In this document: piece by piece, positions 1 to 64,000 of the stretch
Position numbering within the stretch: the first letter of the stretch is position 1
Layout of the letters: each line of letters starts with the position of its first letter
Source: Bacteroidales bacterium
GTDB lineage: Bacteria; Bacteroidota; Bacteroidia; Bacteroidales; ML635J-15
Reading direction: 5' to 3'
Length of the DNA: 64,000 nucleotides
Assembly (NCBI GenBank): GCA_045112395.1
Contig: JBGUHW010000021.1
Span: 4,482-68,481, forward strand
Notes under the pieces: model-generated
The model's input: only the letters and a program-made list of their open reading frames with translations
Told to the model about the DNA's origin: nothing
Databases searched by the model: none
Translations under genes and position numbers: made by a program

Positions 1-1
1 G

Positions 2-1090
2 ATGGCTATCCTTACCGACGACAGCGTTGAGCACGGACCTATTGAATGCTTGTTTACAATCGACGAGGAAACCGGTCTTACTGGTGCTTTTGCTCTCGAG
101 TCGGGATTTTTCGATGGCGAAATCCTTCTCAACCTTGATTCCGAGGACGAAGGCGAAATGTTTATCGGTTGTGCAGGTGGTATTGATACCGTTGCCGATT
201 TCGCATACAAGAAGGAAGCTGTTCCGGAACATAATGTAGCTTACATGTTCCTTATTAACGGACTTGCAGGTGGACATAGCGGTGATGAAATCAACAAGGG
301 ACTTGGCAACTCCAACAAGATTGCCAACCGTTTCTTGCAGAAAATCACAAGCAAGTATTTTGCTCGTTTGGCACATTTCGATGGTGGCAACAAGCGCAAC
401 GCCATTCCTCGCGAGGCAGAATTCACCTTTACTGTTAAGGCAGATTTCGCCGAGGATGTAAGAAAGGAATTTGCAAAGTTCAAGGACGATATCATTAAGG
501 AGATAAAAATAACCGAGCCAAACATCAATATGGAGCTTAACGAAGTGGCTTTGCCGGCTTTCGTAATAGATGAGGATACTCAGCGTAGACTAGTGATGGC
601 TGTTTCGGCTTGCCCTCATGGTGTTCACGCTTGGAGCCCTGCAATCAAGGGTTTGGTTGAAACATCCACCAACCTTGCATCAGTAAAGTTCTTTGATGAC
701 AAGATACAGGTGACGACCAGCCAGCGCAGTTCGCTCGAATCGGGCAAGGAAGACATTAATACTATGGTACGCAATGTGTTCCTGCTTGCTGGTGCTAAGG
801 TTGAGTCGGGCGATGGATATCCAGGTTGGGCACCTAACACCGATTCTGAAATCCTGAAGATTGTGGTTGCATCATACGAAAGGTTGTTTGGAAAGACTCC
901 AGTTGTTCGTGCAATTCACGCTGGCTTGGAATGCGGTTTGTTCCTCGAGAAGTACCCGAACCTCGACATGGTTTCGTTTGGACCGACTTTGCGCGGTGTT
1001 CACACTCCAGACGAGAAGGTCGAAATCAAAACCGTGGATATGTGGTACAGGCATCTGCTTGATGTACTGAAGAACATTCCTGTAAAATAA
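2..1090 (+). CDS. pepD: Aminoacyl-histidine (Xaa-His) dipeptidase PepD, M20 family; N-terminus lies outside the window
   Basis: ORF is open to the left edge. DEETGLTGA metal-site motif and HAGLECG near the C-terminus, with PepD-like order. Terminator follows. Confidence 0.85.
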   Translation: MAILTDDSVEHGPIECLFTIDEETGLTGAFALESGFFDGEILLNLDSEDEGEMFIGCAGGIDTVADFAYKKEAVPEHNVAYMFLINGLAGGHSGDEINKGLGNSNKIANRFLQKITSKYFARLAHFDGGNKRNAIPREAEFTFTVKADFAEDVRKEFAKFKDDIIKEIKITEPNINMELNEVALPAFVIDEDTQRRLVMAVSACPHGVHAWSPAIKGLVETSTNLASVKFFDDKIQVTTSQRSSLESGKEDINTMVRNVFLLAGAKVESGDGYPGWAPNTDSEILKIVVASYERLFGKTPVVRAIHAGLECGLFLEKYPNLDMVSFGPTLRGVHTPDEKVEIKTVDMWYRHLLDVLKNIPVK

Positions 1091-1114
1091 CAAAACTAAT
1101 AGGAATACAAAAAT

Positions 1115-1145
1115 GAATGCATCGTAACTGGTGCATTCTTTTTTT
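1115..1145 (+). terminator. Intrinsic terminator after pepD
   Basis: gaatgca(tc)/(gg)tgcattc stem followed by a T7 run. Confidence 0.8.
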
Positions 1146-1206
1146 GTAGCGAGCGATTATTCCTTCCGTATTTTTATAAAAACCGCATTGGAACAAAAAC
1201 TTTTCA

Positions 1207-1214
1207 TATCTTTG
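1207..1214 (+). promoter_or_regulatory. Bacteroidota-type -7 box (TAtcTTTG) upstream of the SPFH gene
   Basis: Matches TAnnTTTG, 28 nt before ATG 1242. Confidence 0.35.
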
Positions 1215-1241
1215 TCGAAGAATTTATAAACTAAAAATATT

Positions 1242-2114
1242 ATGGAAGTAATAGGTATTGTAATTGCTGTGGCCGTAGTGGTCATATTGTTTTTGGCTGG
1301 CTTCAAGGTTGTTCGTCCTACACATAGGGCACTGGTCGAAAGACTTGGTAAGTACCATCATTTTGCAAATCCGGGTTTGCACTGGATTATTCCTTTCATC
1401 GACCGTATTTATCGTGTGAATGTAACCGAGCAGATGGTGGATGCCGACCCACAGGAAATAATCACCAACGATAACTTGAATGCAACCGTTGATGCACAGA
1501 TTTATTTTCGCGTGCGCGAGGACGAGCAGAGCGTAAAGAATTCGCTATACAATGTGTACAACTATCAGGTTCAGATTGTTAACCTTGCGCGTACAACTTT
1601 GCGTAATATTATAGGTACACTTACACTGAAATCGGCAAACAGCGAGCGCGGTAGAATCAATACCGAACTTCACCAGATACTGTCGGAGGAAACCAACGAC
1701 TGGGGAATCTCGATTGTTCGTGCCGAGTTGAAGCAAATCGATCCACCGCAGGATGTACAGGCAACCATGAATAAGGTAGTTAAGGCTGAAAATGAAAAGA
1801 TTGCCGCAATCGACTATGCTACTGCTGCCGAAACCGAGGCCGATGGTGTTAAGCGTGCAAAGATTAAGGAAGCCGAAGGTTTCCGTCAGGCAAAGATTCT
1901 GAATGCCGAAGGTGAGGCTGAGGCCATTAGGTTGGTAAACGAGGCTGCTGAAAAGTATTTTATTGGCAACGCTCAGATATTAAGGAAGATAGAGGCTTTG
2001 GAGAACTCTCTGAAAAACAATGCCAAGATTGTGGTTCCTTCCGATTCTGATTTAGTTAATGTAATAGGTGAGATGGCTGGCGTTTTGCCGTTGGAAAAGA
2101 AGAAAAAGGAATAA
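1242..2114 (+). CDS. SPFH/band-7 (stomatin/HflC-like) membrane protein
   Basis: N-terminal TM helix. Band-7 core (VERLGKY...PGLHWIIPFIDR...) and an Ala/Glu-rich coiled C-terminus. Confidence 0.85.
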   Translation: MEVIGIVIAVAVVVILFLAGFKVVRPTHRALVERLGKYHHFANPGLHWIIPFIDRIYRVNVTEQMVDADPQEIITNDNLNATVDAQIYFRVREDEQSVKNSLYNVYNYQVQIVNLARTTLRNIIGTLTLKSANSERGRINTELHQILSEETNDWGISIVRAELKQIDPPQDVQATMNKVVKAENEKIAAIDYATAAETEADGVKRAKIKEAEGFRQAKILNAEGEAEAIRLVNEAAEKYFIGNAQILRKIEALENSLKNNAKIVVPSDSDLVNVIGEMAGVLPLEKKKKE

Positions 2115-2133
2115 TGAAAATTAGTTCAAAAAT

Positions 2134-2164
2134 AAAGCCCGACATTTGCCGGGCTTTATTTTTT
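2134..2164. terminator. Bidirectional terminator between convergent SPFH and OmpA-family genes
   Basis: aaagcccg/cgggcttt stem flanked by an A-run and a T-run. Confidence 0.8.
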
Positions 2165-2178
2165 ATGTCATGGCGTTA

Positions 2179-3273
2179 CTATCTTGTAAGTTCGTACAGA
2201 ACGTCCAATTTTGGAGTGAGGATAATTTCTGTCCTGCGGTTCTTAGCGCGGGCTTCAGCAGTCTTTGCATCGTCAACTGGCAGGTAGCAGCTTCTTCCCG
2301 ATGCGATTAGTCTTACAGGATCAATCTTCGAGTTAGAAAGGATTATCTTTACTATCGAAGTTGCTCTCTTTGTACTCAAGTCCCAGTTGTCCTGAATGTT
2401 TCCATTTCCGCTGTATGCAAGATCGTCGGTGTGACCTTCAATTGTAATGTTGACATCCTGATTGTTTTCAAGTACGGCTGCCAATTTTTTCAAAGCGTCC
2501 TGTCCCTTGGGGTCAACATCCCACTTGCCCGATTTGAAGAGCAGTTTTTCGTCTAGAGACACATAAACTTTTCCTTCCTTCTGTGTTACAGTCAAGCCCT
2601 TGCCTTCGAATCCAGACAATGCTTCCGAAACCTTGCTCTTCAATGCGTTCATTGCCGAATCCTTTGCGTTCAGAATTGCCTGAAGTTCAGCAACCTTTGC
2701 ATTCTTTGAATCTAGTTCGCTGTTTTTGCTACTCAATTCACTGCGTTGCGATTCAAGCAAAGCATTCTTTTCGTTAAGTTCCCTTTCCTTCTGCTCGTTC
2801 AAAATCTTCATTGCTTCGAGTTTTGCTTTTTCCTGCATCAGACTCGACTCAAGATTTCTGAGTTCATCTTCTTTTGCTTGCAGTTCATCGCGCGACTGTT
2901 GTAGCATAGCCATAGCCTTCTGCTGTTCGGCATCGGCTCCAGCACGAAGTTTTTCCTGATTTTCGAGAAGTTGCTTGTAAAGGTCGCTTATCTTGTCGTA
3001 CTGCAATGTAAGAATCCTGTATGAATTACTTTTTATGGCAGTGTCGGCGGCAAGAGCTGCAATTTCGCGGTCTTTCTTGCTAATCGATGCTTTAAGTTCG
3101 TTGTTTTCGGCTGTCAGGCTTTCATTTTGCTTTTTTAATTCGCTTCTTTCACGCTCGCAATTCTCCTTTTCGGCCTTGACATCTTCAAATTGTCGTGACG
3201 GCACACACGAAAAAAGGAGTCCCGATATTGCTGTCAATAGCAATAATGATTTTAGTAATGCGTTGATTTTCAT
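2179..3273 (-). CDS. OmpA-family lipoprotein with a long coiled-coil region
   Basis: Signal peptide plus lipobox (LLFSC) from the internal ATG at 3273. About 200 aa of heptad-like E/K/L/Q sequence. C-terminal OmpA_C motif (IEGHTDD...STKRA...NRRTEI). Confidence 0.8.
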   Translation of the reverse strand: MKINALLKSLLLLTAISGLLFSCVPSRQFEDVKAEKENCERERSELKKQNESLTAENNELKASISKKDREIAALAADTAIKSNSYRILTLQYDKISDLYKQLLENQEKLRAGADAEQQKAMAMLQQSRDELQAKEDELRNLESSLMQEKAKLEAMKILNEQKERELNEKNALLESQRSELSSKNSELDSKNAKVAELQAILNAKDSAMNALKSKVSEALSGFEGKGLTVTQKEGKVYVSLDEKLLFKSGKWDVDPKGQDALKKLAAVLENNQDVNITIEGHTDDLAYSGNGNIQDNWDLSTKRATSIVKIILSNSKIDPVRLIASGRSCYLPVDDAKTAEARAKNRRTEIILTPKLDVLYELTR

Positions 3274-3402
3274 TGTAAAAACATCTATGTTTAATCTAAA
3301 GTGCAAAATTATTATTCTTACAGTTTGCGGGAACTTTGTATGCCATAAATTTATTTACAATTTTATGTTAATATTTGCTTGCAAGTATAAGTTTATTTTT
3401 TG

Positions 3403-3410
3403 TAATTTTG
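3403..3410 (+). promoter_or_regulatory. -7 box (TAatTTTG) upstream of dxs
   Basis: TAnnTTTG 35 nt before ATG 3445. Confidence 0.35.
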
Positions 3411-3444
3411 TCGCTTCGTTAAAATGGTGTAAATATACAACGGC

Positions 3445-5346
3445 ATGTCGTATAGGTTTTTAGATAAAATAGATTCGCCTGCAGATTTGAAAAGGGTAAA
3501 CCTTGTCGATTTACCTCTGGTTTGTGATGAACTTAGAAGGTTCATCATTGAATCTGAAGCCGTTAATCCTGCACATTTTGGCGCTAACCTCGGAGTCGTT
3601 GAACTTACGGTTGCTTTGCATTATGTCTTCGATGTTCCTGAAGACAATCTTATCTGGGATGTAGGGCATCAAGCATACGGACACAAAATCCTCACTGGCC
3701 GCCGCGATTCGTTCAAGACAAACAGAACATACAAAGGCATAAGCGGATTCCCTACACCGGCAGAAAGCGAGTATGATTGCTTTGGGGTTGGACATTCGTC
3801 AACAAGCATTTCGGCAGCTCTTGGTATGGCCGTGGCAGCAAAGATGCATGGAAGCAACGAAAGGACAATTGCTGTTATTGGCGACGGTGCTCTTTCGGGC
3901 GGAGAGGCTTTCGAGGCTCTGAACAATGCAGCAATTAATAATCCCAATCTGTTGATTGTGCTTAACGACAACAAGATTGCTATTGACGAAACACCAGGTT
4001 CGCTACGCGAATATCTTACAGACATTTCAACATCAAAGACTTACAATAAGGTTAAAGACGATGTATGGCATTTCCTTGGCAAAGTGAATAAGCTGGGACC
4101 AGATGTACGCCATTTTACACAACGTATCGACAATGCCATAAAGTCAATCGTGATGAAACAGAGCAATTTGTTCGAGTCGATGAACATCCGCTATTTCGGT
4201 CCTGTTGATGGTCACGATGTTGTTTCGCTTGTAAGATTGTTTAACGACCTGAAGAATATAAACGGCCCGTTGTTGTTGCACCTTATCACGCAAAAGGGCA
4301 GAGGTTTCAAGCCGGCAGAGGAAAATCCTCGCGAATGGCATGCTGCTCCCGGAAAATTCGAGGTCGAGACAGGAAAAGTTATTTCCGCTGATGCCGATCC
4401 TAATAGTCCGCAGAAATTCCAGGATATATTTGGTGAAGCAATAGTTAAGCTTGCCCGCGAAAATGAAAAGATAGTTGCCATATCACCTGCAATGGTTTCG
4501 GGAAGCGGTCTGGTGAAGATGTTTGAGGAATTCCCCGACAGGAGTTTCGATGTTGGTATCTCCGAACAGCATGCAGTAACTTTCGCAGCAGGCTTGGCAA
4601 CAAAAGGAATTGTTCCGTATTGTTGCATTTACAGTACGTTTGCACAGCGTTCGTTCGACCAGATAGTACACGATGTTGCATTGCAAAACCTTCATGTAGT
4701 TATGTGCCTCGACAGGGCCGGACTTGTAGGAAAGGATGGTGCAACTCATCATGGCGCATTCGACATATCATATCTCAGGTGCATTCCTAACCTTGTGATT
4801 TCTGCACCGTCTGATGAATGCCAGATGCGTAACCTATTATATACCGCACAGTTGGAGAAAAACAATTTCCCATTTGTAATACGCTATCCGCGAGGAAAGT
4901 CTGTATATCCTAAGTCGGAAATTGAATTTTCCGAAATGGAAATAGGAAAAGGTAAGCGCGTGCGCAAGGGTGATGACCTGGCAATAGTTAGTATCGGCAC
5001 TGCCGGACAGACAGCAGTTAAGGTTGCCGACAGACTTCATGATGATGACAGCGTTACTGTATCTGTTTACGATATGGTTTTCGTGAAGCCGTTGGACGAG
5101 AACTTGCTACGTGAAGCCTGCGAAACTCACAAGTATATTGTTACAATCGAAGACAATGTATTGGCTGGTGGATTTGGTAGCGAAGTGTTGGAGTTTGTTT
5201 CCGACAACGATTACAATGTAAAGGTTAAACGTTTTGGCATTCCTGATCGTTTTGTAATGCACGGGACGCAGGAGGAACTTATTAGGGAATGTGGCTATGA
5301 TGCCGATTCCGTTTATGGATGGATAAAAAAAAGGTTATTTTGTTAA
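3445..5346 (+). CDS. dxs: 1-deoxy-D-xylulose-5-phosphate synthase
   Basis: Full-length 633 aa. GHQAYGHKILTGRR and GDGALSGGEAFEALN (ThDP-binding) motifs and a transketolase-like C-terminal half. Confidence 0.95.
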   Translation: MSYRFLDKIDSPADLKRVNLVDLPLVCDELRRFIIESEAVNPAHFGANLGVVELTVALHYVFDVPEDNLIWDVGHQAYGHKILTGRRDSFKTNRTYKGISGFPTPAESEYDCFGVGHSSTSISAALGMAVAAKMHGSNERTIAVIGDGALSGGEAFEALNNAAINNPNLLIVLNDNKIAIDETPGSLREYLTDISTSKTYNKVKDDVWHFLGKVNKLGPDVRHFTQRIDNAIKSIVMKQSNLFESMNIRYFGPVDGHDVVSLVRLFNDLKNINGPLLLHLITQKGRGFKPAEENPREWHAAPGKFEVETGKVISADADPNSPQKFQDIFGEAIVKLARENEKIVAISPAMVSGSGLVKMFEEFPDRSFDVGISEQHAVTFAAGLATKGIVPYCCIYSTFAQRSFDQIVHDVALQNLHVVMCLDRAGLVGKDGATHHGAFDISYLRCIPNLVISAPSDECQMRNLLYTAQLEKNNFPFVIRYPRGKSVYPKSEIEFSEMEIGKGKRVRKGDDLAIVSIGTAGQTAVKVADRLHDDDSVTVSVYDMVFVKPLDENLLREACETHKYIVTIEDNVLAGGFGSEVLEFVSDNDYNVKVKRFGIPDRFVMHGTQEELIRECGYDADSVYGWIKKRLFC

Positions 5347-5365
5347 TTATATTTTATTTTAATAA

Positions 5366-7960
5366 ATGATGAAAAAACTTGTATTGTTAGTATTAAGCGT
5401 AGCATTTTGCGTAACACTTTATTCGCAGAAAGCCAATAAGGTTTTCATGAGTAATTTTTACGATGCTGTGGCCTATATGTATGAAGACAACTACGGGGCT
5501 GCGCTTGATTATTGGAAAAAGGCAGAGGATAAGGATCCTGACAATCCCAATGTTTGGTACAACATGGGTGTTTGCTACAAAAATTCCTCAAAGGATAGGT
5601 ATCTGGCGGTGGAATATTTGACAAAGTCGCTTGATTATGCAAATCCTAATTATGTAGCCAATGACCACACAGATCGTACATGTCCAATAGATTGCTTTAT
5701 GGAACTCGGTGTGGCATTGCGTATGGTGGGAAAGTATGATGAGAGTCTTGCTATGCTCGAGAGATCAAAGGAAGTAGCATCTTCCAATGGACGTAGCGAC
5801 TTGGTAACAAGTGCAGACGAGGAGATTGAGATAACAAATAATGCAAAGAAAATTACTTCGCAGAAATCCTGTAACAGGATTGATTTGAAAAACATGGGTG
5901 ATGCAATAAATACAGAATATTCGGAGCATTCACCTGTAATCACATGCGACGGAAATACCTTGTATTTTACTTCGAAGCGTCCAAACTCAATAAATTCGAC
6001 AGATGACGAAAAAATATATGTTACCAAAAAGAAGGATAATGGAGAATGGTCTTCTCCAGAAATGTTGCCGTCTCCAATCAATACAAAGGGAAACAATGAG
6101 TCGGTAGTTTCTATATCGGCAGATGGCAAGCAGTTGTATTTCTTCCGTTCGGGTTCATCACTGCAAGGTAACCTATATGTTTCCGAAATGTCCGACAACG
6201 GTTCATGGGGAAAGCCTAAGCATTTGAGCTCTGACATAAATACAAAGTACAGGGAATCGCATGTGTCGGTAGCTCCTGATGGTAATAGCATGTATTTCAC
6301 CAGCGACCGTCCGGGTGGTTTCGGTGGCCTCGACATATATGTTATGAAGAAACTTCCTAACGGAAAATGGTCGGATCCGCAATTGCTTCCTGCTGAGGTA
6401 AATACACCAAAGGACGAGGAATATCCATCTGTTCATCCAAACGGTTCAATATTATACTTCAACTCAAAGGGTCATGAATCGGTAGGTGGATACGATGTGT
6501 TCTATTCAAGAATCAACGATGATGGATCATATTCGAAGGCAGAAAGCATGTGCAGTCCAATTAATACTCCTGACAACGATATATGCTATTCGCTTTCATG
6601 CGATGGAAAAACTGCATACGTTGCAGCAATCCGTGAAGATTCGTATGGAGAATACGATATATATATTGTGGAAGACAGGGCTGCCGATCCAGATTTAATC
6701 GTGTACAAGGGCAGTGTAAAGTATGCCGATCAGGCTATTCCTAAGGGCGTGACTGTATGGATAAAGGACAAGACTACCGGCGAAGATTTGGGTTCGTACA
6801 ATATTGAAGAAAGTACCGGTGAATATATGTGCTACCTTCAGCCCAAGGATGAATATAGCATTACATACTCGAAAAACGGTGAAACTCTAAAGGAAATAGA
6901 TAAAACTCCAACCAGTGAAGAAAAGGAAACTTTCAAACGTATGGGAGAGCCTATTTCTCTTGATGATGTAATTCTGCCACTATTGAACAAGGAAGCTTCT
7001 ATAGCAGTACATGATGACAATGATCTTACTCCTGATGTAACTTCAGTTCTCGACGATGTTCTAAAGACAAATGATGAAATGAAGGCAGAATCGAGACAAA
7101 TGGTTGTTAATCTCGAATTCGATGAAAACGAACTTCCGAAGGATTCGCCTAAGATGAATAAGGTTACCGATTATCTTGGAAAGTCGGTTAACTCATCTGA
7201 CATTACATACAACCAGAAGCCATCAGATAAGAATGTATATAATATAAAGGTATCGTCTACTTCGGATGTTTATGCTGGTACCAACAAGGATGGTAGCGAC
7301 GACAATAACGATCCGTACAATAAGAATTATTCTGATACACTTGAAATCAGTAATATATACTTCGATTTCGACAAGTACGAAATAAAGTCGCAGTATACAA
7401 AGAATTTGGATGAACTAGCAGAATACATGAAGGATAATCCAGGGGCAAAAATAGAAGTAGGTGGACATACCGATTTTGTTGGAACTGAAGAATACAATAT
7501 TGTTTTGTCGGGTCGCCGTGCTATGGCAATAAAGAATTATCTCGTTGAACGTGGTGTAAAGCAGGATAAGGTAGAGATAAAGAAATATGGAGAATCGGCA
7601 CCAATTGCAAGCAACAATTCGAATTCAACCCGTAAGTACAACCGCCGTATCGAATTTAGGGTTCTTGAACAGGGTTCTGAAAAGTACCTGAAGGTAGTTC
7701 CGGATGCAAGCAACGACAGTGCAGACAATGGCAAGAGCACAGAGAGTGCAAATGGAAAGACATATAGGGTACAGCTTTTCGCTTTATCGAAGGCAAAGGA
7801 TGTTGAATCGTTTAATATTCCGAACCTTAAGGTGAGAGAAGTAAACGGTGTATACAAGTATTATTTAGGTGATTTCAACAGCTGGTCTGAAGCTAATAAG
7901 GCATTGTCAAGCATTAAGGACAAATATCCACAGGCTTTGATTTTGGATTCAACGAAATAG
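5366..7960 (+). CDS. Envelope protein: signal peptide, TPR, PD40 (TolB-like) beta-propeller repeats, OmpA_C, and a C-terminal SPOR-like domain
   Basis: Repeated ...SPxxxxDGxxLYFxSxR...GGxDIY motifs. OmpA_C block (IYFDFDKYEI...GHTDFVG...NRRIEFRV). Final ~75 aa (YRVQLFALSKAK...YKYYLGDFNSWSEANKAL) are SPOR-like. Confidence 0.8.
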   Translation: MMKKLVLLVLSVAFCVTLYSQKANKVFMSNFYDAVAYMYEDNYGAALDYWKKAEDKDPDNPNVWYNMGVCYKNSSKDRYLAVEYLTKSLDYANPNYVANDHTDRTCPIDCFMELGVALRMVGKYDESLAMLERSKEVASSNGRSDLVTSADEEIEITNNAKKITSQKSCNRIDLKNMGDAINTEYSEHSPVITCDGNTLYFTSKRPNSINSTDDEKIYVTKKKDNGEWSSPEMLPSPINTKGNNESVVSISADGKQLYFFRSGSSLQGNLYVSEMSDNGSWGKPKHLSSDINTKYRESHVSVAPDGNSMYFTSDRPGGFGGLDIYVMKKLPNGKWSDPQLLPAEVNTPKDEEYPSVHPNGSILYFNSKGHESVGGYDVFYSRINDDGSYSKAESMCSPINTPDNDICYSLSCDGKTAYVAAIREDSYGEYDIYIVEDRAADPDLIVYKGSVKYADQAIPKGVTVWIKDKTTGEDLGSYNIEESTGEYMCYLQPKDEYSITYSKNGETLKEIDKTPTSEEKETFKRMGEPISLDDVILPLLNKEASIAVHDDNDLTPDVTSVLDDVLKTNDEMKAESRQMVVNLEFDENELPKDSPKMNKVTDYLGKSVNSSDITYNQKPSDKNVYNIKVSSTSDVYAGTNKDGSDDNNDPYNKNYSDTLEISNIYFDFDKYEIKSQYTKNLDELAEYMKDNPGAKIEVGGHTDFVGTEEYNIVLSGRRAMAIKNYLVERGVKQDKVEIKKYGESAPIASNNSNSTRKYNRRIEFRVLEQGSEKYLKVVPDASNDSADNGKSTESANGKTYRVQLFALSKAKDVESFNIPNLKVREVNGVYKYYLGDFNSWSEANKALSSIKDKYPQALILDSTK

Positions 7961-7983
7961 ATTATAATCAAAATAACACTTTT

Positions 7984-8019
7984 AAAAGTTGCACCACATC
8001 ATGATGGTGCAACTTTTTT
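7984..8019 (+). terminator. Intrinsic terminator after the TPR/PD40/OmpA gene
   Basis: 13-bp stem aaaagttgcacca/tggtgcaactttt whose 3' arm runs into a T-run. Confidence 0.85.
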
Positions 8020-8282
8020 ATGTGCATCTGGTAAAATTCTTAGCAGTTTGCTACTAATATAGTATAAACAACGATTTGATAATACAACTAGCTGATTATC
8101 ATGCGTTTTGTTGAATACAAATAGTGGTCAGTTATAAAATGTTAGTTATCAGAATTTTAGTTGTACAGCATAAATTTATAGCAATTGGGCACATAAAAAA
8201 ACGTAAATAAAAAGGTAAACATATCAATATAATTTGTAATTTTACGCCCAATTTTTAATTCAAAAACTAAAAAATAACATAT

Positions 8283-9416
8283 ATGGATTTCGTAATTTCA
8301 AGCTCTCAGCTTCTTTCGCACCTGCAGATAGTAAGCAGGGTTGTAAACTCCAAGAATGCACTTCCAATTCTCGACAACGTATTGTTGTCAATCGAGGATG
8401 GTTTTTTAAGAATCACAGCAAGTGATCTCGAAAGCACAATCACTACGACAATTCCGCTTGAAAACTATAGCGGTACAGGAGTCATAGCGACAGATATGAA
8501 AAAGATACTTGAGGTTATCAAGGAATTTTCAGAGCAGCCGCTTACATTTAGCATAAGTACAGAAGACAACAGGATAGATATTACATCCGGATACGGAAAG
8601 TACACCATCGTAGGTGTGGATGCTTCCGATTTTCCGCAGACTGCACAATTGAAGTCCGACAAGGCTATTAGCGTAAGCATTAGTCCTGATATTCTATATT
8701 GTGGCATCAACTCTGCAATATTTGCAACTGGTGACGATGAGTTGCGCCCGATAATGAACGGTATATTCATCGAATTGCAGGAGAGCGGTATCAACTTTGT
8801 GGCAACCGATGCTCATAAGCTTGTAAAATATACCCGCAAAGAAGTGAAAGCACAGACAGAAAGTTCGTTTATTCTTCCTAAGAAACCAGCTAGCATACTG
8901 AAAACCATATTGCCGAAGGCTGCCGACGATGTAATTCTCGAATTCGATGAAAAGAATGCTGTATTCTCATTTGGCTCCATTAAGTTGACATGCAGGCTTC
9001 TCGAAGGTGTATATCCGAACTACAACTCGGTTATCCCTCGCGATAATCCAAATAACCTTGTCATTGACAGAGTTGAACTTGCAAACTCTTTGCGTCGTGT
9101 TGGTATGTTCGCAAGTCAGGCAAGTAATCTTGTTGGGTTAAAGCTCTCGGGTAATAGCCTTGAAATATCAGCTCAGGATATGGACTTCTCGATTTCGGGT
9201 AGAGAGACATTGTCGTGCCAGTACCAGGGTGATGACATGGAAATTGGCTTCAAGTCGAATTTCCTTTGCGAAATACTCAACAATATTTCCACAACCGAAG
9301 TTTCTATTGAACTTTCAGATCCAACCCGTGCTGGAATAATACTGCCAAAGGACAATGAGAATCCAGAAGAGGAAGTACTGATGCTCCTCATGCCAATGAT
9401 GATTAACAGGATGTAA
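8283..9416 (+). CDS. dnaN: DNA polymerase III beta sliding clamp
   Basis: 377 aa with clamp-like three-domain length. ILxNVLL, ATDxHKL/ATDAHKLV and MPMxxN C-terminal motifs. Confidence 0.95.
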   Translation: MDFVISSSQLLSHLQIVSRVVNSKNALPILDNVLLSIEDGFLRITASDLESTITTTIPLENYSGTGVIATDMKKILEVIKEFSEQPLTFSISTEDNRIDITSGYGKYTIVGVDASDFPQTAQLKSDKAISVSISPDILYCGINSAIFATGDDELRPIMNGIFIELQESGINFVATDAHKLVKYTRKEVKAQTESSFILPKKPASILKTILPKAADDVILEFDEKNAVFSFGSIKLTCRLLEGVYPNYNSVIPRDNPNNLVIDRVELANSLRRVGMFASQASNLVGLKLSGNSLEISAQDMDFSISGRETLSCQYQGDDMEIGFKSNFLCEILNNISTTEVSIELSDPTRAGIILPKDNENPEEEVLMLLMPMMINRM

Positions 9417-9430
9417 TTAATACTAACAGA

Positions 9431-9461
9431 TTGCCCGAATTTTCGGGTAATCTTTTTTTTT
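9431..9461 (+). terminator. Hairpin plus T9-10 run after dnaN
   Basis: ttgcccg/cgggtaa stem then tctttttttttat. The next ATG is at 9472, so read-through is also plausible. Confidence 0.7.
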
Positions 9462-9471
9462 ATGCATATTT

Positions 9472-10248
9472 ATGAGAATCCAACTTCACAAGCCTATAGT
9501 ATTTTTCGACCTTGAAACCACCGGAGTTAACATTGCATCCGATAGGGTCGTGGAAATTTCCATAATAAAGGTTTATCCCAACGGCAACGAACTGCGCAAG
9601 ACTTTTCGTGTGAACCCCGAAATGCCAATTCCTCCGCAGGCTACTGCCGTACATAAGATTACCGATGCCGATGTTGCCGATTGTCCTACATTCAAGCAAC
9701 TTGCAAAGGAACTTGTGCAGATTTTTGCAGATGCCGACATTGCTGGTTACAACTCCAACAAGTTCGATGTGCCTCTGCTAGCCGAGGAATTTATCCGTGC
9801 AGGTGTCGATTTCGACCTGAAGAAACGCAACTTTGTGGATGTAATGAGCATATTCATGAAGAAGGAGCCGCGCAATCTGTCGGCTGCATATAAGTTCTAT
9901 TGCAATGGTGACCTCGAGAATGCACATTCGGCAAATGCCGACACCGATGCAACCTACGAGGTTTTCAAGGCGCAGGTGGAACGCTACACCGACATAGGCA
10001 ACGACATACAGGAAATTTCAAAGTTCTCGTCATACAACAGCAATGCCGATTTTATGGGAAGGTTGGTTTACGATGCCGACCACAATGTTGTCATTAACTT
10101 TGGCAAGTACAAGGGTATGCTTTTGACTGATGTGTTCTGCAAGGATTCGGCATACTACGACTGGATGATGAAGGGAGAGTTTCCTCTATATACCAAGAAG
10201 ATTCTCACCGATGAATACATGAAGTTCAAGTTAAACTCTAAGAAGTAA
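9472..10248 (+). CDS. DEDDh 3'-5' exonuclease (DnaQ/epsilon-like)
   Basis: Exo motifs FFDLETTG, GYNSNKFDVPLL and HSANADTDATYEVF. Confidence 0.85.
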   Translation: MRIQLHKPIVFFDLETTGVNIASDRVVEISIIKVYPNGNELRKTFRVNPEMPIPPQATAVHKITDADVADCPTFKQLAKELVQIFADADIAGYNSNKFDVPLLAEEFIRAGVDFDLKKRNFVDVMSIFMKKEPRNLSAAYKFYCNGDLENAHSANADTDATYEVFKAQVERYTDIGNDIQEISKFSSYNSNADFMGRLVYDADHNVVINFGKYKGMLLTDVFCKDSAYYDWMMKGEFPLYTKKILTDEYMKFKLNSKK

Positions 10249-10250
10249 AA

Positions 10251-10274
10251 AAAGCCCCAGTTAGGGGCTTTTTT
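10251..10274 (+). terminator. Intrinsic terminator after the exonuclease gene
   Basis: aaagcccc/ggggcttt stem plus T-run. Confidence 0.85.
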
Positions 10275-10283
10275 GTAACTATG

Positions 10284-10306
10284 TCTGCGTCCTTCGGGAT
10301 TTGTAA
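10284..10306 (+). repeat. Left copy of a 22-bp imperfect direct repeat (tctgcgtccttcgggatttgta)
   Basis: 20/22 identical to 11073-11094. Brackets a low-GC segment. Confidence 0.75.
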
Positions 10307-10622
10307 CCGTCAGCTCCCTGACAACTGTAAAATTCTTGCATTTCTAGCAAAATTTCTATGTTAATTAGTGCTTATAAAATTTTCACGAAAAAATTTATAT
10401 TTATTTGAGGATCGTGAAAAAAATGAATTACTTTTGTCACATTGGTGATAGAGTTGGTAACTTTATCGTCAATTAGTGATGATATAGAGGAATTAGGCAT
10501 ATTATTAACTTAATACCAGAAAGGAGTTTTTGTATAGCGTTTTATACTTTGCAGATGACGGGATTATGCAATGTACGAAATAAAAAAAGGAAACAATCCC
10601 AATAACAATAAAATAATAAACA

Positions 10623-11057
10623 ATGAAAAGAAAAATTTTTATATTACTATTTATCGGGATGGTGGGTGTGATGGCATTTAGCGGGTGCGAAAAAAAATAC
10701 ACAACACAAAATGATGGGGTTGAGATTGTCAAAAAAAATATTTTAGGAGAATGGAAATGTACGAATTATAGGTATACTAGGGATGGAGTATTAAAACTTA
10801 TCTTTGAGGAAGATTCCATTCAAATTATTAATACAACATCGCAAAAATCTATTTTTGATAATAGAACATATTGCGGATTTGATTTCGCTGAGGACACGAT
10901 GAAAATGTATTATTATATTGATGAAAATAATTATTTGCTGTATTTACCATTTACATTTAGTTTAAGTAATAGCAGACTGAATATGTCTTTTTTAGGAGGA
11001 ATGTCTCAGCCTGGAGATATGCCAGATAGTGATTATAAATTTAAAAAAATTAGATAA
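10623..11057 (+). CDS. Hypothetical small lipoprotein
   Basis: Signal peptide plus lipobox (AFSGC). Very AT-rich coding sequence with two A8 runs. No family recognised. Confidence 0.55.
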   Translation: MKRKIFILLFIGMVGVMAFSGCEKKYTTQNDGVEIVKKNILGEWKCTNYRYTRDGVLKLIFEEDSIQIINTTSQKSIFDNRTYCGFDFAEDTMKMYYYIDENNYLLYLPFTFSLSNSRLNMSFLGGMSQPGDMPDSDYKFKKIR

Positions 11058-11072
11058 TGAAAAAAGTATTTC

Positions 11073-11094
11073 TCTGCGACCTTTGGGATTTGTA
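11073..11094 (+). repeat. Right copy of the 22-bp direct repeat (tctgcgacctttgggatttgta)
   Basis: 20/22 identical to 10284-10305. Confidence 0.75.
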
Positions 11095-11180
11095 CTCCAG
11101 AAGGTGAGAGTATAAGGATATTTTATCCGATACAAACATAGTAAACAATGCGTATGTTTGTAGCAATTATATTTTAAACA

Positions 11181-11211
11181 AAAACGACAGAACAAATTGT
11201 CCTGTCGTTTT
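11181..11211. terminator. Bidirectional hairpin terminator downstream of the minus-strand lipoprotein gene
   Basis: aaaacgacag/ctgtcgtttt 10-bp stem. Confidence 0.7.
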
Positions 11212-11231
11212 TGTATGCTTTAGTTTTATGC

Positions 11232-12164
11232 TTATTCTTCCTTCAGCACATCCAGAATACTGAAAATTTTGGTTTCGCCGTACGAGTCGGTTGCCCAAAC
11301 GCGACCAATCTTCTTGTCAATCTTCGTAACCGTGTAGCCAGTCCTGAAGCTGCCAACAAAGTTAGCCATAATTTCATCACCTACATTTATGTCCTGCTCG
11401 AGAGGAACAACCTTGCAGAATTCCTTCTTATATACGGTTATTTTTCCTGCCCAGCCCGACAAAAGCAAATACTTGTCGGCTGCATTTATAAGTGTGAAAA
11501 TCTTGTAGCTTCCATCAGCATTGACGGTAACCTGTGCGCCAGGTTGCCATTCATTGTTCTTTAGCACGGTGAATGTGTTAGGTCTCAACTGTTCGTTGTT
11601 GTGGTCGTTTGCAAAGCCCTTGCCATCGTCAGTCCAGTCCATATCCAAGTAGCAAACTTTTGGCGATGAGGGATTTGAATCGTCTGTAACGATTGCACGC
11701 TCCATTCCCGAACCACTTTGCCACCATGTGAGCACAATGTCGCCTTTCTTTGCTGTCTGTCCTTGTGGAAGCGGAATTATCAATGCATTAGGCATTTCGA
11801 TGTCTTGTCCCATGCTTGTTACTACAGACGACTTTTCGCCAATACTTTTGAGGGTGGCATTGTAAAATATGTAGGTTTCCTCGGCTGGGTCGTTGGATTC
11901 CTTTAGTTTGTCGGGATAGAACGAGTGTATCGACAAGACGGTCTGTCCTTCGGCTAATCCTTCATTCTTGGCCTCTTCGGGGAAATACCAAGGGAAATCG
12001 GATGCTTCGATAGCCTTTTCTACATCTGATTTTTCTTCTTCGGTTGCCTCCTTATTCTCCTGTGAACCATTATTGCTGATATTTACACCACTGGAAAAAT
12101 TACAGCCGCTTAACAATGCCATCGAAAACAGCATTGTGGCTACAAATAAAAAATTCTTTCTCAT
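11232..12164 (-). CDS. Hypothetical lipoprotein
   Basis: Start chosen at the internal ATG giving MRKNFLFVATMLFSMALLSGC (lipobox). No family recognised. Confidence 0.65.
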   Translation of the reverse strand: MRKNFLFVATMLFSMALLSGCNFSSGVNISNNGSQENKEATEEEKSDVEKAIEASDFPWYFPEEAKNEGLAEGQTVLSIHSFYPDKLKESNDPAEETYIFYNATLKSIGEKSSVVTSMGQDIEMPNALIIPLPQGQTAKKGDIVLTWWQSGSGMERAIVTDDSNPSSPKVCYLDMDWTDDGKGFANDHNNEQLRPNTFTVLKNNEWQPGAQVTVNADGSYKIFTLINAADKYLLLSGWAGKITVYKKEFCKVVPLEQDINVGDEIMANFVGSFRTGYTVTKIDKKIGRVWATDSYGETKIFSILDVLKEE

Positions 12165-12377
12165 ATTCGTACTTATTAATATTAGTGTCAACAAAAATAA
12201 TTCTCTCTGTTTAAATGGCAAAATGTTTTTGTAGACATGTTGCTAATGACGGACGTTGTACGCAATGCTGCCATAGATTTTGAAATTAATTCGGCACAAA
12301 TCATTGTGCCGCTACAAATTGAACATTTTCTCTTAATTCATGTACAATCGTGTCATGGCGCGATTCTACATGAATCA

Positions 12378-13301
12378 TCAAACCTTCTTTATGATTTCGT
12401 CCAGCCTATCCATCGACCAATCCGGCACATATTCTTCGGAATTGCTGCTCAGTTCCTGAAAATATCCGTTGTGCAGACCGCATTGCTTGAAATGAGAACA
12501 TATTTCATCATATTCGCTTTGCTCGAGTGTTCGTCCAAGCAGCGGATGTTCCTTGACATCTGCCGTTGGAAAATATTGAGCCATAAGGCTTACATATATG
12601 TTGCGGTCGAAAGAGGCAAGGTAGTCGAGCACCTTTTTGCTGTTGTCGAGATTGCCTGGCAATACAAGGTGTCGCACAATTACACCGCGGCGAAGCATTC
12701 CGTTTACAAAGACATTCTTTGGACGCTGGCGCTTCATCTCGGCAATGGCAGCCGTAGCCACCTCGAAATAGTGCGGGGCAAATGAATACTCAACTGCAAG
12801 CGAATCATCGGCATATTTAAGGTCGGGCAGATACACATCTACAAGCCCTTCGAGACGACGTAGCTGCTCCACCGATTCGTATCCGTTGCTGTTGTATACT
12901 ATCGGAATTTTAATTTGAGGCTTGTATTTTTCAAGAGCCTCGGCTATTTGTCCTGTAAATTGCGTTGGACTTACAAGGTTTACATTTTCGGATCCGACAT
13001 TTTGCTGATATAGCATCAATTTGCCAAGTGTGTCAACCGAAATTTCCCGTCCGTAGCTCGAACGCGATATTGTGTCGTTTTGGCAAAATATGCAATGCAG
13101 GTTGCATCCAGCGAAAAAAATGGTTCCGCTTCCGTGCGTTCCAGAAATGCAAGGCTCTTCCCACTCGTGTATTCCTACGCGGGCGACGGTAAGGCCTTTT
13201 ACACGGCAGAAACCAGCCTGTTCAGCACGGTTTACCTTACAATTTCTCGGACAAAAACTACATTCCATTCCATTGCACATTTGTCGGCTGCAAAAATACA
13301 T
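12378..13301 (-). CDS. Radical SAM protein, PflX-like (homolog of pyruvate formate-lyase activating enzymes)
   Basis: CNLHCIFCQN (CX3CX2C) plus an extra N-terminal Cys cluster (CPRNCKVNR...FCR). Confidence 0.85.
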   Translation of the reverse strand: MYFCSRQMCNGMECSFCPRNCKVNRAEQAGFCRVKGLTVARVGIHEWEEPCISGTHGSGTIFFAGCNLHCIFCQNDTISRSSYGREISVDTLGKLMLYQQNVGSENVNLVSPTQFTGQIAEALEKYKPQIKIPIVYNSNGYESVEQLRRLEGLVDVYLPDLKYADDSLAVEYSFAPHYFEVATAAIAEMKRQRPKNVFVNGMLRRGVIVRHLVLPGNLDNSKKVLDYLASFDRNIYVSLMAQYFPTADVKEHPLLGRTLEQSEYDEICSHFKQCGLHNGYFQELSSNSEEYVPDWSMDRLDEIIKKV

Positions 13302-13389
13302 TTTATTTTTAGGGCACTGGCAATAAAAAAGATTTCACATCGTTTTTTACGATATCGAATAAAAAATTTCAATAAAAAAATAAAATGAT

Positions 13390-13397
13390 TATCTTTG
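13390..13397 (+). promoter_or_regulatory. -7 box (TAtcTTTG) upstream of efp
   Basis: TAnnTTTG 26 nt before ATG 13423. Confidence 0.35.
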
Positions 13398-13422
13398 CGC
13401 CCTAATTTTAGAAATATATTAT

Positions 13423-13986
13423 ATGGCAACAACAGCAGACATTAGAAAAGGTTTAGCAATGGAACTCGAAGGAAAGCTTTACCTTGTAGTTGATTTTCAG
13501 CATGTAAAACCAGGCAAAGGCGGAGCATTCGTCCGTACAAAACTTAAGAGCCTCGAAAATGGCAGAACCATTGACAAGACTTTTAACTCGGGTGCATCAA
13601 TAAATCCAGTAAGAATAGAGCGTCGTCCGTACCAGTTCGTATATAAGGACGATATGGGATACAATTTCATGCACATGGAGACTTTTGAGCAGATTGCAAT
13701 TCCTGAAGATGTTATTGATGGTGTAGAATTCTTGAAGGAAGGTCAGGATGTTGAAGTTGTTGTTCATGCTGAAACAGAAACTCCGCTTTCATGCGAACTT
13801 CCTCCATTCATCGAGGCTACCGTTACATATACAGAGCCAGGTTTGAAGGGTGATACAACAACCAACGCACTTAAACCAGCAACAATTGATACAGGCGCTC
13901 AGGTGATGGTTCCTTTGTTCATCGAAATTGGTGAAAAGATTAAAGTTGACACACGTACAAAGGAATACGCTGAAAGGGCAAAATAA
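13423..13986 (+). CDS. efp: Elongation factor P
   Basis: 187 aa with an EF-P signature ([15 protein letters not shown]). Confidence 0.95.
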
Positions 13987-14001
13987 TCTGTCGGTTTGAA
14001 A

Positions 14002-15036
14002 ATGTACGAAACGGACAATAAAAATACATTCAATGCATCAGATGTAATGCTTCTTATATACAAGAAGAAGATACATCTGTTGATTGTCTGTAGCGTGGCT
14101 CTAGTAGCATCTGTTATTGTCAGTTATCTCATTCCTGAAAAGTACAAGTCTACGGTCGTATTGTACCCTGCCAATTCCACTTCAGTGTCGCAGACACTAG
14201 CCACCGATATGAATACCGAAAAGGGTTTGTTGCAATTCGGTGAAAATGAAGAGGTGGAACAAATGATGCAGATGCTTCAGTCGAACGACATTAGGAATCG
14301 AATTGTAGAAAAATATAATCTTATCGAACACTACAGGATTGATCCTAATACAAAATACCTCTATACTAAGTTGTATGACAAATACGATGACAATGTAAAA
14401 TTCTCTCGTACCGAATACACTTCGGTAAAGATTGAGGTACTTGACGAAAGCCCAGACACTGCAGCATTAATAGCCAATGACATTTCGTATTTGCTCGATA
14501 CGGTATATTCGCGCATGCAACGTGAAAGAGCATACAGGGCTCTTAAGATTGTTGAGAATGAAATGCTGGAGCAGGAAGTTTTGGTTAAGAACATTAGCGA
14601 CTCGCTTGAGAAATTGGGAGCTCTCGGCGTGATAGAAGTAAAGTCGCAGGCCGAAATGTATAGCGAGCAGTATGCTATTGCATTGGCTAGCGGAAATGCA
14701 AGCCGTATAAAAGAGTTGAAAATGCAACTCGATACACTTGCAAAATATGGCGCTGCCCATACGATGCTAACCTCACAGCTCAAAGAGGAAGTTCAGATTC
14801 TGACACTGAGAAAAAACAAGTATAGAGAAGCAAAAATCGAACTCGAGCAAGATTTGCCTAATGCGTTTATAGTCAACAAGGCCGAAAAAGCAGAAAAGAA
14901 ATCGTATCCTATACGGTGGCTAATTGTGCTGACAAGTGTTATAGCGACATTTATGCTGACATTAATTGTCTTCGCAATAATCGAACCTTTAAAAAAAAAG
15001 AGCGGAGACAACCTAGAAGCGATAAAAAAGGACTGA
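14002..15036 (+). CDS. Wzz-like polysaccharide chain-length determinant family protein (paralog 1)
   Basis: N-terminal TM followed by PEKYKSTVVLYPAN, a long coiled periplasmic region and a C-terminal TM. ATG at 14002; the track ORF starts at TTG 13996. Confidence 0.7.
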   Translation: MYETDNKNTFNASDVMLLIYKKKIHLLIVCSVALVASVIVSYLIPEKYKSTVVLYPANSTSVSQTLATDMNTEKGLLQFGENEEVEQMMQMLQSNDIRNRIVEKYNLIEHYRIDPNTKYLYTKLYDKYDDNVKFSRTEYTSVKIEVLDESPDTAALIANDISYLLDTVYSRMQRERAYRALKIVENEMLEQEVLVKNISDSLEKLGALGVIEVKSQAEMYSEQYAIALASGNASRIKELKMQLDTLAKYGAAHTMLTSQLKEEVQILTLRKNKYREAKIELEQDLPNAFIVNKAEKAEKKSYPIRWLIVLTSVIATFMLTLIVFAIIEPLKKKSGDNLEAIKKD

Positions 15037-15080
15037 AAAGGGAGATAATTTTTTACACAATACTACCAAATTACGAAACT

Positions 15081-16016
15081 ATGGAAAGTTACTTCAAGAC
15101 AAAAAGCATTTTCAAGATCATTTCTAAATGGAAATGGCACATATTGATAATAACGGTAGTAGCCACAATTCTCAGTATCGTATTTTCTGCTCCGTATTTC
15201 ATACATCCAAAATATAAGTCATCGGCGACATTATATCCTGCAAATATTGTATGCTATTCGGACGAGTCAGAATCAGAGCAGATGCTTGAAATTATGACTT
15301 CAGACGATATAAAGTTTTCGATAATTGAGCAATACGACTTGTACGAGCATTATTACTTGGATTCGACAGCAAATGGATCGTTGGCAAAAATGATGAAATA
15401 TTACGACGACAATGTCATAATAGAAAAAACGCCAAATGATGCTGTGAAGATAACTGTCTGCGATGAAGATCCGCAGGTGGCTGCCAATATGGTTAATTCA
15501 ATCATCGAATGTTTTGACAATTTGGTATTGAAGAACAATGCTGAAAAGTCGGAAGAATTGTTCACCATATATAGTTATTCGCTAAAAGAAAAGGCTCATG
15601 TAATTGATAGCCTTTCCGACTTGCTGAAAAAATATGGAACCGAATACGGAATGATTGATGAAAAATCGCAAACGCGAGCATATAGCGAAGCTGTGGCACA
15701 AGGACGTGCAAGTGGCGATGCAACAACCATCCTTAATAACTGGCAGGAATATGGTGCCGAATACAAAAAGACAGATTCGCTTCTAAACAATACAATACTG
15801 AGGTATAACAGGGACTTGAAGGTTTGCGAGGACGCAAAACGAGATATGAATAAGAAGCAAACGTTTTCAAACGTTATTTCGAAGCCGTATCCGGCCGACA
15901 AGAAATTCTACCCTGTACGCTGGCTTATAGCTCTACTTTCGGCTATAGGCGGTTGCCTAATAGGAATATTAGCTGTTGCAATAATTGAAGGTTGTAGAAA
16001 GCCCAAGGAAGAATAA
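15081..16016 (+). CDS. Wzz-like polysaccharide chain-length determinant family protein (paralog 2)
   Basis: Same architecture (PKYKSSATLYPAN ... C-terminal TM). Start placed at ATG 15081, because the track ORF extends upstream into paralog 1. Confidence 0.7.
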   Translation: MESYFKTKSIFKIISKWKWHILIITVVATILSIVFSAPYFIHPKYKSSATLYPANIVCYSDESESEQMLEIMTSDDIKFSIIEQYDLYEHYYLDSTANGSLAKMMKYYDDNVIIEKTPNDAVKITVCDEDPQVAANMVNSIIECFDNLVLKNNAEKSEELFTIYSYSLKEKAHVIDSLSDLLKKYGTEYGMIDEKSQTRAYSEAVAQGRASGDATTILNNWQEYGAEYKKTDSLLNNTILRYNRDLKVCEDAKRDMNKKQTFSNVISKPYPADKKFYPVRWLIALLSAIGGCLIGILAVAIIEGCRKPKEE

Positions 16017-17490
16017 GTTGACACCGAAGGCAAAAATAATAACATTTTATGCGCTTGCAGCCGTATTTATCATTATCGACTGCTTTCTGATTGCAAAATA
16101 CCAGACGTATGCATTCAACTTGCTACCGGTTGCGCTTATCGTAATTGGTGCAATTTTTTTTGCTTTCGACAGGGTATTGCTTTTTTCGGTAATGTGCATA
16201 CCGTTCTCCATTCCGATAAAGGTGTTTTATCCCGATATGGGATTTAATATTGACATACCTACCGAACCTTTGTTCGTGGGGGTTATGTTGATATTTATAC
16301 TCAAACTATTGATAGAGCACAAATATGACCGCAAAATACTGAAGCATCCGCTATCGGTAATGGTAATATTATACATTTTATGGCATCTTGTTACCGTATG
16401 CACAAGCACAATGCCACTTGTGTCGCTTAAGAGCTGGCTGGCATCGCTATGGTTTATATTGCCATTCTTTTTCCTCGGAATACTTTTGTTCAAGAACGAA
16501 AAGAATATATACAGGTTCTTTTTCCTTTATATAGTCCCGTTCTCTGCTCTTATAATAATTACACTCGTTAAGCATTCGGCATATAATTTCGACCAACATA
16601 TAGGAAACGGAATAATGAATCCTTTTTTCAATGACCACACATCATACGGTGCGGCAATTGCGATGTTCATACCATTCTTGTTGGGATTTTCACTGAATAG
16701 GGAAGTAAATTGGAAGTGGAGAATCGTTTCTGCCGTCCTGCTTGCCATTTTCATTACGGGACTTATTTTCTCTTACACAAGAGCGGCATGGATAAGTCTT
16801 TTTGGCGCCCTGGCAATGTTCCTGATCCTAAAGCTGAAGATAAGCAACAAAATAGTTTTTGCATTAATCATTATCGGTATAGGCGGGTTCGTGCTTATGC
16901 AGGACAAGATTCTGATAAAGATGGAAGGTAACAAGGTGGAATCGTCAACCGATTTTTCCAAGCATATTAAATCCATCAGTAACATAACCTCTGACGCATC
17001 GAACCTGGAAAGAATAAACCGTTGGAATTGTGCAATAAGAATGTTCAAGGAAAAGCCAGTGTTTGGTTGGGGACCAGGAACATATCAGTTCAAATATGCT
17101 CCGTTCCAGCATTCAGACGAAAAGACGATTATCAGTACAAATGCAGGAGATGGTGGTAACGCGCATAGCGATTATCTGGGTTCGTTGGCCGAGTCTGGTC
17201 TTTTAGGGATGCTAAACTATATATTGGTTTGTATAATAATATACATTACCGGAACACGAACCTATCACAGGTTAAAGGACAAAAAGCTTAGAATGATAGT
17301 GGCGTCTGCATTGTGTGGACTTGTCACTTATTTCATTCACGGCTTGCTTAACAACTTCCTCGACATTGACAAGATTGCCGTTCCATTCTGGGCTTTTGCC
17401 GCGATGATTGTGACGATTGATTTGTTCTATGCCAAGAAAGAGGACGAGATTCCTGCTGAAAACGTAGTACAAGACAAACCTGAAGAATAG
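15985..17490 (+). CDS. O-antigen ligase/polymerase family (Wzy_C-type) polytopic membrane protein
   Basis: More than 10 predicted TM helices. FSYTRAAWISL motif and a large periplasmic loop. Non-ATG start, TTG at 15985 or 16018. Confidence 0.75.
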   Translation: MKVVESPRKNKLTPKAKIITFYALAAVFIIIDCFLIAKYQTYAFNLLPVALIVIGAIFFAFDRVLLFSVMCIPFSIPIKVFYPDMGFNIDIPTEPLFVGVMLIFILKLLIEHKYDRKILKHPLSVMVILYILWHLVTVCTSTMPLVSLKSWLASLWFILPFFFLGILLFKNEKNIYRFFFLYIVPFSALIIITLVKHSAYNFDQHIGNGIMNPFFNDHTSYGAAIAMFIPFLLGFSLNREVNWKWRIVSAVLLAIFITGLIFSYTRAAWISLFGALAMFLILKLKISNKIVFALIIIGIGGFVLMQDKILIKMEGNKVESSTDFSKHIKSISNITSDASNLERINRWNCAIRMFKEKPVFGWGPGTYQFKYAPFQHSDEKTIISTNAGDGGNAHSDYLGSLAESGLLGMLNYILVCIIIYITGTRTYHRLKDKKLRMIVASALCGLVTYFIHGLLNNFLDIDKIAVPFWAFAAMIVTIDLFYAKKEDEIPAENVVQDKPEE

Positions 17491-17849
17491 TGGCTGCTCA
17501 CAACGAACTCGGAAAACTTGGTGAAGACATAGCTGCAAATCGGCTAACTTCGGAGGGCTACGAGATTCTTGAGCGCCAATGGCGGTACAAGCACAAGGAA
17601 ATAGACATTATTGCACGAAAAGGTGGAATATTGGCGATTGTCGAAGTGAAAACCCGCAGTTCGGAGCAATTCGGCGGAGTGTCAGATTTCATTACACAAA
17701 ACAAGACTAAATTCCTTGTCGAAGCTGCCGATGCATACGCAAGGCTTTTGGGGTCAAGTTGTGAGATTCGCTTCGATGCGATTGTCATTTTTGTAATAGG
17801 TGACGAATACAAGGTTGAACATATAGAGAATGTTTTCATTTCACAATAA
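17490..17849 (+). CDS. yraN: YraN family (UPF0102) endonuclease-like protein
   Basis: GExxAxxxLxxxGYxIL.RNWR.. and EIDIIA...IVEVKTR pattern. GTG start overlaps the upstream stop (TAGTG). Confidence 0.85.
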   Translation: MAAHNELGKLGEDIAANRLTSEGYEILERQWRYKHKEIDIIARKGGILAIVEVKTRSSEQFGGVSDFITQNKTKFLVEAADAYARLLGSSCEIRFDAIVIFVIGDEYKVEHIENVFISQ

Positions 17850-17860
17850 AATATAAATAT

Positions 17861-18784
17861 ATGCAAGCTATAATTAAGACATTGGTACTGAGTTGTTTTG
17901 CAACAATTGCAACATTATGTTCAAATGCACAGATAAAACCTACGGCAACTTACGAATTTGCAAAGCGCGATAGTTCGCTGTATCTCGATTTCTACAAGTC
18001 GGCGCACTCTGCCGAAAATTATACCGTTGTATTTGTGTTTGGTGGCGGATTTATCAGCGGAGCACGCAACGAAGGGTATTACCTGCCATATTACGAGAGG
18101 TTGGTTGACAGTAGTTTCAATGTTGTTGCGATCGACTATAGGCTCGGTCTGAAAGGAGCTAAGAATATTAGTCCGGTAAACCGCAAGCCGTTGGAAGATG
18201 CAATAGCTATGGCTGCCGAAGATTTGCTTACCGCAACCAAATACCTGATTGATCATGAGAAGGAATTGCAGATTGACAGCCGTAAGATAATACTTGCTGG
18301 TTCAAGTGCTGGTGCGATAACGGTTTTGCAGGCCGACTATGAGCTTTGCAATCGTACTAAACTTGGACAAATCCTGCCCGAAGGGTTCCGCTATGCCGGT
18401 GTCATGTCGTTTGCTGGTGCAATATATTCCAAGAAGGGAAAAGTGAAGTATCGCTGTCAGCCGCCAGCGCCGACAATGTTCCTTCACGGTACTGCCGACC
18501 GTCTTGTAACATACAAGCAGATAAAACTATTCAATATAGGTTTCATTGGTAGCAGCAAGATTGTACCGCAGTTCAAGAAAAAGGATTATCCGTATTATTT
18601 TGTGCGCTACGAAGACCTTGGTCACGAGGTGGCAGTCCGTATTCTTTACGATTTCGACAAGTCGATGTGGTTCATTGACAACTACATAGTTTGTGGTGCA
18701 AAAATCAAGCGCGACGATCTCATCAACGATCCTACCATCGAGCGACTAAAGTTCGGTAGCGCAAAACCATCGGACTTGTACTAG
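17861..18784 (+). CDS. Secreted alpha/beta-hydrolase (esterase/lipase-like)
   Basis: Signal peptide, FGGGF oxyanion-type motif, GSSAGA nucleophile elbow and a late HG/His region. Confidence 0.8.
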   Translation: MQAIIKTLVLSCFATIATLCSNAQIKPTATYEFAKRDSSLYLDFYKSAHSAENYTVVFVFGGGFISGARNEGYYLPYYERLVDSSFNVVAIDYRLGLKGAKNISPVNRKPLEDAIAMAAEDLLTATKYLIDHEKELQIDSRKIILAGSSAGAITVLQADYELCNRTKLGQILPEGFRYAGVMSFAGAIYSKKGKVKYRCQPPAPTMFLHGTADRLVTYKQIKLFNIGFIGSSKIVPQFKKKDYPYYFVRYEDLGHEVAVRILYDFDKSMWFIDNYIVCGAKIKRDDLINDPTIERLKFGSAKPSDLY

Positions 18785-18828
18785 AAAACTTTTTTCATTC
18801 TCCCGATACATAAATCAGAAATTTTATG

Positions 18829-18836
18829 TAGGTTTG
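18829..18836 (+). promoter_or_regulatory. -7 box (TAggTTTG) upstream of pruA
   Basis: TAnnTTTG 39 nt before ATG 18875. Confidence 0.35.
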
Positions 18837-18874
18837 CAAATCAAAAAAAATTAACAAAACAAAATAAAATTATT

Positions 18875-20515
18875 ATGAATAACGCATTATTCTCATTTAG
18901 AGAGCCTAAGAATGAACCGGGATTCTCATACGCACCCGGAACACCAGAAAGAAAATTATTGCAAGAAGAACTCGAACGTCAGTTCAACCAGTGCATCGAA
19001 ATTCCTTGCATCATTGGCGGTAAGGAAGTTAAGACCGGTGACATGGGCAAGGTTGTTATGCCTACCAATCACAAGCACGTACTTGCAAAGTACCACAAGG
19101 TTGGCAAGAAGGAAGTACAGATGGCTATCGACGCTGCTTTGGCAGCTAAGAAGCAGTGGGAAGACACCCCATGGATTGAACGTGCTTCCATCATGATGCG
19201 TATCGGTGAACTCCTTTCAAAGAAATACAGATATGTCATCAACGCTGCTACTATGCTCGGTCAGGGCAAGAACCCGATGCAGGCAGAAATCGACAGCGCA
19301 CAGGAAACTATCGACTTCCTCCGCTTCAACTCGTACTTCGCATCGAAGATTTACGCTCAGCAGCCAATTTCCGACAATTCGGTACTCAACCGCAACGAAT
19401 ACCGAGCAATGGAAGGATTCGTTTACGCAATCACTCCTTTTAACTTCACATCAATCGCTTGCAACCTCAACATTTCTCCAGTATTGATGGGTAATGTAAC
19501 CATTTGGAAACCAGCAACAACCGCTATCCTTTCCAACTACTACCTGATGAAGATTTTCCAGGAAGCAGGTTTGCCAGATGGCGTTATCAACTTCCTCCCG
19601 GGCAAGGGTTCTGTTATCAGCAGCGTAGCTTTCACATCACCGCACCTTGCAGGTATCCACTTCACCGGAAGCACATCTACTTTCAAGGCATTCTGGAAGC
19701 AGATTGGCGACAACATCGACAAGTACAACACTTATCCAAAGATCGTCGGCGAAACTGGCGGTAAGGACTTCATCTTTGCACACAAGTCGGCAGATCCACG
19801 CGAACTCGCAGTTGCAATCGTACGTGGTGCTTTCGAATTCCAGGGACAGAAGTGCTCGGCAGCTTCTCGCGCATACATTCCAAAGTCGTTGTGGGATGAA
19901 ACCTTGAAGAATGTAAAGGAAATGATGAAGACCGTAAAGGTTGGCGATGTATTCGACTTCACAAACTTCGTAAACGCAGTTATCGATGAAGAATCGTTCG
20001 ACAAGATTGCCGGCTACATCGACAGAGCAAAGAAGTCGCGCAAGGCTAAGATTGCTCTCGGTGGAACATACGACAAGAAGGTTGGTTATTTCATCGACCC
20101 GACTATCATCGTTACAACCGATCCGCACTACGAGGCAATTCAGGAAGAAATGTTCGGCCCAGTTATCACAGTTTTCGTTTACGACGACGACAAATATACC
20201 GAAACACTTCACCTCTGCGACGAAACTTCACCATATGCACTTACAGGTTCAATCTTTGCAAAGTGCCGTTACGCAATCATCGAAGCAGAAAACGTACTCC
20301 GTCACGCAGCTGGTAACTTCTACATCAACGACAAGCCGACAGGCGCAGTTGTTGGCAACCAGCCATTCGGTGGAGCAAGAGCATCGGGTACCAACGACAA
20401 GGCAGGTAGCGAACTCAACCTCTACAGATGGATTAGCACTCGCTCAATAAAGGAAACATTCTGCCCTCCGACAGAATACGGTTATCCGTTCCTCGGCGCT
20501 GACAAGAAGAAATAA
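18875..20515 (+). CDS. pruA: L-glutamate gamma-semialdehyde (1-pyrroline-5-carboxylate) dehydrogenase
   Basis: 546-aa aldehyde dehydrogenase. ETGGKD, FEFQGQKCSA (catalytic Cys) and the typical N-terminal FxxPxNEP. Confidence 0.9.
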   Translation: MNNALFSFREPKNEPGFSYAPGTPERKLLQEELERQFNQCIEIPCIIGGKEVKTGDMGKVVMPTNHKHVLAKYHKVGKKEVQMAIDAALAAKKQWEDTPWIERASIMMRIGELLSKKYRYVINAATMLGQGKNPMQAEIDSAQETIDFLRFNSYFASKIYAQQPISDNSVLNRNEYRAMEGFVYAITPFNFTSIACNLNISPVLMGNVTIWKPATTAILSNYYLMKIFQEAGLPDGVINFLPGKGSVISSVAFTSPHLAGIHFTGSTSTFKAFWKQIGDNIDKYNTYPKIVGETGGKDFIFAHKSADPRELAVAIVRGAFEFQGQKCSAASRAYIPKSLWDETLKNVKEMMKTVKVGDVFDFTNFVNAVIDEESFDKIAGYIDRAKKSRKAKIALGGTYDKKVGYFIDPTIIVTTDPHYEAIQEEMFGPVITVFVYDDDKYTETLHLCDETSPYALTGSIFAKCRYAIIEAENVLRHAAGNFYINDKPTGAVVGNQPFGGARASGTNDKAGSELNLYRWISTRSIKETFCPPTEYGYPFLGADKKK

Positions 20516-20534
20516 GATTTATTTTTTCAATATG

Positions 20535-20561
20535 AGCGGAGATTTATTCTCCGCTTTTTTT
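20535..20561 (+). terminator. Intrinsic terminator after pruA
   Basis: agcggag/ctccgct stem plus T7. Confidence 0.85.
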
Positions 20562-20589
20562 ATGACAACTATATACAAGACTCTAATCA

Positions 20590-20750
20590 GTCATTCCGCA
20601 AGTTAGAACAATAACGCGATACGGAACGGGGAGCGTAATATTGTTCAACTGTGCGGAATCTCCAACAGATATCGTTTCAACAGGAGATTTCGTACAGACA
20701 GGCTCACAAGCAAAGTTCATTTTGCTGTTCGCTTTGTCTTACGGAATGAC
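20590..20750 (+). repeat. Structured ~160-bp repeat element, copy A (MITE-like or small RNA-like), bounded by 13-bp inverted termini gtcattccgcaag/cttacggaatgac
   Basis: Aligns over its full length, apart from the central loop, to the reverse complement of 51378-51534. Contains three internal hairpins. Confidence 0.8.
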
Positions 20751-20799
20751 GAAGAGGCTTAATACAAAAGTTATGTGTCAACATGTATAGAAGCCTTTT

Positions 20800-21324
20800 T
20801 TATTTCAATTGGTATCTTGTAATAGCAGAAGCAATCTGCTCTACAATTTCGTTCTTGTCGGCATTTGTGCAGTCGATTGTGATTTTTGCCATGGAATAGA
20901 ACGACTCGCGATTGCCGAGAGTTTTCTCAACATATTCTGCAAGTTCTTCTTGCGTTTTTTCTGCCGTTAGTGGGCGGGTTTTAACCGAATTGTAGATTCT
21001 TGTCGCAAGGACATCGGGCGGAAGTTTCAAGTACACTGTGACTCCAATAGAATTCATCAGTTCCATATTGTTGTTGAAGCATGGTGTTCCACCTCCGCAC
21101 GACATTACAAAATTATCATTGCCGGAAAACGATTGCAGAACTGTCGTTTCCAACTTTCTGAAGCATGCTTCGTCGTATTTTGCAAAGATTGATGAAACCG
21201 ATGTGCGGTATTTTGATTCTATCTCGGAATCGAGGTCGTAGAAATCAAGGTTGAGAGATTTGGATAGCAGCCGACCTATTACGGACTTGCCAGCCCCCAT
21301 GAATCCGACAAGAAATATTCTCAT
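20800..21324 (-). CDS. aroK: Shikimate kinase
   Basis: 174 aa with Walker A GFMGAGKS and a shikimate-kinase-like core (GGG...). Confidence 0.9.
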   Translation of the reverse strand: MRIFLVGFMGAGKSVIGRLLSKSLNLDFYDLDSEIESKYRTSVSSIFAKYDEACFRKLETTVLQSFSGNDNFVMSCGGGTPCFNNNMELMNSIGVTVYLKLPPDVLATRIYNSVKTRPLTAEKTQEELAEYVEKTLGNRESFYSMAKITIDCTNADKNEIVEQIASAITRYQLK

Positions 21325-21327
21325 TGG

Positions 21328-22083
21328 TTAGAAAAGCGGAATCTGCAGTTGGGCTTCGGCTTTCAATTGAGCTTCTTCTTCCTGCTTGCGTTGACGAGGT
21401 TTGCGAACGACTTGCTGAATGTTGAAGCCTAGTTCGTTCATGAGTTTCAACCTTTCCTCGAATTCAAGGTCGGCATAACGCTCAGATGCAGCTTCAAAAA
21501 TTTCAACTATCAGTTTGTCGGTTGTATCGCGGATGTAGTCAATGTTTTCGACCTCTGCCTTATTTAGATTCTGGCGATACATACGTTCCTTGTGAATATC
21601 GTCGAATTTTTCAATCCAAATCTTTACGGATGAGATATTTGGATTTGTCAGCAGTCGTCCACCATTGGCAACGCGATTCGAGTCGCATTCGAAAAGATGT
21701 GCGGCTGTTTCAAGAAGTTCCTCTCCGTTGCGTGGATTTGGAATAACAAACGGATACTGGAGACCATACCATGATGTGATGTCAACTGGAAGTTCGCCAC
21801 GCTCAATAGCCATGTGCATCGACATATAATAGTGTACAACAAAAGTTTTGGCCTTTCCGAAAAGGTTGTTGTAGTTGTTGTTAAAAGCCTCTTCCTGTTG
21901 TCTTAGGCATTCCTTGTAAGTTCTGAATTTTTCAAATACAGAAAGATTCTCTTCAGTTATATTAAACTGATATTCAGCGAATAAGCAATCTTCGCCTAGC
22001 GGATTCTCGCGCAAATACCTATCGAAGGATCTCAAAAGTTCGAGCCTTTCCACATCGGTATGTCTATAAATCAGTTTCTCCAT
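21328..22083 (-). CDS. Hypothetical protein with a Lys/Glu/Gln-rich C-terminal tail
   Basis: 251-aa ORF ending 3 nt before the aroK start. No family recognised. Confidence 0.6.
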   Translation of the reverse strand: MEKLIYRHTDVERLELLRSFDRYLRENPLGEDCLFAEYQFNITEENLSVFEKFRTYKECLRQQEEAFNNNYNNLFGKAKTFVVHYYMSMHMAIERGELPVDITSWYGLQYPFVIPNPRNGEELLETAAHLFECDSNRVANGGRLLTNPNISSVKIWIEKFDDIHKERMYRQNLNKAEVENIDYIRDTTDKLIVEIFEAASERYADLEFEERLKLMNELGFNIQQVVRKPRQRKQEEEAQLKAEAQLQIPLF

Positions 22084-22370
22084 CCGTAGTTTATCTATAA
22101 AATCGCGTACAAAAATATAATGCCAGAAATAATAAAATTCACACGAAACATAAAGTAATCAACACATTAGTGTTTATTACCATTTATAACCCTCGGATTT
22201 TCAGGCAAAAGCGGTTTTAAGCATAAGATACAGCAAAAATATCATAAAGATAAATTATTGATATTGAATGTATTAGTAATCAATCGTTGCCATATAACGA
22301 TAGTAGCATCTATATTGTAAAGACGCAAAATTTTGCGTCTCAAAAAATGAATATTGTGCAATGTCCCACC

Positions 22371-22426
22371 CATTGAATCTTTAAATTTTTGAATTATTGA
22401 ATTTTCAAATCATCGAATTATCAAAT
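22371..22426. repeat. Degenerate tandem array, 7 units in strict 8-bp register (nnTYRAAT)
   Basis: cattgaat ctttaaat ttttgaat tattgaat tttcaaat catcgaat tatcaaat. Confidence 0.6.
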
Positions 22427-22431
22427 TTTAT

Positions 22432-22439
22432 TACTTTTG
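22432..22439 (+). promoter_or_regulatory. -7 box (TActTTTG) upstream of pyrH
   Basis: TAnnTTTG 21 nt before ATG 22460. Confidence 0.4.
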
Positions 22440-22459
22440 TGACCTAAAAAATTATTGCG

Positions 22460-23167
22460 ATGAGATTCAAACGTATATTGTTAAAGCTCAGTGGCGAGTC
22501 GCTTGCCGGAGCATCGAAGCAGGGTATCAGCGAAACCCACCTTATGGAATATGCAAACCAGATTAAAGCAATACACGAAAAAGGTGTTCAGATTGGAATA
22601 GTAATCGGTGGAGGCAACATCTTCCGTGGAATTTCTGGCGAAAGCAAAGGGTTCGACCGTGTAAAGGGCGACCAGATGGGAATGCTTGCAACAATAATCA
22701 ACTCGTTGGCATTGCAGAACGGATTGGAATCGGTTGGAGTTAAGACAAGATTGTTCACTTCAATCGGCATTGAATCTATTGGCGAACGCATTTCGAAGCC
22801 TAAAGTAGTGGAAGCATTGGAAAACTCGTATGTTTGCATACTTGCAGGCGGTACAGGAAATCCATATTTCTCAACCGATAGTGCATCGGCATTGCGTGCA
22901 ATCGAAATTGAAGCCGATGTATTCCTTAAGGGTACGCGCGTGAACGGTGTATATACCGCCGATCCCGAGAAAGACCCGACTGCTACAAAGTTCGACACCA
23001 TAACCTTCGATGAGGTATACAAGCGCGGACTTAAGATTATGGATCTCACAGCTTTTACATTGTGCAAAGAAAACAATATGCCGGTAATTGTGTTCGATAT
23101 GGACACCTACGGAAACCTCGAAAAAGTAATAAATAACGAAAATATAGGAACATACATTACAAAGTAA
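22460..23167 (+). CDS. pyrH: UMP kinase
   Basis: 235 aa. KLSGE, VIGGGNIFRG and AGGTGNPYFSTDSA motifs. Confidence 0.95.
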   Translation: MRFKRILLKLSGESLAGASKQGISETHLMEYANQIKAIHEKGVQIGIVIGGGNIFRGISGESKGFDRVKGDQMGMLATIINSLALQNGLESVGVKTRLFTSIGIESIGERISKPKVVEALENSYVCILAGGTGNPYFSTDSASALRAIEIEADVFLKGTRVNGVYTADPEKDPTATKFDTITFDEVYKRGLKIMDLTAFTLCKENNMPVIVFDMDTYGNLEKVINNENIGTYITK

Positions 23168-23169
23168 TT

Positions 23170-23730
23170 ATGGAAGAATTGGAATTGTATATAGAGGATG
23201 CAAAGGACGGAATGAAGTCCGCACTCGAACATCTTGAGAAAGAACTTGCCAAGATTCGTGCAGGCAAGGCAAATCCAGCAATGCTTGAATCGGTAAAGGT
23301 TGAATGCTACGGCACTATGTCGCCAATCTCGCAGGTTGCCAACCTTTCGGCTCCAGATCCTAAGACCATTTTTATACAGCCGTGGGACAAGTCGACAATC
23401 CCAGCAATCGAAAAGGCCATTATGGCAGCAAATCTTGGATTCAACCCCGCAAACAATGGCGAAGTTATCCGTATCATTGTTCCGCCTCTGACAGAGGAAC
23501 GCCGTAAACAGCTCGTAAAGCAGGTGAAGGGACTTGGCGAAGATGCAAAGGTTGTAATCAGGAATGCACGCCGTAACGCAATCGAGGAATTCAAGAAACT
23601 GAAGAAGGACGGTGTATCTGAAGACGAAGCAAAAGATGCAGAACAAACCGTTCACAAGACTCACGAAGATTTCATCAAGAAAGTAGATTCTGTAATAGAT
23701 GCCAAGGAAAAAGAACTGATGACCGTATAA
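23170..23730 (+). CDS. frr: Ribosome recycling factor
   Basis: 186 aa with the typical RRF sequence (IRAGKANPAMLE...PPLTEERRKQLVK). Starts 2 nt after pyrH. Confidence 0.95.
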   Translation: MEELELYIEDAKDGMKSALEHLEKELAKIRAGKANPAMLESVKVECYGTMSPISQVANLSAPDPKTIFIQPWDKSTIPAIEKAIMAANLGFNPANNGEVIRIIVPPLTEERRKQLVKQVKGLGEDAKVVIRNARRNAIEEFKKLKKDGVSEDEAKDAEQTVHKTHEDFIKKVDSVIDAKEKELMTV

Positions 23731-23773
23731 TCATCAGTAATACTTTTGGTATATTACAATAGATAATACAATT

Positions 23774-23818
23774 GGCGGAAAACTCTCCGATATAATTAGT
23801 CGGAGACTTCCGCCTTTT
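23774..23818 (+). terminator. Intrinsic terminator after frr
   Basis: Two-segment 14-bp hairpin (ggcggaa...tctccga / tcggaga...ttccgcc) plus T4. Confidence 0.8.
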
Positions 23819-23960
23819 ATATTAACATCCTGTAGTTCTGTAATTTATGCTTTATTGTTTGCGTTTTTCCTATCAACCTTCATCGTGTGATAAATAATGA
23901 ATAATATTCTTCTTTAGTCCGATTATTTGAAGTAAATTTACGACCTAAAAAAATGTACAC

Positions 23961-26195
23961 ATGAATAGAAAGGTTATACTTTTTTGTTTGACGATTATGC
24001 TTTCTGTAACGGTCTTCTCTCAGCAGACCAAGTCGTTGGAACTCATCTGGAAGGGCAAGTACGACAACGCACTTAAGGCTATAGAAAAAGGACTCAGCAA
24101 GAACCAGGACGATGTGGAATTCAACTTCTACAAGGCATACCTGCTTTTTCAGAGGGAATACGAAGGCTACGATCCAGTGGAGGCATACAAGTGCATTCAG
24201 ACATGCGAAGCATATTATCCACAGCTTGACGAAAAGACTAAGGAAAAGCTGAAAGCAGTGCCAATCAGCATGGAAATTTTTATTAACTATTACGATACGA
24301 TATGTCGCTATGCTCTTAAAGATGCAGAAAAGGCTAATACATACGAGGCATATCAAAATTTCCTTTTCTTCTACCGAAAAGCATCTGAGGAATACAAGTC
24401 CGAAGCAAAAATGTACCGCAATATTGAGGCTTACAAACTGACAATTGCTAAAAATACCGAGGAGGACTATGCCGCCTTCATTCGTACATATCCAGATGCA
24501 CAGCAAGTGCCCGATGCTACCAGAAGACGTGATGAAAAAGGTTTTGAAAAGGCACAGAGCGCCAATACAGCCGAAGCATACGAGGAATTCCTAAAGAAAT
24601 ATCCGGAATCGGCGTTAGCTGCCGATGCGCAGGAAAAGGTATATGTCATTGCTCTTAACGATGCAGAAAAGGAAAACACGTCAGCCGCTTTGAAAGAGTA
24701 CATGAAAAAATATCCGAAAAGTTCGCAGTATTACAAGGCTGAAATGATGTACGAGGAAAAACTTTTCAATGAGGAAACCGCAGATGGCAATTGTAGTTCC
24801 TACATTCGTTTTGTAAAGAGACATCCAGAAAGCAAGTGGAAAAATATGGCAATATCGTCGGCTTTGCAGTGTGCAGGCGACAATCCGGAAATCATAAAGT
24901 ACTGCTACAAGAATTTGGATGGCGAAAAGAAGAATCAGGCTATAAAGTTGTATTACAACCTTGTTGCTTCGGATGGCGAATTGCTTTCGCTGAAAAATTT
25001 CTACAGCGAACTTACCGAAAGCCAGCGTTGCCTTGTCCGCGACAAATATGTTGTAGATTCTGCAATAGCTGTCAAAGGCGACAAGCTGAAGATACATAAT
25101 GGCTACAATCCCAAGAAGTCGGCGGCAGCATACGACGAATACATTAAGGAAGCAGCTCCCAAGGAAAAGGCTTTCGTTGCATTGCAGAAGATGATTGAAG
25201 CCGACATTGTTGCAGGAAACTGGTCGAATGCAACTGTAACAGTCCTCAAATACAAGGATTATTGGAAGGATAAACCACAGAAGATAAATGCATTGCTCAA
25301 CATTCTTGAGCAGAAAAATCCTGCAATTGTTGCCGAGGCTTTGCCCGAAACTGTGAATACCAATGGAAACGAGTACAATCCGATATTGTCTGCCGATGGC
25401 AACACGTTGTATTTCTGCGGCGAAGGTCGTGGCAATAGCAAGGGTGGCGAAGATATTTTCGTTTCGGAAAGGTCGGCAGATGGTTGGACCGAAGCTCAGC
25501 TGATAAGCGAAGTTTCGACAAAGAACAACGACTATCCGCAGTCGGTAAATGCTGCTGGAAATGTAATGTACATTTTCAGGAACGGAAGGCTTTACTTCTC
25601 CAAGAAGGCTGGTGCTACCTGGGGCAAGCCTCAGAAGATGTCGAACAATGTAAATTCCAGCAACTGGCAGGGTGATGCTTTCCTCAGTCGCGATGGAAAG
25701 GCTTTGTTCTTTGCAGCAAAGCGTAGCGATATGCTCAATTTCTTCAACGATGCCGATTTTGATGGACTTGAATATCACGGAAAGGTTGACGAACATCAGA
25801 CCGACATTTATGTTTGCACAGTGGATGAAAACGGCGAATGGGGCAAACCTATAAATCTAGGAGCTTCAATAAATACATTATACACCGAGCGCACGCCTTT
25901 CCTGCATTCCGACAACAAGCATTTGTACTTTGCATCGGATGGTCATGGCGGTCTTGGTGGACTCGACATGTATGTGTCAACCCGTACGGGCTCCGATTGC
26001 TGGGATTGCTGGAGCGAACCAATAAACCTTGGTAAGGAAATCAATACCGCATCAGATGATTATGGTTACAAGATTTCAACTGATGGCACTAAGGCTTATT
26101 TCTCAAAGTCGAATGCACCGAAAGGCAAGAAGGGCAACCTCGACATATATGTCATCACCCTTCCCGAAAACTTGCAGCCCAAGAATATAAAGTAA
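23961..26195 (+). CDS. Secreted TPR-like plus PD40 (TolB-like beta-propeller repeat) protein
   Basis: Signal peptide. The N-terminal half has repeated ...YxxFLxKYPxS... modules. The C-terminal half has NEYNPILSADGNTLYF, RTPFLHSDNKHLYFASDGHGGLGGLDMYV and similar. Confidence 0.75.
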   Translation: MNRKVILFCLTIMLSVTVFSQQTKSLELIWKGKYDNALKAIEKGLSKNQDDVEFNFYKAYLLFQREYEGYDPVEAYKCIQTCEAYYPQLDEKTKEKLKAVPISMEIFINYYDTICRYALKDAEKANTYEAYQNFLFFYRKASEEYKSEAKMYRNIEAYKLTIAKNTEEDYAAFIRTYPDAQQVPDATRRRDEKGFEKAQSANTAEAYEEFLKKYPESALAADAQEKVYVIALNDAEKENTSAALKEYMKKYPKSSQYYKAEMMYEEKLFNEETADGNCSSYIRFVKRHPESKWKNMAISSALQCAGDNPEIIKYCYKNLDGEKKNQAIKLYYNLVASDGELLSLKNFYSELTESQRCLVRDKYVVDSAIAVKGDKLKIHNGYNPKKSAAAYDEYIKEAAPKEKAFVALQKMIEADIVAGNWSNATVTVLKYKDYWKDKPQKINALLNILEQKNPAIVAEALPETVNTNGNEYNPILSADGNTLYFCGEGRGNSKGGEDIFVSERSADGWTEAQLISEVSTKNNDYPQSVNAAGNVMYIFRNGRLYFSKKAGATWGKPQKMSNNVNSSNWQGDAFLSRDGKALFFAAKRSDMLNFFNDADFDGLEYHGKVDEHQTDIYVCTVDENGEWGKPINLGASINTLYTERTPFLHSDNKHLYFASDGHGGLGGLDMYVSTRTGSDCWDCWSEPINLGKEINTASDDYGYKISTDGTKAYFSKSNAPKGKKGNLDIYVITLPENLQPKNIK

Positions 26196-26231
26196 CATCG
26201 GCATAAGGTAGGCAGAAAAAGAAATTTCCAC

Positions 26232-27698
26232 ATGAATCCTTATATAATTGCCTCGATAGTAGTCGGTTATTTTGCGCTTCTTATTCTTATTTCGCACCTT
26301 ACATCGAAGAAGGCAACCAACGATACTTTTTTTACCGGAAACCGTAGGTCGCCGTGGTTTGTGGTGGCATACGGAATGATTGGCGCATCGTTGTCGGGTG
26401 TGACATTCATGTCGGTTCCCGGATATGTACAGAGCAGTCAGTTTACTTATTTCGGTGTAGTCTTCGGATATACAATAGGTTATATCGCGATAGCTTTCGT
26501 GTTGCTGCCCCTATACTATAAGTTGAATCTTACCTCCATATACACCTATCTTGACAAGCGCTTTGGTAGCAATTCGCAGAGGACAGGCTCATTTTTCTTT
26601 ATTGTGTCGCGAATTATGGGTTCTGCTTTGCGCATGTACTTGGTTGTGTTCGTATTGCACGAATTTGTATTCAAGGCAATTGGAGTTCCCTTCTGGGCAT
26701 TGGCGCTGTTCTTCATTGTGCTGATACTGATTTATACTTTCAAGGGAGGCATTAAGACTATAATTTGGACCGATACGCTTCAGACAACCTTCATGTTGCT
26801 CTCCACGGTTATAACCATTGTGTTCCTAATCAAGGACATGGACATTTCTTTTTTCGACATGATGTCGCAGGCTGCCGATGAGGGCTATACCCGAATGTTT
26901 GACACCGACTGGCGCTCGAACAACTTTTTCCTGAAGCAGATACTTAGCGGTGCGTTCATTACCATTGCGATGACTGGTCTCGACCAGGATATGATGCAGA
27001 AGAACTTAACCTGCAAATCGCTGAAGGAAGCCCAGAAGAATATGCTTTCGTTTAGCGTATGTATCGTGATTGTCAACTTCCTGTTCCTGATTCTCGGCGT
27101 AGCATTGATGACCTATTCATCGCAGACCGGCTTTGCATTGCCCGAAAAGTCAGACAGTATTTTTGCCGCTGTTGCCCAGAATCTTGGCTCGGTGACATGG
27201 ATTATATTTATTATAGGTCTTGTGGCTGCCGGCTACTCGAGTGCCGATGGCACACTTACTTCGCTCACGACAACATTCTGCTTCGACATTCTGCAGTTCG
27301 ACAAAAAGCCCAACTACGATGAGCAGAAAAAGACAAAAATCCGCAAGACAACGCACATTGTATTTGCGGCTATATATTTCCTAATCATAATAGTTTTCAA
27401 GCCGTTCCATACCGATTCGCTAATAAAGACACTCTTCGATATTGCAGGCTATACTTACGGACCATTGTTAGGTCTGTTCTGTTTCGGACTTTTTGTAAAG
27501 AAGCGCAATCCCAGCGACAAGGCAGTTCCTTTTATCGCAATCCTCTCGCCCATAATAAGTTACTTGCTGAACATATATTCAGAGCAACTATTTTTCGGCT
27601 ATAAGTTTGGCTTCGAGATACTTATTGTGAACGGTCTGTTGACTTTTGTAGGGTTGTTGATATTCAGCAAAAAAGCGGAGGTAGCAAAGACCTGTTAG
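26232..27698 (+). CDS. Sodium:solute symporter family transporter
   Basis: 488 aa, about 13 TM helices, SSF-like motifs. Confidence 0.85.
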   Translation: MNPYIIASIVVGYFALLILISHLTSKKATNDTFFTGNRRSPWFVVAYGMIGASLSGVTFMSVPGYVQSSQFTYFGVVFGYTIGYIAIAFVLLPLYYKLNLTSIYTYLDKRFGSNSQRTGSFFFIVSRIMGSALRMYLVVFVLHEFVFKAIGVPFWALALFFIVLILIYTFKGGIKTIIWTDTLQTTFMLLSTVITIVFLIKDMDISFFDMMSQAADEGYTRMFDTDWRSNNFFLKQILSGAFITIAMTGLDQDMMQKNLTCKSLKEAQKNMLSFSVCIVIVNFLFLILGVALMTYSSQTGFALPEKSDSIFAAVAQNLGSVTWIIFIIGLVAAGYSSADGTLTSLTTTFCFDILQFDKKPNYDEQKKTKIRKTTHIVFAAIYFLIIIVFKPFHTDSLIKTLFDIAGYTYGPLLGLFCFGLFVKKRNPSDKAVPFIAILSPIISYLLNIYSEQLFFGYKFGFEILIVNGLLTFVGLLIFSKKAEVAKTC

Positions 27699-28780
27699 CA
27701 CTTGTAGTCCTTGTTGGCAAAACCATTGCTACATTCATTTTCTTGGCATTCGCTACCACGGTGTTGTTGTCTTTGTAGAGCATCAATATCGTACTCATCA
27801 TACTTGCGAGGTTGGCTTTCACCGATGTTCATGTAAACCTCAAGAAGTTCCGTATATTTAATAGGTATAAGCACAACCTCGTCAATGCAAGCAGGGATTA
27901 GGATTGATTCGCCTTCGTTGAGGATTTCCTCGCTGCCGCTAGTCTTTATGGTAACTTGTCCGTGTACACAGTGGTAGATTACAAATGAATCGAGGTTGCT
28001 GTAGTTCTTCAGTAGCGAGTTCATTACTGGCAGATAGTTGGCTGTAAAGTATTTGCAGTCTACAATTGGGTTGGAGTGGTCGGGAATACGCGAAAACTGC
28101 ATCGACTGCTTGTCGTTCTTCTTATAGTCGATTACATCAACAGCATATTGTGTGTGCAATTCACGGTTGCCGCGGTTGTAGTCGTATATGCGGTAGGTGA
28201 TGTCTGATGTTTCCTGAATTTCGACAACTGCAGTGCCTGCACACATTCCATGTACGCGACCCGCTGGGATAAAGTAAAATTCTCCCGACTTGACATTATG
28301 GTACTTCAACAGGTTTTCAAGATTACCATCCTTTATCGACTGTAGAAGTTCGCTTTCGGTTGTGTCGCGGTTGAACCCATCTATTATTTTTGCATCTTTG
28401 TCTGCATCAAGTATATACCATGCCTCGGTCTTGCCACGGGCATTGTGCAGTTCGGCTGCCGTTTCGTCATCCGGATGCACTTGCACCGATAGGTTGTCCT
28501 TGGCATCGATGATCTTCAGCAGGATAGGAAATTCGTAACCATATTCTTCCAGCACTTTTTCTCCGACAATCTCATCAAGGTAAACCTCAATGATTTCCTG
28601 CAGAGTGTTTCCTGCCAGAAAGCCATTAGATACTACCGAAACATCGCCCTGAACGCCTGAGATTTCCCAGCTTTCGCCACAGTCGGCTGGAACATTGCTG
28701 TCGTTCTTTATTTTTGCTATTTTGTCGCCTCCCCAGACCTTAGTCTTGTATATTGGCTTGAATTTCAATGGATAAAGCAT
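27695..28780 (-). CDS. manA: Mannose-6-phosphate isomerase, class I, with a ~40-aa Cys-containing C-terminal extension
   Basis: MLYPLKFKPIYKTKVWGG start at the internal ATG 28780. Cupin motifs (SVQVHPDD, EAWYI, IPAGRVHG). Stop codon overlaps the symporter stop. Confidence 0.85.
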   Translation of the reverse strand: MLYPLKFKPIYKTKVWGGDKIAKIKNDSNVPADCGESWEISGVQGDVSVVSNGFLAGNTLQEIIEVYLDEIVGEKVLEEYGYEFPILLKIIDAKDNLSVQVHPDDETAAELHNARGKTEAWYILDADKDAKIIDGFNRDTTESELLQSIKDGNLENLLKYHNVKSGEFYFIPAGRVHGMCAGTAVVEIQETSDITYRIYDYNRGNRELHTQYAVDVIDYKKNDKQSMQFSRIPDHSNPIVDCKYFTANYLPVMNSLLKNYSNLDSFVIYHCVHGQVTIKTSGSEEILNEGESILIPACIDEVVLIPIKYTELLEVYMNIGESQPRKYDEYDIDALQRQQHRGSECQENECSNGFANKDYKC

Positions 28781-28827
28781 ATCAATAATAATTTTGTGTT
28801 CAAGAAACAAAGGTAAGGAAAATTTAT

Positions 28828-28926
28828 GATTGACGAAGTACGATTGACGATTTTATTGACTAACAGGCAAACAGAAGACTAATCGGACAGCCAGATTGTA
28901 AGCCTGCAAGACTTTTAGCCAGAAAA
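28828..28926. repeat. Weakly periodic degenerate repeat tract (gattgac x3, then 8-bp units acaggcaa acagaaga ... cctgcaag acttttag)
   Basis: Words aagact/aagcctg are the reverse complement of the agtctt/caggctt words in the 35333-35532 array. Confidence 0.35.
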
Positions 28927-28954
28927 AATCAGTTTGCCGTTAAAAAAGATTTTG

Positions 28955-28962
28955 TAACTTTG
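28955..28962 (+). promoter_or_regulatory. -7 box (TAacTTTG) upstream of udk
   Basis: TAnnTTTG 22 nt before ATG 28984, with a TTTG about 18 nt upstream. Confidence 0.4.
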
Positions 28963-28983
28963 ATGCCATAAAATTTAATCGAT

Positions 28984-29598
28984 ATGTTAGTTGTAGGAAT
29001 TGCAGGCGGTTCCGGTGCGGGAAAAACCACCGTAGTAAACAAGATTACCGCTCAGTTGCCAAAGGATATGGTAACATTGGTGCCTCAGGATTCGTACTAT
29101 TGGGATAGCAGTCATCTCCCGATGGAGGAGAGGAAAAAGATAAATTTCGACCATCCAAATGCCATCGAATGGGAATTGCTTATTCGACATATTAAGGAAT
29201 TGAAGGAAGGCAAGTCGGTGGAACAGCCAATTTACGCATACATAACCAGTTCGCGTGCACAAGAAACGCTCACGGTAAAACCGAGCAATGTAATAATTGT
29301 CGAAGGCATAATGGTGCTTACTCAGCCAGAATTGCGTGACCTAATGGATGTTAAGGTTTATGTAGATGCCGATGCCGATGACCGTCTTGCCAGAATCTTG
29401 AGGCGCGATACCGTTGAGCGCGGTCGTTCGGTTAACGATGTGCTCGAACATTACTACGATACGGTAAAGCCAATGCATTTGCAGTTCATTGAACCTACAA
29501 AGCGCTATGCCGACATCATTGTGCCAAACATAGGTGACAACGATGCTGCTGTGAACCTTTTGGCAAAATTCATACATCAACATATCGATAACAATTAA
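28984..29598 (+). CDS. udk: Uridine kinase
   Basis: 204 aa. P-loop GGSGAGKTT and the FDHPNA motif. Confidence 0.95.
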   Translation: MLVVGIAGGSGAGKTTVVNKITAQLPKDMVTLVPQDSYYWDSSHLPMEERKKINFDHPNAIEWELLIRHIKELKEGKSVEQPIYAYITSSRAQETLTVKPSNVIIVEGIMVLTQPELRDLMDVKVYVDADADDRLARILRRDTVERGRSVNDVLEHYYDTVKPMHLQFIEPTKRYADIIVPNIGDNDAAVNLLAKFIHQHIDNN

Positions 29599-29609
29599 AA
29601 TTTACAATA

Positions 29610-30320
29610 ATGCAGGAGATCGACCTTAAAAATGTAATGTTCATCGACATCGAGACTGTGCCTATGTGCGCCTCGTTTGATGATATGCCCGAAGCCTTCA
29701 AGAAGCACTGGGACAAGAAATCAAAGAATTTCAGAGCAGAAACCGAAACTGCCTCAGATGTATATCAACGTGCTGGAATATATTCCGAATTCGGAAAGAT
29801 TGTTTGCATATCAGTCGGATTGGTTGCTGGAGAAAAATTCCGCGTTAAGTCATTTTATGGTGATGATGAAAAGGAGATACTTTCGGGATTTGCCGAAATG
29901 CTTTCGAAGTGGGATCCGTTTGGAAACAAGATGCTTTGTGGACATAACATTAAGGAATTCGATGTTCCATATATTGCGCGGCGTATGCTCGTAAACCGCA
30001 TGTACAATCTGCCAAAGGCTCTCGACCTTGCAGGAAAGAAGCCATGGGAAATAAAGCATATAGATACGCTTGAATTGTGGAAGTTTGGTGACTACAAGAA
30101 TTTCACATCCCTTGCTCTTATGGCCGACCTTTTCGACATTCCAACGCCCAAGGACGACATTGACGGTAGCGAAGTCGCTGGTGTTTACTATGGTGAACAC
30201 GATGTTGACCGTATTGCAATCTATTGCGAAAAGGATGTCCTCTGCGTCGCAAACCTAATGCTCAGACTACAAGGCAAGGAAATATATCTGTACGACCAGA
30301 TGGAGAGGGCAAACGGATAG
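29610..30320 (+). CDS. Predicted 3'-5' exonuclease related to the PolB exonuclease domain (RNase H-like fold)
   Basis: FIDIETVP, GKIVCISV and GHNIKEFDVPYIARR motifs. Confidence 0.75.
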   Translation: MQEIDLKNVMFIDIETVPMCASFDDMPEAFKKHWDKKSKNFRAETETASDVYQRAGIYSEFGKIVCISVGLVAGEKFRVKSFYGDDEKEILSGFAEMLSKWDPFGNKMLCGHNIKEFDVPYIARRMLVNRMYNLPKALDLAGKKPWEIKHIDTLELWKFGDYKNFTSLALMADLFDIPTPKDDIDGSEVAGVYYGEHDVDRIAIYCEKDVLCVANLMLRLQGKEIYLYDQMERANG

Positions 30321-30326
30321 TTTAAA

Positions 30327-31388
30327 CTATTCTTGCTCTTCCAGATATGGGTTCTTTATTGTGAACCTAATTGTATCGGTGACTTCGCCAGCTGCACCGA
30401 GTATTCCAAGACCGTTCTTTATGTTGGTTTTTACAAGTGTCGGCTCGGAAAATGGATTGCCGTCGTTTTCAATGTATAAATCGTAGGACTTTTGGTACTG
30501 GTAGTAGTCCTTGTTTACCGACCTGAGATGAACGATAAGCTTATACTCGTATTCGCGATAGAATGGCAGGTCTTCGATGCTCTCTCCTTCATCGTCGTCT
30601 TCTCCCTCTCCCTCTTCACCATCTTTATAGTAGTAGTCATCGTCCTCATATATAAGTCCGTAGAATATGCCACGAATGTCGCGGTAATCTTGCGCCGAAA
30701 ATTTTATTGTATAGTTTTCTCCGCTGATTACTTCGTCGGCCATGTAAAGCAACGTTCCACCGTAGCCCGAGCTAACCGAAATGTCATTACATTCAAGGTT
30801 TAGTTTGTAGTTCTTATCAAATAAATCTTCAACGGAGTACATGTAGTTTTCGTCAAAATACTCCTTCATATCTTCAGGGAAATCGCTTGTCACATATATC
30901 ATGTAATAGTTTTCGTTGTCAGGAATGTCGCTATAATTGAGACTGACATCAAATTCATCGCCGTAGTAGTAGCCGTCGTCATTGGATTTCTGTTTTCCGC
31001 TGATGCTGTTTATTGTTGTGGGGTTTGGCATGGTAACTTCTGATTCTATTGTTTCAAAACCATCTTTGGAAACTTGGAATCTGTATGTATGTCCAACTTT
31101 TGGAATGTATGCAGCATGGTAGTTGCCTTCGCCGTCTGAAACTGGCACCACCTGAAGCGGGTTGCCATCCTCAAATATTATCACGTCGGCATCCGAAATC
31201 TTTACAATTTCCTTTGTATCAAGAATGTGCATGCTGCGGCTTACTGTGAAGTCAATTTCGCTTGTGTTGGAAAGCACGCAATTGAGAACCAATTTGGGTT
31301 TCTTGTATTCAAATGGGAAGTCTAGTGTCTTTTCGCAGGCGGTAAGTGCAATTGCAATGACTATTATTATATATATCAACTTTTTCAT
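30327..31388 (-). CDS. DUF4249-like lipoprotein, partner of the upstream TonB-dependent receptor
   Basis: Lipobox (LTAC). Positioned directly downstream of the receptor, 12-nt gap. Unusual acidic DDDYYYKDGEEGEGEDDDEGE insert. Confidence 0.65.
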   Translation of the reverse strand: MKKLIYIIIVIAIALTACEKTLDFPFEYKKPKLVLNCVLSNTSEIDFTVSRSMHILDTKEIVKISDADVIIFEDGNPLQVVPVSDGEGNYHAAYIPKVGHTYRFQVSKDGFETIESEVTMPNPTTINSISGKQKSNDDGYYYGDEFDVSLNYSDIPDNENYYMIYVTSDFPEDMKEYFDENYMYSVEDLFDKNYKLNLECNDISVSSGYGGTLLYMADEVISGENYTIKFSAQDYRDIRGIFYGLIYEDDDYYYKDGEEGEGEDDDEGESIEDLPFYREYEYKLIVHLRSVNKDYYQYQKSYDLYIENDGNPFSEPTLVKTNIKNGLGILGAAGEVTDTIRFTIKNPYLEEQE

Positions 31389-31400
31389 GTCTGTTCGTTT

Positions 31401-33749
31401 TTAGAAAGTTTGTGAGAATTTTATTGACGGCATAATCGGGAACAAGCTTATCTGTTTCAAGCATCTGTTGCCTCGGTAGTCGGTACCAAAATAGAGGTAG
31501 AACGGATTTTGTCGGCAGTAGGCATTGTAAACTCCAAGGCTCCATATTCTTTCTCCCAACTTGTTTTGTTTCTTGAAGTTAAAGTTGAAATCCAAGCGGT
31601 GATATGCAGGTGCCCTAAATGAGTTTCGTCCGCCATATTCACCAATTTCAGCACCGTTGAGTCCGTAATAACGACCGTATGCGAGGGTTACTGCGTTTCC
31701 TGTGCCAAATACCCATGTCATACCGAAGTCAAAGTTTTCGCTCTTATTGTAAATCAACGCAATGGCTATGTCGTGGCGACGATCGTACTTGTATGGGAAC
31801 TTTTCTCCGAAGTTGAGGTTGTCGAATTGTCTCCATGCCCACGACAGCGTATAGCCTATCCATCCAGTGATTTTCCCCGTGGTCTTGCGAACAAGGAACT
31901 CTGCTCCATACGACCATCCGCGTCCCATTTCGATTTTAGATTCCCAGTTGTCGGTCATATTTAGGAAACTAGCACCTTCCTTGTATTCAATAAGGCCTTT
32001 CATATCCTTGAAGAATCCTTCGATGCTGAAATCCCACTTGTTCTTGAGGTTGTAGGCAAATCCGAGAGCTACCTGATTGCTTCGTTGTGGCGTGATTGTG
32101 TCGGTAGCAGGAAGCCAGAGGTCGGTTGGCAGACCTATGGTGCTGTTGGTGAGCAAGTGTACATATTGTGTCATTCTTGTGTAGGCTGCTTTCATCGAAA
32201 AGTTTTCAGTAATCAGGAATCTTGCCGAAACGCGAGGTTCTGCCGACTGGTAGTATTTTTTCTTCACAATGAAGCCGGAATAATTTATGCCGATGTCGGC
32301 TTTCAGCCGTCCCGTTATAGTTATGTTGTCGGAAGCATAAACATTGATTTCTGTGCCGTATATGTCACGTGCACCAGTTTTTATATTTATATCATTAGAA
32401 TTATTTATCGATTGAGTCGTGACCGACACACCAGGCTTGAATACATGGTATGTGGTTGATAGTCCAAGCTTTAGTTCGTGCCTTGAGGCAGGGTAGTAGT
32501 TGAGGTCTATCTTTGCTCCGTAGTCGTTGATACCCGAAAAATAGTCGAATGAGTATTTTTCTGTCGAAATATAATCGGCAAGGTAATCGTAATTCATGTA
32601 GGTATCAAACTTATAGTTTGAGTATATAAGCGTTACATTCGAGAACAACTTCTGGTCGAAAACATGATTCCAGCGCATTGAAGTTGTGATGTTACCCCAG
32701 TACAAGCCCATATCCGACTTTTCGTTGTAAAGCGTATCGTAGTAGAAATATTCTTCTTCGTTCTTAATGTATGCCTTGTCGCGACCAAAATAACCGCTCA
32801 AGAAAAGCCTGTCCTTATCGCTGAACTTGTGGTTCAACTTCAGGTTTGCATCGTAGAAGTAATATCCGGCCTTCAGTTTTTCGCCTCCGCCATTAGTCTT
32901 GTTTATCAGAGCAATCACAGGTGCTGCAAGTACGTCTATATAGGTACGCCTTGCACTAAAAATAAACGAGGTGTGGTCTTTCCAGATAGGACCTTCGACC
33001 ATAACCTTTGCAGCAATTGTACCTACCGAAAATTCGCCACCGTACTTTTTGTCGTTTCCTTCCTTTAGCCTAATGTCAATTACTGACGACAATCTTCCGC
33101 TGTATTGTGCAGGGAATCCGCCTTTTATAAGGTTGATGCTAGATATTGCATCGGGGTTGAACACCGAGAAGAATCCGAAAAGGTGGTTGGCGTTGTATAC
33201 GGGTACACCGTCGAGCAAAATAAGGTTCTGGTCGGGACCGCCACCGCGCACATAAATACCGCTAGTTCCCTCATTGCCCGACTGTACGCCAGGCATCAGT
33301 TGCAAGGTTTTCATGACATCCGCCTCGCCCATGAATACAGGCAGTGTTTTCAGTTGTTCCACCGGCAGGCGCACAATGCTCATCTGCACATCCTTCACCA
33401 TCTGGTCCGACTTGCTTTCGGTGATGACAACTTCGCTAAGCATATTGGCCGAGTTTAGTTTTATGTTCAGCCGTATGTCTTGGTCGATGAAGAAGTTATA
33501 GCTATATGCGCCATAGCCGATGTACGAAACAACAAGGCTAACGCTGTCTTGCGGAAGTGTCAAACTGAAATATCCGTATTCGTTGGTTGCAACGCCCAAA
33601 TGCGAGCGAGTGTCGTATACATTTGCTCCGAAAAGTTTCTCACCGCTTGCCGAATCTTGCACATATCCGCTTATAGTAAACTTCTGACTGAAGGTCCCTA
33701 CGGATGCTAATAGCATTATTATCAATAGTATATACTTTATCTTAGTCAT
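31401..33749 (-). CDS. TonB-dependent receptor with an N-terminal CarboxypepD_reg-like domain
   Basis: Signal peptide, ISGYVQDSASGEKLFGANV beta-sandwich, plug (VVITE...LQLMPGVQSG...IYVRGGGPDQNLILLDGVPVYN), and a barrel ending ...KFSQTF. Confidence 0.9.
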   Translation of the reverse strand: MTKIKYILLIIMLLASVGTFSQKFTISGYVQDSASGEKLFGANVYDTRSHLGVATNEYGYFSLTLPQDSVSLVVSYIGYGAYSYNFFIDQDIRLNIKLNSANMLSEVVITESKSDQMVKDVQMSIVRLPVEQLKTLPVFMGEADVMKTLQLMPGVQSGNEGTSGIYVRGGGPDQNLILLDGVPVYNANHLFGFFSVFNPDAISSINLIKGGFPAQYSGRLSSVIDIRLKEGNDKKYGGEFSVGTIAAKVMVEGPIWKDHTSFIFSARRTYIDVLAAPVIALINKTNGGGEKLKAGYYFYDANLKLNHKFSDKDRLFLSGYFGRDKAYIKNEEEYFYYDTLYNEKSDMGLYWGNITTSMRWNHVFDQKLFSNVTLIYSNYKFDTYMNYDYLADYISTEKYSFDYFSGINDYGAKIDLNYYPASRHELKLGLSTTYHVFKPGVSVTTQSINNSNDINIKTGARDIYGTEINVYASDNITITGRLKADIGINYSGFIVKKKYYQSAEPRVSARFLITENFSMKAAYTRMTQYVHLLTNSTIGLPTDLWLPATDTITPQRSNQVALGFAYNLKNKWDFSIEGFFKDMKGLIEYKEGASFLNMTDNWESKIEMGRGWSYGAEFLVRKTTGKITGWIGYTLSWAWRQFDNLNFGEKFPYKYDRRHDIAIALIYNKSENFDFGMTWVFGTGNAVTLAYGRYYGLNGAEIGEYGGRNSFRAPAYHRLDFNFNFKKQNKLGERIWSLGVYNAYCRQNPFYLYFGTDYRGNRCLKQISLFPIMPSIKFSQTF

Positions 33750-33826
33750 AAAATTTTTTTTGCAAAAATATGATTAAATACGATTGCAAAAACGATTATG
33801 CAAACAATTTATTGTTTACTTTTGTC

Positions 33827-33834
33827 CCATACAT
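33827..33834 (+). promoter_or_regulatory. -7 box (TActTTTG) upstream of xth
   Basis: TAnnTTTG 40 nt before ATG 33874. Confidence 0.35.
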
Positions 33835-33873
33835 TGAAAAATATACGTCTTCTATAAACAATATATTATAGGT

Positions 33874-34635
33874 ATGAAAATAATCACATTCAACTTGAAC
33901 GGAATTCGTTCTGCAATAGCAAAAGGCTTGTACGAGTGGGTGGAAGCGCAGTCGCCCGATGTGTTGTGCGTACAAGAGACAAAAGCACAGCCCGACCAGA
34001 TAGATATACTGAAATTCAAGGAGATGGGATACAATTCCTACATCTTCTCTGCCGAAAAGAAAGGCTATAGCGGAGTGGCAATTTTTACGAAGGAGGAACC
34101 CGACTTTGTGAAGGCTGGCATTGGAATTCCCGAATTTGATGCGGAGGGAAGGCTTTTGCGCGTTGATTTTGGTGATGTTACAATTATCGACTCGTATTTC
34201 CCATCGGGAACTATGGGCGATGTCCGTCAGGATGTGAAGATGAAATATCTTGCTGCTGTACAGGAGTTTATAAACAAATTGAAAAAGGAGCGTCCGAATA
34301 TTATACTTGCAGGCGACTACAATATCTGCCACAAGGAAATCGACATCAGCAATCCACAGAACAAAAAGGGTGTGTCGGGTTTTCTTCCAGAGGAACGTGA
34401 ATGGATAACAAATTTTCTTGCTAGCGGTTTTGTCGATTCTCTGCGTGTGTTCAACACCGAAGCAGAGCAATACACTTGGTGGAGCTATCGCAGTGGTGCA
34501 AAAGCAAAGAACCTTGGCTGGCGTATCGACTACCAGATGGTATCGGAACCATTGGCTTCAAGGTTGAAGTCGGCAAAAATCTTCCCCGAAGTACAGATGT
34601 CGGACCATTGCCCATATCAGATCGAAATAGAATAA
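33874..34635 (+). CDS. xth: Exodeoxyribonuclease III
   Basis: 253 aa. FNLNGIRS, CVQETK, GDYNICH and SDHCP motifs. Confidence 0.95.
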   Translation: MKIITFNLNGIRSAIAKGLYEWVEAQSPDVLCVQETKAQPDQIDILKFKEMGYNSYIFSAEKKGYSGVAIFTKEEPDFVKAGIGIPEFDAEGRLLRVDFGDVTIIDSYFPSGTMGDVRQDVKMKYLAAVQEFINKLKKERPNIILAGDYNICHKEIDISNPQNKKGVSGFLPEEREWITNFLASGFVDSLRVFNTEAEQYTWWSYRSGAKAKNLGWRIDYQMVSEPLASRLKSAKIFPEVQMSDHCPYQIEIE

Positions 34636-34730
34636 AAACCGCTCCCTGAGCAGTTCATAGACACCCCCTGAGCTTGTCGAATGGCAAGTCGAAGTGTCAA
34701 TTGATGTAATAATTGATTAATAAAGATTAT

Positions 34731-35336
34731 ATGTCCCTATCCCTATTCACTCGTTTTCCAAATCCGTTTCTAAAAGGAATACGGAGGGTGAAAGGTTTGG
34801 GCAAAGTCGTCTATATCACCTTCGACGACGGGCCAACGCCAGAAGTCACAGAGGAGATTCTTGCAATTCTCGCCCACTATTCCGTTAAGGCTTCTTTTTT
34901 CTGTTGCGGACAGAATGCCGATGCCAATCCCGACCAGCTGAAAAAAATCGCCGACGAGGGACATTCCATCGGGTACCATTCATATTCTCACAAGGATATA
35001 TTGAAAACAAAACCTTCGGAGTGGCTTGCCGATGTTGAGCGGAGGTCAGCAGTGTCGGAGGAGGATTTGTTTCGTCCGCCCTATGGCAGGATATCATTAC
35101 GCCATTATTGTAAGCTGAAATCTAAATACAAGTTTGTATTCTGGGATGTCATGTCGTACGATTATGATGTTACACGTTCCTCCGAATCAATCATGTCGTT
35201 GTTGGAAAAGTCGGTGCGCGAAGGTTCTGTTGTTGTTTTCCACGACAAAGTAAAATGTAAAGACAACACCTTGGCGGTACTGCCGCAGTTTATCGAATTG
35301 ATGAAATCAAAGGGATATTCGTTCGGTGTACTATAG
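34731..35336 (+). CDS. Polysaccharide deacetylase (NodB homology domain)
   Basis: ITFDDGP, HSYSH and the RPPYG motif. Start placed at ATG 34731, because the track TTG 34713 lies inside a repeat tract. Confidence 0.85.
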   Translation: MSLSLFTRFPNPFLKGIRRVKGLGKVVYITFDDGPTPEVTEEILAILAHYSVKASFFCCGQNADANPDQLKKIADEGHSIGYHSYSHKDILKTKPSEWLADVERRSAVSEEDLFRPPYGRISLRHYCKLKSKYKFVFWDVMSYDYDVTRSSESIMSLLEKSVREGSVVVFHDKVKCKDNTLAVLPQFIELMKSKGYSFGVL

Positions 35337-35532
35337 GCTTACAGTCTTATAGGCTTACAGTCTTACAGGCTCACAGTCTTGCAGTCGAACGGTCTCACAG
35401 TCTCACAGGCTTGCCGTCTTGCTGTCTCACGGTCTTGCAGGCGAACAGTCACACAATCTTACAGGCTTGTGGCTTTGCTGTCTGTCGGCCTTCGGTCTTC
35501 AAGCCTTTTAGCCTTCAAGCCTGTTAGCCTAA
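35333..35532. repeat. Degenerate tandem array, 25 units of 8 bp (consensus ACAGKCTT) with a single 1-bp register slip
   Basis: Read unit by unit. Units 1-17 (35333-35468) are in strict register, there is one 7-bp unit near 35469-35475, then 8-bp register again. Spans exactly from the deacetylase stop codon to the stop codon of the convergent Rieske-like gene. Confidence 0.9.
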
Positions 35533-35966
35533 TAATACGAATTATAAATATACAGTACCGATCCCTGGTAATCTGTTGTGTATTGCAGAGGCGTGTATTT
35601 AGACGGACCGCTGACAATGTTGCCGTCGTTTAAGTTGAATTTTGAACCGCATACGGGGCACTGGAGGAATAAACCCGTAGAATCTACGCTAAGTATTGCG
35701 TCGTTTGTTCGCGGGTGGTGAGGGCAGGCGCGGTCGAAGGCAACCCATTCGTCGGGTGCCGTGCATGCTACTACAATGCCTTTGTATCCACCGTCAACAT
35801 ACATATAGTTGCCCGGAGTTTTCAGCGCAATATGTGATGGCATATCTGGGTACAGCTGGACGTTCACATAGACGTATGGTACGTATTCTTCTTTGTCGCA
35901 TGCTGGAATAACTCCCAAGGCAAATGTTATGATTGAAATAATTATTATCTTTGTCAGCGTTTTCAT
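35529..35966 (-). CDS. Rieske-fold-like small lipoprotein with an atypical metal-ligand pattern
   Basis: Lipobox (IPAC). CPHH...(18 aa)...CPVCGSKF resembles the Rieske CxH...CxxH, but the last His is replaced by Cys. Confidence 0.55.
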   Translation of the reverse strand: MKTLTKIIIISIITFALGVIPACDKEEYVPYVYVNVQLYPDMPSHIALKTPGNYMYVDGGYKGIVVACTAPDEWVAFDRACPHHPRTNDAILSVDSTGLFLQCPVCGSKFNLNDGNIVSGPSKYTPLQYTTDYQGSVLYIYNSYY

Positions 35967-35986
35967 AAGAAATTATATTATAGACG

Positions 35987-36514
35987 ATGGCAAAATTAGC
36001 GAAAATTGTTTTTATTGTATTATTATTGGTGATAAATTTTATTCCCATTTATTCAACCGCTCAGGTTAATTATTCACCGAAGAAAGACAAAAATGCAGAA
36101 TCCATTGACAGGCAGGAAGAAAGGCGTATAGAGCAGAATCGTAGGGCAAACGAAAGAAGGAAGGAAGAATTGCGTGCTCAAAATAATCGTGATTCGGAAA
36201 AAAGAATGAACAAAGCCAGGAAACAGCAAAATAAATTGCAGTCGTATAGTGTCGAGCGAGACATTAAATCACGTAGGGTAAAGAAAAAAGATGAAAAACT
36301 GACACCAGAGGAAAAGCTAGTTCAGAAATTGGAGAAGCAGAAGCAACGTGAAGAGGCTAAAAAGGACAAACTCGCGGAAAAAGAAAGGAAAAAGATGCTC
36401 AAGAATTATCATAAGAAGATAAGCGGTGCAGGAAAAGATATTGCAAACAGAAAAAAAGTTTACAAGCGTATGAAGAAGTCCAAAAGAATTGCTAACAAAA
36501 ATAATAAGCGATAA
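35987..36514 (+). CDS. Hypothetical N-terminally anchored or secreted Lys/Arg/Glu-rich protein
   Basis: Hydrophobic N-terminus, then ~145 aa of highly charged low-complexity sequence. Confidence 0.5.
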   Translation: MAKLAKIVFIVLLLVINFIPIYSTAQVNYSPKKDKNAESIDRQEERRIEQNRRANERRKEELRAQNNRDSEKRMNKARKQQNKLQSYSVERDIKSRRVKKKDEKLTPEEKLVQKLEKQKQREEAKKDKLAEKERKKMLKNYHKKISGAGKDIANRKKVYKRMKKSKRIANKNNKR

Positions 36515-36601
36515 CGTGTTGAGTTATAGCGTATTGTGTTTTTATTGTTAATTTTTAAGAAAAAAAAAGCAAAAAAGTTGTTAAGAAAAGAAAATGTGTA
36601 G

Positions 36602-36609
36602 TAATTTTG
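36602..36609 (+). promoter_or_regulatory. -7 box (TAatTTTG) upstream of the outer-membrane triad
   Basis: TAnnTTTG 53 nt before ATG 36662. Confidence 0.35.
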
Positions 36610-36661
36610 AAGCCCCATTTTATTAGGGGAGATATAAGTAGTAAGTAAGTAAAATTTTATT

Positions 36662-39600
36662 ATGTTACGAAGAATACAATTGTTGATTTTGGCACTCTTA
36701 GCAAGTGCAGGGTTGTATGCTCAGGTGGGTACTTTGAATGGTACTGTCATTGATGCATCAACCAACGAACCAGTTCCGTTCGCCAATGTTTCCATTGAAG
36801 AGAACGGGAATGTCGTTACTGGAGGTATGACCGATTTTGACGGTAGGTTCAGTATCAAGCCGATTAAAGCCGGAAAGTATGATGTGTCTGCATCATATAT
36901 AGGTTATGGTACGGTGAAGTACTCAAACGTTCAGATTACTGCTGGTCAGATTACTTTCCAGAATTTCAAGTTGAAACCCGAAGCAGAAATGCTTGCCGAG
37001 GTTGAAGTTATTGAATACAAGGTTCCTCTTATCCAGAAGGACCAGACCCAGTCTGGTGGAACAATGACTTCCGAGGACATTTCAAGAATGACCGCCCGTT
37101 CGGCTGATGCTGTTGCATCTACAGTCGGCGGTGTGTATTCAGAGAATGGTTCGGTAGGTAGTATTAGAGGTTCGCGTTCCGAAGACGTCGTTTACTACGT
37201 AGATGGTGTTAAGGTTCGTGGTTCTAGTAACGTTCCAAAGTCGGCAATCGAACAGGTATCTGTTATCACTGGTGGTGTTCCCGCTCAGTACGGTGATGCT
37301 ACTGGTGGTATCATCAGCTTGACCACAAAGGGTCCTGCTTCTGAATTCTGGGGTGGTGCTGAAATCCTTTGCTCGGTTGAAGGTTACGGATACAACCTTG
37401 CAGGTCTTACATTGTCGGGACCAATCTGGACAAAGACAGATGCAGAAACCAACCGCAAGAGAACAATTATGGGTTTCATGATTTCTGCTGAAGGTGCCTA
37501 TATATTGGATGGTTCCCCGTCTGCAGTAGGTGAGTGGAGAGCATTCGATGATGTAAAAGAAGATATGACTACCAATCCACTTCGCCTTGTAGAATCAGAT
37601 CAAGGTGCTGTTGTTTATCAGAATACCTTATATTTAAAGGATGACTCTTTCTACAACAAGAGAAGAAGATCTAATGCAACAAACAAGAACTTGAATATTG
37701 CTGCAAAGATTGATATTGCACCAATCAGGGACTTGGATATTACATTCGGTACAAACATTTATCTTGCTGATGCAAGAATCTATTCAAGGTCTAATTCTTT
37801 GTTCAACTCTGAAAACAACGGACGTCAGAAATATGGCAGCTACCGTATGTATGGTCGTTTAACACAGAAATTCAGAGAGAAAGAAGATGAAGAAGGAGAA
37901 AAGAAGTCTTTCTTCAGGAATCCTTATTATGTGATTCAGGTCGACTATACTAAGGTTCATTCTCAGTCAGGTGACATAAACCATTGGGATAATTATTTTG
38001 ACTATGGTTATGTTGGAAAATTTGATATTTCGCCTAATAAGTTTTATTCATTCGCACAGGATTCTGTTACAGGTTTGACCGCAAACTGTATGGAAACATT
38101 CTTCTATGAGGTGGATAATTTTGAAGGAGGAAGCCTAAATCCAGCACTTGCCAACTATACAAATCAGTTTTATGACTATATGGGTGGTAGCTTCTCAACA
38201 ATGTACACCCAGTATATTCAGGCTTATGGTGGTTTGTTGAATGGCGAAGTTCCGAATAGTATTTATGGAATGTGGCAGGTACCTGGTGTTTCTTATGGTT
38301 CTTATTCGAAGTCGGATGCAACTCAGTTGAGGGTTTCTGCTAACGCTTCTGCCGACCTTGGCGGACACGAAATCAGCCTCGGTTTTGAATTCGAACAGAG
38401 AAGCGACTCTTATTTTGGCGTTTCACCGTTAGGTAATCAAATCGGTCTTTGGGGATTGGCTAGAAAACTTACCAATAGCCATATAGAAGAAATTGATAAG
38501 ACTCAGCCTTATGTATATAGGGACGACAATGGTCTGTTCCTTGATACTATCGACTATCCGAGAATTTACAATGCTTCAACTCAGAAGAGATTCGACAAGC
38601 ATTTACGTGAGGCCCTTGGTCTTGCTGTTGATGGAACAGATTGGATTAACATTGATTCATATGATCCAAGTACATTTGATCTCAATTGGTTCAGTGCTGA
38701 TGAATTGTTTAACCAAGGTTCTACTTTTGTTTCATACTATGGTTACGATTATGCAGGTAACAAGTTGAACTATAAACCTACCTTCGAAGATTTCTTTACT
38801 AAGGATGTAGATGGAGACGGATTCCTTGACAGACCAATCGCTCCATTTGAGCCTACTTATATGGCTGGTTACATTCAGGATAAGTTCGCATTCAAAGATC
38901 TTATATTTAATATTGGTGTGCGTATCGACCGTTACGATGCTAACCAGAGCGTTCTGAAAGACCAGTATACATTACACAATGCTTATACTGTAGGAAACAA
39001 GGAAGTTGATCTTATCAACTCAACAAATCATCCTGGAAATATTCCTGATGAGGCAGTTGTTTACGTTAACGATATAAACAATCCAACTGAGATCACTGGT
39101 TATCGTGTTGGTAGCGTTTGGTACAATGCAAGCGGTCTTGAAATCGACAACCCCAACTCAATACAGGGTGCAAATGGTATATCTCCTTATCTTGTTGATC
39201 CTAACGAGGAACTTAATGCTTCGGCATTTAGAGATTATCAGCCACAAGTTGTTGTAATGCCACGTATCGCGTTCTCATTCCCAATATCAGAAGACGCTTT
39301 GTTCTTCGCTCACTACGACATTTTGTCGCAGCGTCCGCAGACATACGATCAGTTGAATCCAATTGAATATATGTACATCAGACAGTTGGGAACAACAACA
39401 TTGAACAATCCAGATCTTAAGACAGAAAAGACAATTGACTACGAACTTGGTTTCCAACAGAAACTTGGAAATACATCGTCAATAAAGCTTTCTGCATTCT
39501 ACCGTGAAATGCGTGATAAGTTGCAGACCATTTCTGTGTACGGTGCATATCCTATAACATACTATACTTTGGGTAATATTGACTTTGGTACAGTAAGAGG

Positions 39601-40306
39601 TTTCACCCTTGCATACGATTTGAGAAGAACAGGTAACATTACACTTAGAGCAAACTACACATTGCAGTGGGCAAAGGGTACTGGTTCAAGCTACGAATCA
39701 GGTGCTTCAATTGTTAAGTCAGATAATCCTAACTTAAGAACTATTCTTCCTTTGGATGTTGACCAGCGTCACAATTTCCAGATTGTACTTGACTACCGTT
39801 TTGGTGGTAAGGCCGATGGAACCCCATACAATGGTCCTAAGATCAGAGGTAAGCACATCCTTGCTAATACTGGTGTTAACTTTACTATCGTATCTGGTTC
39901 TGGTACACCTTATACAAAGCGAAACAAGCCGTCACAAGGTGTAATCGAAGGTTCTTTGAACGGTGCTACCAAGCCTTGGAGAACAAAGGTTGATATGAGT
40001 GTTTCGAGAGACATCAGACTCAGACTTGCTAAGGCTAAGGACGAAGGCTCTAAGGAAAAATATGGATACCTCAGGATATCGTTGGAAGTAACCAACCTGT
40101 TGAATTCAAAGACTCCTATGTATGTATATTCATATACGGGTAATGCAGGCGACGATGGTTACCTTAACTATGCTGACTACCAGACTCAGATTGCATCGCA
40201 GACTGACGAAGAAGCTTTCAGAAATTTCTATGCAATGTACATCAACCAGCCAGGTTATTACATGCTACCTACTACAGTAAGATTAGGTGTTAGTTTCTCA
40301 TTCTAA
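36662..40306 (+). CDS. Oversized TonB-dependent-receptor-like outer-membrane protein (CarboxypepD_reg-like, plug-like, long barrel)
   Basis: Signal peptide, LNGTVIDASTNEPVPFANV beta-sandwich, plug-like IRGSRSEDVVYYVDGVKV...GGVPAQYGDATGGIISLTTK, and terminal ...RLGVSFSF. Confidence 0.8.
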   Translation: MLRRIQLLILALLASAGLYAQVGTLNGTVIDASTNEPVPFANVSIEENGNVVTGGMTDFDGRFSIKPIKAGKYDVSASYIGYGTVKYSNVQITAGQITFQNFKLKPEAEMLAEVEVIEYKVPLIQKDQTQSGGTMTSEDISRMTARSADAVASTVGGVYSENGSVGSIRGSRSEDVVYYVDGVKVRGSSNVPKSAIEQVSVITGGVPAQYGDATGGIISLTTKGPASEFWGGAEILCSVEGYGYNLAGLTLSGPIWTKTDAETNRKRTIMGFMISAEGAYILDGSPSAVGEWRAFDDVKEDMTTNPLRLVESDQGAVVYQNTLYLKDDSFYNKRRRSNATNKNLNIAAKIDIAPIRDLDITFGTNIYLADARIYSRSNSLFNSENNGRQKYGSYRMYGRLTQKFREKEDEEGEKKSFFRNPYYVIQVDYTKVHSQSGDINHWDNYFDYGYVGKFDISPNKFYSFAQDSVTGLTANCMETFFYEVDNFEGGSLNPALANYTNQFYDYMGGSFSTMYTQYIQAYGGLLNGEVPNSIYGMWQVPGVSYGSYSKSDATQLRVSANASADLGGHEISLGFEFEQRSDSYFGVSPLGNQIGLWGLARKLTNSHIEEIDKTQPYVYRDDNGLFLDTIDYPRIYNASTQKRFDKHLREALGLAVDGTDWINIDSYDPSTFDLNWFSADELFNQGSTFVSYYGYDYAGNKLNYKPTFEDFFTKDVDGDGFLDRPIAPFEPTYMAGYIQDKFAFKDLIFNIGVRIDRYDANQSVLKDQYTLHNAYTVGNKEVDLINSTNHPGNIPDEAVVYVNDINNPTEITGYRVGSVWYNASGLEIDNPNSIQGANGISPYLVDPNEELNASAFRDYQPQVVVMPRIAFSFPISEDALFFAHYDILSQRPQTYDQLNPIEYMYIRQLGTTTLNNPDLKTEKTIDYELGFQQKLGNTSSIKLSAFYREMRDKLQTISVYGAYPITYYTLGNIDFGTVRGFTLAYDLRRTGNITLRANYTLQWAKGTGSSYESGASIVKSDNPNLRTILPLDVDQRHNFQIVLDYRFGGKADGTPYNGPKIRGKHILANTGVNFTIVSGSGTPYTKRNKPSQGVIEGSLNGATKPWRTKVDMSVSRDIRLRLAKAKDEGSKEKYGYLRISLEVTNLLNSKTPMYVYSYTGNAGDDGYLNYADYQTQIASQTDEEAFRNFYAMYINQPGYYMLPTTVRLGVSFSF

Positions 40307-40339
40307 ATTATTATAAAGAAAAAATACAAATATCACGAT

Positions 40340-43300
40340 ATGAAAAGATTAAATAAAATAGTATTTGTAGTAATACTTGGTCTTTGTTCAAATTATGCCT
40401 TTGCTGACAAATGGTTGGGTACAGTCAATGTTACCCCAACTGCTAAGGCTTCTGGCGGATGCGAGTCGGCAAGAACTTCGACTGACTTGAAATTGAACAA
40501 TGTAGTAGCAAGAGTTCACACCGGTGGTGATATGTGGTGGGACTTGCAGGGCAAGGCAAAATACGAAGTGCCAAGGGGCGGTGGTATCCACGCCTTGTAT
40601 TGTTCGGCTATCTGGGTAGGTGGAAAGGATGCTAACGGACAGTTAAAACTTGCTGCTCAACGTTATCGTCAGGTAGGTATCGACTATTGGCCCGGCCCTC
40701 TGATTATTTCTGGTGCAGAAATAGCATCTGTTTCTTCAGACATTTGCCGTCAATATGATAAGCATTTTTGCGTATCAAAGCAACAGGTAAAAGATTTTAG
40801 AGACTGGTATAATTGTAGCACTAATCCAGAATGTGATCCAGATCCAGAATATACTATTCCGGATATTATTCGTGATTGGCCAGCTCATGGACCAGAAGGC
40901 GGTTATGATTATAACTTGGCTCCTTTCTATGATATGGATGGTGACGGTTACTACGATTGCAACAGAGGCGATTTCCCATATTTCGAATTTGCAAACGAAG
41001 GTATTACCGAGGACCCGGATTGCTTGAGACCACGTGGTCAGGCAGCTCGTCTATTCGGTGACTACTCTATGTGGTGGGTTTATAACGATAAGGGTAACAT
41101 CCACACTGAAACTGGTGGCGCCGCTATCGGATTCGAATTCAGGGCACAGGCATTTGCTTTCCAGACAAACGATGCATTGAACGATATGACATTCTACAAC
41201 TACAGAATAATCAACCGTTCGACATATACCTTATATAATACATATTTCGGTGTGTTTGTTGATGGTGATTTGGGTAACGGATATGACGATTTTGTTGGTT
41301 GCGATGTTCAGCGTGGTCTTGGTTTCTTTTACAACGGTGATGACGATGACCAGGATTATAGCGGTACAAAGGGTTACGGTTCACAGCCTCCTGCAATCGG
41401 TATCGACTTCTTCGAAGGTCCTTATCAGGATCCTGATGGTATGGATAACTCAACAAGTTATGTTGAAGTTTCTGGAAAGAAGGTACTCGATTGTACAGTA
41501 GGTGACTTTAAGAATGGTAACATCAATGGTTTGAACTTCGGTGATGGTACTGTAGATAATGAACGTTGGGGTATGAGACGTTTCATTTACTTCAACAACA
41601 CTACAGGTGGTAATGAAAACAAGACCGACCCGCAGACAGCTGTTGAATACTATAACTACATGACTGGTTTTTGGAAAGATAACACACCCCTTCTCTATGG
41701 TGGTGATGGATATTCTCCACAGTTGGGTGCAGACGCATCTCAGCCGACAAACTTTATGTTCCCTGGTTCTTCAGATATATGCGGTTGGGGACAGGATGGT
41801 ATCATAAGAGAAAATTGGACAGAAGAAAACGGAAACAATGGACAATCCAATGCACCTGATGATAGACGTTTGATTCAGGCTGCTGGTCCTTTTACATTGA
41901 CTCCTGGTCAGGTAAACGATATCACAATCGGTGCTGTTTGGGCAAGAGCAACAGCTGGTGGTGCTTATGCTTCAGTTGAAGCAGTAAAAGTTGCTGACGA
42001 CAAGGCTCAGATTCTTTTCGAAAACTGCTTCCGCGTTCTTGATGGTCCTGATGCTCCAGACCTAAATATCGTTGAACTCGATAAGAGACTTATATTCCAC
42101 CTCTACAACAGAACAAGTTCCAATAACTATTTGGAAAGATATTCAGAAAAAGATCCATCATTGTTCTGCGGAGATTCTCTTGTCGACCCGTGTGACTTAT
42201 ACTATTATTTCCAGGGATATCAGGTGTTCCAGTTTAAGGATGCTTCTGTTTCAATGACAGATAGATATGATGGGAACAAGGCTCGTCAGGTTTTCCAGTG
42301 CGATATAAAGGATAATGTTTCTAAACTTGTCAATTATACATGGTCTGATGATCTTGAAGCAAATGTTCCTGCTCTTGAGGTTGATGGAGAAAATAAAGGT
42401 ATAACACATACATTTATCATTGATAAGGATTTCTTCGCAACAGGTGATTCTCGACTCGTTAACAATAGAGAATATTACTATAGTGCTATAGCTTATTCTT
42501 TCAACCCGACAATGAAATACGATCAGAATGACGAAAGTACATTCAAGGGTCAGAAGACTCCATATCTTGCAGGTCGTAATAACATTAAAATATATACAGC
42601 AACTCCTCACATTTCAAGTGTCGGTGGTACTATAATCCAAGGTGAATATGGGTATGGTCCAGAAATCACAATGCTTGAAGGCTACGGAAACGGAAACTGC
42701 GAGCTTGAATTGAAAGCAGAAACTATTGAGGACATTATGTCCGGTTATCCATGGAAGGTAACAGGAAGAACATACGAAAACGGTAAAGGCCCTATCAATG
42801 TGAAAATAATTGATCCTTTGAACATTGTTGACGATACTTATTATGTGAAATTCATTCCATCGAAGTCTAATTCAATTGGAACAATGGGAACTGCGGCATT
42901 TTTGTCAGAAAAATTTGTCCCATTCGAGTATAAAGTGTATAATTCGGCTGGCGATACGATATATTCTGAAGTATCTGTTGATTTGGGTTGTTCCAACGAG
43001 CAGTTGTTTATGAACTGGGGCTTCTCAATAGCAATATCGCAAGAGTTCCATGCTGGAGATCAGGATCACAATCCTAAGAATAATGGTGTTATATCTTCAA
43101 GCATTACTTTTGAAGATGAAACCAAACCTTGGTTGTCTTTTGTCCCAGATGATGATTCTTATCAGGAAGTGCAGGCACTTAAATGGACAAACTGGATTAG
43201 GACAGGAACATTTAGGTACCCAAGCGTTGAGGCTGGTACCTACGACCTCGACTTGCAAGATTTCTATGGAGAAGATGGTGTGTTGGGAGACGCAAACCAG

Positions 43301-44491
43301 AATTTTGAAAAGATATGTGGTGGAACATGGGGACCTGCTTATTATGTGAACGATAAGAAGTTCGGTCTTATGCCTAAGGGAACAAGAGCAAATATGTCTC
43401 TAAAATCAAAGCAGTTACTTACTTCTGTTGACATTGTAATCACATCCGATAAATCGAAATGGACTAAGTGTTGTGTTGTTGAAATGTGTGAAAATGAGTG
43501 GAGTACAGATAGCTATGGCTTTGATGATGCAGATACTCGAGTAAACTATAATAGTTATGATGGTGCACTGAAATTCGGATTGAGAAAGAGTCCTTCTGTT
43601 GATAAGGAGGGTAATCCTTTGAATGACGGTACACACGGAATGGGATGGTTCCCTGGATATGCGATTGATGTTACTACAGGAGAACGTCTGAACATTATGT
43701 TTGGCGAGGATTCGTGGATGACAGGTGAAAATGGTTGTGATATGATTTGGAATCCAACAGCACAATATAGCGATCAACATTACAATCCGATTCTCGGTGG
43801 AAAACATTATATCTATATAATGGCTAATGAACGCGAATCTGGTGCAGATGGTAGTGTAGATGCATCTAATGCTCCTGCTTACGATGAGTGTAATTACATC
43901 TATCAGAAACTGATGAAATACGAAACAACAGGTTCAACTTTGCATTTGAGTGATGTATATAAGAGCGTTATGTGGTGTGCAATACCAATGGTAAATACTA
44001 AATATGAGTTGCTTGCTACTGATGTTAAAATAAGAATCAGAGTTTCTACTCCATATCATATTGGTAAGAGAGAATTTGCAATAGAAAATCCAGAAAATGA
44101 AAATGCTCCATTGTTTAGATTCTCGACCTCCGATATCAAGACAATTTTCGACGATCAGGAAACTGCAGAAAATGCACTCGACCTTATAAGAGTTGTTCCT
44201 AATCCATACTATGGATCGTCATACTACGAGTCGAACCAGTTGGATAATAGAGTAAGAATCACCAACTTGCCTAAGACTTGTACGGTTTCGATTTACAATA
44301 TTAATGGAACAATGGTAAGACGTTTCGACAAGGATACGGAAACAACATTCTTAGAATGGGATCTTACAAACTCTGCAAATATCGTAATATCTAGTGGTGT
44401 TTATCTGATCCATATAAAAGCTCCAGGCATTGGAGAAAAAGTGGTTAAATGGTTCGGAGCACTTCGTCCAACAGATTTGAATAACTTCTAA
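40340..44491 (+). CDS. 1383-aa secreted protein of unknown function with Asp/Gly-rich clusters and a T9SS-like C-terminal tail
   Basis: Signal peptide (NYAFA/DK). No named catalytic domain recognised. 33-nt gap to the upstream gene and 14-nt gap to the downstream gene. Confidence 0.75.
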   Translation: MKRLNKIVFVVILGLCSNYAFADKWLGTVNVTPTAKASGGCESARTSTDLKLNNVVARVHTGGDMWWDLQGKAKYEVPRGGGIHALYCSAIWVGGKDANGQLKLAAQRYRQVGIDYWPGPLIISGAEIASVSSDICRQYDKHFCVSKQQVKDFRDWYNCSTNPECDPDPEYTIPDIIRDWPAHGPEGGYDYNLAPFYDMDGDGYYDCNRGDFPYFEFANEGITEDPDCLRPRGQAARLFGDYSMWWVYNDKGNIHTETGGAAIGFEFRAQAFAFQTNDALNDMTFYNYRIINRSTYTLYNTYFGVFVDGDLGNGYDDFVGCDVQRGLGFFYNGDDDDQDYSGTKGYGSQPPAIGIDFFEGPYQDPDGMDNSTSYVEVSGKKVLDCTVGDFKNGNINGLNFGDGTVDNERWGMRRFIYFNNTTGGNENKTDPQTAVEYYNYMTGFWKDNTPLLYGGDGYSPQLGADASQPTNFMFPGSSDICGWGQDGIIRENWTEENGNNGQSNAPDDRRLIQAAGPFTLTPGQVNDITIGAVWARATAGGAYASVEAVKVADDKAQILFENCFRVLDGPDAPDLNIVELDKRLIFHLYNRTSSNNYLERYSEKDPSLFCGDSLVDPCDLYYYFQGYQVFQFKDASVSMTDRYDGNKARQVFQCDIKDNVSKLVNYTWSDDLEANVPALEVDGENKGITHTFIIDKDFFATGDSRLVNNREYYYSAIAYSFNPTMKYDQNDESTFKGQKTPYLAGRNNIKIYTATPHISSVGGTIIQGEYGYGPEITMLEGYGNGNCELELKAETIEDIMSGYPWKVTGRTYENGKGPINVKIIDPLNIVDDTYYVKFIPSKSNSIGTMGTAAFLSEKFVPFEYKVYNSAGDTIYSEVSVDLGCSNEQLFMNWGFSIAISQEFHAGDQDHNPKNNGVISSSITFEDETKPWLSFVPDDDSYQEVQALKWTNWIRTGTFRYPSVEAGTYDLDLQDFYGEDGVLGDANQNFEKICGGTWGPAYYVNDKKFGLMPKGTRANMSLKSKQLLTSVDIVITSDKSKWTKCCVVEMCENEWSTDSYGFDDADTRVNYNSYDGALKFGLRKSPSVDKEGNPLNDGTHGMGWFPGYAIDVTTGERLNIMFGEDSWMTGENGCDMIWNPTAQYSDQHYNPILGGKHYIYIMANERESGADGSVDASNAPAYDECNYIYQKLMKYETTGSTLHLSDVYKSVMWCAIPMVNTKYELLATDVKIRIRVSTPYHIGKREFAIENPENENAPLFRFSTSDIKTIFDDQETAENALDLIRVVPNPYYGSSYYESNQLDNRVRITNLPKTCTVSIYNINGTMVRRFDKDTETTFLEWDLTNSANIVISSGVYLIHIKAPGIGEKVVKWFGALRPTDLNNF
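44192..44488 (+). other. T9SS type-A-like C-terminal sorting domain within the 1383-aa protein
   Basis: VVPNPYYG...TVSIYNINGTMVRRF...SSGVYLIHIKAPGIGEKVVKW pattern, with an insertion after PNP and a short extra tail. Confidence 0.55.
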
Positions 44492-44505
44492 AATAATAGC
44501 TCGAT

Positions 44506-45651
44506 ATGAAAAGAATATATTTGGTATCAATATTACTAATTTTAAGTTTAATTAGTACAGATTTATTTGCTGGAAACTGGCAGAGGGCTGGTCAGGCTGG
44601 TGCATCACAACTGCTGGTTAACCCATGGGCAAGAAGTTCGGGCTTTGGTGAGGCCAATGTGGCATGTGTTACTGGCTATGAAAGTATGCACTTGAATGTC
44701 GCAGGTTTGGCTTTTACCAAGAAGTTGGAAGTTGGTTTTAATAATTCACAGTACTTTGCTGGTTCTGGCATACAGGTAAATGCTGCTGCATTGGCAGTAA
44801 GAGTTGGCGAGAACAGCGTACTCGGTGCTATGGTTGATATGTTCAACTGGGGCGAAATCATTAGAACAACTGAGAATTTGCCGGAAGGTGGTATAGGAAC
44901 ATTTAAGCCGGGTTATACTGTTATTGGACTTTCGTATGCACGCGAATTCTCCAATAGTATTTATGGTGGTATCACGGTGAAAATGATTAACGAGCACATC
45001 GATAACCTTAGTGCTAATGGATTTGCACTCGATGCAGGTATCCAGTATATAACAGGTTTCGGTAAGGATAAGGCCGGTAATAGAAACCGTGACAATATCC
45101 ATTTCGGTATAACAATGAAGAATGTTGGAACAACAATGAAGTATTCTGGTGACGGTATGTCATTCGTTGGTGTTTCTCCTACAGGAACAAGCATGAGCGT
45201 TGAGAATAGAAGTCAGGAATATGAGCTTCCGTCATTGATTAAGATTGGCTTCTCATATCACATCAGATTAGCCGCTAAGATTGACGAAGATGATGAAACG
45301 GTTTACTCTAACCACAATCTCGCAATAGCTCTTAACTTCACTTCAAACTCCTTTACAAAAGATCAGTTCCACATCGGTATCGAATATTCGTTTATGGAAT
45401 ATTTGTTCATCCGTGCAGGTTATACCTACGAGAAAGGTTTGTATTCTGTATCAGATTGTACAACAGCCTTCTCTGGTCCATCAGCTGGTATAACTCTCCA
45501 GGCTCCATTGAAGAAGAAGGAAGAAGGAGCAAAGTATGGTTTAAATACAACGTCTGTAAGTACAAGACCAGTTATTGGTGTTGACTATTCTTACAGATTC
45601 ACAAACATACTTGGTGGCGTCCATACTTTTGGACTGAGAGTTACAATGTAA
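44506..45651 (+). CDS. PorV/PorQ-family-like outer-membrane beta-barrel protein
   Basis: Signal peptide. N-terminal GASQLLVNPWARSSGFGEANVA...MHLNVAGLAF pattern. Alternating beta-strand-like sequence throughout. Confidence 0.6.
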   Translation: MKRIYLVSILLILSLISTDLFAGNWQRAGQAGASQLLVNPWARSSGFGEANVACVTGYESMHLNVAGLAFTKKLEVGFNNSQYFAGSGIQVNAAALAVRVGENSVLGAMVDMFNWGEIIRTTENLPEGGIGTFKPGYTVIGLSYAREFSNSIYGGITVKMINEHIDNLSANGFALDAGIQYITGFGKDKAGNRNRDNIHFGITMKNVGTTMKYSGDGMSFVGVSPTGTSMSVENRSQEYELPSLIKIGFSYHIRLAAKIDEDDETVYSNHNLAIALNFTSNSFTKDQFHIGIEYSFMEYLFIRAGYTYEKGLYSVSDCTTAFSGPSAGITLQAPLKKKEEGAKYGLNTTSVSTRPVIGVDYSYRFTNILGGVHTFGLRVTM

Positions 45652-45678
45652 AAAACGTTTTGAGTTAATACTTATTGT

Positions 45679-45706
45679 CGGAAAGCCCATTCAAATGGGC
45701 TTTCCG
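45679..45706 (+). terminator. Hairpin terminator after the triad
   Basis: 11-bp stem cggaaagccca/tgggctttccg. Downstream sequence is only moderately T-rich. Confidence 0.7.
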
Positions 45707-45733
45707 ATTAAATTTTTCCAAAGCAAAATTTAT

Positions 45734-45741
45734 TACATTTG
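45734..45741 (+). promoter_or_regulatory. -7 box (TAcaTTTG) upstream of greA
   Basis: TAnnTTTG 67 nt before ATG 45808. Confidence 0.3.
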
Positions 45742-45807
45742 CGTTGGGAATCCCGAAAGAGAAAAGGGATTTCTTTTTGTTTGTATAACTTTAATAATTA
45801 AATAATT

Positions 45808-46281
45808 ATGTCTGATATTTCATATTTGACCGAAGAAGGTCTTAAGAAACTAAAAGATGAGTTGGATAGAATGGTGAATGTTGAGAGACCTAATATCTCT
45901 AAGCAAATTGCAGAAGCCCGCGATAAAGGTGATTTGTCTGAAAATGCAGAATATGATGCTGCAAAGGAAGCGCAGGGTCTTCTTGAAATGAAGATTAGTA
46001 AACTGCAGGAAACTATAAGGAACGCTCGTATTATTGATCCTTCACAGATAAATACCAATGCTGTTCAGATTCTTAACAAGGTGAAACTAAGAAATGTAAA
46101 GACCAACCAGGAGATGGAGTATACTATCGTTTCGGAATCGGAAGCAGATTTGAAAGCAAAGAAAATATCAGTTTCAACGCCTATAGCTAAGGGCTTACTT
46201 GGTAAGAAGGTTGGTGAAGTTGTTGATATTCAGGTTCCAAGCGGTATGGTTTCTTTCGAAATTGTTAACATTTCAATATAA
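45808..46281 (+). CDS. greA: Transcription elongation factor GreA
   Basis: 157 aa. N-terminal coiled coil (RDKGDLSENAEYDAAKE) and a C-terminal FKBP-like domain. Confidence 0.95.
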   Translation: MSDISYLTEEGLKKLKDELDRMVNVERPNISKQIAEARDKGDLSENAEYDAAKEAQGLLEMKISKLQETIRNARIIDPSQINTNAVQILNKVKLRNVKTNQEMEYTIVSESEADLKAKKISVSTPIAKGLLGKKVGEVVDIQVPSGMVSFEIVNISI

Positions 46282-46287
46282 TTAGTC

Positions 46288-46680
46288 ATGGCAACATTGT
46301 TTACAAGGATTATTAATGGAGAAATTCCATGCTACAAGGTGGCAGAGAATGATAAGTTTATTGCATTCCTTGACATTAACCCATTGAAGAAAGGCCATAC
46401 GCTTGTAGTGCCAAAGGAAGAGAAGGATTATATATTCCGTAATTCTGACGAGGTTTTGTCGGAAATACTTCTTTTCGCCAAAAAGGTAGCTGCTGCTTTG
46501 GAAAAGACAATAGAGTGCGAACGCATTGGTCTTATGGTACTTGGTTTGGAAGTTCCACATACGCATATACATCTTATTCCAATAAGTAAGGAAGGAGATA
46601 TGCTGCTGTCGAACTCGCGAGTAAAACTTACCGACGAGGAGTACAAGAAACTTGTAGAAGACATTAGGAAAAATATGTAA
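46288..46680 (+). CDS. HIT (histidine triad) family protein
   Basis: 130 aa with the HTHIHLIP triad. Confidence 0.9.
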   Translation: MATLFTRIINGEIPCYKVAENDKFIAFLDINPLKKGHTLVVPKEEKDYIFRNSDEVLSEILLFAKKVAAALEKTIECERIGLMVLGLEVPHTHIHLIPISKEGDMLLSNSRVKLTDEEYKKLVEDIRKNM

Positions 46681-46831
46681 ATCAGTAAGATATAAATGTT
46701 GAAGGCGGAATTTATTTCCGCCTTTTTGTTTTAATAATAATTCACATTCCAAGTTTAATAAACTGGCAAAAACCTTTGTTGCCACCATTATTAAAATCGC
46801 TATACTCGCAGAAGAATAAAAATATTGTAAA

Positions 46832-48181
46832 ATGAGAATACATTTCATAGCAATTGGCGGTGCAGCAATGCACAACTTGGCGATAGCGCTTTGCAAAAAA
46901 GGGTACAATGTATCAGGTTCTGACGATGAAATATTCGAGCCATCGCGCTCGCGTTTGGAAGCCTGCGGACTTCTGCCCAAGGACTTTGGCTGGCATCCCG
47001 AAAATATCACTGCTGATATTGACATTGTGATACTTGGTATGCATGCGCGCAAAGATAATCCTGAGCTAATCCGTGCCCAAGAACTTGGACTAAAAATTTG
47101 TTCCTATCCTGAATACCTATACGAGCAGACAAAGTCTAAAATGCGCGTCGTAGTGGGTGGAAGTCACGGCAAGACTACCATAACCTCGATGATTATGCAT
47201 GTACTTAAAAAAGCAAATCTTGGTTTCGACTATATGGTAGGTGCAAATATCAAGGGTTTCGACACTATGGTAAACCTTGAGGACAAGAACCGCGTTGCAA
47301 TTTTCGAGGGCGATGAATATTTGTCGTCACCTATCGACCTGACACCTAAATTCCACTGGTATAAGCCGCATATTGCAGTGCTTACAGGTATTGCATGGGA
47401 TCATATAAATGTTTTTCCAACCTTCCCGAAGTATGTGGAACAGTTTGAAATATTTGTAAAGTCAATTCAGTATGGCGGAAACTTGTTCTGGTATGAAGGT
47501 GACGAAAACTTGAAGAAAATAAGTCGTGTAAACCATGATATTAAGTCAGAATCATACGGCAAGATTGATGTCGTTGAAGAAGATGGCAAATACTGCGTTG
47601 TACGAGGTGACAAGAAATATGTACTCAATGTATTTGGAGACCACAACTTCCAGAATATAAATGCAGCATACAAGGTTTGCGAGAAACTTGGCGTAAAGGA
47701 TGACATTTTCTGGTCGGCAATGGAAACATTTGAAGGTGCTGCAAAGAGATTGCAGTTGGTTAAGGAAACCGATGATTCGGCGTTCTACATCGATTTTGCA
47801 CATGCACCTAGCAAACTAAAAGCAACTGTTAATGCCCTGAAGCAGAAATATCCGAAACGCAAGCTTATTGCCTGCATCGAATTGCATACTTTCAGCAGTC
47901 TGCAGAAGAATTTTATTCCTCAGTACAATGGTGCAATGGACAATGCCGATACCGCAATTGTATATTACAATCGAGAAGTGCTAAAGCACAAGCAGTTGCC
48001 TGATATTCCAGAGGAATATGTAAAGGAAAGTTTTGGTGGCAAGGTTATGGTTTTTACCGATACTGTAAAGTTGCAGGAATATCTTCGTACGACAGATTGC
48101 CATGGAACTAACTACTTGATGATGAGTAGTGGAAATTTCAATGGTGTAGACTTCAAGAAACTTGCCGATGAAATAATATAG
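46832..48181 (+). CDS. mpl: Mur ligase family: UDP-N-acetylmuramate:L-Ala-gamma-D-Glu-meso-DAP ligase (Mpl-like)
   Basis: IHFIAIGGAAMHNLA N-terminus, GSHGKTT P-loop, ~450 aa. Confidence 0.85.
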   Translation: MRIHFIAIGGAAMHNLAIALCKKGYNVSGSDDEIFEPSRSRLEACGLLPKDFGWHPENITADIDIVILGMHARKDNPELIRAQELGLKICSYPEYLYEQTKSKMRVVVGGSHGKTTITSMIMHVLKKANLGFDYMVGANIKGFDTMVNLEDKNRVAIFEGDEYLSSPIDLTPKFHWYKPHIAVLTGIAWDHINVFPTFPKYVEQFEIFVKSIQYGGNLFWYEGDENLKKISRVNHDIKSESYGKIDVVEEDGKYCVVRGDKKYVLNVFGDHNFQNINAAYKVCEKLGVKDDIFWSAMETFEGAAKRLQLVKETDDSAFYIDFAHAPSKLKATVNALKQKYPKRKLIACIELHTFSSLQKNFIPQYNGAMDNADTAIVYYNREVLKHKQLPDIPEEYVKESFGGKVMVFTDTVKLQEYLRTTDCHGTNYLMMSSGNFNGVDFKKLADEII

Positions 48182-48201
48182 AGGCAAGTCAATTGCGAAA
48201 T

Positions 48202-48228
48202 AAAAGCGGTTTAAAAGACCGCTTTTTT
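48202..48228. terminator. Bidirectional terminator between convergent mpl and uxs
   Basis: aaaagcggt/accgctttt 9-bp stem. The T-run overlaps the uxs stop codon. Confidence 0.85.
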
Positions 48229-49165
48229 ATTGTACGATTTTTTTGAAATATTCTATCGTACTGCGCAACCCATCATCAAGATTGATTTTTGGTTGCCATC
48301 CGTCAAGTAGTTCTTCGGCTTTTGTGATGTCAGGCTTGCGCTGCATAGGATCGTCAGCTGTTCGTTCGTGGAACTCGATTGTGCTTTTTGAGCCGGTAAG
48401 TTTTATGACCTTTTGTGCAAGCTCTAAAATTGTAAATTCAGAAGGATTACCAATGTTCACCGGTCCTATGATTTCATCAGGAGAGTTCATCATCCTTATT
48501 AGTCCATCAACAAGGTCGTCGACATATTGGAAACTGCGGGTCTGATTGCCCTTACCATATATGGTTATTGGCTTGTCTTGCAATGCCTGAACAATAAAGT
48601 TGGAAACCACGCGGCCATCGTCTGGTTGCATATTTGGTCCGTATGTGTTGAATATCCGCACAATCTTTATCCTTGCGTTGTTCTGTTCGTGGTAATTTAC
48701 AAACAGCGATTCTGCGCAACGCTTACCTTCATCGTAGCACGAACGTGAACCTATTGGGTTTACTCTTCCCCAGTAGGTTTCGGGTTGCGGATGTACATCG
48801 GGGTCACCGTAAACCTCGCTTGTTGATGCTTGCAATATCTTTGCTCCTACGCGTAGCGCTAGGTCGAGCATGTTTATTGCTCCCATTATTGAGGTTTTTA
48901 TTGTCTTTATCGGGGCGTTCTGATATTGTACAGGTGAAGCAGGGCATGCAAGGTTATAAATTTCATCAACTTCGATGAAAAACGGCATTGTAACATCGTG
49001 GCGCACCAACTCGAAATATGGATTGTCGAGAAGATGTATGATATTGTCTTTTGAACCAGAGGAATAGTTGTCGAGGCAGATCACTTCGTTGCCTTCGTTG
49101 AGTAGCCGTTCACACAAGTGCGAACCAATGAATCCTGCGCCTCCAGTTACTAATATCTTCTTCAT
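48227..49165 (-). CDS. uxs: UDP-glucuronate decarboxylase (UDP-xylose synthase), SDR family
   Basis: 312 aa. [10 protein letters not shown], a YxxxK-type core and high similarity of layout to UXS. Confidence 0.9.
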
Positions 49166-49287
49166 TCAGATGTCGTTTTCAGATTGCAAAAGTAAGCAAA
49201 AATAATTTTTAATAATATGATGCTGTTAATTTTAGAGGTTTTGCATCGAAATCTCACTTTCAGGTGTCACTATAAAAAATCGTTTGT

Positions 49288-49295
49288 TATTTTTG
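49288..49295 (+). promoter_or_regulatory. -7 box (TAttTTTG) upstream of the TrmH-family gene
   Basis: TAnnTTTG 34 nt before ATG 49329. Confidence 0.35.
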
Positions 49296-49328
49296 TAACG
49301 AAATTTTTGACATACTATTTTCAACAAT

Positions 49329-50105
49329 ATGAACCAGCAGCTATCGAAGGCAAAAGTCAGCATATTGAACTCGTTGTCAATCAAAAAGTACCGCGAGGAG
49401 CACGGATTGTTCTTGGTCGAGGGCTTCAAGATTATCGAGGAGGTGATCAAGACTGGCATGAAAATAAAAATGCTCGTCGGTTTGTCCGAAAGTCTTGAAA
49501 AAATAGATGCCGATTGCAACCTAAAGTTCGAAACCGACAAACGGACAATGGAGAAACTGTCGAATTTCAATACGGCATCCTCAATAATGGCAGCGGTAGA
49601 AATTCCGCAGAGACAACTGAATATCGAGGACTTGTCTGACTCGCTCACAATGGCAATCGACACCGTACAGGATCCAGGAAACTTCGGTACAATAATCCGC
49701 ATCTGCGACTGGTTTGGAATACGCAACATAGTATGCTCCAAAGGTAGTACCGACCTATACAATCCTAAGGTTGTACAAGCTACAATGGGAGCATTCACGC
49801 GAGTGAACATTTTCTACGAAGACTTACCATCTTTCTTGAGCAACTACCGAAAAATCACTGGATTGGATTGCTTCGGCACTTTCCTCGAGGGTGACAACAT
49901 CTACGCACAGACTTTGCCACAAAACGGACTTATAGTCATGGGCAATGAGGGAAACGGCATTTCGCGCGAGGTGGAAGCAGAAATCACGCGCAAGCTTTTC
50001 ATTCCGCCATTCCATGACAATCATGTGGAATCGCTCAACATTTCGATGGCGGCAGCGATAGTGTGCAATGAGTTTAGAAGGTCATTATCCATTATTAACC
50101 TTTAG
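49329..50105 (+). CDS. TrmH/SpoU-family RNA 2'-O-methyltransferase
   Basis: 258 aa. DPGNFGTIIR, MGNEGNGIS and SLNISMAAAI motifs. Confidence 0.85.
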   Translation: MNQQLSKAKVSILNSLSIKKYREEHGLFLVEGFKIIEEVIKTGMKIKMLVGLSESLEKIDADCNLKFETDKRTMEKLSNFNTASSIMAAVEIPQRQLNIEDLSDSLTMAIDTVQDPGNFGTIIRICDWFGIRNIVCSKGSTDLYNPKVVQATMGAFTRVNIFYEDLPSFLSNYRKITGLDCFGTFLEGDNIYAQTLPQNGLIVMGNEGNGISREVEAEITRKLFIPPFHDNHVESLNISMAAAIVCNEFRRSLSIINL

Positions 50106-50155
50106 CTAGCGTAAGCAATTGTTAATTATCCATTATAAATTATCCATTGTAGATT

Positions 50156-50479
50156 ATGACAATACAAGAATTACAGCAATCGGTTGACACCTGGATTCGC
50201 ACCTACGGAGTACGCTACTTCGATGTGAAGACAAATATGATTGTGCTGACGGAGGAAGTCGGCGAGATGGCACGCGTAATTGCTCGCAAGTACGGCGAGC
50301 AGTCGGCAAAGCCTACCGACAACCTAAACCTAGAGGACGAAATTGCCGATGTTTTGTGGGTGCTTACCTGCATAGCCAATCAAACGGGAATAGACCTCGA
50401 TTCAGCAATGAAAGCCAACTTTGAGAAGAAAACAAATAGAGATAAAACAAGACATATTGATAATCAAAAACTTAAATAA
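50156..50479 (+). CDS. MazG-like nucleotide pyrophosphohydrolase (small form)
   Basis: 107 aa. EEVGEMA ... EDEIADVLWVL EExxE/D motif pair. Confidence 0.8.
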   Translation: MTIQELQQSVDTWIRTYGVRYFDVKTNMIVLTEEVGEMARVIARKYGEQSAKPTDNLNLEDEIADVLWVLTCIANQTGIDLDSAMKANFEKKTNRDKTRHIDNQKLK

Positions 50480-50480
50480 C

Positions 50481-51359
50481 ATGAAAGACAGAAATTACCC
50501 CGGCGCTCCGTCGGAAAAGGAAATCGAAAAAAAGGTAAAGCAGTACAAAAAGAAAATGCAGGAAAACAACAACAAGGAAGTACTGATGCAACTTCTTAAC
50601 TGCGTTGACCTTACGAGCTTAAATGTAAGCGATACCGAATCAAAGATTGCAGAAATGACCGAAAAAGTCAACAAGTTCAAAAAGCACTTCCCAAAATACA
50701 AGAATGTGGCTGCAATTTGCGTTTACCCCGCTATGGTTCCGACAGTTCTCGACTGCCTTGAACTCGAAGATGTTGACATTGCTGCAGTTGGTGCTTGCTT
50801 CCCTGCATCACAGTCCTTCCTTTCTGTAAAGGCGGTAGAATGTGAAATGGCAGTGGAGAAGGGTGCCGACGAAATTGACATTGTAATTTCGGTTGGCAAG
50901 TTCCTCGAAGAAGACTACCAGACAGTTTCGGACGAAATACTCACAATCCGCCACGCAATTGGTGATGCGTTCTTGAAGGTTATTCTTGAGACAGGCGAAC
51001 TCAAGACTCCCGACAATATTTACATTGCAAGCATCATAGCAATGGAATCGGGCGCCGACTTCATAAAGACCTCGACTGGCAAAACCGCAGTTTCGGCAAC
51101 TCCAGAAGCCGTTTATGTAATGTGCTGTGCAATACGCGACTACTACAAGCAAACAGGTGAAATGGTAGGGTTGAAGCCTGCTGGTGGAATCTCAACTACC
51201 GAAGATGCATTGCTTTATTACACAATTGTAAAGGAAGTTCTCGGTGAAGAATGGCTCAGCAACGACTTCTTCCGTCTCGGTGCATCGCGCCTTGCAAATG
51301 CATTGCTTACTGACATCAGCAAGTTCGATGGTAAGAAAAAAGAGATAAAGTACTTCTAA
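50481..51359 (+). CDS. deoC: Deoxyribose-phosphate aldolase (long form)
   Basis: Start at ATG 50481, 1 nt after the MazG-like stop. DLTSL, ...FIKTSTGK (Schiff-base Lys context) and GGIST motifs. Confidence 0.85.
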   Translation: MKDRNYPGAPSEKEIEKKVKQYKKKMQENNNKEVLMQLLNCVDLTSLNVSDTESKIAEMTEKVNKFKKHFPKYKNVAAICVYPAMVPTVLDCLELEDVDIAAVGACFPASQSFLSVKAVECEMAVEKGADEIDIVISVGKFLEEDYQTVSDEILTIRHAIGDAFLKVILETGELKTPDNIYIASIIAMESGADFIKTSTGKTAVSATPEAVYVMCCAIRDYYKQTGEMVGLKPAGGISTTEDALLYYTIVKEVLGEEWLSNDFFRLGASRLANALLTDISKFDGKKKEIKYF

Positions 51360-51377
51360 AAAAGAACTTGCTAAACG

Positions 51378-51534
51378 GTCATTCCGCAAAGTAGAACGAA
51401 CAGCATAAGGAACATTGCTTGTGAGTTCACTTATACGGAATCTCCTTTTGTGTACTAATGAGAGATTCCGCATAGTCGAACAATACAACGCTCCTCGTAC
51501 CGTATCGCGTGTATGTTCTGACTTGTGGAATGAC
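51378..51534 (-). repeat. Structured ~160-bp repeat element, copy B (inverted relative to copy A)
   Basis: Reverse complement aligns to 20590-20750. Same inverted termini (gtcattccgcaaag / cttgtggaatgac). Confidence 0.8.
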
Positions 51535-51554
51535 TGGGAAAAACAATATTCGCA

Positions 51555-51815
51555 ATGAAAAAGCATTATCACCTATATAACGAAACGCTTCCCATCGAAG
51601 CCGACATCGACGACCTGAAGGATTTGCTGGCAAAGAAAAAACAACTGCTTGAAAACTATCAGGAAATCACTTGCGATTTAGAAGACGAAATGTACATTTC
51701 GCGAGGAAATGGTTTTTGTACTACAAAGTGGGCACCAGATGTCATTGAGGATAAAATTGAGGAACTTACACGGCAGATTGCAGAAATAGAAGGATGGATA
51801 GAATTGCACATGTAG
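51555..51815 (+). CDS. Hypothetical 86-aa acidic coiled-coil-like protein (uncertain gene)
   Basis: ORF only. Starts 20 nt after repeat copy B. Its stop codon lies in the 5' arm of a 12-bp hairpin. Confidence 0.35.
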   Translation: MKKHYHLYNETLPIEADIDDLKDLLAKKKQLLENYQEITCDLEDEMYISRGNGFCTTKWAPDVIEDKIEELTRQIAEIEGWIELHM

Positions 51816-51931
51816 GGGCAGGTTTTAAACCAATCCCTACATGCGCAATCTCAAAAACGATTTTTTGCAATCCTGTGAACTGCAAATTAGAATCCCATGC
51901 AAAAAAGTTTTGCCATTTAAGAAAATTGGTG

Positions 51932-51939
51932 TAATTTTG
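51932..51939 (+). promoter_or_regulatory. -7 box (TAatTTTG) upstream of rimP-nusA-infB
   Basis: TAnnTTTG 54 nt before the rimP start. Confidence 0.4.
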
Positions 51940-51955
51940 TGCGGTTTTAGAACGG

Positions 51956-51986
51956 ACAGGGGGAGGATTTCCCCCGTTTTATTTTT
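51956..51986 (+). terminator. Promoter-proximal intrinsic terminator/attenuator in the rimP-nusA-infB leader
   Basis: acaggggga/ttcccccgt stem (one mismatch), 4-nt loop, then TTTATTTTT. Ends 7 nt before the rimP TTG start. Confidence 0.6.
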
Positions 51987-51992
51987 CTGACA

Positions 51993-52451
51993 TTGATAAG
52001 GAAGGAAGATATAGAAGTTTTAAGCAAACGGTTTCTTTCTGAAACACAGTTTGTTGTGGATATTACTATAAGTGTATCCAACGATATTGCCGTATATGTG
52101 GATGACATGAACGGAATCACAATCGATGAGTGCCGTCGCATAAGTCAGGCAATAGAGGAATGCCTCGACCGCGAAAAAGAGGACTTTTCTCTCGAGGTTA
52201 GTTCGCCTGGATTGACAAATCCTTTCCGTGTGAAGGAGCAGTACCTGAAGAATATTGGCAAACTGGTGGAAATCGTTTATGTTGACGGTGAAAAAATTAT
52301 CGCAACGCTTAAAGCCGTGTCCGACAATACCATTACCGTTGAGACTGCCACTCCTAAAAAAGAAGGGAACAAAAAGGTGGTCGTGACGGAAGTTTTTGAT
52401 ATAGAAAGAATTAATATAAAAACAGTTAAAAGCGTAATTGACTTTAAATAA
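51993..52451 (+). CDS. rimP: Ribosome maturation factor RimP
   Basis: 152 aa. ...VYVDDMNGITIDECRRISQAIEECLD...LEVSSPGL motif. TTG start. Directly upstream of nusA. Confidence 0.85.
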   Translation: MIRKEDIEVLSKRFLSETQFVVDITISVSNDIAVYVDDMNGITIDECRRISQAIEECLDREKEDFSLEVSSPGLTNPFRVKEQYLKNIGKLVEIVYVDGEKIIATLKAVSDNTITVETATPKKEGNKKVVVTEVFDIERINIKTVKSVIDFK

Positions 52452-52459
52452 CGAAAGCC

Positions 52460-53707
52460 ATGGGAGTACAGGAAAACTTAATTGACACCTTTGCCGAATT
52501 TAAAGAACTGAAGAACATCGACAGATCGACTTTGATTGGCGTAATGAAGGAAGTTTTTTCTTCGACACTTGTAAAATTGTATGGTGAAGACAGCAAGTTC
52601 AATGTGATTGTCAACGACAAGACAGGTGACCTTGAAATATGGCGTACAAGAACTGTAGTTGAAGATGACGACTACGATGAAATAGAAGACAAGTACACGA
52701 AGATTCCTCTGACAGAAGCGCAGAAAATCGACGAGGACTACGAAGTAGGCGAGGAATATTCTGACGAAATCCGTTTGCAGGATTTTGGTCGCCGTGCCAT
52801 ACTTGCATTGAAGCAGAACCTTCAGGCAAAGATTATGGAACGTGAAAAGGACAACATCTACCTCAAGTACAAAGATAGGATAGGCGAACTTATCACCGCT
52901 GAAGTTTATCAGGTTTGGAAGCGCGAGATCCTTGTTCGCGACGAAGAGGGAACAGAACTTCTCCTCTCGAAGCAGGACCAGATTCCTAGCGACAAGTACC
53001 GCAAGGGCGACACGCTCAAGGCTGTAATTTCGAGCGTAGAACTTAGAAACGGAAGCCCAATTATCAAGATTTCAAGAACATCTGAAAAGTTCCTCGAAAG
53101 ATTGTTCGAGCAAGAAATCCCCGAAATTGGTGATTCTGGACTTATCACAATCAAGAAAATTGTTCGTATACCTGGTGAAAGAGCTAAGGTTGCCGTTGAA
53201 TCTTATGACGAACGCGTCGACCCAGTTGGAGCATGCGTAGGTATGAAAGGTAGCCGTATCCACGGTATTGTCCGCGAACTGCACAACGAAAATATTGATA
53301 TTGTAAACTATACCACAAACTTGCCACTGTACATTCAGCGTATACTTAGTCCGGCAAAGATTTCATCGTTGAAGATAATCAACGAGGAAAAGCGTGTGGA
53401 AGTTTACTTGAATCCAGATCAGGTATCGCTTGCAATAGGTAAGGGCGGTCTTAACATTAAGCTCGCATGCCAGCTACTCGGATACACAATCGATGTATTC
53501 AGGGTTTCGCAGGAAGAGGATATTGACCTCGACGAATTCAACGACGAAATCGAACAGTGGGTAATCGATCAGCTTAAGGCTGTTGGTTGCGATACCGCAT
53601 TGAGCGTACTCGAACTCAGCAAGGAAGAACTTGCACGTCGTACCGACCTTGAGGACGAGACTATTGACGACGTAATAAGGATTCTGAAAGCCGAATTTAA
53701 CAAGTAG
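52460..53707 (+). CDS. nusA: Transcription termination/antitermination factor NusA
   Basis: 415 aa with S1 and two KH regions (ACVGMKGSRI, AIGKGGLNIKLA). Confidence 0.95.
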   Translation: MGVQENLIDTFAEFKELKNIDRSTLIGVMKEVFSSTLVKLYGEDSKFNVIVNDKTGDLEIWRTRTVVEDDDYDEIEDKYTKIPLTEAQKIDEDYEVGEEYSDEIRLQDFGRRAILALKQNLQAKIMEREKDNIYLKYKDRIGELITAEVYQVWKREILVRDEEGTELLLSKQDQIPSDKYRKGDTLKAVISSVELRNGSPIIKISRTSEKFLERLFEQEIPEIGDSGLITIKKIVRIPGERAKVAVESYDERVDPVGACVGMKGSRIHGIVRELHNENIDIVNYTTNLPLYIQRILSPAKISSLKIINEEKRVEVYLNPDQVSLAIGKGGLNIKLACQLLGYTIDVFRVSQEEDIDLDEFNDEIEQWVIDQLKAVGCDTALSVLELSKEELARRTDLEDETIDDVIRILKAEFNK

Positions 53708-53748
53708 AACGCGCAAAAAGAAAGAAACAGGTAATTTAGGAGAAAAAT

Positions 53749-56670
53749 ATGACTTCGGAAACGAAACCAAAAAGATTAAGTGCCGTAGGTGCCATTTACA
53801 ATGTGGCCGCATCGACTATTGTGGAATATCTTGTCAGCAAGGGTGTAGAAATAGAAAACAACCCTAATGCCAAGGTACAGCCCGAATGGTTGGCTCTGCT
53901 CGACGAAAAGTTCAAGGATTCGAAAGCCATGAACGAAACCGCCATCAAGGATACCGAGAAGGCAAAGGAGAACAAGGAGCTGAACATTTCAATCGAAAAG
54001 CAGCAGAACCTTGAGAAGCAGAAACAGGAAGCCGACAAGGCCAAGGAAGCAAAGGAAAAAGAACGTCTCCAAAAGGAGGCTGAGACTGCTAAGCCACAGG
54101 AAAAGCCTGCAGAGAAGGTGTCGGCAAAGGATGAAGCCGAGGTCGCTCCAAAGCCTAAGCCACACGAAATCCAGCCATTAAAGGAGGAAGTCGTGACCGA
54201 TGAAAACGGACCGAAGGTTCTCGGTACTATAAACCTCGACCAGATAAACCAGAAAACTCGTCCGAAACCAAAGACACAGGCCGAGAAGGAAGAGGAAAGA
54301 AAGCAGAAGAAAGAGGCTGCAAAGGAAGCCCAGAAGCAAGCAAAGAAGGCTTCTGCTAAACCTGCTCCAAAAGAAACTCCAGTACCTGCTCCTAAGCCTG
54401 TTAAACAGGAGAAAGCTCCCGAAGTAGAACCCGAAAAGATTGTTCCGCCAGAGCCAGAGTTCATAAAAACTCATGTGGAAAAATTGCAAGGACCTAACAT
54501 TATCGGCAAAATCGACATAAGCGAATACGAGCGTAAGCAGGAAGCTGCTGAAAGGGCTCGCAAGGAAGCTAAGGAAGAACGCCAAAAGAATCGCGAAAAA
54601 GAAAAGGCAGAGCGTAAGGAAAAGCGTAAACGTATTAAACGCGATAATGTTAAGGTTGATATAAACAAAGTTGGAGGCTCAAACGACTTCTCGAAGAAGG
54701 GAGAAAAAGGTGGCGAATTCGGTGGAAAGAAGAAGAAAGGCAAATTAGGTCCTAAGAAGCCTGAAATCAACGAGGAAGACATACAGGAAAAAGTAAAGGA
54801 AACCCTTGCAAAGCTTACCGCAAACAAGAACAAGTCGAAAGCTGCTAAGTTCCGTAAGGAAAAACGCGATATGTTCTCTATGCGTCGTGCTGAGGAAGAG
54901 GAAAGACTCGAAGCCGAAAAGAAAATCATAAAGGTTACCGAATTCGTTTCGGCAAACGAACTTGCAACGATGATGGGCGTTCCTGTAACCAAGATCATCG
55001 CAACTTGTATGAGTTTGGGCTTGTTCGTTTCTATCAACCAGCGTCTCGATGCCGAAACAATGTCGATTGTGGCTGAGGAATTTGGTTTCCAGGTTGAATT
55101 TGTCAGCGCCGAAATCCTCGACGAAATCAAGGAGAGCGAAGACAGCGAGGAAGACCTTGTTCCACGTCCACCTATCGTTACCGTCATGGGTCATGTCGAC
55201 CATGGTAAGACCAAGTTGCTCGACTACATCCGTCATACCAATGTTGTAGCAGGCGAAGCCGGTGGTATCACACAGCACATCGGTGCATACAGCGTACAGC
55301 TGAACGACAAGAGGATAACCTTCCTCGATACTCCTGGTCACGAGGCATTTACCGCAATGCGTGCCCGTGGTGCTCAGATTACCGATGTTGCAATCATCGT
55401 AATCGCTGCCGACGACGACATAATGCCGCAGACCAAGGAAGCTATCAACCACGCATCAGCAGCAAACGTTCCTATCGTATTTGCTATCAACAAGATAGAT
55501 AAGCCAACCGCTAATCCCGACAAAATCAAGGAATCGTTGGCAAATATGAACTACCTCGTTGAGGAATGGGGCGGTAAATACCAGTCGCAGGATATTTCGG
55601 CAAAGGCAGGTCTCAACATCGAGGAATTGCTTGAGAAGGTTCTTCTCGAAGCCGAAATGCTTGATTTGAAGGCAAATCCAAACAAGAATGCCAATGGTAC
55701 AGTAATCGAATCCTCACTCGATAAGGGTCGTGGTTATGTTGCAACACTCATCGTTCAGTCGGGAACCTTGCATGTTGGTGACATTCTGCTTGCAGGATGT
55801 GCAACAGGACGTGTAAAGGCTATGTACAACGAGCGCAACCAGAAGGTTACCGAAGCTGGCCCATCAACTCCAGTTCTTGTGCTTGGTTTGAACGGAGCTC
55901 CGCAGGCAGGCGACAAGTTCAATGTCCTTGATTCGGAACAGGAAGCTCGTAGCCTTGCTAACAAGCGTTTGCAGTTGCAGCGTGAGTTGAGCATCAGGAC
56001 GCAGAAGCATATTACTCTCGGCGAAATTGGTCGTCGTATGGCTCTCGGCGATTTCCACCAGATAAATATCATCGTAAAGGGCGATGTGGACGGTTCAATC
56101 GAAGCATTGTCGGACGAATTGATAAAACTCTCAACCGAATCGTTCGAAGTAAACATCATACACAAGGCTGTCGGTCAGATTTCCGAATCGGATGTCATGC
56201 TGGCTGCTGCATCAAATGCAATCATCGTAGGTTTCCAGGTTCGTCCATCTACCTACGCACGCAAGACCGCCGAGAAGGAAGGCATCGAAATCCGCCTCTA
56301 CTCCATCATCTACGATGCTATCAACGAAATCAAGGACGCTATGGAAGGTATGTTGAAGCCGGTTGTAAAGGAAACAATCACCGGTTCGGCCGAAATACGC
56401 GAAGTATTCAAGATTTCGAAGGTTGGTTCGGTTGCTGGATGTCTCGTTACCGATGGCAAGATTTCACGCAAGTCGAAAGTCAGAATTATCCGCGATGGTA
56501 TCGTCATCTACACTGGCGAACTCGGCAGCTTGAAGCGTTTCAAAGACGATGCCAAGGAAGTTATTGCCGGTCAGGAATGCGGTCTTAACATCGACAAGTT
56601 CAACGACATTAAGGTCGGCGATATTGTTGAGGCATTCGACGAAACCGAAGTAAAGGCAACATTGGGATAA
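53749..56670 (+). CDS. infB: Translation initiation factor IF-2
   Basis: 973 aa. Lys/Glu/Pro-rich N-terminus. GTPase motifs [13 protein letters not shown] and NKID. Confidence 0.95.
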
Positions 56671-56676
56671 AAGCAA

Positions 56677-57696
56677 ATGTTTAAAATCGGTAAGACCGAA
56701 TTTAACGACAGGCCTGTATTCCTCGCACCTATGGAGGATGTTACAGACCCGTCGTTTCGTTATATGTGCAAGAAATTCGGTGCCGACCTAATGTTCACCG
56801 AGTTCATCTCTGCCGACGGACTAATCCGCGAAGCACAAAAGACAGTAAAAAAACTCGACATTTACGACTACGAGCGACCCGTAGGCACTCAAATCTATGG
56901 TCATATTCCCGATGCCATGGAAGAAGCCGCCCGCTATATCAACAATGCCGACCCCGACATATTGGACATAAATTATGGTTGTCCTGTAAAGAAGATTGCC
57001 GGGCGCGGTGCAGGTTCGGGAATGATGCGTAACTTGCCGTTGATGAAAGAGATAACCGAAAGGGTTGTAAAGGTGTCGCGCTTTCCTGTTACCGCCAAAA
57101 CCCGTCTAGGATGGGATAGCGAATCGCTCAACGTTGAGGAAGTCGCATTGATGCTACAGGATTGTGGAATACAGGCACTTACCATACATGGACGTACACG
57201 CGCACAAATGTACAAGGGTGAGGCCGACTGGACGCTCATCGGCAAGGTCAAGAACAATCCAGCAATACACATTCCAATCATTGGCAACGGCGACATTACA
57301 AGTGGTAAAATTGCAGCCGAACGGTTTAACACATACGGCGTTGATGCAATAATGATAGGTCGTGCCGCTATTGGTCGTCCATGGATTTTCCGCGAAGTGA
57401 AGCATTATCTGGAAACAGGCGAAGAATTGCCAACTCCGACCGTTCTCGAGCGCGTTGACTATGCCCGCGAGCATTTGCACAAGTCGGTGGACTACAAGGA
57501 AGGAATGCGTGGAATTTACGAGATGCGCCGTCATTTCACAATGTACTTCAAGGCGATTCCCAATTTCAAGGAAACAAGGCTTAAACTTCTCACTGCCAAT
57601 ACTGTAGAGGAAATAGAATCCATTCTCGACCTCATTGCCGACAAGTTTGGCAATGTTGAAATCAACAAGGATTTGGCAAATGTGGGATTATATTGA
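56677..57696 (+). CDS. dusB: tRNA-dihydrouridine synthase
   Basis: 339 aa. LAPMEDVTD, INYGCP (catalytic Cys) and HGRTR motifs. Confidence 0.9.
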   Translation: MFKIGKTEFNDRPVFLAPMEDVTDPSFRYMCKKFGADLMFTEFISADGLIREAQKTVKKLDIYDYERPVGTQIYGHIPDAMEEAARYINNADPDILDINYGCPVKKIAGRGAGSGMMRNLPLMKEITERVVKVSRFPVTAKTRLGWDSESLNVEEVALMLQDCGIQALTIHGRTRAQMYKGEADWTLIGKVKNNPAIHIPIIGNGDITSGKIAAERFNTYGVDAIMIGRAAIGRPWIFREVKHYLETGEELPTPTVLERVDYAREHLHKSVDYKEGMRGIYEMRRHFTMYFKAIPNFKETRLKLLTANTVEEIESILDLIADKFGNVEINKDLANVGLY

Positions 57697-57736
57697 TTTT
57701 TTGAATCCTTTAACCTTTGTTTTTGAAAAACTGTGT

Positions 57737-57744
57737 TATTTTTG
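57737..57744 (+). promoter_or_regulatory. -7 box (TAttTTTG) upstream of the CW-repeat protein gene
   Basis: TAnnTTTG 28 nt before ATG 57772. Confidence 0.35.
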
Positions 57745-57771
57745 CATTCTAAATTATTAATAACAAATAAT

Positions 57772-58455
57772 ATGAAGAAATTTCTCACAATTATGCTCTG
57801 CCTTGCACTTGTGGCTATGGCTGGCAATGTATTCGGACAGGTAAAACCAGGCAAAAAGCCTTTGCAGACAAGGGCTGCATCACAAATTAAGACACCTGCT
57901 AATGTTCAGACTATTAATACTAATAATAACAAGGAAGCTTGCTGGGAAATAATAGGTCCTAATGGTTATAGAGAGTATTATTGGGACACTGAAGCTGGTG
58001 CTCAGCAGTGGATCAATGAAAAGAAAAGCAAGGATAACGCAGTTTATGAATATGCATTATGCGACCACATGACTATTGAGGCTTGTGATGCTAGCAACGA
58101 AAAAATAAATCCAAAAAAATGCTGGAAAATAACGGCAACAAAGAATGGCCAGACTATTGAGCAGTACCTTTGGGTAACAGAGATTGTTGCAAGGCGCAAG
58201 GCTTTAGCCATGAAAAAGGAAGGCTATCAAAATGCAAATTATGTTCAAACTCCTGCCAACGATGAAAAGTCATGCTTACAGTCGGCAAATAATTCTAATG
58301 AACCCAATTGCTGGAAGATTACAATAGGCGAGGAGGTATCATATCTTTGGGGCTACGAACAGGATGCCCAGGCAACTGTAAATGCAGCACGGAACTCAGG
58401 AAAAACGGCATCGTACGAGTTGACGCCTAACAAGACAAAAGAAACTTGCCGTTAA
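57772..58455 (+). CDS. Hypothetical secreted protein made of three Cys-bounded CW(E/K)I repeats
   Basis: Signal peptide from the internal ATG 57772. Three ~45-60-aa repeats CW[EK]I..(Y)[YL]W..E...A......Y....C. Confidence 0.6.
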   Translation: MKKFLTIMLCLALVAMAGNVFGQVKPGKKPLQTRAASQIKTPANVQTINTNNNKEACWEIIGPNGYREYYWDTEAGAQQWINEKKSKDNAVYEYALCDHMTIEACDASNEKINPKKCWKITATKNGQTIEQYLWVTEIVARRKALAMKKEGYQNANYVQTPANDEKSCLQSANNSNEPNCWKITIGEEVSYLWGYEQDAQATVNAARNSGKTASYELTPNKTKETCR

Positions 58456-58463
58456 AAAATATC

Positions 58464-58487
58464 AAGGTGGTGAAAGCCACCTTTTTT
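58464..58487 (+). terminator. Intrinsic terminator after the CW-repeat gene
   Basis: aaggtgg/ccacctt stem plus T6. Its position argues for the rlmN start at 58516. Confidence 0.85.
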
Positions 58488-58515
58488 GTTTAGAAGCATT
58501 ATCGGATTGGAAGAA

Positions 58516-59559
58516 ATGGACATTGAACAGAAAGATATTCGCAGTTTGTCGTTGACGGAACTTGAAGCTTTTATTGTCGGCATTGGCGAAAAGAAATTCA
58601 GGGCATCGCAGATATTGGAATGGATATGGAAGAAGGGCGCTGTCAGTTTCGACGACATGAGCAATCTTCCAAAACCTTTGCGCGACAAGTTGTCAGTAAG
58701 TTTCAGATTCGGGAATGTTGTGTGCGTATATTCGGTTGCATCGGTAGATGGGACGCGCAAGTTTTTGTTCGAGACAGCCGACAGTTATCGTTTCGAGGGA
58801 GTTTTGATTCCCAGTGCCGACAGGGTAACTGCTTGCATATCGACGCAAGTCGGTTGCCAGATGGGATGTGCATTCTGCGCTACAGGGCAACTCGGATTCA
58901 AGCGCAATTTAACGTCGGGCGAAATTTTTCATCAGGTATTTTCATTGAATAGGCTTTCGGAAGAATCGTTCGGTTTTCCGTTGTCAAACATCGTCATCAT
59001 GGGTATGGGCGAACCGCTTATGAACTACGAAAATACGCTCTCGGCAATCAATATGATATGTTCGGCACAATCGTTGGGAATGTCGCCGCAGCGTATAACC
59101 ATGTCGACTTGCGGCATTGCTCCTCAAATCAAGCATTTGGCCGACGACGGTATACGTTTCAACCTTTCCATATCGCTTCATTCGGCAATTGACAGCAAAC
59201 GCAACGAAATCATGCCTATAAACCGCAAGTATAACCTTACGGAACTTTCGGAAGCGATAAGGTATTTCCACGAAAAGACCAGCACAAGAATCACATACGA
59301 ATATCTTATGCTTGGCGGAGTTAACGACAGCCTTGATGATGCCCGCGCGCTGACAGAATTTACAAAAGTTTCGCCATGCAAGATTAACATCATCGAGTAC
59401 AATCCACACCCCGGAGATACATTCCGAAGGACCAACAGCGATGTTTTAGAAAAATTTATAAGGCATATTGAATGCTGTAATATTGTGGTAACTGTAAGAA
59501 AATCAAAAGGTATGGACATCGCTGCGGCATGTGGTCAACTTGCAAATATGAAAAAATAA
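58516..59559 (+). CDS. rlmN: 23S rRNA/tRNA (adenine-C2)-methyltransferase RlmN (radical SAM)
   Basis: FRASQILEWIW, CQMGCAFCATG and MGMGEP motifs. Confidence 0.9.
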   Translation: MDIEQKDIRSLSLTELEAFIVGIGEKKFRASQILEWIWKKGAVSFDDMSNLPKPLRDKLSVSFRFGNVVCVYSVASVDGTRKFLFETADSYRFEGVLIPSADRVTACISTQVGCQMGCAFCATGQLGFKRNLTSGEIFHQVFSLNRLSEESFGFPLSNIVIMGMGEPLMNYENTLSAINMICSAQSLGMSPQRITMSTCGIAPQIKHLADDGIRFNLSISLHSAIDSKRNEIMPINRKYNLTELSEAIRYFHEKTSTRITYEYLMLGGVNDSLDDARALTEFTKVSPCKINIIEYNPHPGDTFRRTNSDVLEKFIRHIECCNIVVTVRKSKGMDIAAACGQLANMKK

Positions 59560-59618
59560 TTTTCGCTATTCAAAAAAATATATATCTTCGCACCTTATTT
59601 ACGTAAATAGTTTTTGAG

Positions 59619-61193
59619 ATGAAAAAAATATTTTTGTTTGTTCTAACGGTTTGCCTGTGCGTTGCAGTTAATGCGCAGCAGAAACCAACTGCCAATTTCG
59701 GATATGACAAGGACATAGAACTTGCAGAAGGCAACGACTATGTAAGGATGATTGGTGGCGATTCAGACGGATTCTTCGCCATTAGGATGGATGCAGAGGA
59801 TAAGTTGTGGCTCGAATATTTCAATGCCGCATCGCTCGTAAGGGAATCGTCAGCGCAGATAATTCTTCCTGTTGTCGATGGAAACCAGACCGAATATGTA
59901 GAGTCTTTCTATGTTGACGGACAAGTGGTTCTGTTTACTCAGGTCGAAGATTTCCTGAAGAAGGAAAAACTTTTGTACATACAGGAACTCGGCAAGAGCG
60001 GACAGGTGATGGGCGAACCACGAGTTATCGGTAAGCTTACAAACCAGAACATGTCGGCAGACTTCAATGTATGCCTTACACCTAACGGACAGAATATGTT
60101 CGTATGGTACAATCGTCCGTTCCAGACATACAACGAAGAGCCGTTCTATTTCAAGATGTACAATTCGAACCTTAGGGAAGTGTACAACAAGCAGGTTAAG
60201 CTTCCGCTTGTAGGTCAGGCATTTGCAATCGAAGACATAAAGATAACCAACAGTGGAAGCGTATATATGCTTGTCCGCATAAGCCCGACTGAGGCTCAGT
60301 TGCAGAAGATGAAAATCATAACCTACGACTACAAGATGCTTGTATTCAATCCTGCAATGGAAGACATTACAACATTTGATGTCAAGGACAAGAAATTGGT
60401 TCTCGTTGATGCAATTTTTGGAATCGACGACAACGACAACATTGATGTTTACGGATTCCTTGTACCTAAGGGCAAGACAACCTATCAGGCAATATTCCAT
60501 CAGAAATACGATGTAAAGGAAAAGAAACCGATTAACGCAAGAGATTCGAAGAAGGGTATTTATACATTCCAGAAGACCGAAATTCCTGCTTTCAATGCAG
60601 AGCGTCTCAACAAGATTATGGATCAGAAGTACGACTATCAGCTTCTCAATGTCCTTTATCTTTCCGATGGTGGTTCGGTTGTTGTTGCCGAGCACAAAAA
60701 CTACTGGAAGGATTCAATATTCGACCCGCAGACAAGAGAAACCATTTTCAACGAATATTATCGTTTCAACGATGTATTGGTTGCATATACCAGTCCTCTT
60801 AACAATATGGAATGGATGGTTAGAATTCCTAAGAGCCAGTACAGCTGGAACGACTATGGAAAGTACTCGTCCGTTGCAACTTACGCTATTGGCGAGAAGG
60901 TTTTCCTCTTCTACAACGACAATGCTAAGAACCTGACAAATCTTGAGGCAGGCGAATCGAAGGCAAACCTCAATGGCGACAAGTACAAGGAAGCAACATC
61001 ACCCGACCGCAATGGTTTTGCAATTGCAGTTTCCATTTTCTCCGATGGAGCAGTTTCCGGCCAGGCATTGTTCCCCAAGAGCAACAAGAAGAGCAAGATC
61101 ATCCCCGAACTTTTCCAGGAATACAACGGAACGCATTACATGTTTACACGTAATGCTAAGAAATGCAAGTTCGCAATGTTTAATCCCGAATAG
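59619..61193 (+). CDS. Hypothetical secreted 524-aa protein
   Basis: Signal peptide (AVNAQQ). Beta-rich sequence. No family recognised. Confidence 0.65.
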   Translation: MKKIFLFVLTVCLCVAVNAQQKPTANFGYDKDIELAEGNDYVRMIGGDSDGFFAIRMDAEDKLWLEYFNAASLVRESSAQIILPVVDGNQTEYVESFYVDGQVVLFTQVEDFLKKEKLLYIQELGKSGQVMGEPRVIGKLTNQNMSADFNVCLTPNGQNMFVWYNRPFQTYNEEPFYFKMYNSNLREVYNKQVKLPLVGQAFAIEDIKITNSGSVYMLVRISPTEAQLQKMKIITYDYKMLVFNPAMEDITTFDVKDKKLVLVDAIFGIDDNDNIDVYGFLVPKGKTTYQAIFHQKYDVKEKKPINARDSKKGIYTFQKTEIPAFNAERLNKIMDQKYDYQLLNVLYLSDGGSVVVAEHKNYWKDSIFDPQTRETIFNEYYRFNDVLVAYTSPLNNMEWMVRIPKSQYSWNDYGKYSSVATYAIGEKVFLFYNDNAKNLTNLEAGESKANLNGDKYKEATSPDRNGFAIAVSIFSDGAVSGQALFPKSNKKSKIIPELFQEYNGTHYMFTRNAKKCKFAMFNPE

Positions 61194-61212
61194 AAAATTA
61201 TTTCGTGATAAG

Positions 61213-61239
61213 AAAAGGACGGCGTAAGTCGTCCTTTTT
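61213..61239 (+). terminator. Intrinsic terminator after the 524-aa gene
   Basis: aaaaggacg/cgtcctttt stem plus T-run. Confidence 0.85.
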
Positions 61240-61252
61240 AAATTTACACCAA

Positions 61253-61365
61253 AAATTCTCAAATTCTCAAATCATCAAATTATCGAATGATTGAATTGTT
61301 AAATCATTGAATTATTGAATCATCAAATTTTCAAATTTTCAAATATTTCAAATCTTTGAATCATT
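61253..61365. repeat. Degenerate tandem array, 8-bp units (RAATNWTY), 12 in strict register then a +1 slip and 2 more
   Basis: aaattctc aaattctc aaatcatc aaattatc gaatgatt gaattgtt aaatcatt gaattatt gaatcatc aaattttc aaattttc aaatattt | c aaatcttt gaatcatt. Confidence 0.85.
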
Positions 61366-61427
61366 CTTTCCTCATATCGAAATTCAACAGCTACAACCAT
61401 GCTGAAGCTGAGCGTAGAGCAAGCATC

Positions 61428-61973
61428 ATGTTGTCCGATTTTCAGCGGATGTATTTTGCACAGTATTATGCAAATCCGTTTCCGTTGCGCAAGTCGGCTG
61501 TGCTGATATTGCTGTTTGTCCGTGATGGCAGGCTGAAGACGATAATGATTGAGCGCACCGATGTAGGCGTGCATGCGGGACAGGTTTCGTTTCCGGGAGG
61601 CAAGGCTGAACCTGGCGATGTCGACAGCATCGACACGGCATTGCGAGAGACGGTGGAAGAAATTGGCATTGAGGTAGGTCGTGACGATGTTGTTGGCGAA
61701 TTGCCGCCAGTGAAGGTGCCTGTTAGCAAGTTCGAGATTTTCCCGTTGGTGGCATTTGTCGAGGAGGTTGGTGACATTGTTCTTTCCGAAAACGAGGTAA
61801 AGCGGGTGCTTGAGGTCGATTTGGCGGATTTGAAAGCATCGTTTTCCACCCGTCCGGTTACCGTAGCTGGTAAGCAGTACGAAGTGCCGAGTTATGTTTG
61901 TGGCAGTTCGGTGGTATGGGGCGCCTCGGCGATGATTCTAGCCGAGCTATTTGCGGTGGTAGGAGAACTCTAG
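61428..61973 (+). CDS. NUDIX hydrolase, CoA-pyrophosphatase-like
   Basis: Nudix box GGKAEPGDVDSIDTALRETVEEIGI. Start placed at ATG 61428, because the track TTG 61356 lies inside the repeat array. Confidence 0.8.
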   Translation: MLSDFQRMYFAQYYANPFPLRKSAVLILLFVRDGRLKTIMIERTDVGVHAGQVSFPGGKAEPGDVDSIDTALRETVEEIGIEVGRDDVVGELPPVKVPVSKFEIFPLVAFVEEVGDIVLSENEVKRVLEVDLADLKASFSTRPVTVAGKQYEVPSYVCGSSVVWGASAMILAELFAVVGEL

Positions 61974-61980
61974 CCATCAC

Positions 61981-62255
61981 TTCGATTCATTGAATCCTCA
62001 AATCCTTGAACATTGAACCCTTAACCTTAACCCTTAAACCTTGAACTTTAAACCAGAAACATAGAAACGTGAAACATAGAAACGTGAAACCTTGAACCTT
62101 AAACAAAGAAACCCAGAACCGGGCGTCAGCCCATTAAACGCCGCAGGCACAGAAACGGCGTAGCCTTTGAACATTGAACCCAGAAACCTGAAACGGCGCT
62201 AGCCCTTGAAACCCAGAAACGGGCGTCAGCCCATTAAACGGCGTAGCCATTAACA
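61981..62255. repeat. Composite degenerate array: 7-8-bp units (TTGAACC/TTAAACC/AGAAACG) followed by six AAAC-plus-GC-mini-palindrome modules
   Basis: Contains an exact 15-bp tandem duplication (62061-62075 and 62076-62090). A 33-bp repeat with 1 mismatch lies exactly 100 bp apart (62108-62140 and 62208-62240). Confidence 0.75.
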
Positions 62256-62318
62256 CCGCTTGTTAAAAAATAGGCATTACAAATCATGCTATACAACATT
62301 TTGTGTCTAACTTTTACA

Positions 62319-62326
62319 TATTTTTG
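62319..62326 (+). promoter_or_regulatory. -7 box-like TAttTTTG upstream of the NifU-like gene
   Basis: TAnnTTTG 69 nt before ATG 62395, but immediately followed by a hairpin plus T-run. Confidence 0.25.
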
Positions 62327-62327
62327 C

Positions 62328-62352
62328 AATAGTCGGAAGACTATTATTTTTT
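62328..62352 (+). terminator. Perfect 7-bp hairpin (aatagtc-GGAA-gactatt) followed by ATTTTTT
   Basis: Read directly. Could terminate a transcript coming through the 61981-62255 array, or act as a leader element. Confidence 0.5.
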
Positions 62353-62394
62353 ACGATGTAACTCAAACTGCTAACATTTAAAATATTACGATTT

Positions 62395-63096
62395 ATGATT
62401 TATTCACACGAAGTGCAACACATGTGTTGCGTGAAAAAAGGTCCGAATCACGGTCCGGCTCCCATTCCCGAAGAAGGCAAATGGGTAAAGGTCAAGGAAG
62501 TAAAGGACATATCTGGCTTGACACACGGCATTGGCTGGTGCGCACCACAGCAGGGAGCCTGCAAGCTCACTCTCAATGTAAAGGATGGTATTATCGAGGA
62601 AGCATTGGTTGAAACTATCGGATGCTCGGGCATGACACACTCGGCAGCAATGGCAGGTGAAATCCTTGTCGGAAAGACTTTGCTCGAAGCTCTCAACACC
62701 GACCTCGTATGCGATGCCATCAATACCGCAATGCGCGAACTTTTCCTGCAGATTGTTTACGGACGCACCCAGTCGGCTTTCTCCGAAGGTGGCCTTGTAA
62801 TCGGTGCCGGACTAGAAGACTTAGGCAAGGGCCTTCGTTCGCAGATTGCAACAATGTTTGCTACCAAGGAAAAAGGTGTTCGCTACCTTGAAATGGCCGA
62901 AGGTTATGTAACAAAGATTGCTCTCGACGAAGACGATGAAGTTTGTGGTTACGAATTTGTTCGCCTCGGCGTTATGATGGACCTCATAAAGAAAGGTACC
63001 GATGCAAACGAAGCACTAAAGAAGGCAACTGCAAGTTATGGTCGTTTCTCAAAGGAACAGGGCGCAGTGAAATTCATAGACCCGAGAATCGAATAA
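62395..63096 (+). CDS. NifU/IscU N-terminal-domain-like Fe-S scaffold-like protein
   Basis: 233 aa. GIGWCAPQQGACKLTLNVKDGIIEEALVETIGCSGMTHSAAMAGE resembles the IscU/NifU-N Cys pattern. Confidence 0.7.
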   Translation: MIYSHEVQHMCCVKKGPNHGPAPIPEEGKWVKVKEVKDISGLTHGIGWCAPQQGACKLTLNVKDGIIEEALVETIGCSGMTHSAAMAGEILVGKTLLEALNTDLVCDAINTAMRELFLQIVYGRTQSAFSEGGLVIGAGLEDLGKGLRSQIATMFATKEKGVRYLEMAEGYVTKIALDEDDEVCGYEFVRLGVMMDLIKKGTDANEALKKATASYGRFSKEQGAVKFIDPRIE

Positions 63097-63124
63097 AAAT
63101 AGACAATTGATAATTGATAATTGG

Positions 63125-63150
63125 TAGCATCGTGCCATGGCGCGATGCTA
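63125..63150 (+). other. Intercistronic hairpin between the NifU-like and GGGtGRT genes
   Basis: tagcatcg/cgatgcta 8-bp stem with a 10-nt loop. Flanked by outer inverted words ataattggt / accaattat and short 7-8-bp repeats. Confidence 0.5.
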
Positions 63151-63192
63151 AAAAAACAAACCAATTATTAATTAAATTAAATTAAAAAGATT

Positions 63193-64000
63193 ATGATTAG
63201 GGAAGTAAAATTTGAAAGTCAAGAACGCCGCATGGAGAACATTACCAAGGTTCTCAATTCATACGGCATAGCTTCTATTGAAGAAGCAAACAAGATATGC
63301 GACCAGTACGGAATCGACCCTTACCTCGAATGCGAACAGACACAAAACATCTGCTTCGAGAATGCAAAGTGGGCTTACGTTGTTGGTGCAGCAATAGCAA
63401 TTAAGAAAGGATGCAAGACCGCAGCTGAAGCCGCTGAGGCAATCGGAGAAGGTCTGCAGGCATTCTGCATAAAAGGTTCTGTAGCCGACGACCGTAAAGT
63501 TGGCCGCGGACATGGTAACTTGGCAGCTCGTCTGCTGAGCGAAGAAACACAGTGCTTTGCTTTCCTCGCAGGTCACGAATCTTTTGCTGCTGCCGAAGGT
63601 GCAATTAAGATTGCCGAAATGGCAAACAAAGTACGCAAGAATCCGCTCCGCGTAATCCTTAACGGACTTGGCAAGGATGCTGCAATGATAATTTCGCGAA
63701 TCAATGGTTTCACATACGTTCAAACCGAGTTCGACTACTACTCAGGCGAACTTAAGGAAGTACGCCGCAAGGCTTATTCCAATGGACCGCGTGCAAAGGT
63801 CAACTGCTATGGTGCCGATGATGTTCGCGAAGGCGTTGCTATTATGTGGAAGGAAGATGTCGACGTGTCAATTACTGGCAACTCGACCAACCCGACCCGT
63901 TTCCAGCACCCAGTTGCAGGTACATACAAGAAGGAAAGAATACTTGCTGGCAAGAAGTATTTCTCGGTGGCATCGGGCGGTGGAACAGGCCGTACTCTTC
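63193..64000 (+). CDS. GGGtGRT-family protein (function unknown); C-terminus lies outside the window
   Basis: Not in the supplied ORF track. Hand translation from ATG 63193 is open for 269 codons to the window edge and ends ...KKYFSVASGGGTGRTL, the family's signature motif. Confidence 0.8.
   Translation, partial: MIREVKFESQERRMENITKVLNSYGIASIEEANKICDQYGIDPYLECEQTQNICFENAKWAYVVGAAIAIKKGCKTAAEAAEAIGEGLQAFCIKGSVADDRKVGRGHGNLAARLLSEETQCFAFLAGHESFAAAEGAIKIAEMANKVRKNPLRVILNGLGKDAAMIISRINGFTYVQTEFDYYSGELKEVRRKAYSNGPRAKVNCYGADDVREGVAIMWKEDVDVSITGNSTNPTRFQHPVAGTYKKERILAGKKYFSVASGGGTGRTL

Follow-up and report, generated by a model that had tools for sequence, protein, structure and literature searches.

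Inverted pairs of NTS/SRM-frame hairpins form an intergenic repeat family in rumen Bacteroidales, with one copy carried as cargo of a MITE

The window, that is, the whole stretch of 64,000 nucleotides that was analysed, holds two copies of one element, at 20590-20750 on the plus strand (copy A) and at 51378-51534 on the minus strand (copy B). They can be aligned end to end with a mean column identity of 81%, some flank included, which confirms over the full length what the first-pass annotation had described as two oppositely oriented copies of about four-fifths identity. A repeat finder matches the arms of copy A and copy B as 20588-20662 with 51462-51536 at 85% complementarity and as 20678-20750 with 51378-51450 at 75%. 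Copy A has the termini GTCATTCCGCAAG...CTTACGGAATGAC and copy B the termini GTCATTCCACAAG...TTTGCGGAATGAC, and the form common to both starts with GTCATTCC and ends with GGAATGAC. When folded and compared with shuffles, copy A reaches a z-score of -7.7 and copy B one of -8.2 for the strand shown; for the opposite strand the values are about -6. Both are intergenic and lie beside pruA-like and DeoC gene ends, as had been noted: copy A is located where an aldehyde dehydrogenase (pruA-like) gene and a shikimate kinase gene converge, and copy B has a DeoC gene on one side and a small ORF on the other. A lookup of the exact protein for the window's pruA-like product returned no record.

Each copy consists of two hairpin arms and a spacer. 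In copy A, arm L (20590-20660, plus strand) is a hairpin of the Ssn-motif type composed of GTC, ATTCCGCA...TGCGGAAT and C, as indicated by covariation, a DNA-parameter fold and the invariance of its frame; it is followed by a variable central spacer, TCC-AACAGATATCGTTTCAACA-GGA (20661-20685), and by arm R (20686-20750, minus strand), whose motif frame GTCATTCCGTAAG...CGAAATC carries one G-to-A change in the GGAAT box. In copy B, arm L lies at 51464-51534 on the minus strand according to alignment and folds, the variable central spacer at 51443-51463 contains a second loop type, CATTAGTACACAAAA, and arm R at 51378-51442 shows the frame on the plus strand. The earlier observation that the central loop is wholly different in the two copies is borne out, and the G.T to G-C change in the central stem is present as well, copy A reading ATTTCG.

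Copy A is enclosed in a larger unit of 232 bp (20564-20795), flanked by the octamer TTTTTTAT at 20556-20563 on the left and again at 20796-20803 on the right. The left shell of this unit (20564-20589, plus strand) includes the outer inverted repeat GACAACTATATACAAG, which begins at 20564 and is shorter than the family consensus GGnAACTATATACAAGTTGACTAAA; the right shell (20751-20795, plus strand), recognised by its sequence, includes the outer inverted repeat GTGTCAACATGTATAGAAGCC, with the terminal repeat CATGTATAGAAGCC ending at 20795. The first reading had seen no target-site duplication, which is now corrected: the two octamers lie 26 and 45 bp outside the borders that it had drawn. Empty sites were sought on contigs encoding close homologues of the shikimate kinase. 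Two such contigs (L115 and L116, 88% protein identity) have a 50-nt spacer with a single TTTTTTAT octamer and lack the element, another (L118, 94% protein identity) carries the same element as copy A at the site, and a further one (L112, 89% protein identity) carries a different insertion of ~207 nt at the same spot. The insertion target was the T-tract of the terminator-like hairpin of the pruA-like gene (GCGGAGATTTATTCTCCGC, 20536-20554, plus strand), which lies outside the element and is kept in both empty-site relatives. With 8 bp duplicated and an empty site in a relative, it is proven that copy A arrived as the cargo of a 232-bp MITE; the search for empty sites in relatives that had been recommended was thus successful for this copy.

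The class-1 shell of copy A occurs in ~20 loci, copy A included, with the outer inverted repeats GGnAACTATATACAAGTTGAC...GTCAACAyGTATATAGnnnCC. Perfect AT-rich duplications of 8 bp, for instance ATAAAAAA, AAAAATAA, ATAAATTA, ACAAAAAA, AAAATAAT, TTAATTTT and ATTAAAAA, belong to this class and are found beyond copy A in 7 further class-1 copies, and several copies of a second shell class also have perfect 8-bp duplications, such as AAATTAAA, AAAATCAT and TTGTCAAT. The second class has the ends GGCTCTAGTTTGATATT.../...AAAACTAGAGCC (GGCTCTAGTTT...AAACTAGAGCC) and is unrelated to class 1; by its 8-bp AT-rich duplication and its GGCTCT- ends it presumably resembles the ISL3 family. In a joint test for outer repeat and duplication, 17 of the 97 full copies were positive, compared with 10 of 285 mismatched-flank controls. 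At about 40 loci the core is present without any shell, no outer repeat or duplication being found there. Since the core occurs in two unrelated shells and also shell-free, it is not defined by transposon ends; the 160-bp core is the cargo and not the transposon itself. The MITE that had been offered as one candidate is therefore upheld for the 232-bp unit of copy A, with its outer repeats, 8-bp duplication and empty site, but not for the 160-bp core. No autonomous element with the shell ends was found in 1.7 Mb of fetched loci or in plasmid and phage collections, and the search of sampled DNA for coreless shells (solo outer repeats) gave only chance near-matches inside genes. There is no direct duplication right at the core borders, the exact matches of 0-3 nt there being no more than chance would give. 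Insertion of the IS200/IS605 type beside a fixed tetranucleotide was considered and rejected because the left flank has no conserved tetramer.

Around copy B, neither an outer inverted repeat nor a target duplication was found. In the relatives L123, L125 and L126, whose DeoC is 80-82% identical, the corresponding site has a short terminator-like hairpin only, before a homologous small ORF. In addition, the window itself has an empty site at 56671-56675 in comparison with a red-deer MAG locus (L056), which contains a 211-bp insert at this place, made up of 14 nt, a family core and 35 nt; the insert lies between the stop codon of a 973-aa ORF upstream and the start codon of the next ORF, and the flanks of this locus are 90-95% identical to the window. 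The element pair does not seem to be self-mobile in the events that were reconstructed.

When one genome of each species was scanned for the two termini, correctly spaced, 103 loci were retrieved, and almost all of them belong to rumen Bacteroidales MAGs (cattle, buffalo, yak, red deer). Searched with an nhmmer profile, these loci yielded 97 full copies, of which 87 are distinct sequences, from ~15 rumen Bacteroidales MAGs, and about 20 partial or divergent copies besides; after grouping of orthologous sites, the 97 full copies correspond to 70 independent loci. Many copies may be present in one MAG, as in RUG12182 and RUG10760. Counting copies in genomes and building a larger alignment had been proposed as a check on the two window copies, and the result is at least 97 full copies in public genomes, with covariation present. 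According to a crude ORF call, 93 of the 97 copies are intergenic, meaning outside long ORFs, and they often span the entire gap between two genes; their gene contexts are tandem-sense in 38 cases, tandem-antisense in 19, convergent in 27 and divergent in 5. The variation is modular and mosaic, and in some cases the order of the arms is R-L ("inside-out"). Where different species-level MAGs share an orthologous site, the mean identity is 99.0% for arm L and 97.6% for arm R, compared with 94.1% and 91.8% for the 300-nt flanks, which are mostly coding; in several orthologous pairs the cores are 100% identical and the flanks 86-92%. A few orthologous sites hold differing arm variants (L031/L099), which indicates exchange between copies. 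In blastn searches of plasmid and phage collections there was no match to the element, and in scans of viral contigs the left-end pattern gave chance matches only and the skeleton pattern none. A literature search (13-mer; Bacteroides MITEs) returned no description of the family. This intergenic repeat family of rumen Bacteroidales is large and undescribed.

In the alignment of 87 sequences, each stem occurs in discrete variants in which pairing is kept, and the loops and one bulge are constant. RNAalifold and explicit pair counts give two long hairpins, L at columns 4-73 and R at columns 125-185. With this two-hairpin fold, 98.5% of cells are paired and double changes are found at 19 pairs; the covariation score is 0.262 compared with 0.121 in shuffles, a value of 0.262 is reached by 0 of 500 shuffles, and every pairing measure collapses when partners are slid by 1-3 columns as a control. 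In 81-87 of the 87 copies, pairing holds from 4:73 to 8:69 and from 125:185 to 129:181. For instance, pair 131:179 is U-A in 41 copies and C-G in 37, and pair 135:176 is A-U in 46 and G-C in 32; similarly, the compensatory change from agtt:aact to agtc:gact that had been spotted between copies A and B proves to be general, the pair being C-G in 48/87 and U-A in 38/87 copies. Folds with DNA parameters reproduce the hairpins. The constant apical loops are GATACGGAACGGGGA in L and CGTnCCT in R, accompanied by a conserved UCACA bulge. The segment between the hairpins has the form CTCC-loop-GGAG, with two main loop types, that of copy A and that of copy B, each of which occurs in both orientations (14 and 25 copies for the former, 16 and 13 for the latter); from the flips of the central loop together with the symmetric layout, events at the DNA level are argued.

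The 13-bp inverted termini that had been described are there as sequences, but they do not pair with each other, their partners being the central arms according to covariation. A cloverleaf in which the termini are paired together was rejected, as pair 9:180 is disrupted in 31 of the 87 copies and pair 10:179 in 50, and the right end covaries with the right arm of the central stem. Kissing of the L loop GGAACG with the R loop CGTTCC was likewise rejected on visual inspection, because the R loop varies freely at its middle position with L unchanged. The mispairs G.T and A.C number ~68 and 24, respectively, and 38 of the 68 come from one column; this count gives no clear strand assignment. The covariation of the family is real, and it is equally expected for hairpins of single-stranded DNA.

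It has been reported that the Neisseria Transformation Sequence (NTS), CGTCATTCCCGCGMAVGCGGGAATCYRG, which contains the dRS3 repeat and has been generalised as the Ssn-related motif (SRM), is recognised by SsnA, a 94-aa single-domain GIY-YIG nuclease that binds and cuts it only as ssDNA and on one strand only, RNA and duplex DNA being excluded as substrates (Chenal et al., Nat Commun 2025, PMC11893778). For binding by SsnA, the base that matters most is the cytosine directly behind the palindrome, and for cleavage it is the three bases upstream of the palindrome that matter most; ssn genes typically have the motif on their flanks; SRMs of 20-50 nt are searched for with the string HGTCWYN(0-2)YYVSBRHN(0-5)WNVSBRGN(0-2)RNCYNB; and in Neisseria, restriction of incoming ssDNA and modulated recombination have been shown for the Ssn system (PMC11893778). 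The frame GTC-ATTCC...GGAAT-C is found in both hairpins of the rumen family: the top strand of arm L reads GTC-ATTCCGCA...TGCGGAAT-C-TCC, and arm R reads likewise on the bottom strand, where the GAC of the right end is the GTC of arm R. Invariant in 87/87 copies are G1 T2 C3, ATTCC/GGAAT, the C that follows arm L and the G that precedes arm R. The base before GTC, scored in 86 copies, is A in 14, C in 38, G in 1 and T in 33, which fits the H of the published motif, and the trailing C is followed by T in most copies and otherwise by C, a pyrimidine as in the SRM. The positions critical for SsnA are invariant in the rumen family.

The family shares with NTS/SRM the (H)GTC, the ATTCC...GGAAT palindrome and the trailing C-Y, and it is multi-copy and oriented, with nearly all copies outside genes. 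It differs in that the hairpins, 65-71 nt long in the window arms, have conserved apical loops and a bulge, whereas the SRM measures 20-50 nt; in that they always stand in an inverted pair with a variable, flippable spacer; and in that the hosts are Bacteroidota and some copies lie inside MITEs with TIRs and TSDs. The main text of PMC11893778 makes no mention of Bacteroidota, MITEs or doublets. The published degenerate SRM string has 0 matches in the 64-kb window on either strand, and the window stem reads ATTCCG where that string expects a third C/G-rich position. The dRS3 repeats and NIMEs (Bentley et al. 2007, PMC1797815), which are reported as Neisseria-specific, likewise have ATTCC(C)...(G)GGAAT inverted repeats at the borders of modular intergenic units, which recombine and occur in mosaic variants. 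However, dRS3 is a 20-bp unit, ATTCCC-N8-GGGAAT, whereas the rumen family has ATTCCG with half-sites at least 50 nt apart and a structured stem between them, and most rumen copies are solitary doublets, not long arrays as in NIMEs.

On one contig (L088), a GIY-YIG protein of 114 aa (PF01541, E 1e-16) is encoded 2.1 kb from a family copy; its gene has TGTCATYCTGAATTTATTTCAGRATCTGA hairpins (GTCAT-hairpin-ATC repeats) on both flanks, and the region around it is a NIME-like array of alternating hairpin modules. Homologues of this protein on other rumen contigs (L247-L253) have the same kind of hairpin upstream. In L167 and L204, two loci fetched by DNA pattern alone, Ssn-like genes were found with a profile of the rumen GIY-YIG proteins, and the gene in L167 has doublets of strict SRMs on both flanks. 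The single-domain GIY-YIG proteins of all these loci span 107-143 aa; those from the rumen match in Pfam the general GIY-YIG domain only, which falls short of an assignment to cd10448, the CDD family of Ssn, and their nearest solved structures are weak UPF0213 matches. Beside the rumen Ssn-like genes, the short flanking hairpins have the sequence GTCATCCTGAA...TTCAGGATC instead of GTCATTCCGCAAG, and their stem is unlike that of the family studied here; a nuclease gene flanked by exact GTCATTCCGCAAG hairpins was not found in the loci examined, and the 64-kb window has no Ssn-like gene. Ssn-like genes with such flanking hairpins co-occur with the family in the same MAGs.

A scan of metagenomes for the skeleton of the pair gave at least 120 loci, and about one third of the matches listed belong to the rumen family; the others comprise at least 63 sequence types with a GC content of 31 to 69%. 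Among the 81 non-rumen matches listed, 58 also end in GGAATGAC, which lies outside the search pattern (chance ~0.2%), and the base before GTC is C in 56 of the 81. In some metagenome relatives one arm is exactly ATTCCCGCCTTCGCGGGAAT, and in bridging doublets of the same skeleton one arm is a strict match to the SRM or to the NTS (L150, L204 and L242, and six in L167). The skeleton with unrelated interiors is found in high-GC soil/peat organisms and in marine Flavobacteriales, and the divergent matches that the genome scan for the termini gave in marine Flavobacteriales MAGs (L094, L103, L108) keep only the four ATTCCG/CGGAAT boxes and the termini. Judged by sequence pattern, the skeleton recurs across phyla in metagenomes.

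The copies are back-to-back inverted pairs of NTS/SRM-frame DNA hairpins, probably read by an Ssn-type GIY-YIG nuclease, an explanation to which we assign a probability of roughly 0.62 and which draws on the analogy with Neisseria. Arm L presents the frame on one strand and arm R on the opposite strand, so that either single strand displays one forward motif. The most likely reader would be a small single-domain nuclease of the Ssn type, encoded elsewhere in the genomes, which would bind the hairpin as ssDNA and nick it a few bases 5' of GTC. If the role is like that in Neisseria, ssDNA may be marked or restricted in uptake, transfer or repair, and recombination would thereby be shaped. Ssn binding, cleavage and the biological role in the rumen family are what we infer from this analogy; to our knowledge, natural transformation is not established for the rumen Bacteroidales hosts, which counts against it. 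As for dispersal, at least two MITE lineages carry the hairpin pair as cargo, and the shell-less copies may derive from decayed shells, from recombination between copies or from an Ssn-linked route.

The REPINs and BIMEs of Enterobacteria and Pseudomonas are, like the rumen family, intergenic inverted doublets of hairpins of a protein-recognition type that are modular and persist at orthologous sites. The presumed partner is in both cases a single-copy gene flanked by hairpins of the same kind, but it encodes an HUH Y1 transposase (RAYT) for REPINs and a GIY-YIG nuclease here, and the motif differs too. It is decidedly unlikely, yet conceivable, that the inverted doublet serves an ssn gene as its non-autonomous partner, with a GIY-YIG nuclease driving a system of the REPIN/RAYT kind. 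Since Ssn would cut 5' of GTC and the arms face outward, nicks are predicted at both outer borders of the doublet, which in such a system could be excised or copied as a unit. A second factor would then be recruited by the expanded stems and their invariant loops, riding on MITEs would be only one of two routes of spread, and the identity of the core above that of genes would reflect ongoing conversion or host domestication as a control point for incoming ssDNA.

Against the reading as Ssn-type hairpin pairs, other explanations have to be weighed. A plain MITE family, moved by a trans-acting DDE transposase and containing the internal palindromes as incidental remains of a parent IS, is rather unlikely. 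The outer inverted repeats, the 8-bp AT-rich duplication and the clean empty site of copy A are what it predicts, the second shell class makes 8-bp duplications too, presence and absence differ among relatives, and the copy A unit is similar to the Correia, RUP and bcr1 MITEs in being small and non-coding, with terminal inverted repeats, an 8-bp duplication and a position behind a terminator. However, ordinary MITEs conserve their ends, whereas the rumen family conserves its interior across shells with unrelated ends and at the ~40 shell-free loci; the identity of the core exceeds that of neighbouring coding DNA at orthologous sites, the stems covary around fixed loops, the same skeleton has unrelated interiors in soil/peat organisms and marine Flavobacteriales, and no autonomous element with the shell ends was found in sampled DNA, plasmids or phages. 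A plain MITE accounts for the arrival of copy A but not for the conservation pattern. A doublet of the REPIN type with a RAYT (IS200/IS605-like), or a target array of an IS110-type recombinase as proposed for dRS3, is highly improbable: the frame is that of NTS/SRM and not of REP, the left flank is without the conserved tetranucleotide that IS200/IS605 elements require, and no transposase gene was noticed beside any copy, the sole recurrently associated gene found being the GIY-YIG one. Such systems do resemble the family in their intergenic, multi-copy inverted hairpin doublets, modular mosaic variants and BIME-like R-L arrangements, and dRS3 is a known target of phage integration (PMC11893778, PMC1797815). 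The REP/BIME-like element named among the candidates of the first-pass annotation was the closest in spirit, in that the copies are inverted pairs of hairpins of a protein-recognition type, and their frame is that of NTS/SRM and not of REP/RAYT.

A structured RNA, either an sRNA gene family or a cis-acting mRNA element such as a 3' stabiliser, terminator or processing site, is quite unlikely, even though the covariation is strong, the loops are conserved and the folding z-scores are very low. The copies directly follow gene ends or fit tightly between neighbours in a single operon, sense orientation is in 2:1 excess in tandem-gene contexts (38 vs 19), and relatives have an ordinary terminator hairpin at the site of copy B; yet one third of the informative copies are antisense, and the orientation bias may stem from redundancy among orthologous copies or from the direction of replication. 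Each of the two central loop types is found in either orientation, which would alter the RNA sequence, the element is a symmetric pair with the same motif on opposite strands, and the shell-free copies have no conserved promoter-like sequence upstream. The Rfam scan that had been suggested gave no family match for the element, at gathering or permissive thresholds, in the window and five related loci; with this result, the two orientations, the flipped loop and the opposite-strand symmetry, the structured sRNA gene family that had been put forward is not supported. Moreover, SsnA, the known reader of the motif, does not act on RNA (PMC11893778).

The description of Ssn nucleases and their hairpin motifs dates only from 2025 and concerns chiefly Neisseria and other Proteobacteria. 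What the family adds is the presence of the motif frame in rumen Bacteroidota, where it is far larger and under strong constraint; a natural unit of two inverted hairpins, which offers a readable motif on each strand; the skeleton of the pair in very different organisms, with a GC content of 31 to 69%; and a dispersal route as cargo of ordinary cut-or-copy MITEs, with insertion proven. The ~90 aligned natural variants with compensatory changes may serve as a guide to Ssn recognition, which also bears on the ssDNA tools that have been proposed. It was further observed that the long stems, the conserved apical loops and the UCACA bulge exceed what the known motif needs.

The genome scan for the doublet, the intergenic pair of inverted hairpins formed by arms L and R, returned, among other loci, L013 from a Hyphomicrobiales MAG and L084 from an Arenicellales MAG, both in Proteobacteria, which were initially read as chance matches. 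That reading was dropped, since L013 carries the doublet skeleton GTCATTCC...CCGGAATCC...GGATTCCGG...CCGGAATGAC and L084 a looser form of it; judged by this sequence skeleton, the two loci are probably real relatives.

The T-tract of the pruA terminator contains the octamer target occupied by the window MITE, the unit that carries copy A of the doublet. In a relative (L112, 3520–3776) this identical target holds an insertion of about 207 nt that is unlike the window MITE; the aroK genes of L112 and the window are 89% identical. The presence of different insertions at one octamer target suggests that this target is a hot spot for insertion.

The order and completeness of the arms also vary among loci. 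L104 (1292–1454), L073 (3558–3766) and L029 (398–600) show an "inside-out" order, with the R arm first and, 8 nt beyond it, an L arm of variant sequence (GTCATTTCGGAAGTTATGATGAACC...); in L029 part of R is tandemly duplicated ahead of this arrangement; these arrangements are module shuffling of the BIME/NIME-like kind. In the family copies of L168 (3630–3857) and L244 (143–364), one arm is split by an extra segment of ~70 nt (GCCTTGCAGATGTTTTTATGCGCC...), an insertion nested within the hairpin. In L082 (6549–6612) the R arm stands alone (64 nt), while the orthologous site holds a full doublet in L015 (6483–6650) and L067 (3934–4101), which are from different MAGs. A Salibacteraceae MAG (L103, 4063–4592) carries a divergent doublet three times in tandem, with a period of 189 nt and a conserved spacer of 37 nt. 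At L088 (1–960), the GIY-YIG gene, a candidate Ssn-like nuclease gene, is enclosed by an array in which hairpin modules of two kinds, GTCATYCTGAATTTATTTCAGRATC and GATGCTGAAACAAGTTCAGCATGAC, alternate; the modules recur about every 150–180 nt on either side of the gene, and the array resembles a neisserial mosaic array.

Other repeats were located in the window by the repeat finder. Family D1 comprises two arrays, both in intergenic DNA, whose units (TTGAATTA, TCAAATCA, TCGAATTA and similar) recur with a period of 8 bp, with about 7 units at 22332–22453 and about 14 at 61234–61363, and two 42-nt direct repeats (GAAACCCAGAACCGGGCGTCAGCCCATTAAACGCCGCAGGCA; 90% identity, spacing 100 nt) lie at 62108–62249.

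Follow-up and report, generated by a model that had tools for sequence, protein, structure and literature searches.

A stop-to-stop octamer array between two convergent genes, one of a class of intergenic 7–8-bp repeats in a rumen Bacteroidales lineage

The gap between a polysaccharide deacetylase gene and the convergent gene of a Rieske-like lipoprotein is filled, from one stop codon to the other, by short tandem units on a period of 8 bp. This raises the question of what such an array is, how its register is kept while its units diverge, and whether it does anything for the two genes that end in it. The window, by which we mean the whole 64-kb stretch that was analysed, is otherwise an ordinary housekeeping chromosome, with dnaN, dxs, efp, pyrH, frr, greA, a Mur ligase and TonB-dependent receptors; its nearest relatives are uncultured rumen Bacteroidales MAGs, including RUG, RGIG and UBA1184. 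The features referred to below are collected in Table 1.

Table 1. Positions of the array, its parts, the flanking genes and the related arrays in the window.
Feature	Position	Strand	Description
Polysaccharide deacetylase gene (PF01522)	34713..35336	+	start TTG at 34713 or ATG at 34731
Deacetylase TAG stop	35334..35336	+	makes the first unit, TAGGCTTA
Whole array	35333..35531	none	25 units in an 8-bp register (17 x 8, 1 x 7, 7 x 8), stop codon to stop codon
Array, 5' part	35334..35469	+	17 in-register units from the TAG stop, type C-A-G-[G/T]-C-T-N-N
Irregular transition zone	35470..35499	none	holds the sole 7-bp unit (register slip)
Array, 3' part	35500..35531	+	four units, type N-A-G-C-C-T-N-N: caagcctt ttagcctt caagcctg ttagccta
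Spurious 84-aa ORF	35379..35633	+	mere translation of the repeat; not conserved
Rieske-like TAG stop (CTA on the plus strand)	35529..35531	-	makes the last unit
Rieske-like lipoprotein gene, 145 aa (PF00355, marginal score)	35529..35966	-	convergent with the deacetylase gene
Sister array, unit TTGAATYA/TCAAATYA	22363..22440	+	directly upstream of the pyrH promoter-like box TACTTTTG
Sister array, TCAAATYA/TTGAATYA, about 15 units	61240..61370	+	between a canonical terminator (61213-61240) and a NUDIX gene
Sister array, mixed 7/8/15-nt units (TTGAAYCC, CCTTAAA, AGAAACRT)	61975..62260	+	

The array starts one base 5' of the deacetylase TAG stop. The first-pass annotation described it as 25 units in an 8-bp register running from stop to stop, and this is borne out both by reading the sequence in 8-mers and by a lag-8 self-match of 0.623 over the 199 nt, compared with 0.255 ± 0.031 in 5000 shuffles (z = 11.8); the end had been placed one base too far, at 35532 instead of 35531. 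The array is real and statistically overwhelming. The top peak of its Fourier spectrum lies at a period of 7.96, and in the whole 64-kb window a self-match of at least 0.65 in 64-nt windows is reached only at lag 8 and its multiples. Tandem Repeats Finder (TRF) reports a block at 35338-35468 with period 8, 16.4 copies, 67% matches and 0% indels, in keeping with the earlier statement that the register is held despite heavy substitution, and a second block at 35497-35530. The array thus shows the head-to-tail repetition of a short unit, of 5-9 bp, that defines a long-unit simple-sequence repeat. The single 7-bp unit occupies 35469-35475 and is followed by seven further 8-bp units, the last of which ends at 35531.

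The units of the 5' part read TAGGCTTA CAGTCTTA ... CAGGCTTG. Seen on the minus strand, the 3' part resembles the 5' part (TAGGCTAA CAGGCTTG AAGGCTAA AAGGCTTG), and the last seven units of the array are a quasi-complement of the first units, a relationship that was missed in the first reading. The core of the transition zone, tggctttgctgtctgtcggc, is common to the window allele and a 96%-identical strain (L001/L002). The profile of 141 unfiltered in-register units is Y-A-G-N-C-T-N-N, in which G3 and C5 are 96% invariant, T6 is conserved at 82% and A2 at 76%, and the two linker positions, 7 and 8, are nearly free (0.28 and 0.09 bit, respectively). The core AG-N-CT is its own reverse complement, which was also overlooked at first; in every allele its centre is occupied by G or T in the 5' part and changes to C in the 3' part. 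The ends of the array look like an inverted repeat, 77% complementary in the window allele, mostly because this core is palindromic. The lag profile of the array is flat, at 0.62–0.70 for every multiple of 8, and only isolated peaks stand out, at 56 nt in the window allele and at 40 and 88 nt in allele L035; this combination points to block duplications within a pool of related units, rather than to the decay of a once-perfect repeat.

The same junction was recovered from about 19 syntenic loci, representing 15 distinct alleles, in genome and metagenome collections. Every syntenic relative with the convergent pair keeps a Y-A-G-N-C-T-N-N array there, with a spacer of 71 to 271 nt and 9 to 34 units, and a single register runs through each spacer when it is read in 8-mers from the TAG stop. 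Eight distinct alleles have inner spacers of 65, 73, 81, 97, 113, 129, 177 and 265 nt, all of which are 1 modulo 8. Loss of the array, or its replacement by a canonical terminator, was seen at none of these loci, a persistence that purely neutral slippage does not predict.

Turnover in length is rapid. Strains with 96–98% identical flanks differ by some 77–95 nt in the spacer: the window allele has 198 nt and L001/L002 has 103 nt, at an identity of 96% in the flanks and 100% in the Rieske protein, and L007 and L029 have 87 and 164 nt, with flanks 97–98% identical. The individual differences involve whole units or blocks. L029 and L010 are 16 nt apart in length, L029 holds an exact duplication of 24 nt (3 units), and L007 corresponds to L008 after deletion of the stretch between two direct repeats, CTAGCCTTTTCGCCT. 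Copy-number variation between close strains, the hallmark of a long-unit simple-sequence repeat, is thus found at the junction, and the suggestion in the first-pass annotation that the spacer is a hotspot of slippage-generated DNA gains support, since unit number varies freely and length changes in multiples of 8.

The array does not stand alone. The window contains four intergenic loci with 7- or 8-bp arrays, of which the three besides the junction had escaped the first reading. The array upstream of pyrH varies from 5 to 8 units between strains whose PyrH is 99% identical, and a relative with 94% identical PyrH lacks it. Relatives at 99%, 94% and 86% PyrH identity were compared to trace the phylogenetic limits of the class, with 20 kb per genome, a sample too small for calling the class absent from a genome. 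The mixed array near the 3' end of the window is interrupted by six GC-rich mini-hairpins of the form GGCG(N1-3)AGCC. An array in the exoIII leader has 0, 3–4 or about 12 units, of differing unit types, among relatives.

A search for period 8 in intergenic DNA at large had been proposed along with the first description, and an excess is found: the intergenic DNA of 13 clade loci, 20 kb in all, has a lag-8 match of 0.34, compared with a baseline of about 0.28. TRF, run on 377 kb of clade loci, reports 38 arrays of period 8 (a count inflated by about a dozen, the orthologous spacer having been sampled on purpose), 12 of period 7 and at most 5 of any other period; the outgroup loci, which amount to 199 kb, contain one array of period 8. 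Arrays cover 8–19% of the intergenic bases and 0.12% of the coding bases of the clade loci. Occurrence at many intergenic loci and lineage specificity, as known for STRR-like simple-sequence repeats, are therefore seen both in the window, with its 4 loci, and in the 377 kb of clade and 199 kb of outgroup DNA sampled. The first-pass annotation had held that free variation in unit number, together with no excess of period 8 beyond this site, would make the array a neutral minisatellite. Free variation is indeed seen; the excess, however, is strong across the intergenic DNA of the clade, which makes the array not an isolated neutral minisatellite but one of a lineage-wide class.

Outside the clade the motif has no such standing. 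Pattern scans of IMG/VR for CAGKCT-type arrays gave 32 loci at period 8; the control periods 7 and 9 gave 22 and more than 120 loci, respectively. Since period 8 is not specially preferred in these scans, the idea of a general 'CAGKCT octamer' phenomenon was rejected. The viral matches are mostly perfect generic simple-sequence repeats. When the spacer was compared by BLAST with phage and plasmid collections, the only matches were a gene of a Corynebacterium phage and a single array on a Pantoea plasmid, which are uninformative on origin.

Within the clade, a small set of unit flavours is used again at many non-orthologous loci, and in species that share 75–90% identity in the deacetylase protein; this reuse, too, is not predicted by purely neutral slippage. 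The dyad flavour of the junction (AGKCT/AGMCT) is found in convergent, co-directional and divergent gene contexts, the TCAAATYA/TTGAATYA flavour upstream of promoter-like TAnnTTTG boxes, and the AGAAACNN/TTAAACTT flavour on the sense strand just before start codons. Genome-specific unit variants are shared between loci, for example CTTCTTTT in three arrays of L011. The polarity of the dyad flavour is fixed: in all eight independent arrays G/T-centred units come first and C/A-centred units with T-rich linkers second. This single polarity, that of a bidirectional terminator, likewise does not sit well with purely neutral slippage. At most of the other loci the linkers of the G/T-centred units are A-rich, unlike the arm next to the deacetylase gene in the present array. 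Transcription-coupled strand asymmetry was rejected as the cause of the switch in centre base, since arrays between co-directional genes switch in the same way.

The reading that we somewhat favour is that the array is a long-unit simple-sequence repeat (an octamer 'minisatellite'), and one case of a lineage-wide building of intergenic 7–8-bp arrays. Whole units, or blocks of several units, would be gained and lost by misalignment during replication or recombination; the misalignment would anchor only on the common core Y-A-G-N-C-T, leaving the two linker positions free to mutate. If the core alone serves as the anchor, length changes are multiples of 8 and the register survives, and renewal of this kind would produce an array whose units carry many substitutions but stay in perfect phase. 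The array may thus renew itself, by slippage or unequal recombination in steps of 8n, and so persist at the junction, where it would have spread until it was halted by the two stop codons, in the place where the genome normally puts a bidirectional terminator. Core-anchored slippage would then account for the contrast between core and linker, for the rapid change in length and for the arrest at both stop codons. Slippage as the mechanism is suggested by the comparison of alleles in metagenome assemblies; core-anchoring is presumably the cause of the position-specific conservation, and the array probably has no essential function. In line with this, the sister arrays upstream of pyrH and in the exoIII leader are dispensable, being present or absent between relatives.

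A role of the array as a terminator or insulator is possible; an insulator was among the roles offered in the first-pass annotation, along with a protein-binding or structural DNA array. It could be a bidirectional terminator or insulator, overgrown or unconventional, with two arms that go back to the A-rich and U-rich arms of such an element and have retained their action. Alternatively, it might shield 3' ends from exonucleases or buffer the two convergent transcripts against collision. Unit number could vary freely provided that some pairing, or a U-rich 3' arm, is preserved. As a reading of the array as a whole we consider this rather unlikely, although it is the main alternative. The array occupies the exact place of a terminator and is kept in all syntenic relatives, and the earlier claim that the gap lacks an ordinary terminator was confirmed by a scan inside 35337-35528, which found no canonical hairpin with a T-run. 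Most genes in the window end in canonical hairpin and T-run terminators, and a bidirectional terminator of canonical form lies between the genes of each of the two other convergent pairs (2114/2179 and 48181/48227). The eight dyad arrays share the polarity expected of terminators, each strand running from A-rich to T-rich at most of these loci, and seven of them follow a gene end, five or six of these between co-directional genes; one array of this flavour (L012) lies between divergent genes, which does not suit a terminator.

The evidence from folding is divided. The shortest allele, L003 (71 nt), alone folds as a clean stop-to-stop hairpin, and does so on both strands (z = -2.9 and -2.1); the window allele, with its complementary ends, reaches z-scores of -2.2 to -2.7. 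Over 15 alleles and both strands, however, the fold z-scores against dinucleotide shuffles extend from +2.3 to -3.5, with a mean of about -1.4, and those of L013, L035, L005 and L006 lie between -1.1 and +2.3. The arms are grossly unbalanced, with 17 versus 7 units in the window allele and 3 versus 19 in L035, and their complementarity is not allele-specific: the duplex energy of arms from the same allele (-33.5 kcal/mol) is no better than that of arms from different alleles (-36.8 kcal/mol). Such complementarity as there is follows largely automatically from the palindromic core, and a T-run follows no stem. A conserved RNA hairpin was therefore rejected, its stability not being conserved, its arms showing no co-variation and its dyad consisting mostly of the palindromic core. 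As for an intrinsic (Rho-independent) terminator, the array has neither a GC-rich stem-loop followed by a T-run nor a hairpin that is conserved between orthologues.

The strict 8-bp register, the near-invariant palindromic core and the free linker would also be expected if the units were binding sites. A factor that recognises the units, rather than the anchoring of misalignments, could be what keeps G3 and C5 conserved at 96%. It is distinctly unlikely, in our judgement, that the octamer arrays form a clade-specific family of functional cis-elements, with a dedicated factor reading Y-A-G-N-C-T at a step of 8 nt; if they did, the dyad arrays would be factor-dependent bidirectional terminators or insulators with a strength tuned by unit number, the TCAAAT and AGAAAC flavours would be promoter-upstream and 5'-leader modules, and the whole would amount to a modular, repeat-built intergenic grammar that is undescribed in bacteria. 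A second alternative to slippage, that the array is a set of DNA or RNA binding sites whose core YAGNCT is recognised by a clade-specific factor, other flavours serving other factors, appears very unlikely. The candidates would be a small dimeric DNA-binding protein polymerising at an 8-bp step, like MetJ on metboxes, or an RNA-binding protein. The recurrence of unit flavours at many loci in many species argues for it, as does the strand specificity of the AGAAAC-type arrays, which lie on the sense strand just upstream of start codons. Against it stand the 9 to 34 units at a single locus and the presence or absence of sister arrays between close relatives. An 8-bp step would put successive sites on different faces of the helix, the units differ from the metbox AGACGTCT when compared by eye, no candidate protein was identified, and the window is ordinary housekeeping chromosome.

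Dispersal by a mobile element, either as a MITE- or REP-like sequence or as footprints of insertion and excision with 8-bp target duplications, is highly improbable. The few flavours at many loci, the genome-specific variants shared between loci (as in the three arrays of L011) and a dyad layout that resembles terminal inverted repeats would fit such an origin. However, every syntenic relative carries the array in the orthologous place, none has an empty site, and the array lacks defined ends, a target duplication and unique internal sequence, so that a MITE or transposon footprint was rejected; its length changes, moreover, are internal and come in steps of 8n. No transposase or reverse transcriptase occurs among the approximately 39 window proteins scanned. 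Target duplications of 8 bp as the generator of the units were set aside, there being no transposase in the window and no pair of empty and filled sites, and slippage explains multi-unit blocks equally well.

That the array is an assembly artefact, or else a coding or non-coding RNA gene, is scarcely credible: all data are metagenome assemblies and the 84-aa ORF spans the repeat, but identical alleles come from independent samples and assemblers (the 198-nt allele of the window recurs in the independent Logan assembly L287, L001 = L002, and L029 = L030 = L032), which makes an artefact unlikely, the degenerate units provide unique k-mers, and Rfam covariance models gave no match at the gathering threshold in the window and none even at E <= 1 for 35200-35700, which speaks against a known structured RNA. 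The ORF, already judged meaningless in the first reading, was rejected as a gene, as orthologous spacer lengths differ by non-multiples of 3 and the frame is lost between alleles.

Among known systems, several that share single features with the array can be set aside. A CRISPR array has repeats of 24-48 bp with unique spacers of similar length between them; here 8-bp units abut without spacers. A phase-variable (contingency) simple-sequence repeat was rejected because the array lies between two stop codons, where a change in copy number shifts neither a reading frame nor the spacing of a promoter. The REP/BIME elements of enterobacteria are extragenic, often located at 3' ends and between convergent genes, clustered and of alternating orientation; REP units are imperfect palindromes of about 35-40 bp that are dispersed by RAYTs and able to protect mRNA 3' ends. 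The array is likewise extragenic, at 3' ends between convergent genes and partly palindromic, but it is built of 8-bp units in a continuous direct register, and no RAYT transposase is present among the scanned window proteins; this assignment was rejected. The operators of MetJ are arrays of 2-5 tandem 8-bp metboxes, AGACGTCT, at the promoters of a gamma-proteobacterial regulon. Both arrangements are tandem, strictly phased and built of palindromic 8-bp units; the consensus YAGNCTNN does not match, however, and the array runs from stop to stop with up to 34 units and not in a promoter, so that a MetJ-type tandem operator was also rejected. With the bidirectional intrinsic terminators of the same window (2114-2179 and 48181-48227) the array shares the position between convergent genes, the polarity and a partial dyad symmetry; in contrast to them, it has no compact GC-rich stem or T-run, its arms are unbalanced and its fold is not conserved.

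The closest relatives are the lineage-specific long-unit repeats, namely the cyanobacterial STRRs and the heptamers of Xanthomonas, which have been on record for decades, to our knowledge with no mechanism or function that is generally accepted. Our literature searches found no description of octamer arrays in Bacteroidales. The present clade adds a third, independent case, with a period of 8 and several flavours, in which the comparative evidence is unusually clear: a register from stop to stop, changes in steps of 8n only, a near-invariant G-N-C core and a fixed polarity. These features make it testable whether core-anchored slippage alone or a reading factor is at work, and whether the arrays substitute for a bidirectional terminator. 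On the practical side, the arrays make up roughly a tenth of the intergenic DNA in these rumen MAGs; they can serve as strain-level length markers, and they are a likely source of mis-called ORFs and misplaced gene starts.

In filamentous cyanobacteria, STRRs can form hairpins between genes, and a stabilisation of transcripts has been proposed for them without proof (PMC2670836). Like the STRRs, the present arrays are tandem runs of short units that belong to a single lineage, lie in its non-coding DNA and draw on few unit types for many loci; STRRs, however, are 7 bp long with defined sequences, and the array has an 8-bp unit, a palindromic core and a switch of the centre base. The heptamers of Xanthomonas (GGGAATC) and of Nostoc/Anabaena (GGGGAYT) are lineage-specific and almost wholly intergenic, lie very near or overlapping stop codons and are often paired in convergent (inverted) orientation; the gene junction is kept in related species while length and sequence vary, and their function is unknown, with polymerase slippage as the proposed origin (PMC4692102). 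The array agrees with them in its intergenic location, its placement at stop codons, its inverted pairing and its fixed position with variable length. It differs in the unit of 8 bp instead of 7, in having no G-tracts and hence no G-quadruplex potential, in the several unrelated unit flavours that are present on one period, in the far greater degeneracy of its units (67% unit-to-unit identity) and in belonging to the phylum Bacteroidota. With its unit of 8 bp, Y-A-G-N-C-T-N-N, and its occurrence in a rumen Bacteroidales lineage, it does not fall within the STRR or Xanthomonas heptamer family in the strict sense, though it is akin to these long-unit intergenic repeats in kind.

The exoIII locus differs from one relative to another: its leader and upstream region has no array, three to four TCTTCAAA units, or about twelve CCAGAAAC units, while a single promoter-like box (TTATTTTTGTGCAATCG) is common to the relatives, whatever array stands behind it. 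Since differing arrays lie behind the same box at one locus, flavours (the unit-sequence types of the 7–8-bp intergenic arrays) interconvert or are replaced there. In the relatives, the palindrome ATCGYGCCATGRCRCGAT is found upstream of the exoIII gene, directly 3′ of a -7-like box (TTTGTACA); the window holds four strand-matches to it against 0.03 expected.

Short-period arrays and associated elements in the window and in relatives (L-numbers)
Feature	Coordinates	Position or composition
18-bp palindrome ATCGYGCCATGRCRCGAT, perfect or near-perfect	window 12347-12364, 63129-63146; L006 3089-3106; L013 6383-6400	
TTGAATYA/TCAAATYA array	window 22363-22440	ends ~10 nt before the Bacteroidetes-type -7 box of pyrH (TACTTTTG)
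TCAAATYA/TTGAATYA array, ~15 units	window 61240-61370	flanked by a canonical terminator (61213-61240) on one side and the NUDIX gene on the other
Composite repeat region	window 61975-62260	TTGAATCC, then CCTTAAA (7 bp), then AGAAACRT (7+8 = 15 bp), graded
GATAATT/GACAATG/AACAATT flavour, 7–8-bp units	window 63100-63125; L005 2349-2380; L011 13815-13850	immediately 3′ of stop codons
exoIII leader/upstream region	L004 9071-9139; L009; L007 9109-9223; L010 9125-9220; L006 3005-3173; L013 6282-6536	

Among strains whose PyrH is 99% identical, the array upstream of pyrH varies from five to eight units; relatives at 94% and 86% PyrH identity lack it, and in one locus (L135) the distal edge of the array is the synteny breakpoint. 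The listed TTG start of the NUDIX gene, at 61356, falls within the neighbouring array and is probably a mis-call, the ATG at 61428 being the more likely start.

The window's remaining two convergent gene pairs (2114-2179 and 48181-48227) are separated by textbook bidirectional terminators, consisting of an A-tract, a GC stem and a T-tract, in contrast with the deacetylase/Rieske pair. The spacer of the latter is interrupted in a subset of relatives (L008, L010, L029-L033 and L037) by about 29 nt of non-repeat sequence (CCTTCGAGTTTGATATTGTTTGAATTTGG) in mid-spacer, an insert that shifts the register, giving an inner length of 6 rather than 1 modulo 8. L007 appears to have lost both this insert and the distal arm through a deletion between two CTAGCCTTTTCGCCT repeats.

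On a Pantoea agglomerans plasmid (NZ_CP090208.1; L144 1150-1310), an 8-bp array directly 3′ of a stop codon has the same units as the main, deacetylase/Rieske array. However, it is a young, blockwise simple sequence repeat from an unrelated phylum, its unit drifting in homogeneous blocks from CTTTCTCG (five copies) to CAGTCTCA (four copies) and then CAGCCTCA/CAGCCTCG, and the likeness is probably coincidental. Some viral or giant-virus contigs from IMG/VR (L057, L094 and L045/L052/L060) carry many 7–8-bp arrays with differing units within a few kb, 11 of them in 10 kb of L057; some of the contigs contain adjacent quasi-complementary pairs, for example CTCCCAGG and then GCCTTGGG. Short-period arrays of several flavours thus extend beyond this Bacteroidales clade. 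The composite repeat region of the window is broken up by six GC-rich mini-hairpins, GGCG(N1-3)AGCC, for which the rest of the window has only one GGCGAAGCC match, at 55252; this interrupted layout recalls the heptamer arrays of cyanobacteria, which contain small dispersed repeats.

Follow-up and report, generated by a model that had tools for sequence, protein, structure and literature searches.

Most of what is known about interspersed repeats in bacteria comes from Proteobacteria and a few Firmicutes; for the Bacteroidales, a dominant order of gut and rumen, few descriptions exist. MIRU of Mycobacterium, BOX of Streptococcus pneumoniae, in which the number of boxB elements varies, and STAR of Staphylococcus aureus are intergenic repeats of the minisatellite/VNTR type or modular repeats. 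MIRU units measure 40-100 bp and boxB about 45 bp. REP elements are 20-40 nt long, with a stem of 5-13 bp and a GTAG or CGTC tag (PMC3733652). In BIMEs the REP units alternate in orientation, and RAYT genes are typically flanked by their own REPs. CRISPR repeats, also short, palindromic and regularly spaced in an intergenic array, are 24-48 nt long (PMC3733652). From DNA chemistry, a mini-hairpin with the consensus GCGNAGC / GCGNNAGC is known (Hirao and co-workers; reviewed in PMC13037366), whose folded single strand is characterized by extraordinary thermal and nuclease stability. According to the review, it is found at isolated sites, namely phage replication origins and promoters, and natural DNA has fewer copies of it than expected (PMC13037366). 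Here, an array from a Bacteroidales bacterium was analyzed that shares traits with each of these systems.

The window, i.e. the whole stretch of DNA that was analyzed, comprises 64 kb. Behind a Nudix hydrolase gene, a first-pass annotation had described a composite array of short units and GC mini-palindromes, for which a structured RNA, a REP-like cluster or the edge of a cassette had been considered. The features of this locus, all given for the plus strand, are:

61251..61355, plus strand: upstream sister array of about 13 AT-rich 8-nt units (TCAAATnn / TTGAATnn)
61356..61973, plus strand: Nudix hydrolase gene, 205 aa, TTG start, PF00293 on an identical product; not a repeat
61981..62115, plus strand: part of the array without hairpins, about 17 units that each measure 6-8 nt
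62061-62075 and 62076-62090, plus strand: exact 15-bp tandem duplication, ATAGAAACGTGAAAC twice, corresponding to two copied linker units
62116..62259, plus strand: hairpin-bearing part of the array, six modules of linker and GC mini-palindrome with hairpin-less units between them
62121-62132, plus strand: mini-palindrome 1, GGGCGTCAGCCC, preceded by GAACC
62140-62148, plus strand: mini-palindrome 2, GCCGCAGGC, preceded by AAAC
62157-62165, plus strand: mini-palindrome 3, GGCGTAGCC, preceded by AAAC
62195-62204, plus strand: mini-palindrome 4, GGCGCTAGCC, preceded by AAAC
62221-62232, plus strand: mini-palindrome 5, GGGCGTCAGCCC, preceded by AAAC
62240-62248, plus strand: mini-palindrome 6, GGCGTAGCC, preceded by AAAC
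62108..62149, plus strand: 42-nt two-module block, copy 1, GAAACCCAGAACC-GGGCGTCAGCCC-ATTAAAC-GCCGCAGGC-A
62208..62249, plus strand: 42-nt block, copy 2, 100 bp downstream of copy 1 and 90% identical to it
62256..62394, plus strand: non-repetitive, conserved intergenic remainder, which marks the 3' limit of the array
62328-62352, plus strand: hairpin and T-run AATAGTCGGAAGACTATTATTTTTT within the conserved remainder

The unit run begins about 8-10 nt after the Nudix stop codon (TAG, 61971-61973). Its hairpin-less part is C-rich and G-poor (A56 C33 G14 T32) and grades from TTGAATC/TCAAATC through TTGAACN/TTAACC/TTAAACC to NAGAAACN. At its 3' end the array closes with ATTAACACCGC, which is kept in all alleles found in other strains, and with ATTAACATCGC in most of them. 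The remainder behind it may contain a promoter of the Bacteroidetes type (TTTG...TATTTTTG), judged against the published Bacteroides consensus. The contig of one relative (L001) ends inside the counterpart of the 15-bp duplication. No second GAAAC-hairpin array is present in the 64-kb window.

To assess how far this composition departs from chance, 2000 dinucleotide-preserving shuffles of 61981-62255 were used as null. The region holds six hairpins (shuffle mean 0.17), five AAC+hairpin modules (mean 0.01) and five GCGN(N)AGC motifs on the plus strand (mean 0.08), and none was found on the minus strand inside the array. The 5-nt units GAAAC/TGAAC/TTAAC occur 25 times where 3.3 are expected. None of these observed counts was reached in any shuffle. 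The short-unit run was recovered where the first-pass annotation had placed it, and both copies of the 15-bp duplication at 62061 and 62076 proved exact. All six palindromes are present as well, but the AAAC that had been assigned to each of them precedes the last five only. The 33-mer that had been noted lies at 62108 and 62208 and had no match in 100 shuffles of the whole window, and the analysis of repeat families (family D4) extended it to 42 nt at 90% identity; the block pair is an internal segmental duplication. The tract's composition and duplications are thus far beyond chance.

The upstream array is likewise real: it was assigned a period of 8/16 by TRF, falls into repeat families D1 and D3 and has a period-8 autocorrelation of 0.77, so that the Nudix gene is bracketed by periodic arrays as the annotation had it. 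It begins just past the terminator of a gene for a 524-aa protein and reaches into the TTG with which Nudix starts; the N-terminal extension of Nudix is also kept in orthologues that start with ATG. The gene order in close strains is RlmN - 524-aa protein - Nudix - array - 233-aa protein - GGGtGRT. An uncultured rumen Bacteroidales lineage is indicated as the source by the Nudix protein and its neighbors; the MAGs related to it belong to the RUG, RGIG and Red_deer series and were obtained from cattle, buffalo, yak and red deer.

Further copies of the modules, for which a search had been proposed, were found at many loci of related MAGs and metagenome contigs. Loci of about 10 kb from related MAGs, fetched via unrelated proteins, carry clustered modules at several separate intergenic sites each, on either strand. 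A pattern scan of metagenome contigs yielded about 35 contigs of low GC content (0.36-0.47) with clustered modules and arrays of up to more than 500 bp. After spurious ORFs had been discounted, all module clusters were intergenic. Matches on high-GC metagenome contigs were single and unclustered and were rejected as chance, as were 11 single matches in a scan of viral contigs, which showed no clustering. The exact 19-mer GCCCTCAACGAAGTTAAAC occurs in 26 loci of many contexts and species; since such identical multi-unit strings lie at unrelated sites, the family was spread by copying and not by repeated independent origin.

A census of 347 distinct modules was used to define their grammar. Positions -4 to -1 before the foot of the hairpin are AAAC at 90-100%, usually as GAAAC, and positions +1 to +8 after it read ATWGAAAC. 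This 8-nt consensus is that of the linker, for which degenerate forms such as TTGAACC, TTAAACC and TCAAATC occur. Directly 3' of the linker's AAAC follows an optional hairpin of 9-12 nt with 3-4 G-C pairs, of the form GGC-GNA-GCC, GGGC-GNNA-GCCC or GCC-GNA-GGC. The distances between hairpin starts peak at 17, 25, 32-33 and 40-41 nt, i.e. at 9 + 8k. Because the hairpin-less 7-8-bp GAAC/AAAC units match the linker of the family, they are the same linkers without a hairpin, and the array is a chain of 8-nt linkers of which only some are followed by a hairpin. When modules were defined by their flanks alone, 125 stems were GGC/GCC, 47 GCC/GGC and 4 mixed. Among 120 loops, GAA (30), GTCA (17), TTTA (14), GTA (13), GCA (12) and GTTA (8) were the counts obtained, and 83 of the 120 hairpins have a G..A loop. 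Nearly all modules of an array lie on one strand (e.g. 21 forward and 0 reverse, or 0 and 12), and head-to-head junctions are rare (L018, L014). In 26 arrays more hairpin-less units lie 5' than 3' of the hairpin block, as against 11 arrays with the opposite arrangement (p = 0.008), so that a 5'-to-3' gradient from units to hairpins is moderately supported.

By behavior, REP/BIME is the closest known kind. Like these, the arrays are extragenic, dispersed and lineage-specific, with a cluster size that varies between strains; they consist of palindromic units and short conserved linkers in mosaic clusters, and they are preferentially sited after stop codons and between convergent genes. In addition, the clade has a RAYT-like gene, and true palindromes of about 30 bp co-occur with the arrays and even insert into them. 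The suggested REP-like cluster thus holds with regard to dispersal, extragenic position, palindromes and strain variability. It fails on the formal definition: the modules of 9-12 nt with stems of 3-4 bp stay below REP size, their tag is (G/A)AAAC instead of GTAG or CGTC, and they are arranged head-to-tail whereas BIME units alternate. Moreover, many array units are without any palindrome, and the RAYT-like genes are not flanked by modules.

With respect to the hairpin itself, the mini-hairpin DNA is the nearest match. An exact GCG-N-AGC or GCG-NN-AGC, with two G-C pairs closing a G..A loop, is contained in most hairpins of the family and in five of the window's six, and the family's preference of GAA over GTA and GCA, which are about equal, includes the most stable variant. 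A minority of the hairpins departs from it, either by a TTTA loop (14 of 120) or by a GCC/GGC stem. Unlike the isolated sites that have been reviewed, the motif is repeated here in tandem arrays across a genome. With MIRU, BOX and STAR the arrays have in common that they are intergenic, modular and polymorphic in copy number among close strains, and with STAR that short GC-rich repeats lie in an AT-richer genome. They differ from MIRU and boxB in their unit of 8 nt, or 17-20 nt with a hairpin, and from all three in the optional hairpin after a fixed pentanucleotide. CRISPR arrays are likewise intergenic with regularly spaced short palindromic repeats, but the repeats of the present family are only 9-12 nt long, unique spacers are missing as the 8-nt linker itself sits between the hairpins, and there are no cas genes nearby. 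A full-text literature search for the module strings found none, and a search on interspersed repeats of rumen Bacteroidales returned only irrelevant microbiome papers; the repeat family is apparently new to the literature.

Close strains were then compared, as absence of the tract from them had been named among the grounds for refutation. It is present in close relatives, with different alleles. In alignments of these strains the flanking genes share 93-98.6% identity with zero gaps, and the 139 nt before the gene for the 233-aa protein (62256..62394) are 98.6% identical and gap-free, whereas the array has 75-83% identity and 79-105 gap columns. Among contigs whose 524-aa protein is exactly that of the window, at least nine alleles of the downstream array occur, which measure 213-363 nt from the Nudix stop to the conserved anchor. 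The upstream array has as many alleles (79-252 nt); these are set apart by entire units of 8 or 16 nt, and an extra block of 100-124 nt with TTGAAC/GAAAC units and a REP-like palindrome is present in some of them. The alleles differ in unit number, with tctcaaat present once, twice or four times, cctttgaac-gttgaac one to five times and gattgaat-tgttaaat duplicated. L203 and L204 differ by a 75-nt block that is bounded by repeated GCC-ctcaacgaagttaaac, and the window allele brings 15-nt and 100-nt duplications of its own. Some point changes leave the hairpin intact (GAA to GTA loops; GGCGTTAGCC to GGGCGTTAGCCC), whereas in L200 it is destroyed by point change. One REP-like palindrome of about 30 bp is present in some alleles and absent in others, and a clean gain or loss of a single hairpin was not seen in the allele series. 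Identical alleles were recovered from independent assemblies (L008 = L011 = L205; L022 = L201), which demonstrates that the array is not an assembly artefact, and L001 equals the window allele as far as its contig runs. Both ends of the array are conserved across the alleles while the middle varies; together with the unit-sized steps, this indicates minisatellite behavior and not addition at one end. Polar growth as in CRISPR was ruled out on the same grounds.

Taken together, the tract is probably one locus-specific allele of a lineage-restricted, non-coding mosaic repeat family of uncultured rumen Bacteroidales, which resembles REP/BIME and has the dynamics of a minisatellite. Copies were dispersed to many intergenic sites by copying, and each array grows and shrinks by slipped-strand mispairing or unequal recombination, in 8- and 16-nt steps and in larger blocks with direct repeats at their borders. 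This slippage may be promoted by stable G..A mini-hairpins that form on single-stranded DNA, and hairpins are also lost through point mutation. The arrays fill tolerated space between a stop codon and the control region of the next gene. For the window this would place the array in the 3' untranslated part of Nudix, with a transcript that presumably ends at or before 62328-62352. The family may be selfish or neutral as in the REP/BIME kind, and effects on the host, such as a block of 3' exonucleases or transcription pausing, would be secondary at most. That the hairpin, with its G..A loop and covarying middle pair, and the GAAAC tag are kept beyond what pure neutral slippage would give hints at a recognizing protein or at selection.

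A RAYT-like gene of the clade was encountered when IS200 and RAYT query sequences were used in tblastn searches. These gave no match in the window itself and a sole match in L130 (11527-12069), a 180-aa ORF with an HUH motif on a contig that also carries modules. The ORF scores 26.9 bits with Pfam Y1_Tnp (cut-off 23) and 57 bits with NCBIfam REP_Tyr_transpos (REP-associated tyrosine transposase), which is below the equivalog cut-off of 80. Homologues are common in MAGs of Bacteroidales and Paludibacteraceae, and one of them (P0004, 94% identical) is found in MAG RGIG8173, which also has the arrays of L018. The RAYT-like genes occupy conserved chromosomal positions; L193-L198 contain no modules, and in L208 and L211 the surrounding 10 kb are free of them. 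Each gene includes, in frame, a palindrome of about 30 bp, TGTAGA..CCATGG..TCTACA (TGTAGAAACGTGCCATGGCGCGTTTCTACA), whose arms co-vary between species. Such palindromes, flanked by TGTA(G/C)A...TCTACA, accompany the arrays and lie inside them in some alleles, and GTAG/GTAC tags are confined to these separate palindromes. As the RAYT-like genes carry the ~30-bp palindrome and are without flanking modules, their product is a natural candidate for an enzyme acting on the larger palindromes.

Alternatively, or in addition, this RAYT-like HUH/Y1 enzyme might recognize the GNA mini-hairpin, cut beside GAAAC and insert hairpin and linker 3' of another GAAAC, whereby the target would be recreated and head-to-tail arrays would result. 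The conserved pentanucleotide directly 5' of the hairpin foot is reminiscent of IS200/IS605 and REP/RAYT (in part PMC3733652), and hairpins are present or absent after otherwise identical linkers at the 9 + 8k spacing. Exact strings at many loci, the RAYT-like gene in the clade with its homologue in an array-bearing MAG and the common strand of arrays on one contig (11 contigs concordant, 3 discordant, not all of them independent) are also compatible with such insertion. In contrast, slippage, the duplication or deletion of blocks, and point changes can account for all allele differences; the enzyme has a more obvious cognate substrate in the ~30-bp palindrome and lacks flanking modules, its NCBIfam score stays under the equivalog cut-off, and a 9-nt element lies far below the size of any known substrate. 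Insertion by this enzyme is therefore considered unlikely. A broader form of the idea, that a RAYT-like or other HUH enzyme forms an active single-strand DNA system which recognizes GNA mini-hairpin plus GAAAC and adds and removes 9-12-nt hairpins at GAAAC sites on the lagging-strand template, with arrays kept because they modulate transcript 3' ends or replication, would be somewhat less likely still. If active hairpin insertion at GAAAC were true, no smaller mobile DNA units would be known, and the 'extraordinarily stable' DNA mini-hairpin would for the first time be seen in natural use throughout a genome. Orientation of the arrays showed no association with GC skew, in a test that is weak on pieces of 5-15 kb.

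The position of the array 8 nt past the stop codon, with no classical terminator before 62328-62352, would also suit a function of the Nudix 3'UTR at the RNA level. In such a scenario the C-rich run, in which C outnumbers G by 33 to 14 over the first 135 nt, would serve in Rho loading and the hairpins as pause sites, weak terminators or barriers to 3' exonucleases, or the whole as a sponge for an RNA-binding protein. REPs of E. coli have been reported to regulate as 3'UTR elements (bioRxiv 10.64898/2026.03.23.713779). In L005, from a relative, a stop codon precedes the array and a classical terminator follows it, which suggests that at least some arrays are transcribed as 3'UTR. The hairpin and T-run at 62328-62352, which the first-pass annotation had listed, are indeed present in the window. 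In the array, a scan of the plus strand found no intrinsic terminator, and a scan for sigma-70 promoters and terminators gave nothing convincing. The stems of 3-4 bp are followed by AUWGAAAC, whereas an intrinsic terminator has a stable GC-rich stem of at least 5 bp with a U-run behind it on the transcribed strand; such short hairpins do not have the strength to terminate transcription intrinsically.

A structured RNA, as had been suggested, gained no support from the searches and folding: Rfam 15 gave no match at the gathering score in the whole window, and at E <= 10 the region gave three eukaryotic or viral matches at chance level, none of them in the array. The 387 nt from the stop codon to the hairpin and T-run fold no better than shuffles (z -1.0 on the plus and +0.3 on the minus strand). 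Only local mini-hairpins are predicted, at -2.8 to -8.2 kcal/mol as RNA and at -1.4 to -4.2 kcal/mol as DNA, the latter being nearest-neighbor values to which it applies that standard parameters miss the stability of mini-hairpin DNA (PMC13037366). On the reverse strand the stems lengthen to 6-7 bp by G-T/G-U wobble, and a module reads as a hairpin followed by GUUUCUAU, with -5.0 instead of -2.8 kcal/mol when G-U pairs are included. In suitably oriented arrays behind genes, these wobble stems could have a strand-specific RNA role.

The orientation of arrays relative to genes bears on this point. Taken relative to the direction of the array, flanking genes, from crude gene calls, are (+,+) in 16 cases, (-,-) in 9, convergent in 12 and divergent in 11. 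Arrays abut stop codons at either of their ends. Where the hairpin end faces the 3' end of a gene, the stop codon is only 0-13 nt away from the nearest hairpin, and where the unit end does so, as in the window, the hairpins begin 50-500 nt off. The occurrence in both orientations relative to genes, and in divergent intergenic regions too, argues against a strand-specific RNA function, and the extreme variation in length and content among near-identical strains speaks against a tuned regulatory element. A role at the RNA level is accordingly given a low probability, comparable to that of an active single-strand system.

Independence of orientation would fit a role at the DNA level, and the arrays might form a double-stranded platform for a nucleoid-associated or topology-controlling protein that reads GAAAC every 8 or 17 bp, in analogy to IHF and gyrase on BIMEs. 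GAAAC is the most conserved part of the unit, at 90-100% in four positions, and binding of several proteins to REP/BIME has been reported (PMC2817692). The period of 8 bp does not fit the helical repeat, array length is unconstrained between strains and there is no candidate protein, which makes such a platform very unlikely.

Finally, the two arrays could be the borders of a mobile Nudix cassette, comparable to attC sites or terminal repeats, as they lie on both sides of the gene in the window and in the closest relatives. Against this, the synteny from RlmN to GGGtGRT is fixed in all close strains, and neither an integrase nor a transposase adjoins the Nudix locus. In distant species the Nudix orthologue has other neighbors and an array on one side, on both or on neither, and the same arrays flank unrelated genes at loci without Nudix. 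The cassette edge that had been proposed is contradicted by these comparisons and is regarded as extremely improbable.

The tract belongs to a real, unusual and apparently undescribed repeat family, for which evidence of a new function was not obtained. If it is of the REP/BIME kind with minisatellite dynamics, the family would extend the REP/BIME concept to much smaller units and would show the GCGNAGC mini-hairpin, which chemists have studied well, in natural use many times within a genome. A coding function of the tract was considered and rejected, as just minus-strand ORFs of 40-46 aa cross the array and a period of 8 is not a multiple of 3; small ORFs across such arrays (e.g. 62034-62174, minus strand) are spurious, which annotators should bear in mind. 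Such arrays explain assembly breaks at these loci and, with at least nine alleles beside an identical protein, are very fast-evolving strain markers for uncultured rumen Bacteroidales.

The Nudix gene starts with TTG (window 61356-61358), which is supplied by the final unit of the upstream array, and the same was observed in five of the related rumen Bacteroidales loci (L004, L022, L200, L201 and L204). By contrast, alleles harboring an additional 100-124-nt block of TTGAAC/GAAAC units (L008, L199, L202, L203 and L206) start with ATG. Therefore, an indel in the array alters both the start codon and the entire 5' leader of Nudix. The same strain was assembled independently in L001, whose contig ends exactly within the 15-bp tandem duplication of the downstream array (window 62061-62090); contigs of rumen metagenome assemblies probably often break because of such arrays.

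Further downstream, the hairpin AATAGTC-GGAA-GACTATT followed by ATTTTTT (window 62328-62352), already pointed out in the first-pass annotation, is kept between strains together with its T-run. It may represent the end of the Nudix transcript, a leader element of the operon encoding the 233-aa protein and GGGtGRT, or both. The hairpin is located just 3' of a Bacteroidetes-type promoter-like TTTG...TATTTTTG and 43 nt upstream of the 233-aa gene.

Period-8 arrays were also found elsewhere in the window and in relatives:

Window 35327-35530: long array of a different unit, CTTACAGN / GGCTTNNA (about 20 units)
Window 22372-22426: TTGAATnn / TCAAATnn array
L130 11480-11525, L193/L195 3050-3085, L079 7130-7330 and L103 ~3130-3170: a further flavour, AATCGTAA / TTACGATT

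As GAAAC-hairpin arrays in six loci (L135, L103, L005, L013, L016 and L023) also carry the CTTACAGN / GGCTTNNA flavour at their 5' head, the array at 35327-35530 is probably a member of the same mosaic family. Starting from the stop codon of gene 34731-35336, it occupies the whole gap up to a convergent gene. The array at 22372-22426 has the same flavour as the one upstream of Nudix and lies directly upstream of promoter-like TACTTTTG and a pyrH-like gene starting at window 22460. In relatives, arrays of AATCGTAA / TTACGATT immediately precede promoters; one such case is in front of gltX, where the array overlaps the RAYT-like gene at its 3' end. In L079 this flavour is repeated jointly with a unit of ~55 nt.

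Apart from the arrays, three REP-like palindromes and one MITE-like element were obtained from the window, and a transposase family from the clade:

Window 12341-12370: REP-like palindrome TGTACAATCGTGTCATGGCGCGATTCTACA
Window 63126-63149: REP-like palindrome AGCATCGTGCCATGGCGCGATGCT
Window 22322-22339: REP-like palindrome GACGCAAAATTTTGCGTC
L130 11527-12069 (minus strand) and L193/L195 2501-3067: RAYT-like Y1 transposase family of Bacteroidales (proteins P0001-P0120)
Window ~20588-20752 and 51381-51545: MITE-like element of ~165 nt, two copies in opposite orientation

Near-identical palindrome copies lie within or next to arrays in L004, L008, L011, L012, L022 and L203, and G-T wobble positions in the sequence suggest that one strand of these palindromes matters. 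In the RAYT-like family, translation of the REP-like palindrome TGTAGAnnCGTGCCATGGCGCGnnTCTACA yields the 10-aa unit CR(D/N)VPWRVST, of which one to several copies lie in frame after the HUH motif and before the C-terminal region; the palindrome arms co-vary across species (AACG/CGTT, GACG/CGTC, ATCG/CGAT). A putative REP within its own transposase gene seems to merit separate study. The MITE-like element has terminal inverted repeats GTCATTCCGCAAG...CTTGCGGAATGAC enclosing the inverted pair GCGGAATCTCC/GGAGATTCCG, with a mean column identity of 68% in a three-row alignment in which two of the rows are reverse complements of each other.

What the first reader, a model, noticed from the sequence alone, without database searches (positions are those of the whole stretch)
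62395..64000. NifU-like scaffold gene followed by a GGGtGRT-family gene that the ORF track misses
Seen: ORF 62395-63096 has an IscU/NifU-N-like Cys pattern (GWCAPQQGAC..., ...TIGCSGMTHSAAMAGE). Ninety-six nt later an ATG at 63193 opens a frame that I translated by hand. It stays open for 269 codons to the window edge and ends ...FSVASGGGTGRTL. It is absent from the supplied track, apparently because it has no in-window stop; the antisense ORF 63259-63723 listed there is its shadow. Established: GGGtGRT is the eponymous motif of a conserved protein family with no assigned function. Inference: the pairing with a dedicated NifU-like protein suggests an Fe-S-dependent or Fe-S-maturing two-component module of unknown biochemistry. 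The product also has conserved-looking GRGHGN and AGHESFAAAEGA segments that could be ligand or cofactor sites.
Basis: partly seen in the sequence, partly recalled or inferred. Interest (0 to 1): 0.6.

Follow-up and report, generated by a model that had tools for sequence, protein, structure and literature searches.

The report
Conserved IscU-like plus GGGtGRT gene pair
The window ends in a two-gene operon, an IscU-like cysteine-rich protein followed by a GGGtGRT protein, that is always paired and very strongly conserved in gut anaerobes, is already catalogued, and still has no known function.

Summary
ORF 62395-63096 encodes a 233-aa protein with an IscU/SufU-like core. The frame opening at 63193 is a true GGGtGRT gene (Pfam PF14057, E 2e-140), cut by the window edge at codon 269 of about 336.

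The pair is the orthologue of Bacteroides thetaiotaomicron BT0174/BT0173. That locus is already described as highly expressed, iron-induced and of unknown function.

New here:
- The two genes are adjacent, same strand and same order, in all 80 evaluable species-representative genome loci from four bacterial groups. The same holds in a methanogen and in a divergent clade.
- Both are under very strong purifying selection: 72-84% amino-acid identity with near-saturated third codon positions.
- The small protein fails the IscU scaffold hallmarks but keeps five invariant Cys. GGGtGRT has no invariant Cys and no PDB fold match.
- A divergent clade places the pair among phosphoglycerate-mutase-type and phosphatase genes.

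My best reading is an obligate two-subunit, probably Fe-S-containing metabolic enzyme that binds a phosphorylated ligand, rather than an Fe-S assembly machine. The chemistry is unproven.

Side finding: a family of tyrosine integrases uses the 3' end of this gene as an attachment site.

The parts
62319..62326 (+). Candidate Bacteroidota -7 promoter box (TATTTTTG, fits TAnnTTTG), 69 nt upstream of the first ATG, inside the 421-nt non-coding gap after the NUDIX gene
   Evidence: Read directly from the sequence. The consensus is from my own knowledge of Bacteroides promoters. This is an inference and was not tested.
62395..63096 (+). Small-subunit gene: 233-aa IscU/SufU-fold protein with five family-invariant Cys (C11, C49, C56, C77, C106) plus His44, and a C-terminal half of about 120 aa with no known family
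   Evidence: ORF. NifU_N scores 21.6 bits for the whole protein and 22.9 bits for the N-terminal 126 aa. hhalign against E. coli IscU gives 86.5% probability over residues 57-101. The top 45 Foldseek PDB hits are all IscU/SufU. Invariant residues come from a 13-sequence alignment spanning the mainstream, archaeal and divergent clades.
63097..63192 (+). Intercistronic spacer (96 nt) containing a long stem-loop at 63111-63174. The spacer is lineage-specific: close relatives have spacers of 22-33 nt, or a different insert.
   Evidence: RNA fold gives -30 kcal/mol, z = -8.2 against 200 shuffles. The palindrome core is unique in the window. The alignment with L001-L004 shows it is an insertion. No Rfam family matches.
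63193..64000 (+). Large-subunit gene: GGGtGRT protein, codons 1-269 of about 336, truncated by the window edge just after the GGGTGRT motif (residues 262-268)
   Evidence: Translation. Pfam PF14057 E 2.1e-140. Full-length relatives are 336 aa (P0006 at 97% identity; L002 with 268/269 identical).

Best explanation
The two genes encode the two subunits of one obligate cytoplasmic complex of strict anaerobes. It is most likely an abundant, iron-dependent (probably Fe-S-containing) metabolic enzyme, not an Fe-S assembly machine.

The 233-aa subunit keeps the IscU/SufU core fold but has lost the features of a transient scaffold. It has five invariant Cys and one invariant His, so I infer that it holds a permanent cluster or metal/sulfur site.

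The GGGtGRT subunit has no invariant Cys. It is predicted to have an N-terminal helical domain and a Rossmann-like alpha/beta domain. Four invariant loops each follow the C-terminal end of a predicted strand: FLAGHESF, NGLGKDAA, ITGNST and ASGGGTGRT. I infer that these converge on one crevice that binds a phosphate-bearing ligand, either a phosphorylated substrate or a nucleotide cofactor.

Long invariant glycine-rich segments are modelled with low confidence in both proteins (GGGtGRT 262-310, small subunit 122-150). They probably order only in the complex and build the shared active site.

The likeliest metabolic neighbourhood is lower glycolysis or phosphoglycerate-type compounds.

Shown: family membership, strict synteny, purifying selection, IscU-like fold, conserved residues, iron regulation and high expression (the last two from the literature). 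Inferred: complex formation, Fe-S content, phosphate-ligand binding and the metabolic role.
For: - Synteny: the NifU-like gene lies directly upstream on the same strand in every one of the 80 GTDB loci that has upstream DNA. These carry Bacteroidota, Firmicutes, Collinsella and Treponema labels. The same holds in a Methanobacteriaceae contig and in five distinct divergent-clade loci, where the two ORFs overlap by 8-11 nt. No third gene is conserved across phyla.
- Selection: amino-acid identity is 72-84% while third-codon identity is only 35-49%, in host genomes of 27-61% GC. One relative differs at 1 of 269 residues yet has only 75% third-position identity. This indicates old copies under extreme constraint, as expected for a tightly packed complex.
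- Small subunit: IscU/SufU fold with C11, C49, C56, C77, C106 and H44 invariant. The desulfurase neighbour, Asp39 and LPPVK are all lacking.
- Large subunit: no invariant Cys, many invariant His/Asp/Glu/Arg/Lys, and the conserved loops placed after predicted strands 121-125, 153-159, 225-228 and 257-260. The weak Foldseek hits are all Rossmann-type nucleotide or sugar-phosphate enzymes.
- Iron: BT0173-74 is down 11- to 12.8-fold under iron depletion, more than ferritin or rubrerythrin in the same table. In C. pasteurianum the protein follows the same Fe+ pattern as [FeFe]-hydrogenase-1.
- Abundance: it is highly expressed in vivo in distant gut taxa, and 'NifU' was reported as expressed in several of the same taxa.
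- Metabolic link: BT0173-4 transposon mutants, like pfkA mutants, raise Roc in glucose and grow normally. The divergent clade keeps the pair next to ApgM (517 bits against cutoff 489), GpmI (656 against 331), a His_Phos_1 protein, a phosphoglycolate-phosphatase-like HAD protein and an HTH regulator, despite rearrangements.
Against: - No biochemical data exist for either protein.
- The phosphoglycerate-mutase neighbourhood is confined to one small divergent clade. None of the 81 mainstream loci, nor the window, has it. It could reflect a clade-specific specialisation.
- The B. thetaiotaomicron phenotype is modest (2-fold) and indirect.
- The small-subunit model is poor (pLDDT 49.7). The eponymous GGGTGRT region is modelled with pLDDT below 50, so the 'one crevice' picture rests on secondary-structure order and not on a confident 3D model.
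- No complex prediction could be run.
- Iron-replete induction and high abundance fit an iron or Fe-S storage role equally well.
Confidence: 0.45

Rival explanations
1. A dedicated Fe-S cluster assembly, carrier or repair system. The NifU-like protein is a scaffold on which clusters are built. GGGtGRT is its partner, either a chaperone-like or iron-donating factor or the specific recipient.
For: The small protein has IscU/SufU-like sequence and fold. NCBI names members 'iron-sulfur cluster assembly scaffold protein'. Expression tracks iron supply. One Treponema-labelled locus has hydG/hydF/hydE immediately downstream.
Against: No cysteine desulfurase, or any other assembly gene, is a conserved neighbour in 81 loci. 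Scores lie far below the IscU/NifU/SufU equivalog cutoffs. Asp39 aligns with Ala, and the LPPVK chaperone-binding segment and His105 are absent. Assembly systems are usually induced by iron or cluster shortage (my own knowledge), whereas this pair is strongly repressed by iron depletion. Mutants grow normally in minimal glucose medium. The hyd adjacency is seen in one lineage only.
Confidence: 0.2
2. An iron, sulfur or Fe-S storage or buffer protein. It would be a very abundant complex made when iron is plentiful and switched off to spare iron.
For: Abundance in vivo is very high. Repression under iron depletion is stronger than for ferritin in the same data set. It is dispensable in vitro.
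Against: Five Cys per 569 residues of complex is a very low storage capacity. The dense set of invariant His/Asp/Glu/Arg/Lys residues and Gly-rich loops in GGGtGRT looks like a catalytic or ligand-binding site. The divergent clade's linkage to phospho-mutases and phosphatases has no obvious storage logic.
Confidence: 0.1
3. A SufU-like sulfur-relay system. The Cys-rich subunit carries a persulfide (or Zn plus persulfide), and GGGtGRT uses it to thiolate a phosphorylated small molecule or cofactor precursor.
For: The best Foldseek hits include B. subtilis SufU, with and without persulfide. There is an extra invariant N-terminal Cys11. Rumen proteomics groups the pair with cysteine synthase and O-acetylhomoserine thiol-lyase in the same abundance class.
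Against: No sulfur donor enzyme is linked. No ATP-activating PP-loop or rhodanese domain is detected. The iron dependence of expression is unexplained by a zinc or persulfide carrier.
Confidence: 0.1
4. A tubulin/FtsZ-like nucleotide-binding, polymer-forming protein. This was suggested by GGGTGRT resembling the tubulin signature GGGTG[ST]G and GMGNNPMVG resembling the FtsZ T3 loop.
For: Motif resemblance only, recalled from memory. Extreme sequence conservation is typical of cytoskeletal proteins.
Against: hhalign of the family against E. coli FtsZ gives probability 0.8%, and the two motifs occur in the opposite order. No FtsZ or tubulin appears among the top 50 Foldseek hits.
Confidence: 0.02

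Closest known systems
Bacteroides thetaiotaomicron BT0174-BT0173 locus ('NifU homolog' plus 'GGGtGRT protein')
   Same: Same two families in the same order. Bacteroides copies are 83-85% identical to the window proteins (L016, L018). The window pair is therefore an orthologue of this described but uncharacterised locus. What is known: it is iron-repressed on depletion, transposon insertions raise Roc in glucose, and mutants grow normally.
   Different: Nothing functional is known to differ. The window copy has a 96-nt hairpin-containing spacer between the cistrons, where most relatives have 7-33 nt. It is also truncated by the window edge.
IscU / SufU / NifU N-terminal domain Fe-S scaffold proteins (PF01592, TIGR01999, TIGR01994)
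   Same: The core beta-hairpin plus Cys-capped helix is shared. Residues 57-101 align to E. coli IscU 41-86 with 40% identity, including the GC(S/G) ligand Cys. Essentially all structural neighbours are IscU/SufU.
   Different: It is almost twice as long, with an unrelated conserved C-terminal half. Scores fall at or below the family cutoffs. Cys positions in the first loop are shifted (C49 and C56 flank the column of IscU C37). Asp39 is Ala. LPPVK and His105 are deleted. It has two extra invariant Cys. There is no desulfurase partner; instead it is always paired with GGGtGRT.
Two-subunit, iron-regulated Fe-S hydro-lyases of anaerobes (for example L-serine dehydratase alpha/beta, class I fumarate or tartrate hydratase alpha/beta). 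This is an analogy only, from my own knowledge.
   Same: A small operon of two co-translated subunits, abundant in fermenting anaerobes, expressed when iron is plentiful and dispensable when an iron-free alternative route exists.
   Different: There is no sequence or fold relationship. In those enzymes the cluster ligands sit in the catalytic protein, not on an IscU-like subunit. No substrate is known here.

Membership tests
Pfam PF14057 GGGtGRT | Whole-protein HMM score above the gathering threshold (27 bits) | tested here: met
   467.8 bits, E 2.1e-140, profile positions 1-263 of 327.
Pfam PF14057 GGGtGRT | Eponymous GGGTGRT motif | tested here: met
   Residues 262-268 of the translation. 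The motif is invariant in the family alignment.
Pfam PF14057 GGGtGRT | Full-length protein of about 330-350 aa including the conserved C-terminal HPDN...SSSVPAHVE...GMGNNP segment | not testable with these tools
   The window ends at codon 269. Relatives identical at 268/269 residues (L002) or 97% identical (P0006) are 336 aa and carry that segment.
IscU/NifU-N Fe-S scaffold (PF01592; TIGR01999/TIGR03419/TIGR01994) | HMM score at or above the curated cutoff | tested here: not met
   Pfam gives 21.6 bits against 22 for the whole protein. The isolated N-terminal 126 aa reach 22.9, which is borderline. The NCBIfam equivalogs score 26.8 against 187.9, 21.5 against 192.4 and 17.9 against 92.5.
IscU/NifU-N Fe-S scaffold | Three cluster-ligand cysteines (E. 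coli C37, C63, C106) | tested here: inconclusive
   C77 aligns with C63. The C37 column holds Gln53, with invariant C49 and C56 flanking it. C106 lies outside the significant alignment but sits at the N-terminus of a predicted helix, as IscU C106 does. All of these Cys are invariant in the family.
IscU/NifU-N Fe-S scaffold | Asp39, and the His105 plus LPPVK chaperone-recognition segment | tested here: not met
   Asp39 aligns with Ala55. There is no LPPVK or preceding His: the sequence runs NTDLVCDAIN with the segment deleted.
IscU/NifU-N Fe-S scaffold | Genomic partnership with a cysteine desulfurase (IscS/NifS/SufS) | tested here: not met
   No neighbour family other than GGGtGRT is shared across phyla in 81 loci. 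Inspected neighbours are unrelated housekeeping genes.
IscU/NifU-N Fe-S scaffold | IscU-type fold | tested here: met
   The top 45 Foldseek PDB hits are IscU/SufU chains, mostly at probability 0.9-1.0. Core superpositions cover 50-89 residues at 0.9-3.2 A. Caveat: the model has a mean pLDDT of only 49.7.
Tubulin/FtsZ GTPases | Collinear T1-T7 nucleotide-binding loops including the GGGTG[ST]G signature | tested here: not met
   hhalign probability is 0.8%. The only matched stretch is 13 residues and is out of order.
Rossmann-type dinucleotide-binding domains | Strand, then GxGxxG/A loop, then helix, with an acidic residue at the end of the next strand | tested here: inconclusive
   G158-L-G160-K-D-A163 follows predicted strand 153-159 and starts helix 161-171. 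Asp181 ends strand 174-181. Foldseek matches to Rossmann enzymes reach probability of only 0.66 or less, with E 0.013 or higher. Binding was not tested.

The most novel reading that the evidence does not exclude
The pair is a previously unrecognised, near-universal two-subunit Fe-S enzyme of anaerobe central carbon metabolism. It would act on a phosphoglycerate-type intermediate, for example as an iron-dependent alternative to, or branch from, a lower-glycolysis step, with its cluster held on a permanently recruited IscU-fold subunit. That would be a new enzyme architecture and would fill a hidden reaction in the core metabolism of Bacteroides, Prevotella, Clostridia and gut methanogens.
Probability: 0.15. 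Interest if true: 0.85.

Novelty: new member of a known kind. Interest (0 to 1): 0.5.

Why it matters
Few proteins combine this degree of conservation and this level of expression in gut and rumen anaerobes with a complete lack of assigned function. Across phyla the pair stays about 72-84% identical over the aligned part, even though synonymous sites are near saturation.

Assigning its reaction would change metabolic models of dominant gut genera such as Bacteroides, Segatella/Prevotella, Alistipes, Ruminococcus and Collinsella. It would also help explain part of their iron-sparing response.

The concrete leads produced here make the problem experimentally approachable in the genetically tractable B. 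thetaiotaomicron:
- an obligate two-subunit unit;
- five invariant Cys on an IscU-fold subunit;
- conserved loops that probably form a phosphate-ligand site;
- a phosphoglycerate-mutase gene neighbourhood in a divergent clade.

For the window itself, nothing is unusual. It carries an ordinary orthologue.

Tried and rejected
- Sequence search of the PDB with the protein and with a family profile found nothing for GGGtGRT.
- Scanning sub-domains of both proteins against Pfam at E up to 10 returned only PF14057 and NifU_N. The C-terminal half of the small protein matches nothing.
- The tubulin/FtsZ idea, prompted by GGGTGRT and GMGNNPMVG, was rejected by hhalign.
- A riboswitch or leader RNA that could name a ligand was sought with Rfam, in the window and in 11 diverse loci. 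Only tRNAs and a group II intron fragment were found.
- A conserved third gene, such as a desulfurase, was sought by clustering all neighbour ORFs of 81 loci. None was found.
- Recent horizontal transfer was considered as the explanation for the cross-phylum identity. It was rejected because third codon positions are near saturation and copies lie in host genomes of very different GC content.
- Self-processing at the invariant SSS, as in pyruvoyl enzymes, was considered. The only hint against it is a monoclonal antibody to the Segatella copri protein whose name contains '35K', which may indicate a full-length-sized band. I did not verify this.
- The small-subunit structure prediction was too poor (pLDDT 49.7) to map the Cys geometry.
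Full report
**1. The observation**

- The + strand ORF 62395-63096 (233 aa) is present and contains the quoted cysteine-bearing strings.
- An ATG at 63193 opens a frame that runs without a stop for 269 codons to the last base of the window and ends ...FSVASGGGTGRTL.
- It is missing from the mechanical ORF list only because ORFs that run off the source are not listed. The antisense ORFs 63259-63723 and 63401-63604 are its shadows.
- Pfam places the 269-aa product in PF14057 GGGtGRT with 467.8 bits (E 2.1e-140), covering profile positions 1-263 of 327.
- Both N-termini match those of homologues.
- The missing 67 residues can be read from a relative identical at 268 of 269 positions (L002, 336 aa).
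- The closest relatives are rumen and gut Bacteroidales/Paludibacteraceae MAGs.
- In a close relative the pair is followed by tgt and lptF/G, which are unrelated genes. In the window it is preceded by a NUDIX gene and a 421-nt gap.
- It is therefore a self-contained two-gene operon.

**2. The small protein**

It is IscU-like but is not an IscU.

- The whole protein scores 21.6 bits on NifU_N against a cutoff of 22. The first 126 residues alone reach 22.9.
- The NCBIfam IscU/NifU/SufU equivalogs score 18-27 bits against cutoffs of 92-192.
- A family profile aligned to E. coli IscU gives 86.5% probability, but only over residues 57-101.
- The AF2 model is poor (pLDDT 49.7). Even so, its top 45 PDB neighbours are all IscU or SufU chains, and the core superposes at 0.9-3.2 A.
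- Cys77 equals IscU Cys63. The column of IscU Cys37 holds Gln53, flanked by Cys49 and Cys56. Asp39 is Ala55. The LPPVK/His105 segment is missing.
- In an alignment spanning Bacteroidota, Firmicutes, Collinsella, Treponema, a methanogen and the divergent clade, C11, C49, C56, C77, C106 and H44 are invariant.
- The C-terminal half of about 120 aa matches no family.

**3. The large protein**

- GGGtGRT has no sequence relative in the PDB.
- The AF2 model has pTM 0.81 and mean pLDDT 75.7. It has no significant structural neighbour in the PDB: best E 0.013, TM 0.28 or lower. The weak hits are Rossmann-type enzymes.
- The model shows a helical N-domain (10-115), an alpha/beta domain (121-260), a low-confidence stretch at 262-310 that is nevertheless the most conserved part of the protein, and a C-terminal helix.
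- No Cys is invariant. Many His, Asp, Glu, Arg and Lys residues are.
- The invariant loops FLAGHESF, NGLGKDAA, ITGNST and ASGGGTGRT each follow the C-terminal end of a predicted strand.
- In alpha/beta folds that is where ligand sites lie, and glycine-rich loops at helix starts typically bind phosphate groups. This is an inference from general structural knowledge.
- NGLGKDAA fits the GxGxxA fingerprint, but that remains a lead, not a result.
- A resemblance of GGGTGRT to the tubulin/FtsZ signature was tested and rejected (hhalign probability 0.8%).

**4. The pairing and its conservation**

Of these, 80 loci were kept.
- Every one of these GTDB loci that has any upstream DNA carries the NifU-like gene directly upstream on the same strand. 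The one exception begins at the second base of the contig.
- The same holds in a Methanobacteriaceae contig and in the divergent clade.
- Clustering all neighbour ORFs found no third family shared across phyla.
- At 50% identity the whole family collapses to only a few full-length clusters.
- Against the window, amino-acid identity is 72-84% for Segatella, Bacteroides, Rikenellaceae, Clostridium, Ruminococcus, Collinsella and Treponema copies. Third-codon identity is only 35-49%, and the host genomes range from 27 to 61% GC.
- This indicates old divergence under extreme purifying selection, not recent transfer.

**5. What is already known**

- The B. thetaiotaomicron orthologues BT0173-BT0174 are listed among genes down 11- to 12.8-fold under iron depletion (PMC10434189).
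- Transposon insertions in BT0173-4 were recovered, together with pfkA and an M16 peptidase locus, in a screen for loss of glucose-dependent inhibition of the regulator Cur. The effect was 2-fold and growth was normal (bioRxiv 10.64898/2026.04.10.717545).
- The C. pasteurianum protein is 7.1-fold higher with excess iron, the same pattern as [FeFe]-hydrogenase-1 (PMC5395762).
[quoted passage not shown] They call it poorly characterised (PMC11204068, PMC7035244, PMC12078515).
- The pair is therefore a known unknown, and the adjacency itself is not new.

**6. A new lead**

- A small divergent GGGtGRT clade is about 51-55% identical to the mainstream. It keeps the NifU-like gene, with overlapping ORFs.
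- In all five distinct loci with enough flanking DNA, it sits among phospho-mutase and phosphatase genes:
  - an ApgM-type phosphoglycerate mutase (517 bits against cutoff 489);
  - a His_Phos_1 protein;
  - in one case GpmI (656 bits against cutoff 331);
  - in another case a phosphoglycolate-phosphatase-like HAD protein;
  - an HTH regulator;
  - a conserved 317-332-aa membrane-anchored protein of unknown family.
- The set is retained despite inversions and reordering.
- None of these genes occurs near the 81 mainstream loci or in the window.
- Together with the B. thetaiotaomicron link to glycolysis-dependent signalling, this points, weakly, to a phosphorylated three-carbon metabolite.

**7. 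Verdict on mechanism**

- I favour an obligate two-subunit, iron-dependent metabolic enzyme (confidence 0.45). The IscU-fold subunit would carry a permanent cluster, and GGGtGRT would bind a phosphate-bearing ligand.
- An Fe-S assembly role (0.2) is disfavoured by four points: the missing desulfurase, the lost scaffold hallmarks, repression under iron shortage, and normal mutant growth.
- A storage role (0.1) and a sulfur-relay role (0.1) cannot be excluded.
- The window copy is an ordinary orthologue, so I rate novelty as 'new member of a known kind'.
- The family itself is a high-value uncharacterised target, which supports a moderate interest score.

**8. Side observations**

- Scanning IMG/VR with the family alignment found about 45 viral contigs that carry only the last 54-57 codons of the gene.
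- The homology boundary is sharp, at codons 282-283.
- In at least 30 contigs a tyrosine integrase (Arm-DNA-bind_5, SAM-like and catalytic domains) starts roughly 250-600 nt downstream.
- This is the classic arrangement of an element that integrates into the 3' end of a conserved gene and brings a replacement end.
- It probably explains the stray 3' fragments seen in L012, L017 and L026. It may also contribute to contigs breaking near codon 270, as with the 270-aa partial protein P0009 on a 69-kb contig. Whether the window's own contig breaks there cannot be told.
- The chimeric or duplicated database proteins look like a separate assembly artefact.
- The window's 96-nt intercistronic spacer contains a very stable, lineage-specific hairpin.

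Noticed in passing
L094-L173 (IMG/VR loci), e.g. L137:5001-6586, L144:5001-6757, L145:5001-6622; corresponds to gene codons ~282-336, just beyond window base 64000: The 3' end of the GGGtGRT gene appears to be an attachment site for a family of temperate phages or integrative elements. About 45 viral contigs carry only the last 54-57 codons. The homology boundary is sharp, at the codons for Gly282-Met283. In at least 30 contigs a tyrosine integrase (Arm-DNA-bind_5, SAM-like and catalytic domains) starts roughly 250-600 nt downstream on the same strand.
   Followed up: yes
L012:7123-7182, L017:8159-8248, L026:10044-10172: Short extra copies of the GGGtGRT 3' end lie 0.1-3 kb downstream of the intact gene in three GTDB loci. 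They are probably att-site duplications left by the integrating elements described above.
   Followed up: partly
window 63111-63174: There is a very stable stem-loop (-30 kcal/mol, z = -8.2) in the 96-nt spacer between the two cistrons. It is an insertion absent from close relatives: L001, L003 and L004 have short spacers, and L002 has a different 146-nt insert. It matches no Rfam family and is unique in the window. Its function is unknown. It could be an mRNA processing or stability element, or a small inserted palindromic element.
   Followed up: partly
L082:5997-10606, L085:2046-8580, L088:391-7412, L090:842-6141, L092:301-5405: The divergent GGGtGRT clade sits in a conserved cluster. It contains an HTH regulator, an ApgM-type phosphoglycerate mutase, the NifU-like gene, GGGtGRT, a 317-332-aa N-terminally membrane-anchored protein of no known family, and a His_Phos_1 protein. 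GpmI or a HAD phosphatase is present in some loci.
   Followed up: partly
L048:7572-11335: In the Treponema-labelled locus the pair is followed by genes for HydG-like (radical SAM plus BATS), HydF and HydE-like (radical SAM) [FeFe]-hydrogenase maturases. This was seen in one lineage only and may be coincidental.
   Followed up: no
P0001, P0005, P0241 (database proteins): Several of the top-scoring database 'proteins' (397-494 aa) contain internal tandem duplications of 60-170 residues of GGGtGRT, with small differences between the copies. These are most likely metagenome mis-assemblies of co-occurring strains rather than real longer variants.
   Followed up: no
L085:3938-4105: A group II intron D1-D4 fragment (Rfam RF02001, 43.3 bits against gathering score 32) lies between the ApgM gene and the next ORF in one divergent-clade locus.
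   Followed up: no
L006, L024, L048, L065 (record titles): Some GTDB records labelled Azospirillum sp. CAG:239 or Clostridia bacterium carry copies that are 86-87% identical to the Bacteroidales query and, for L024, indistinguishable in identity from Segatella copri. This suggests MAG binning contamination, so taxon labels of individual loci should be read with care.
   Followed up: no
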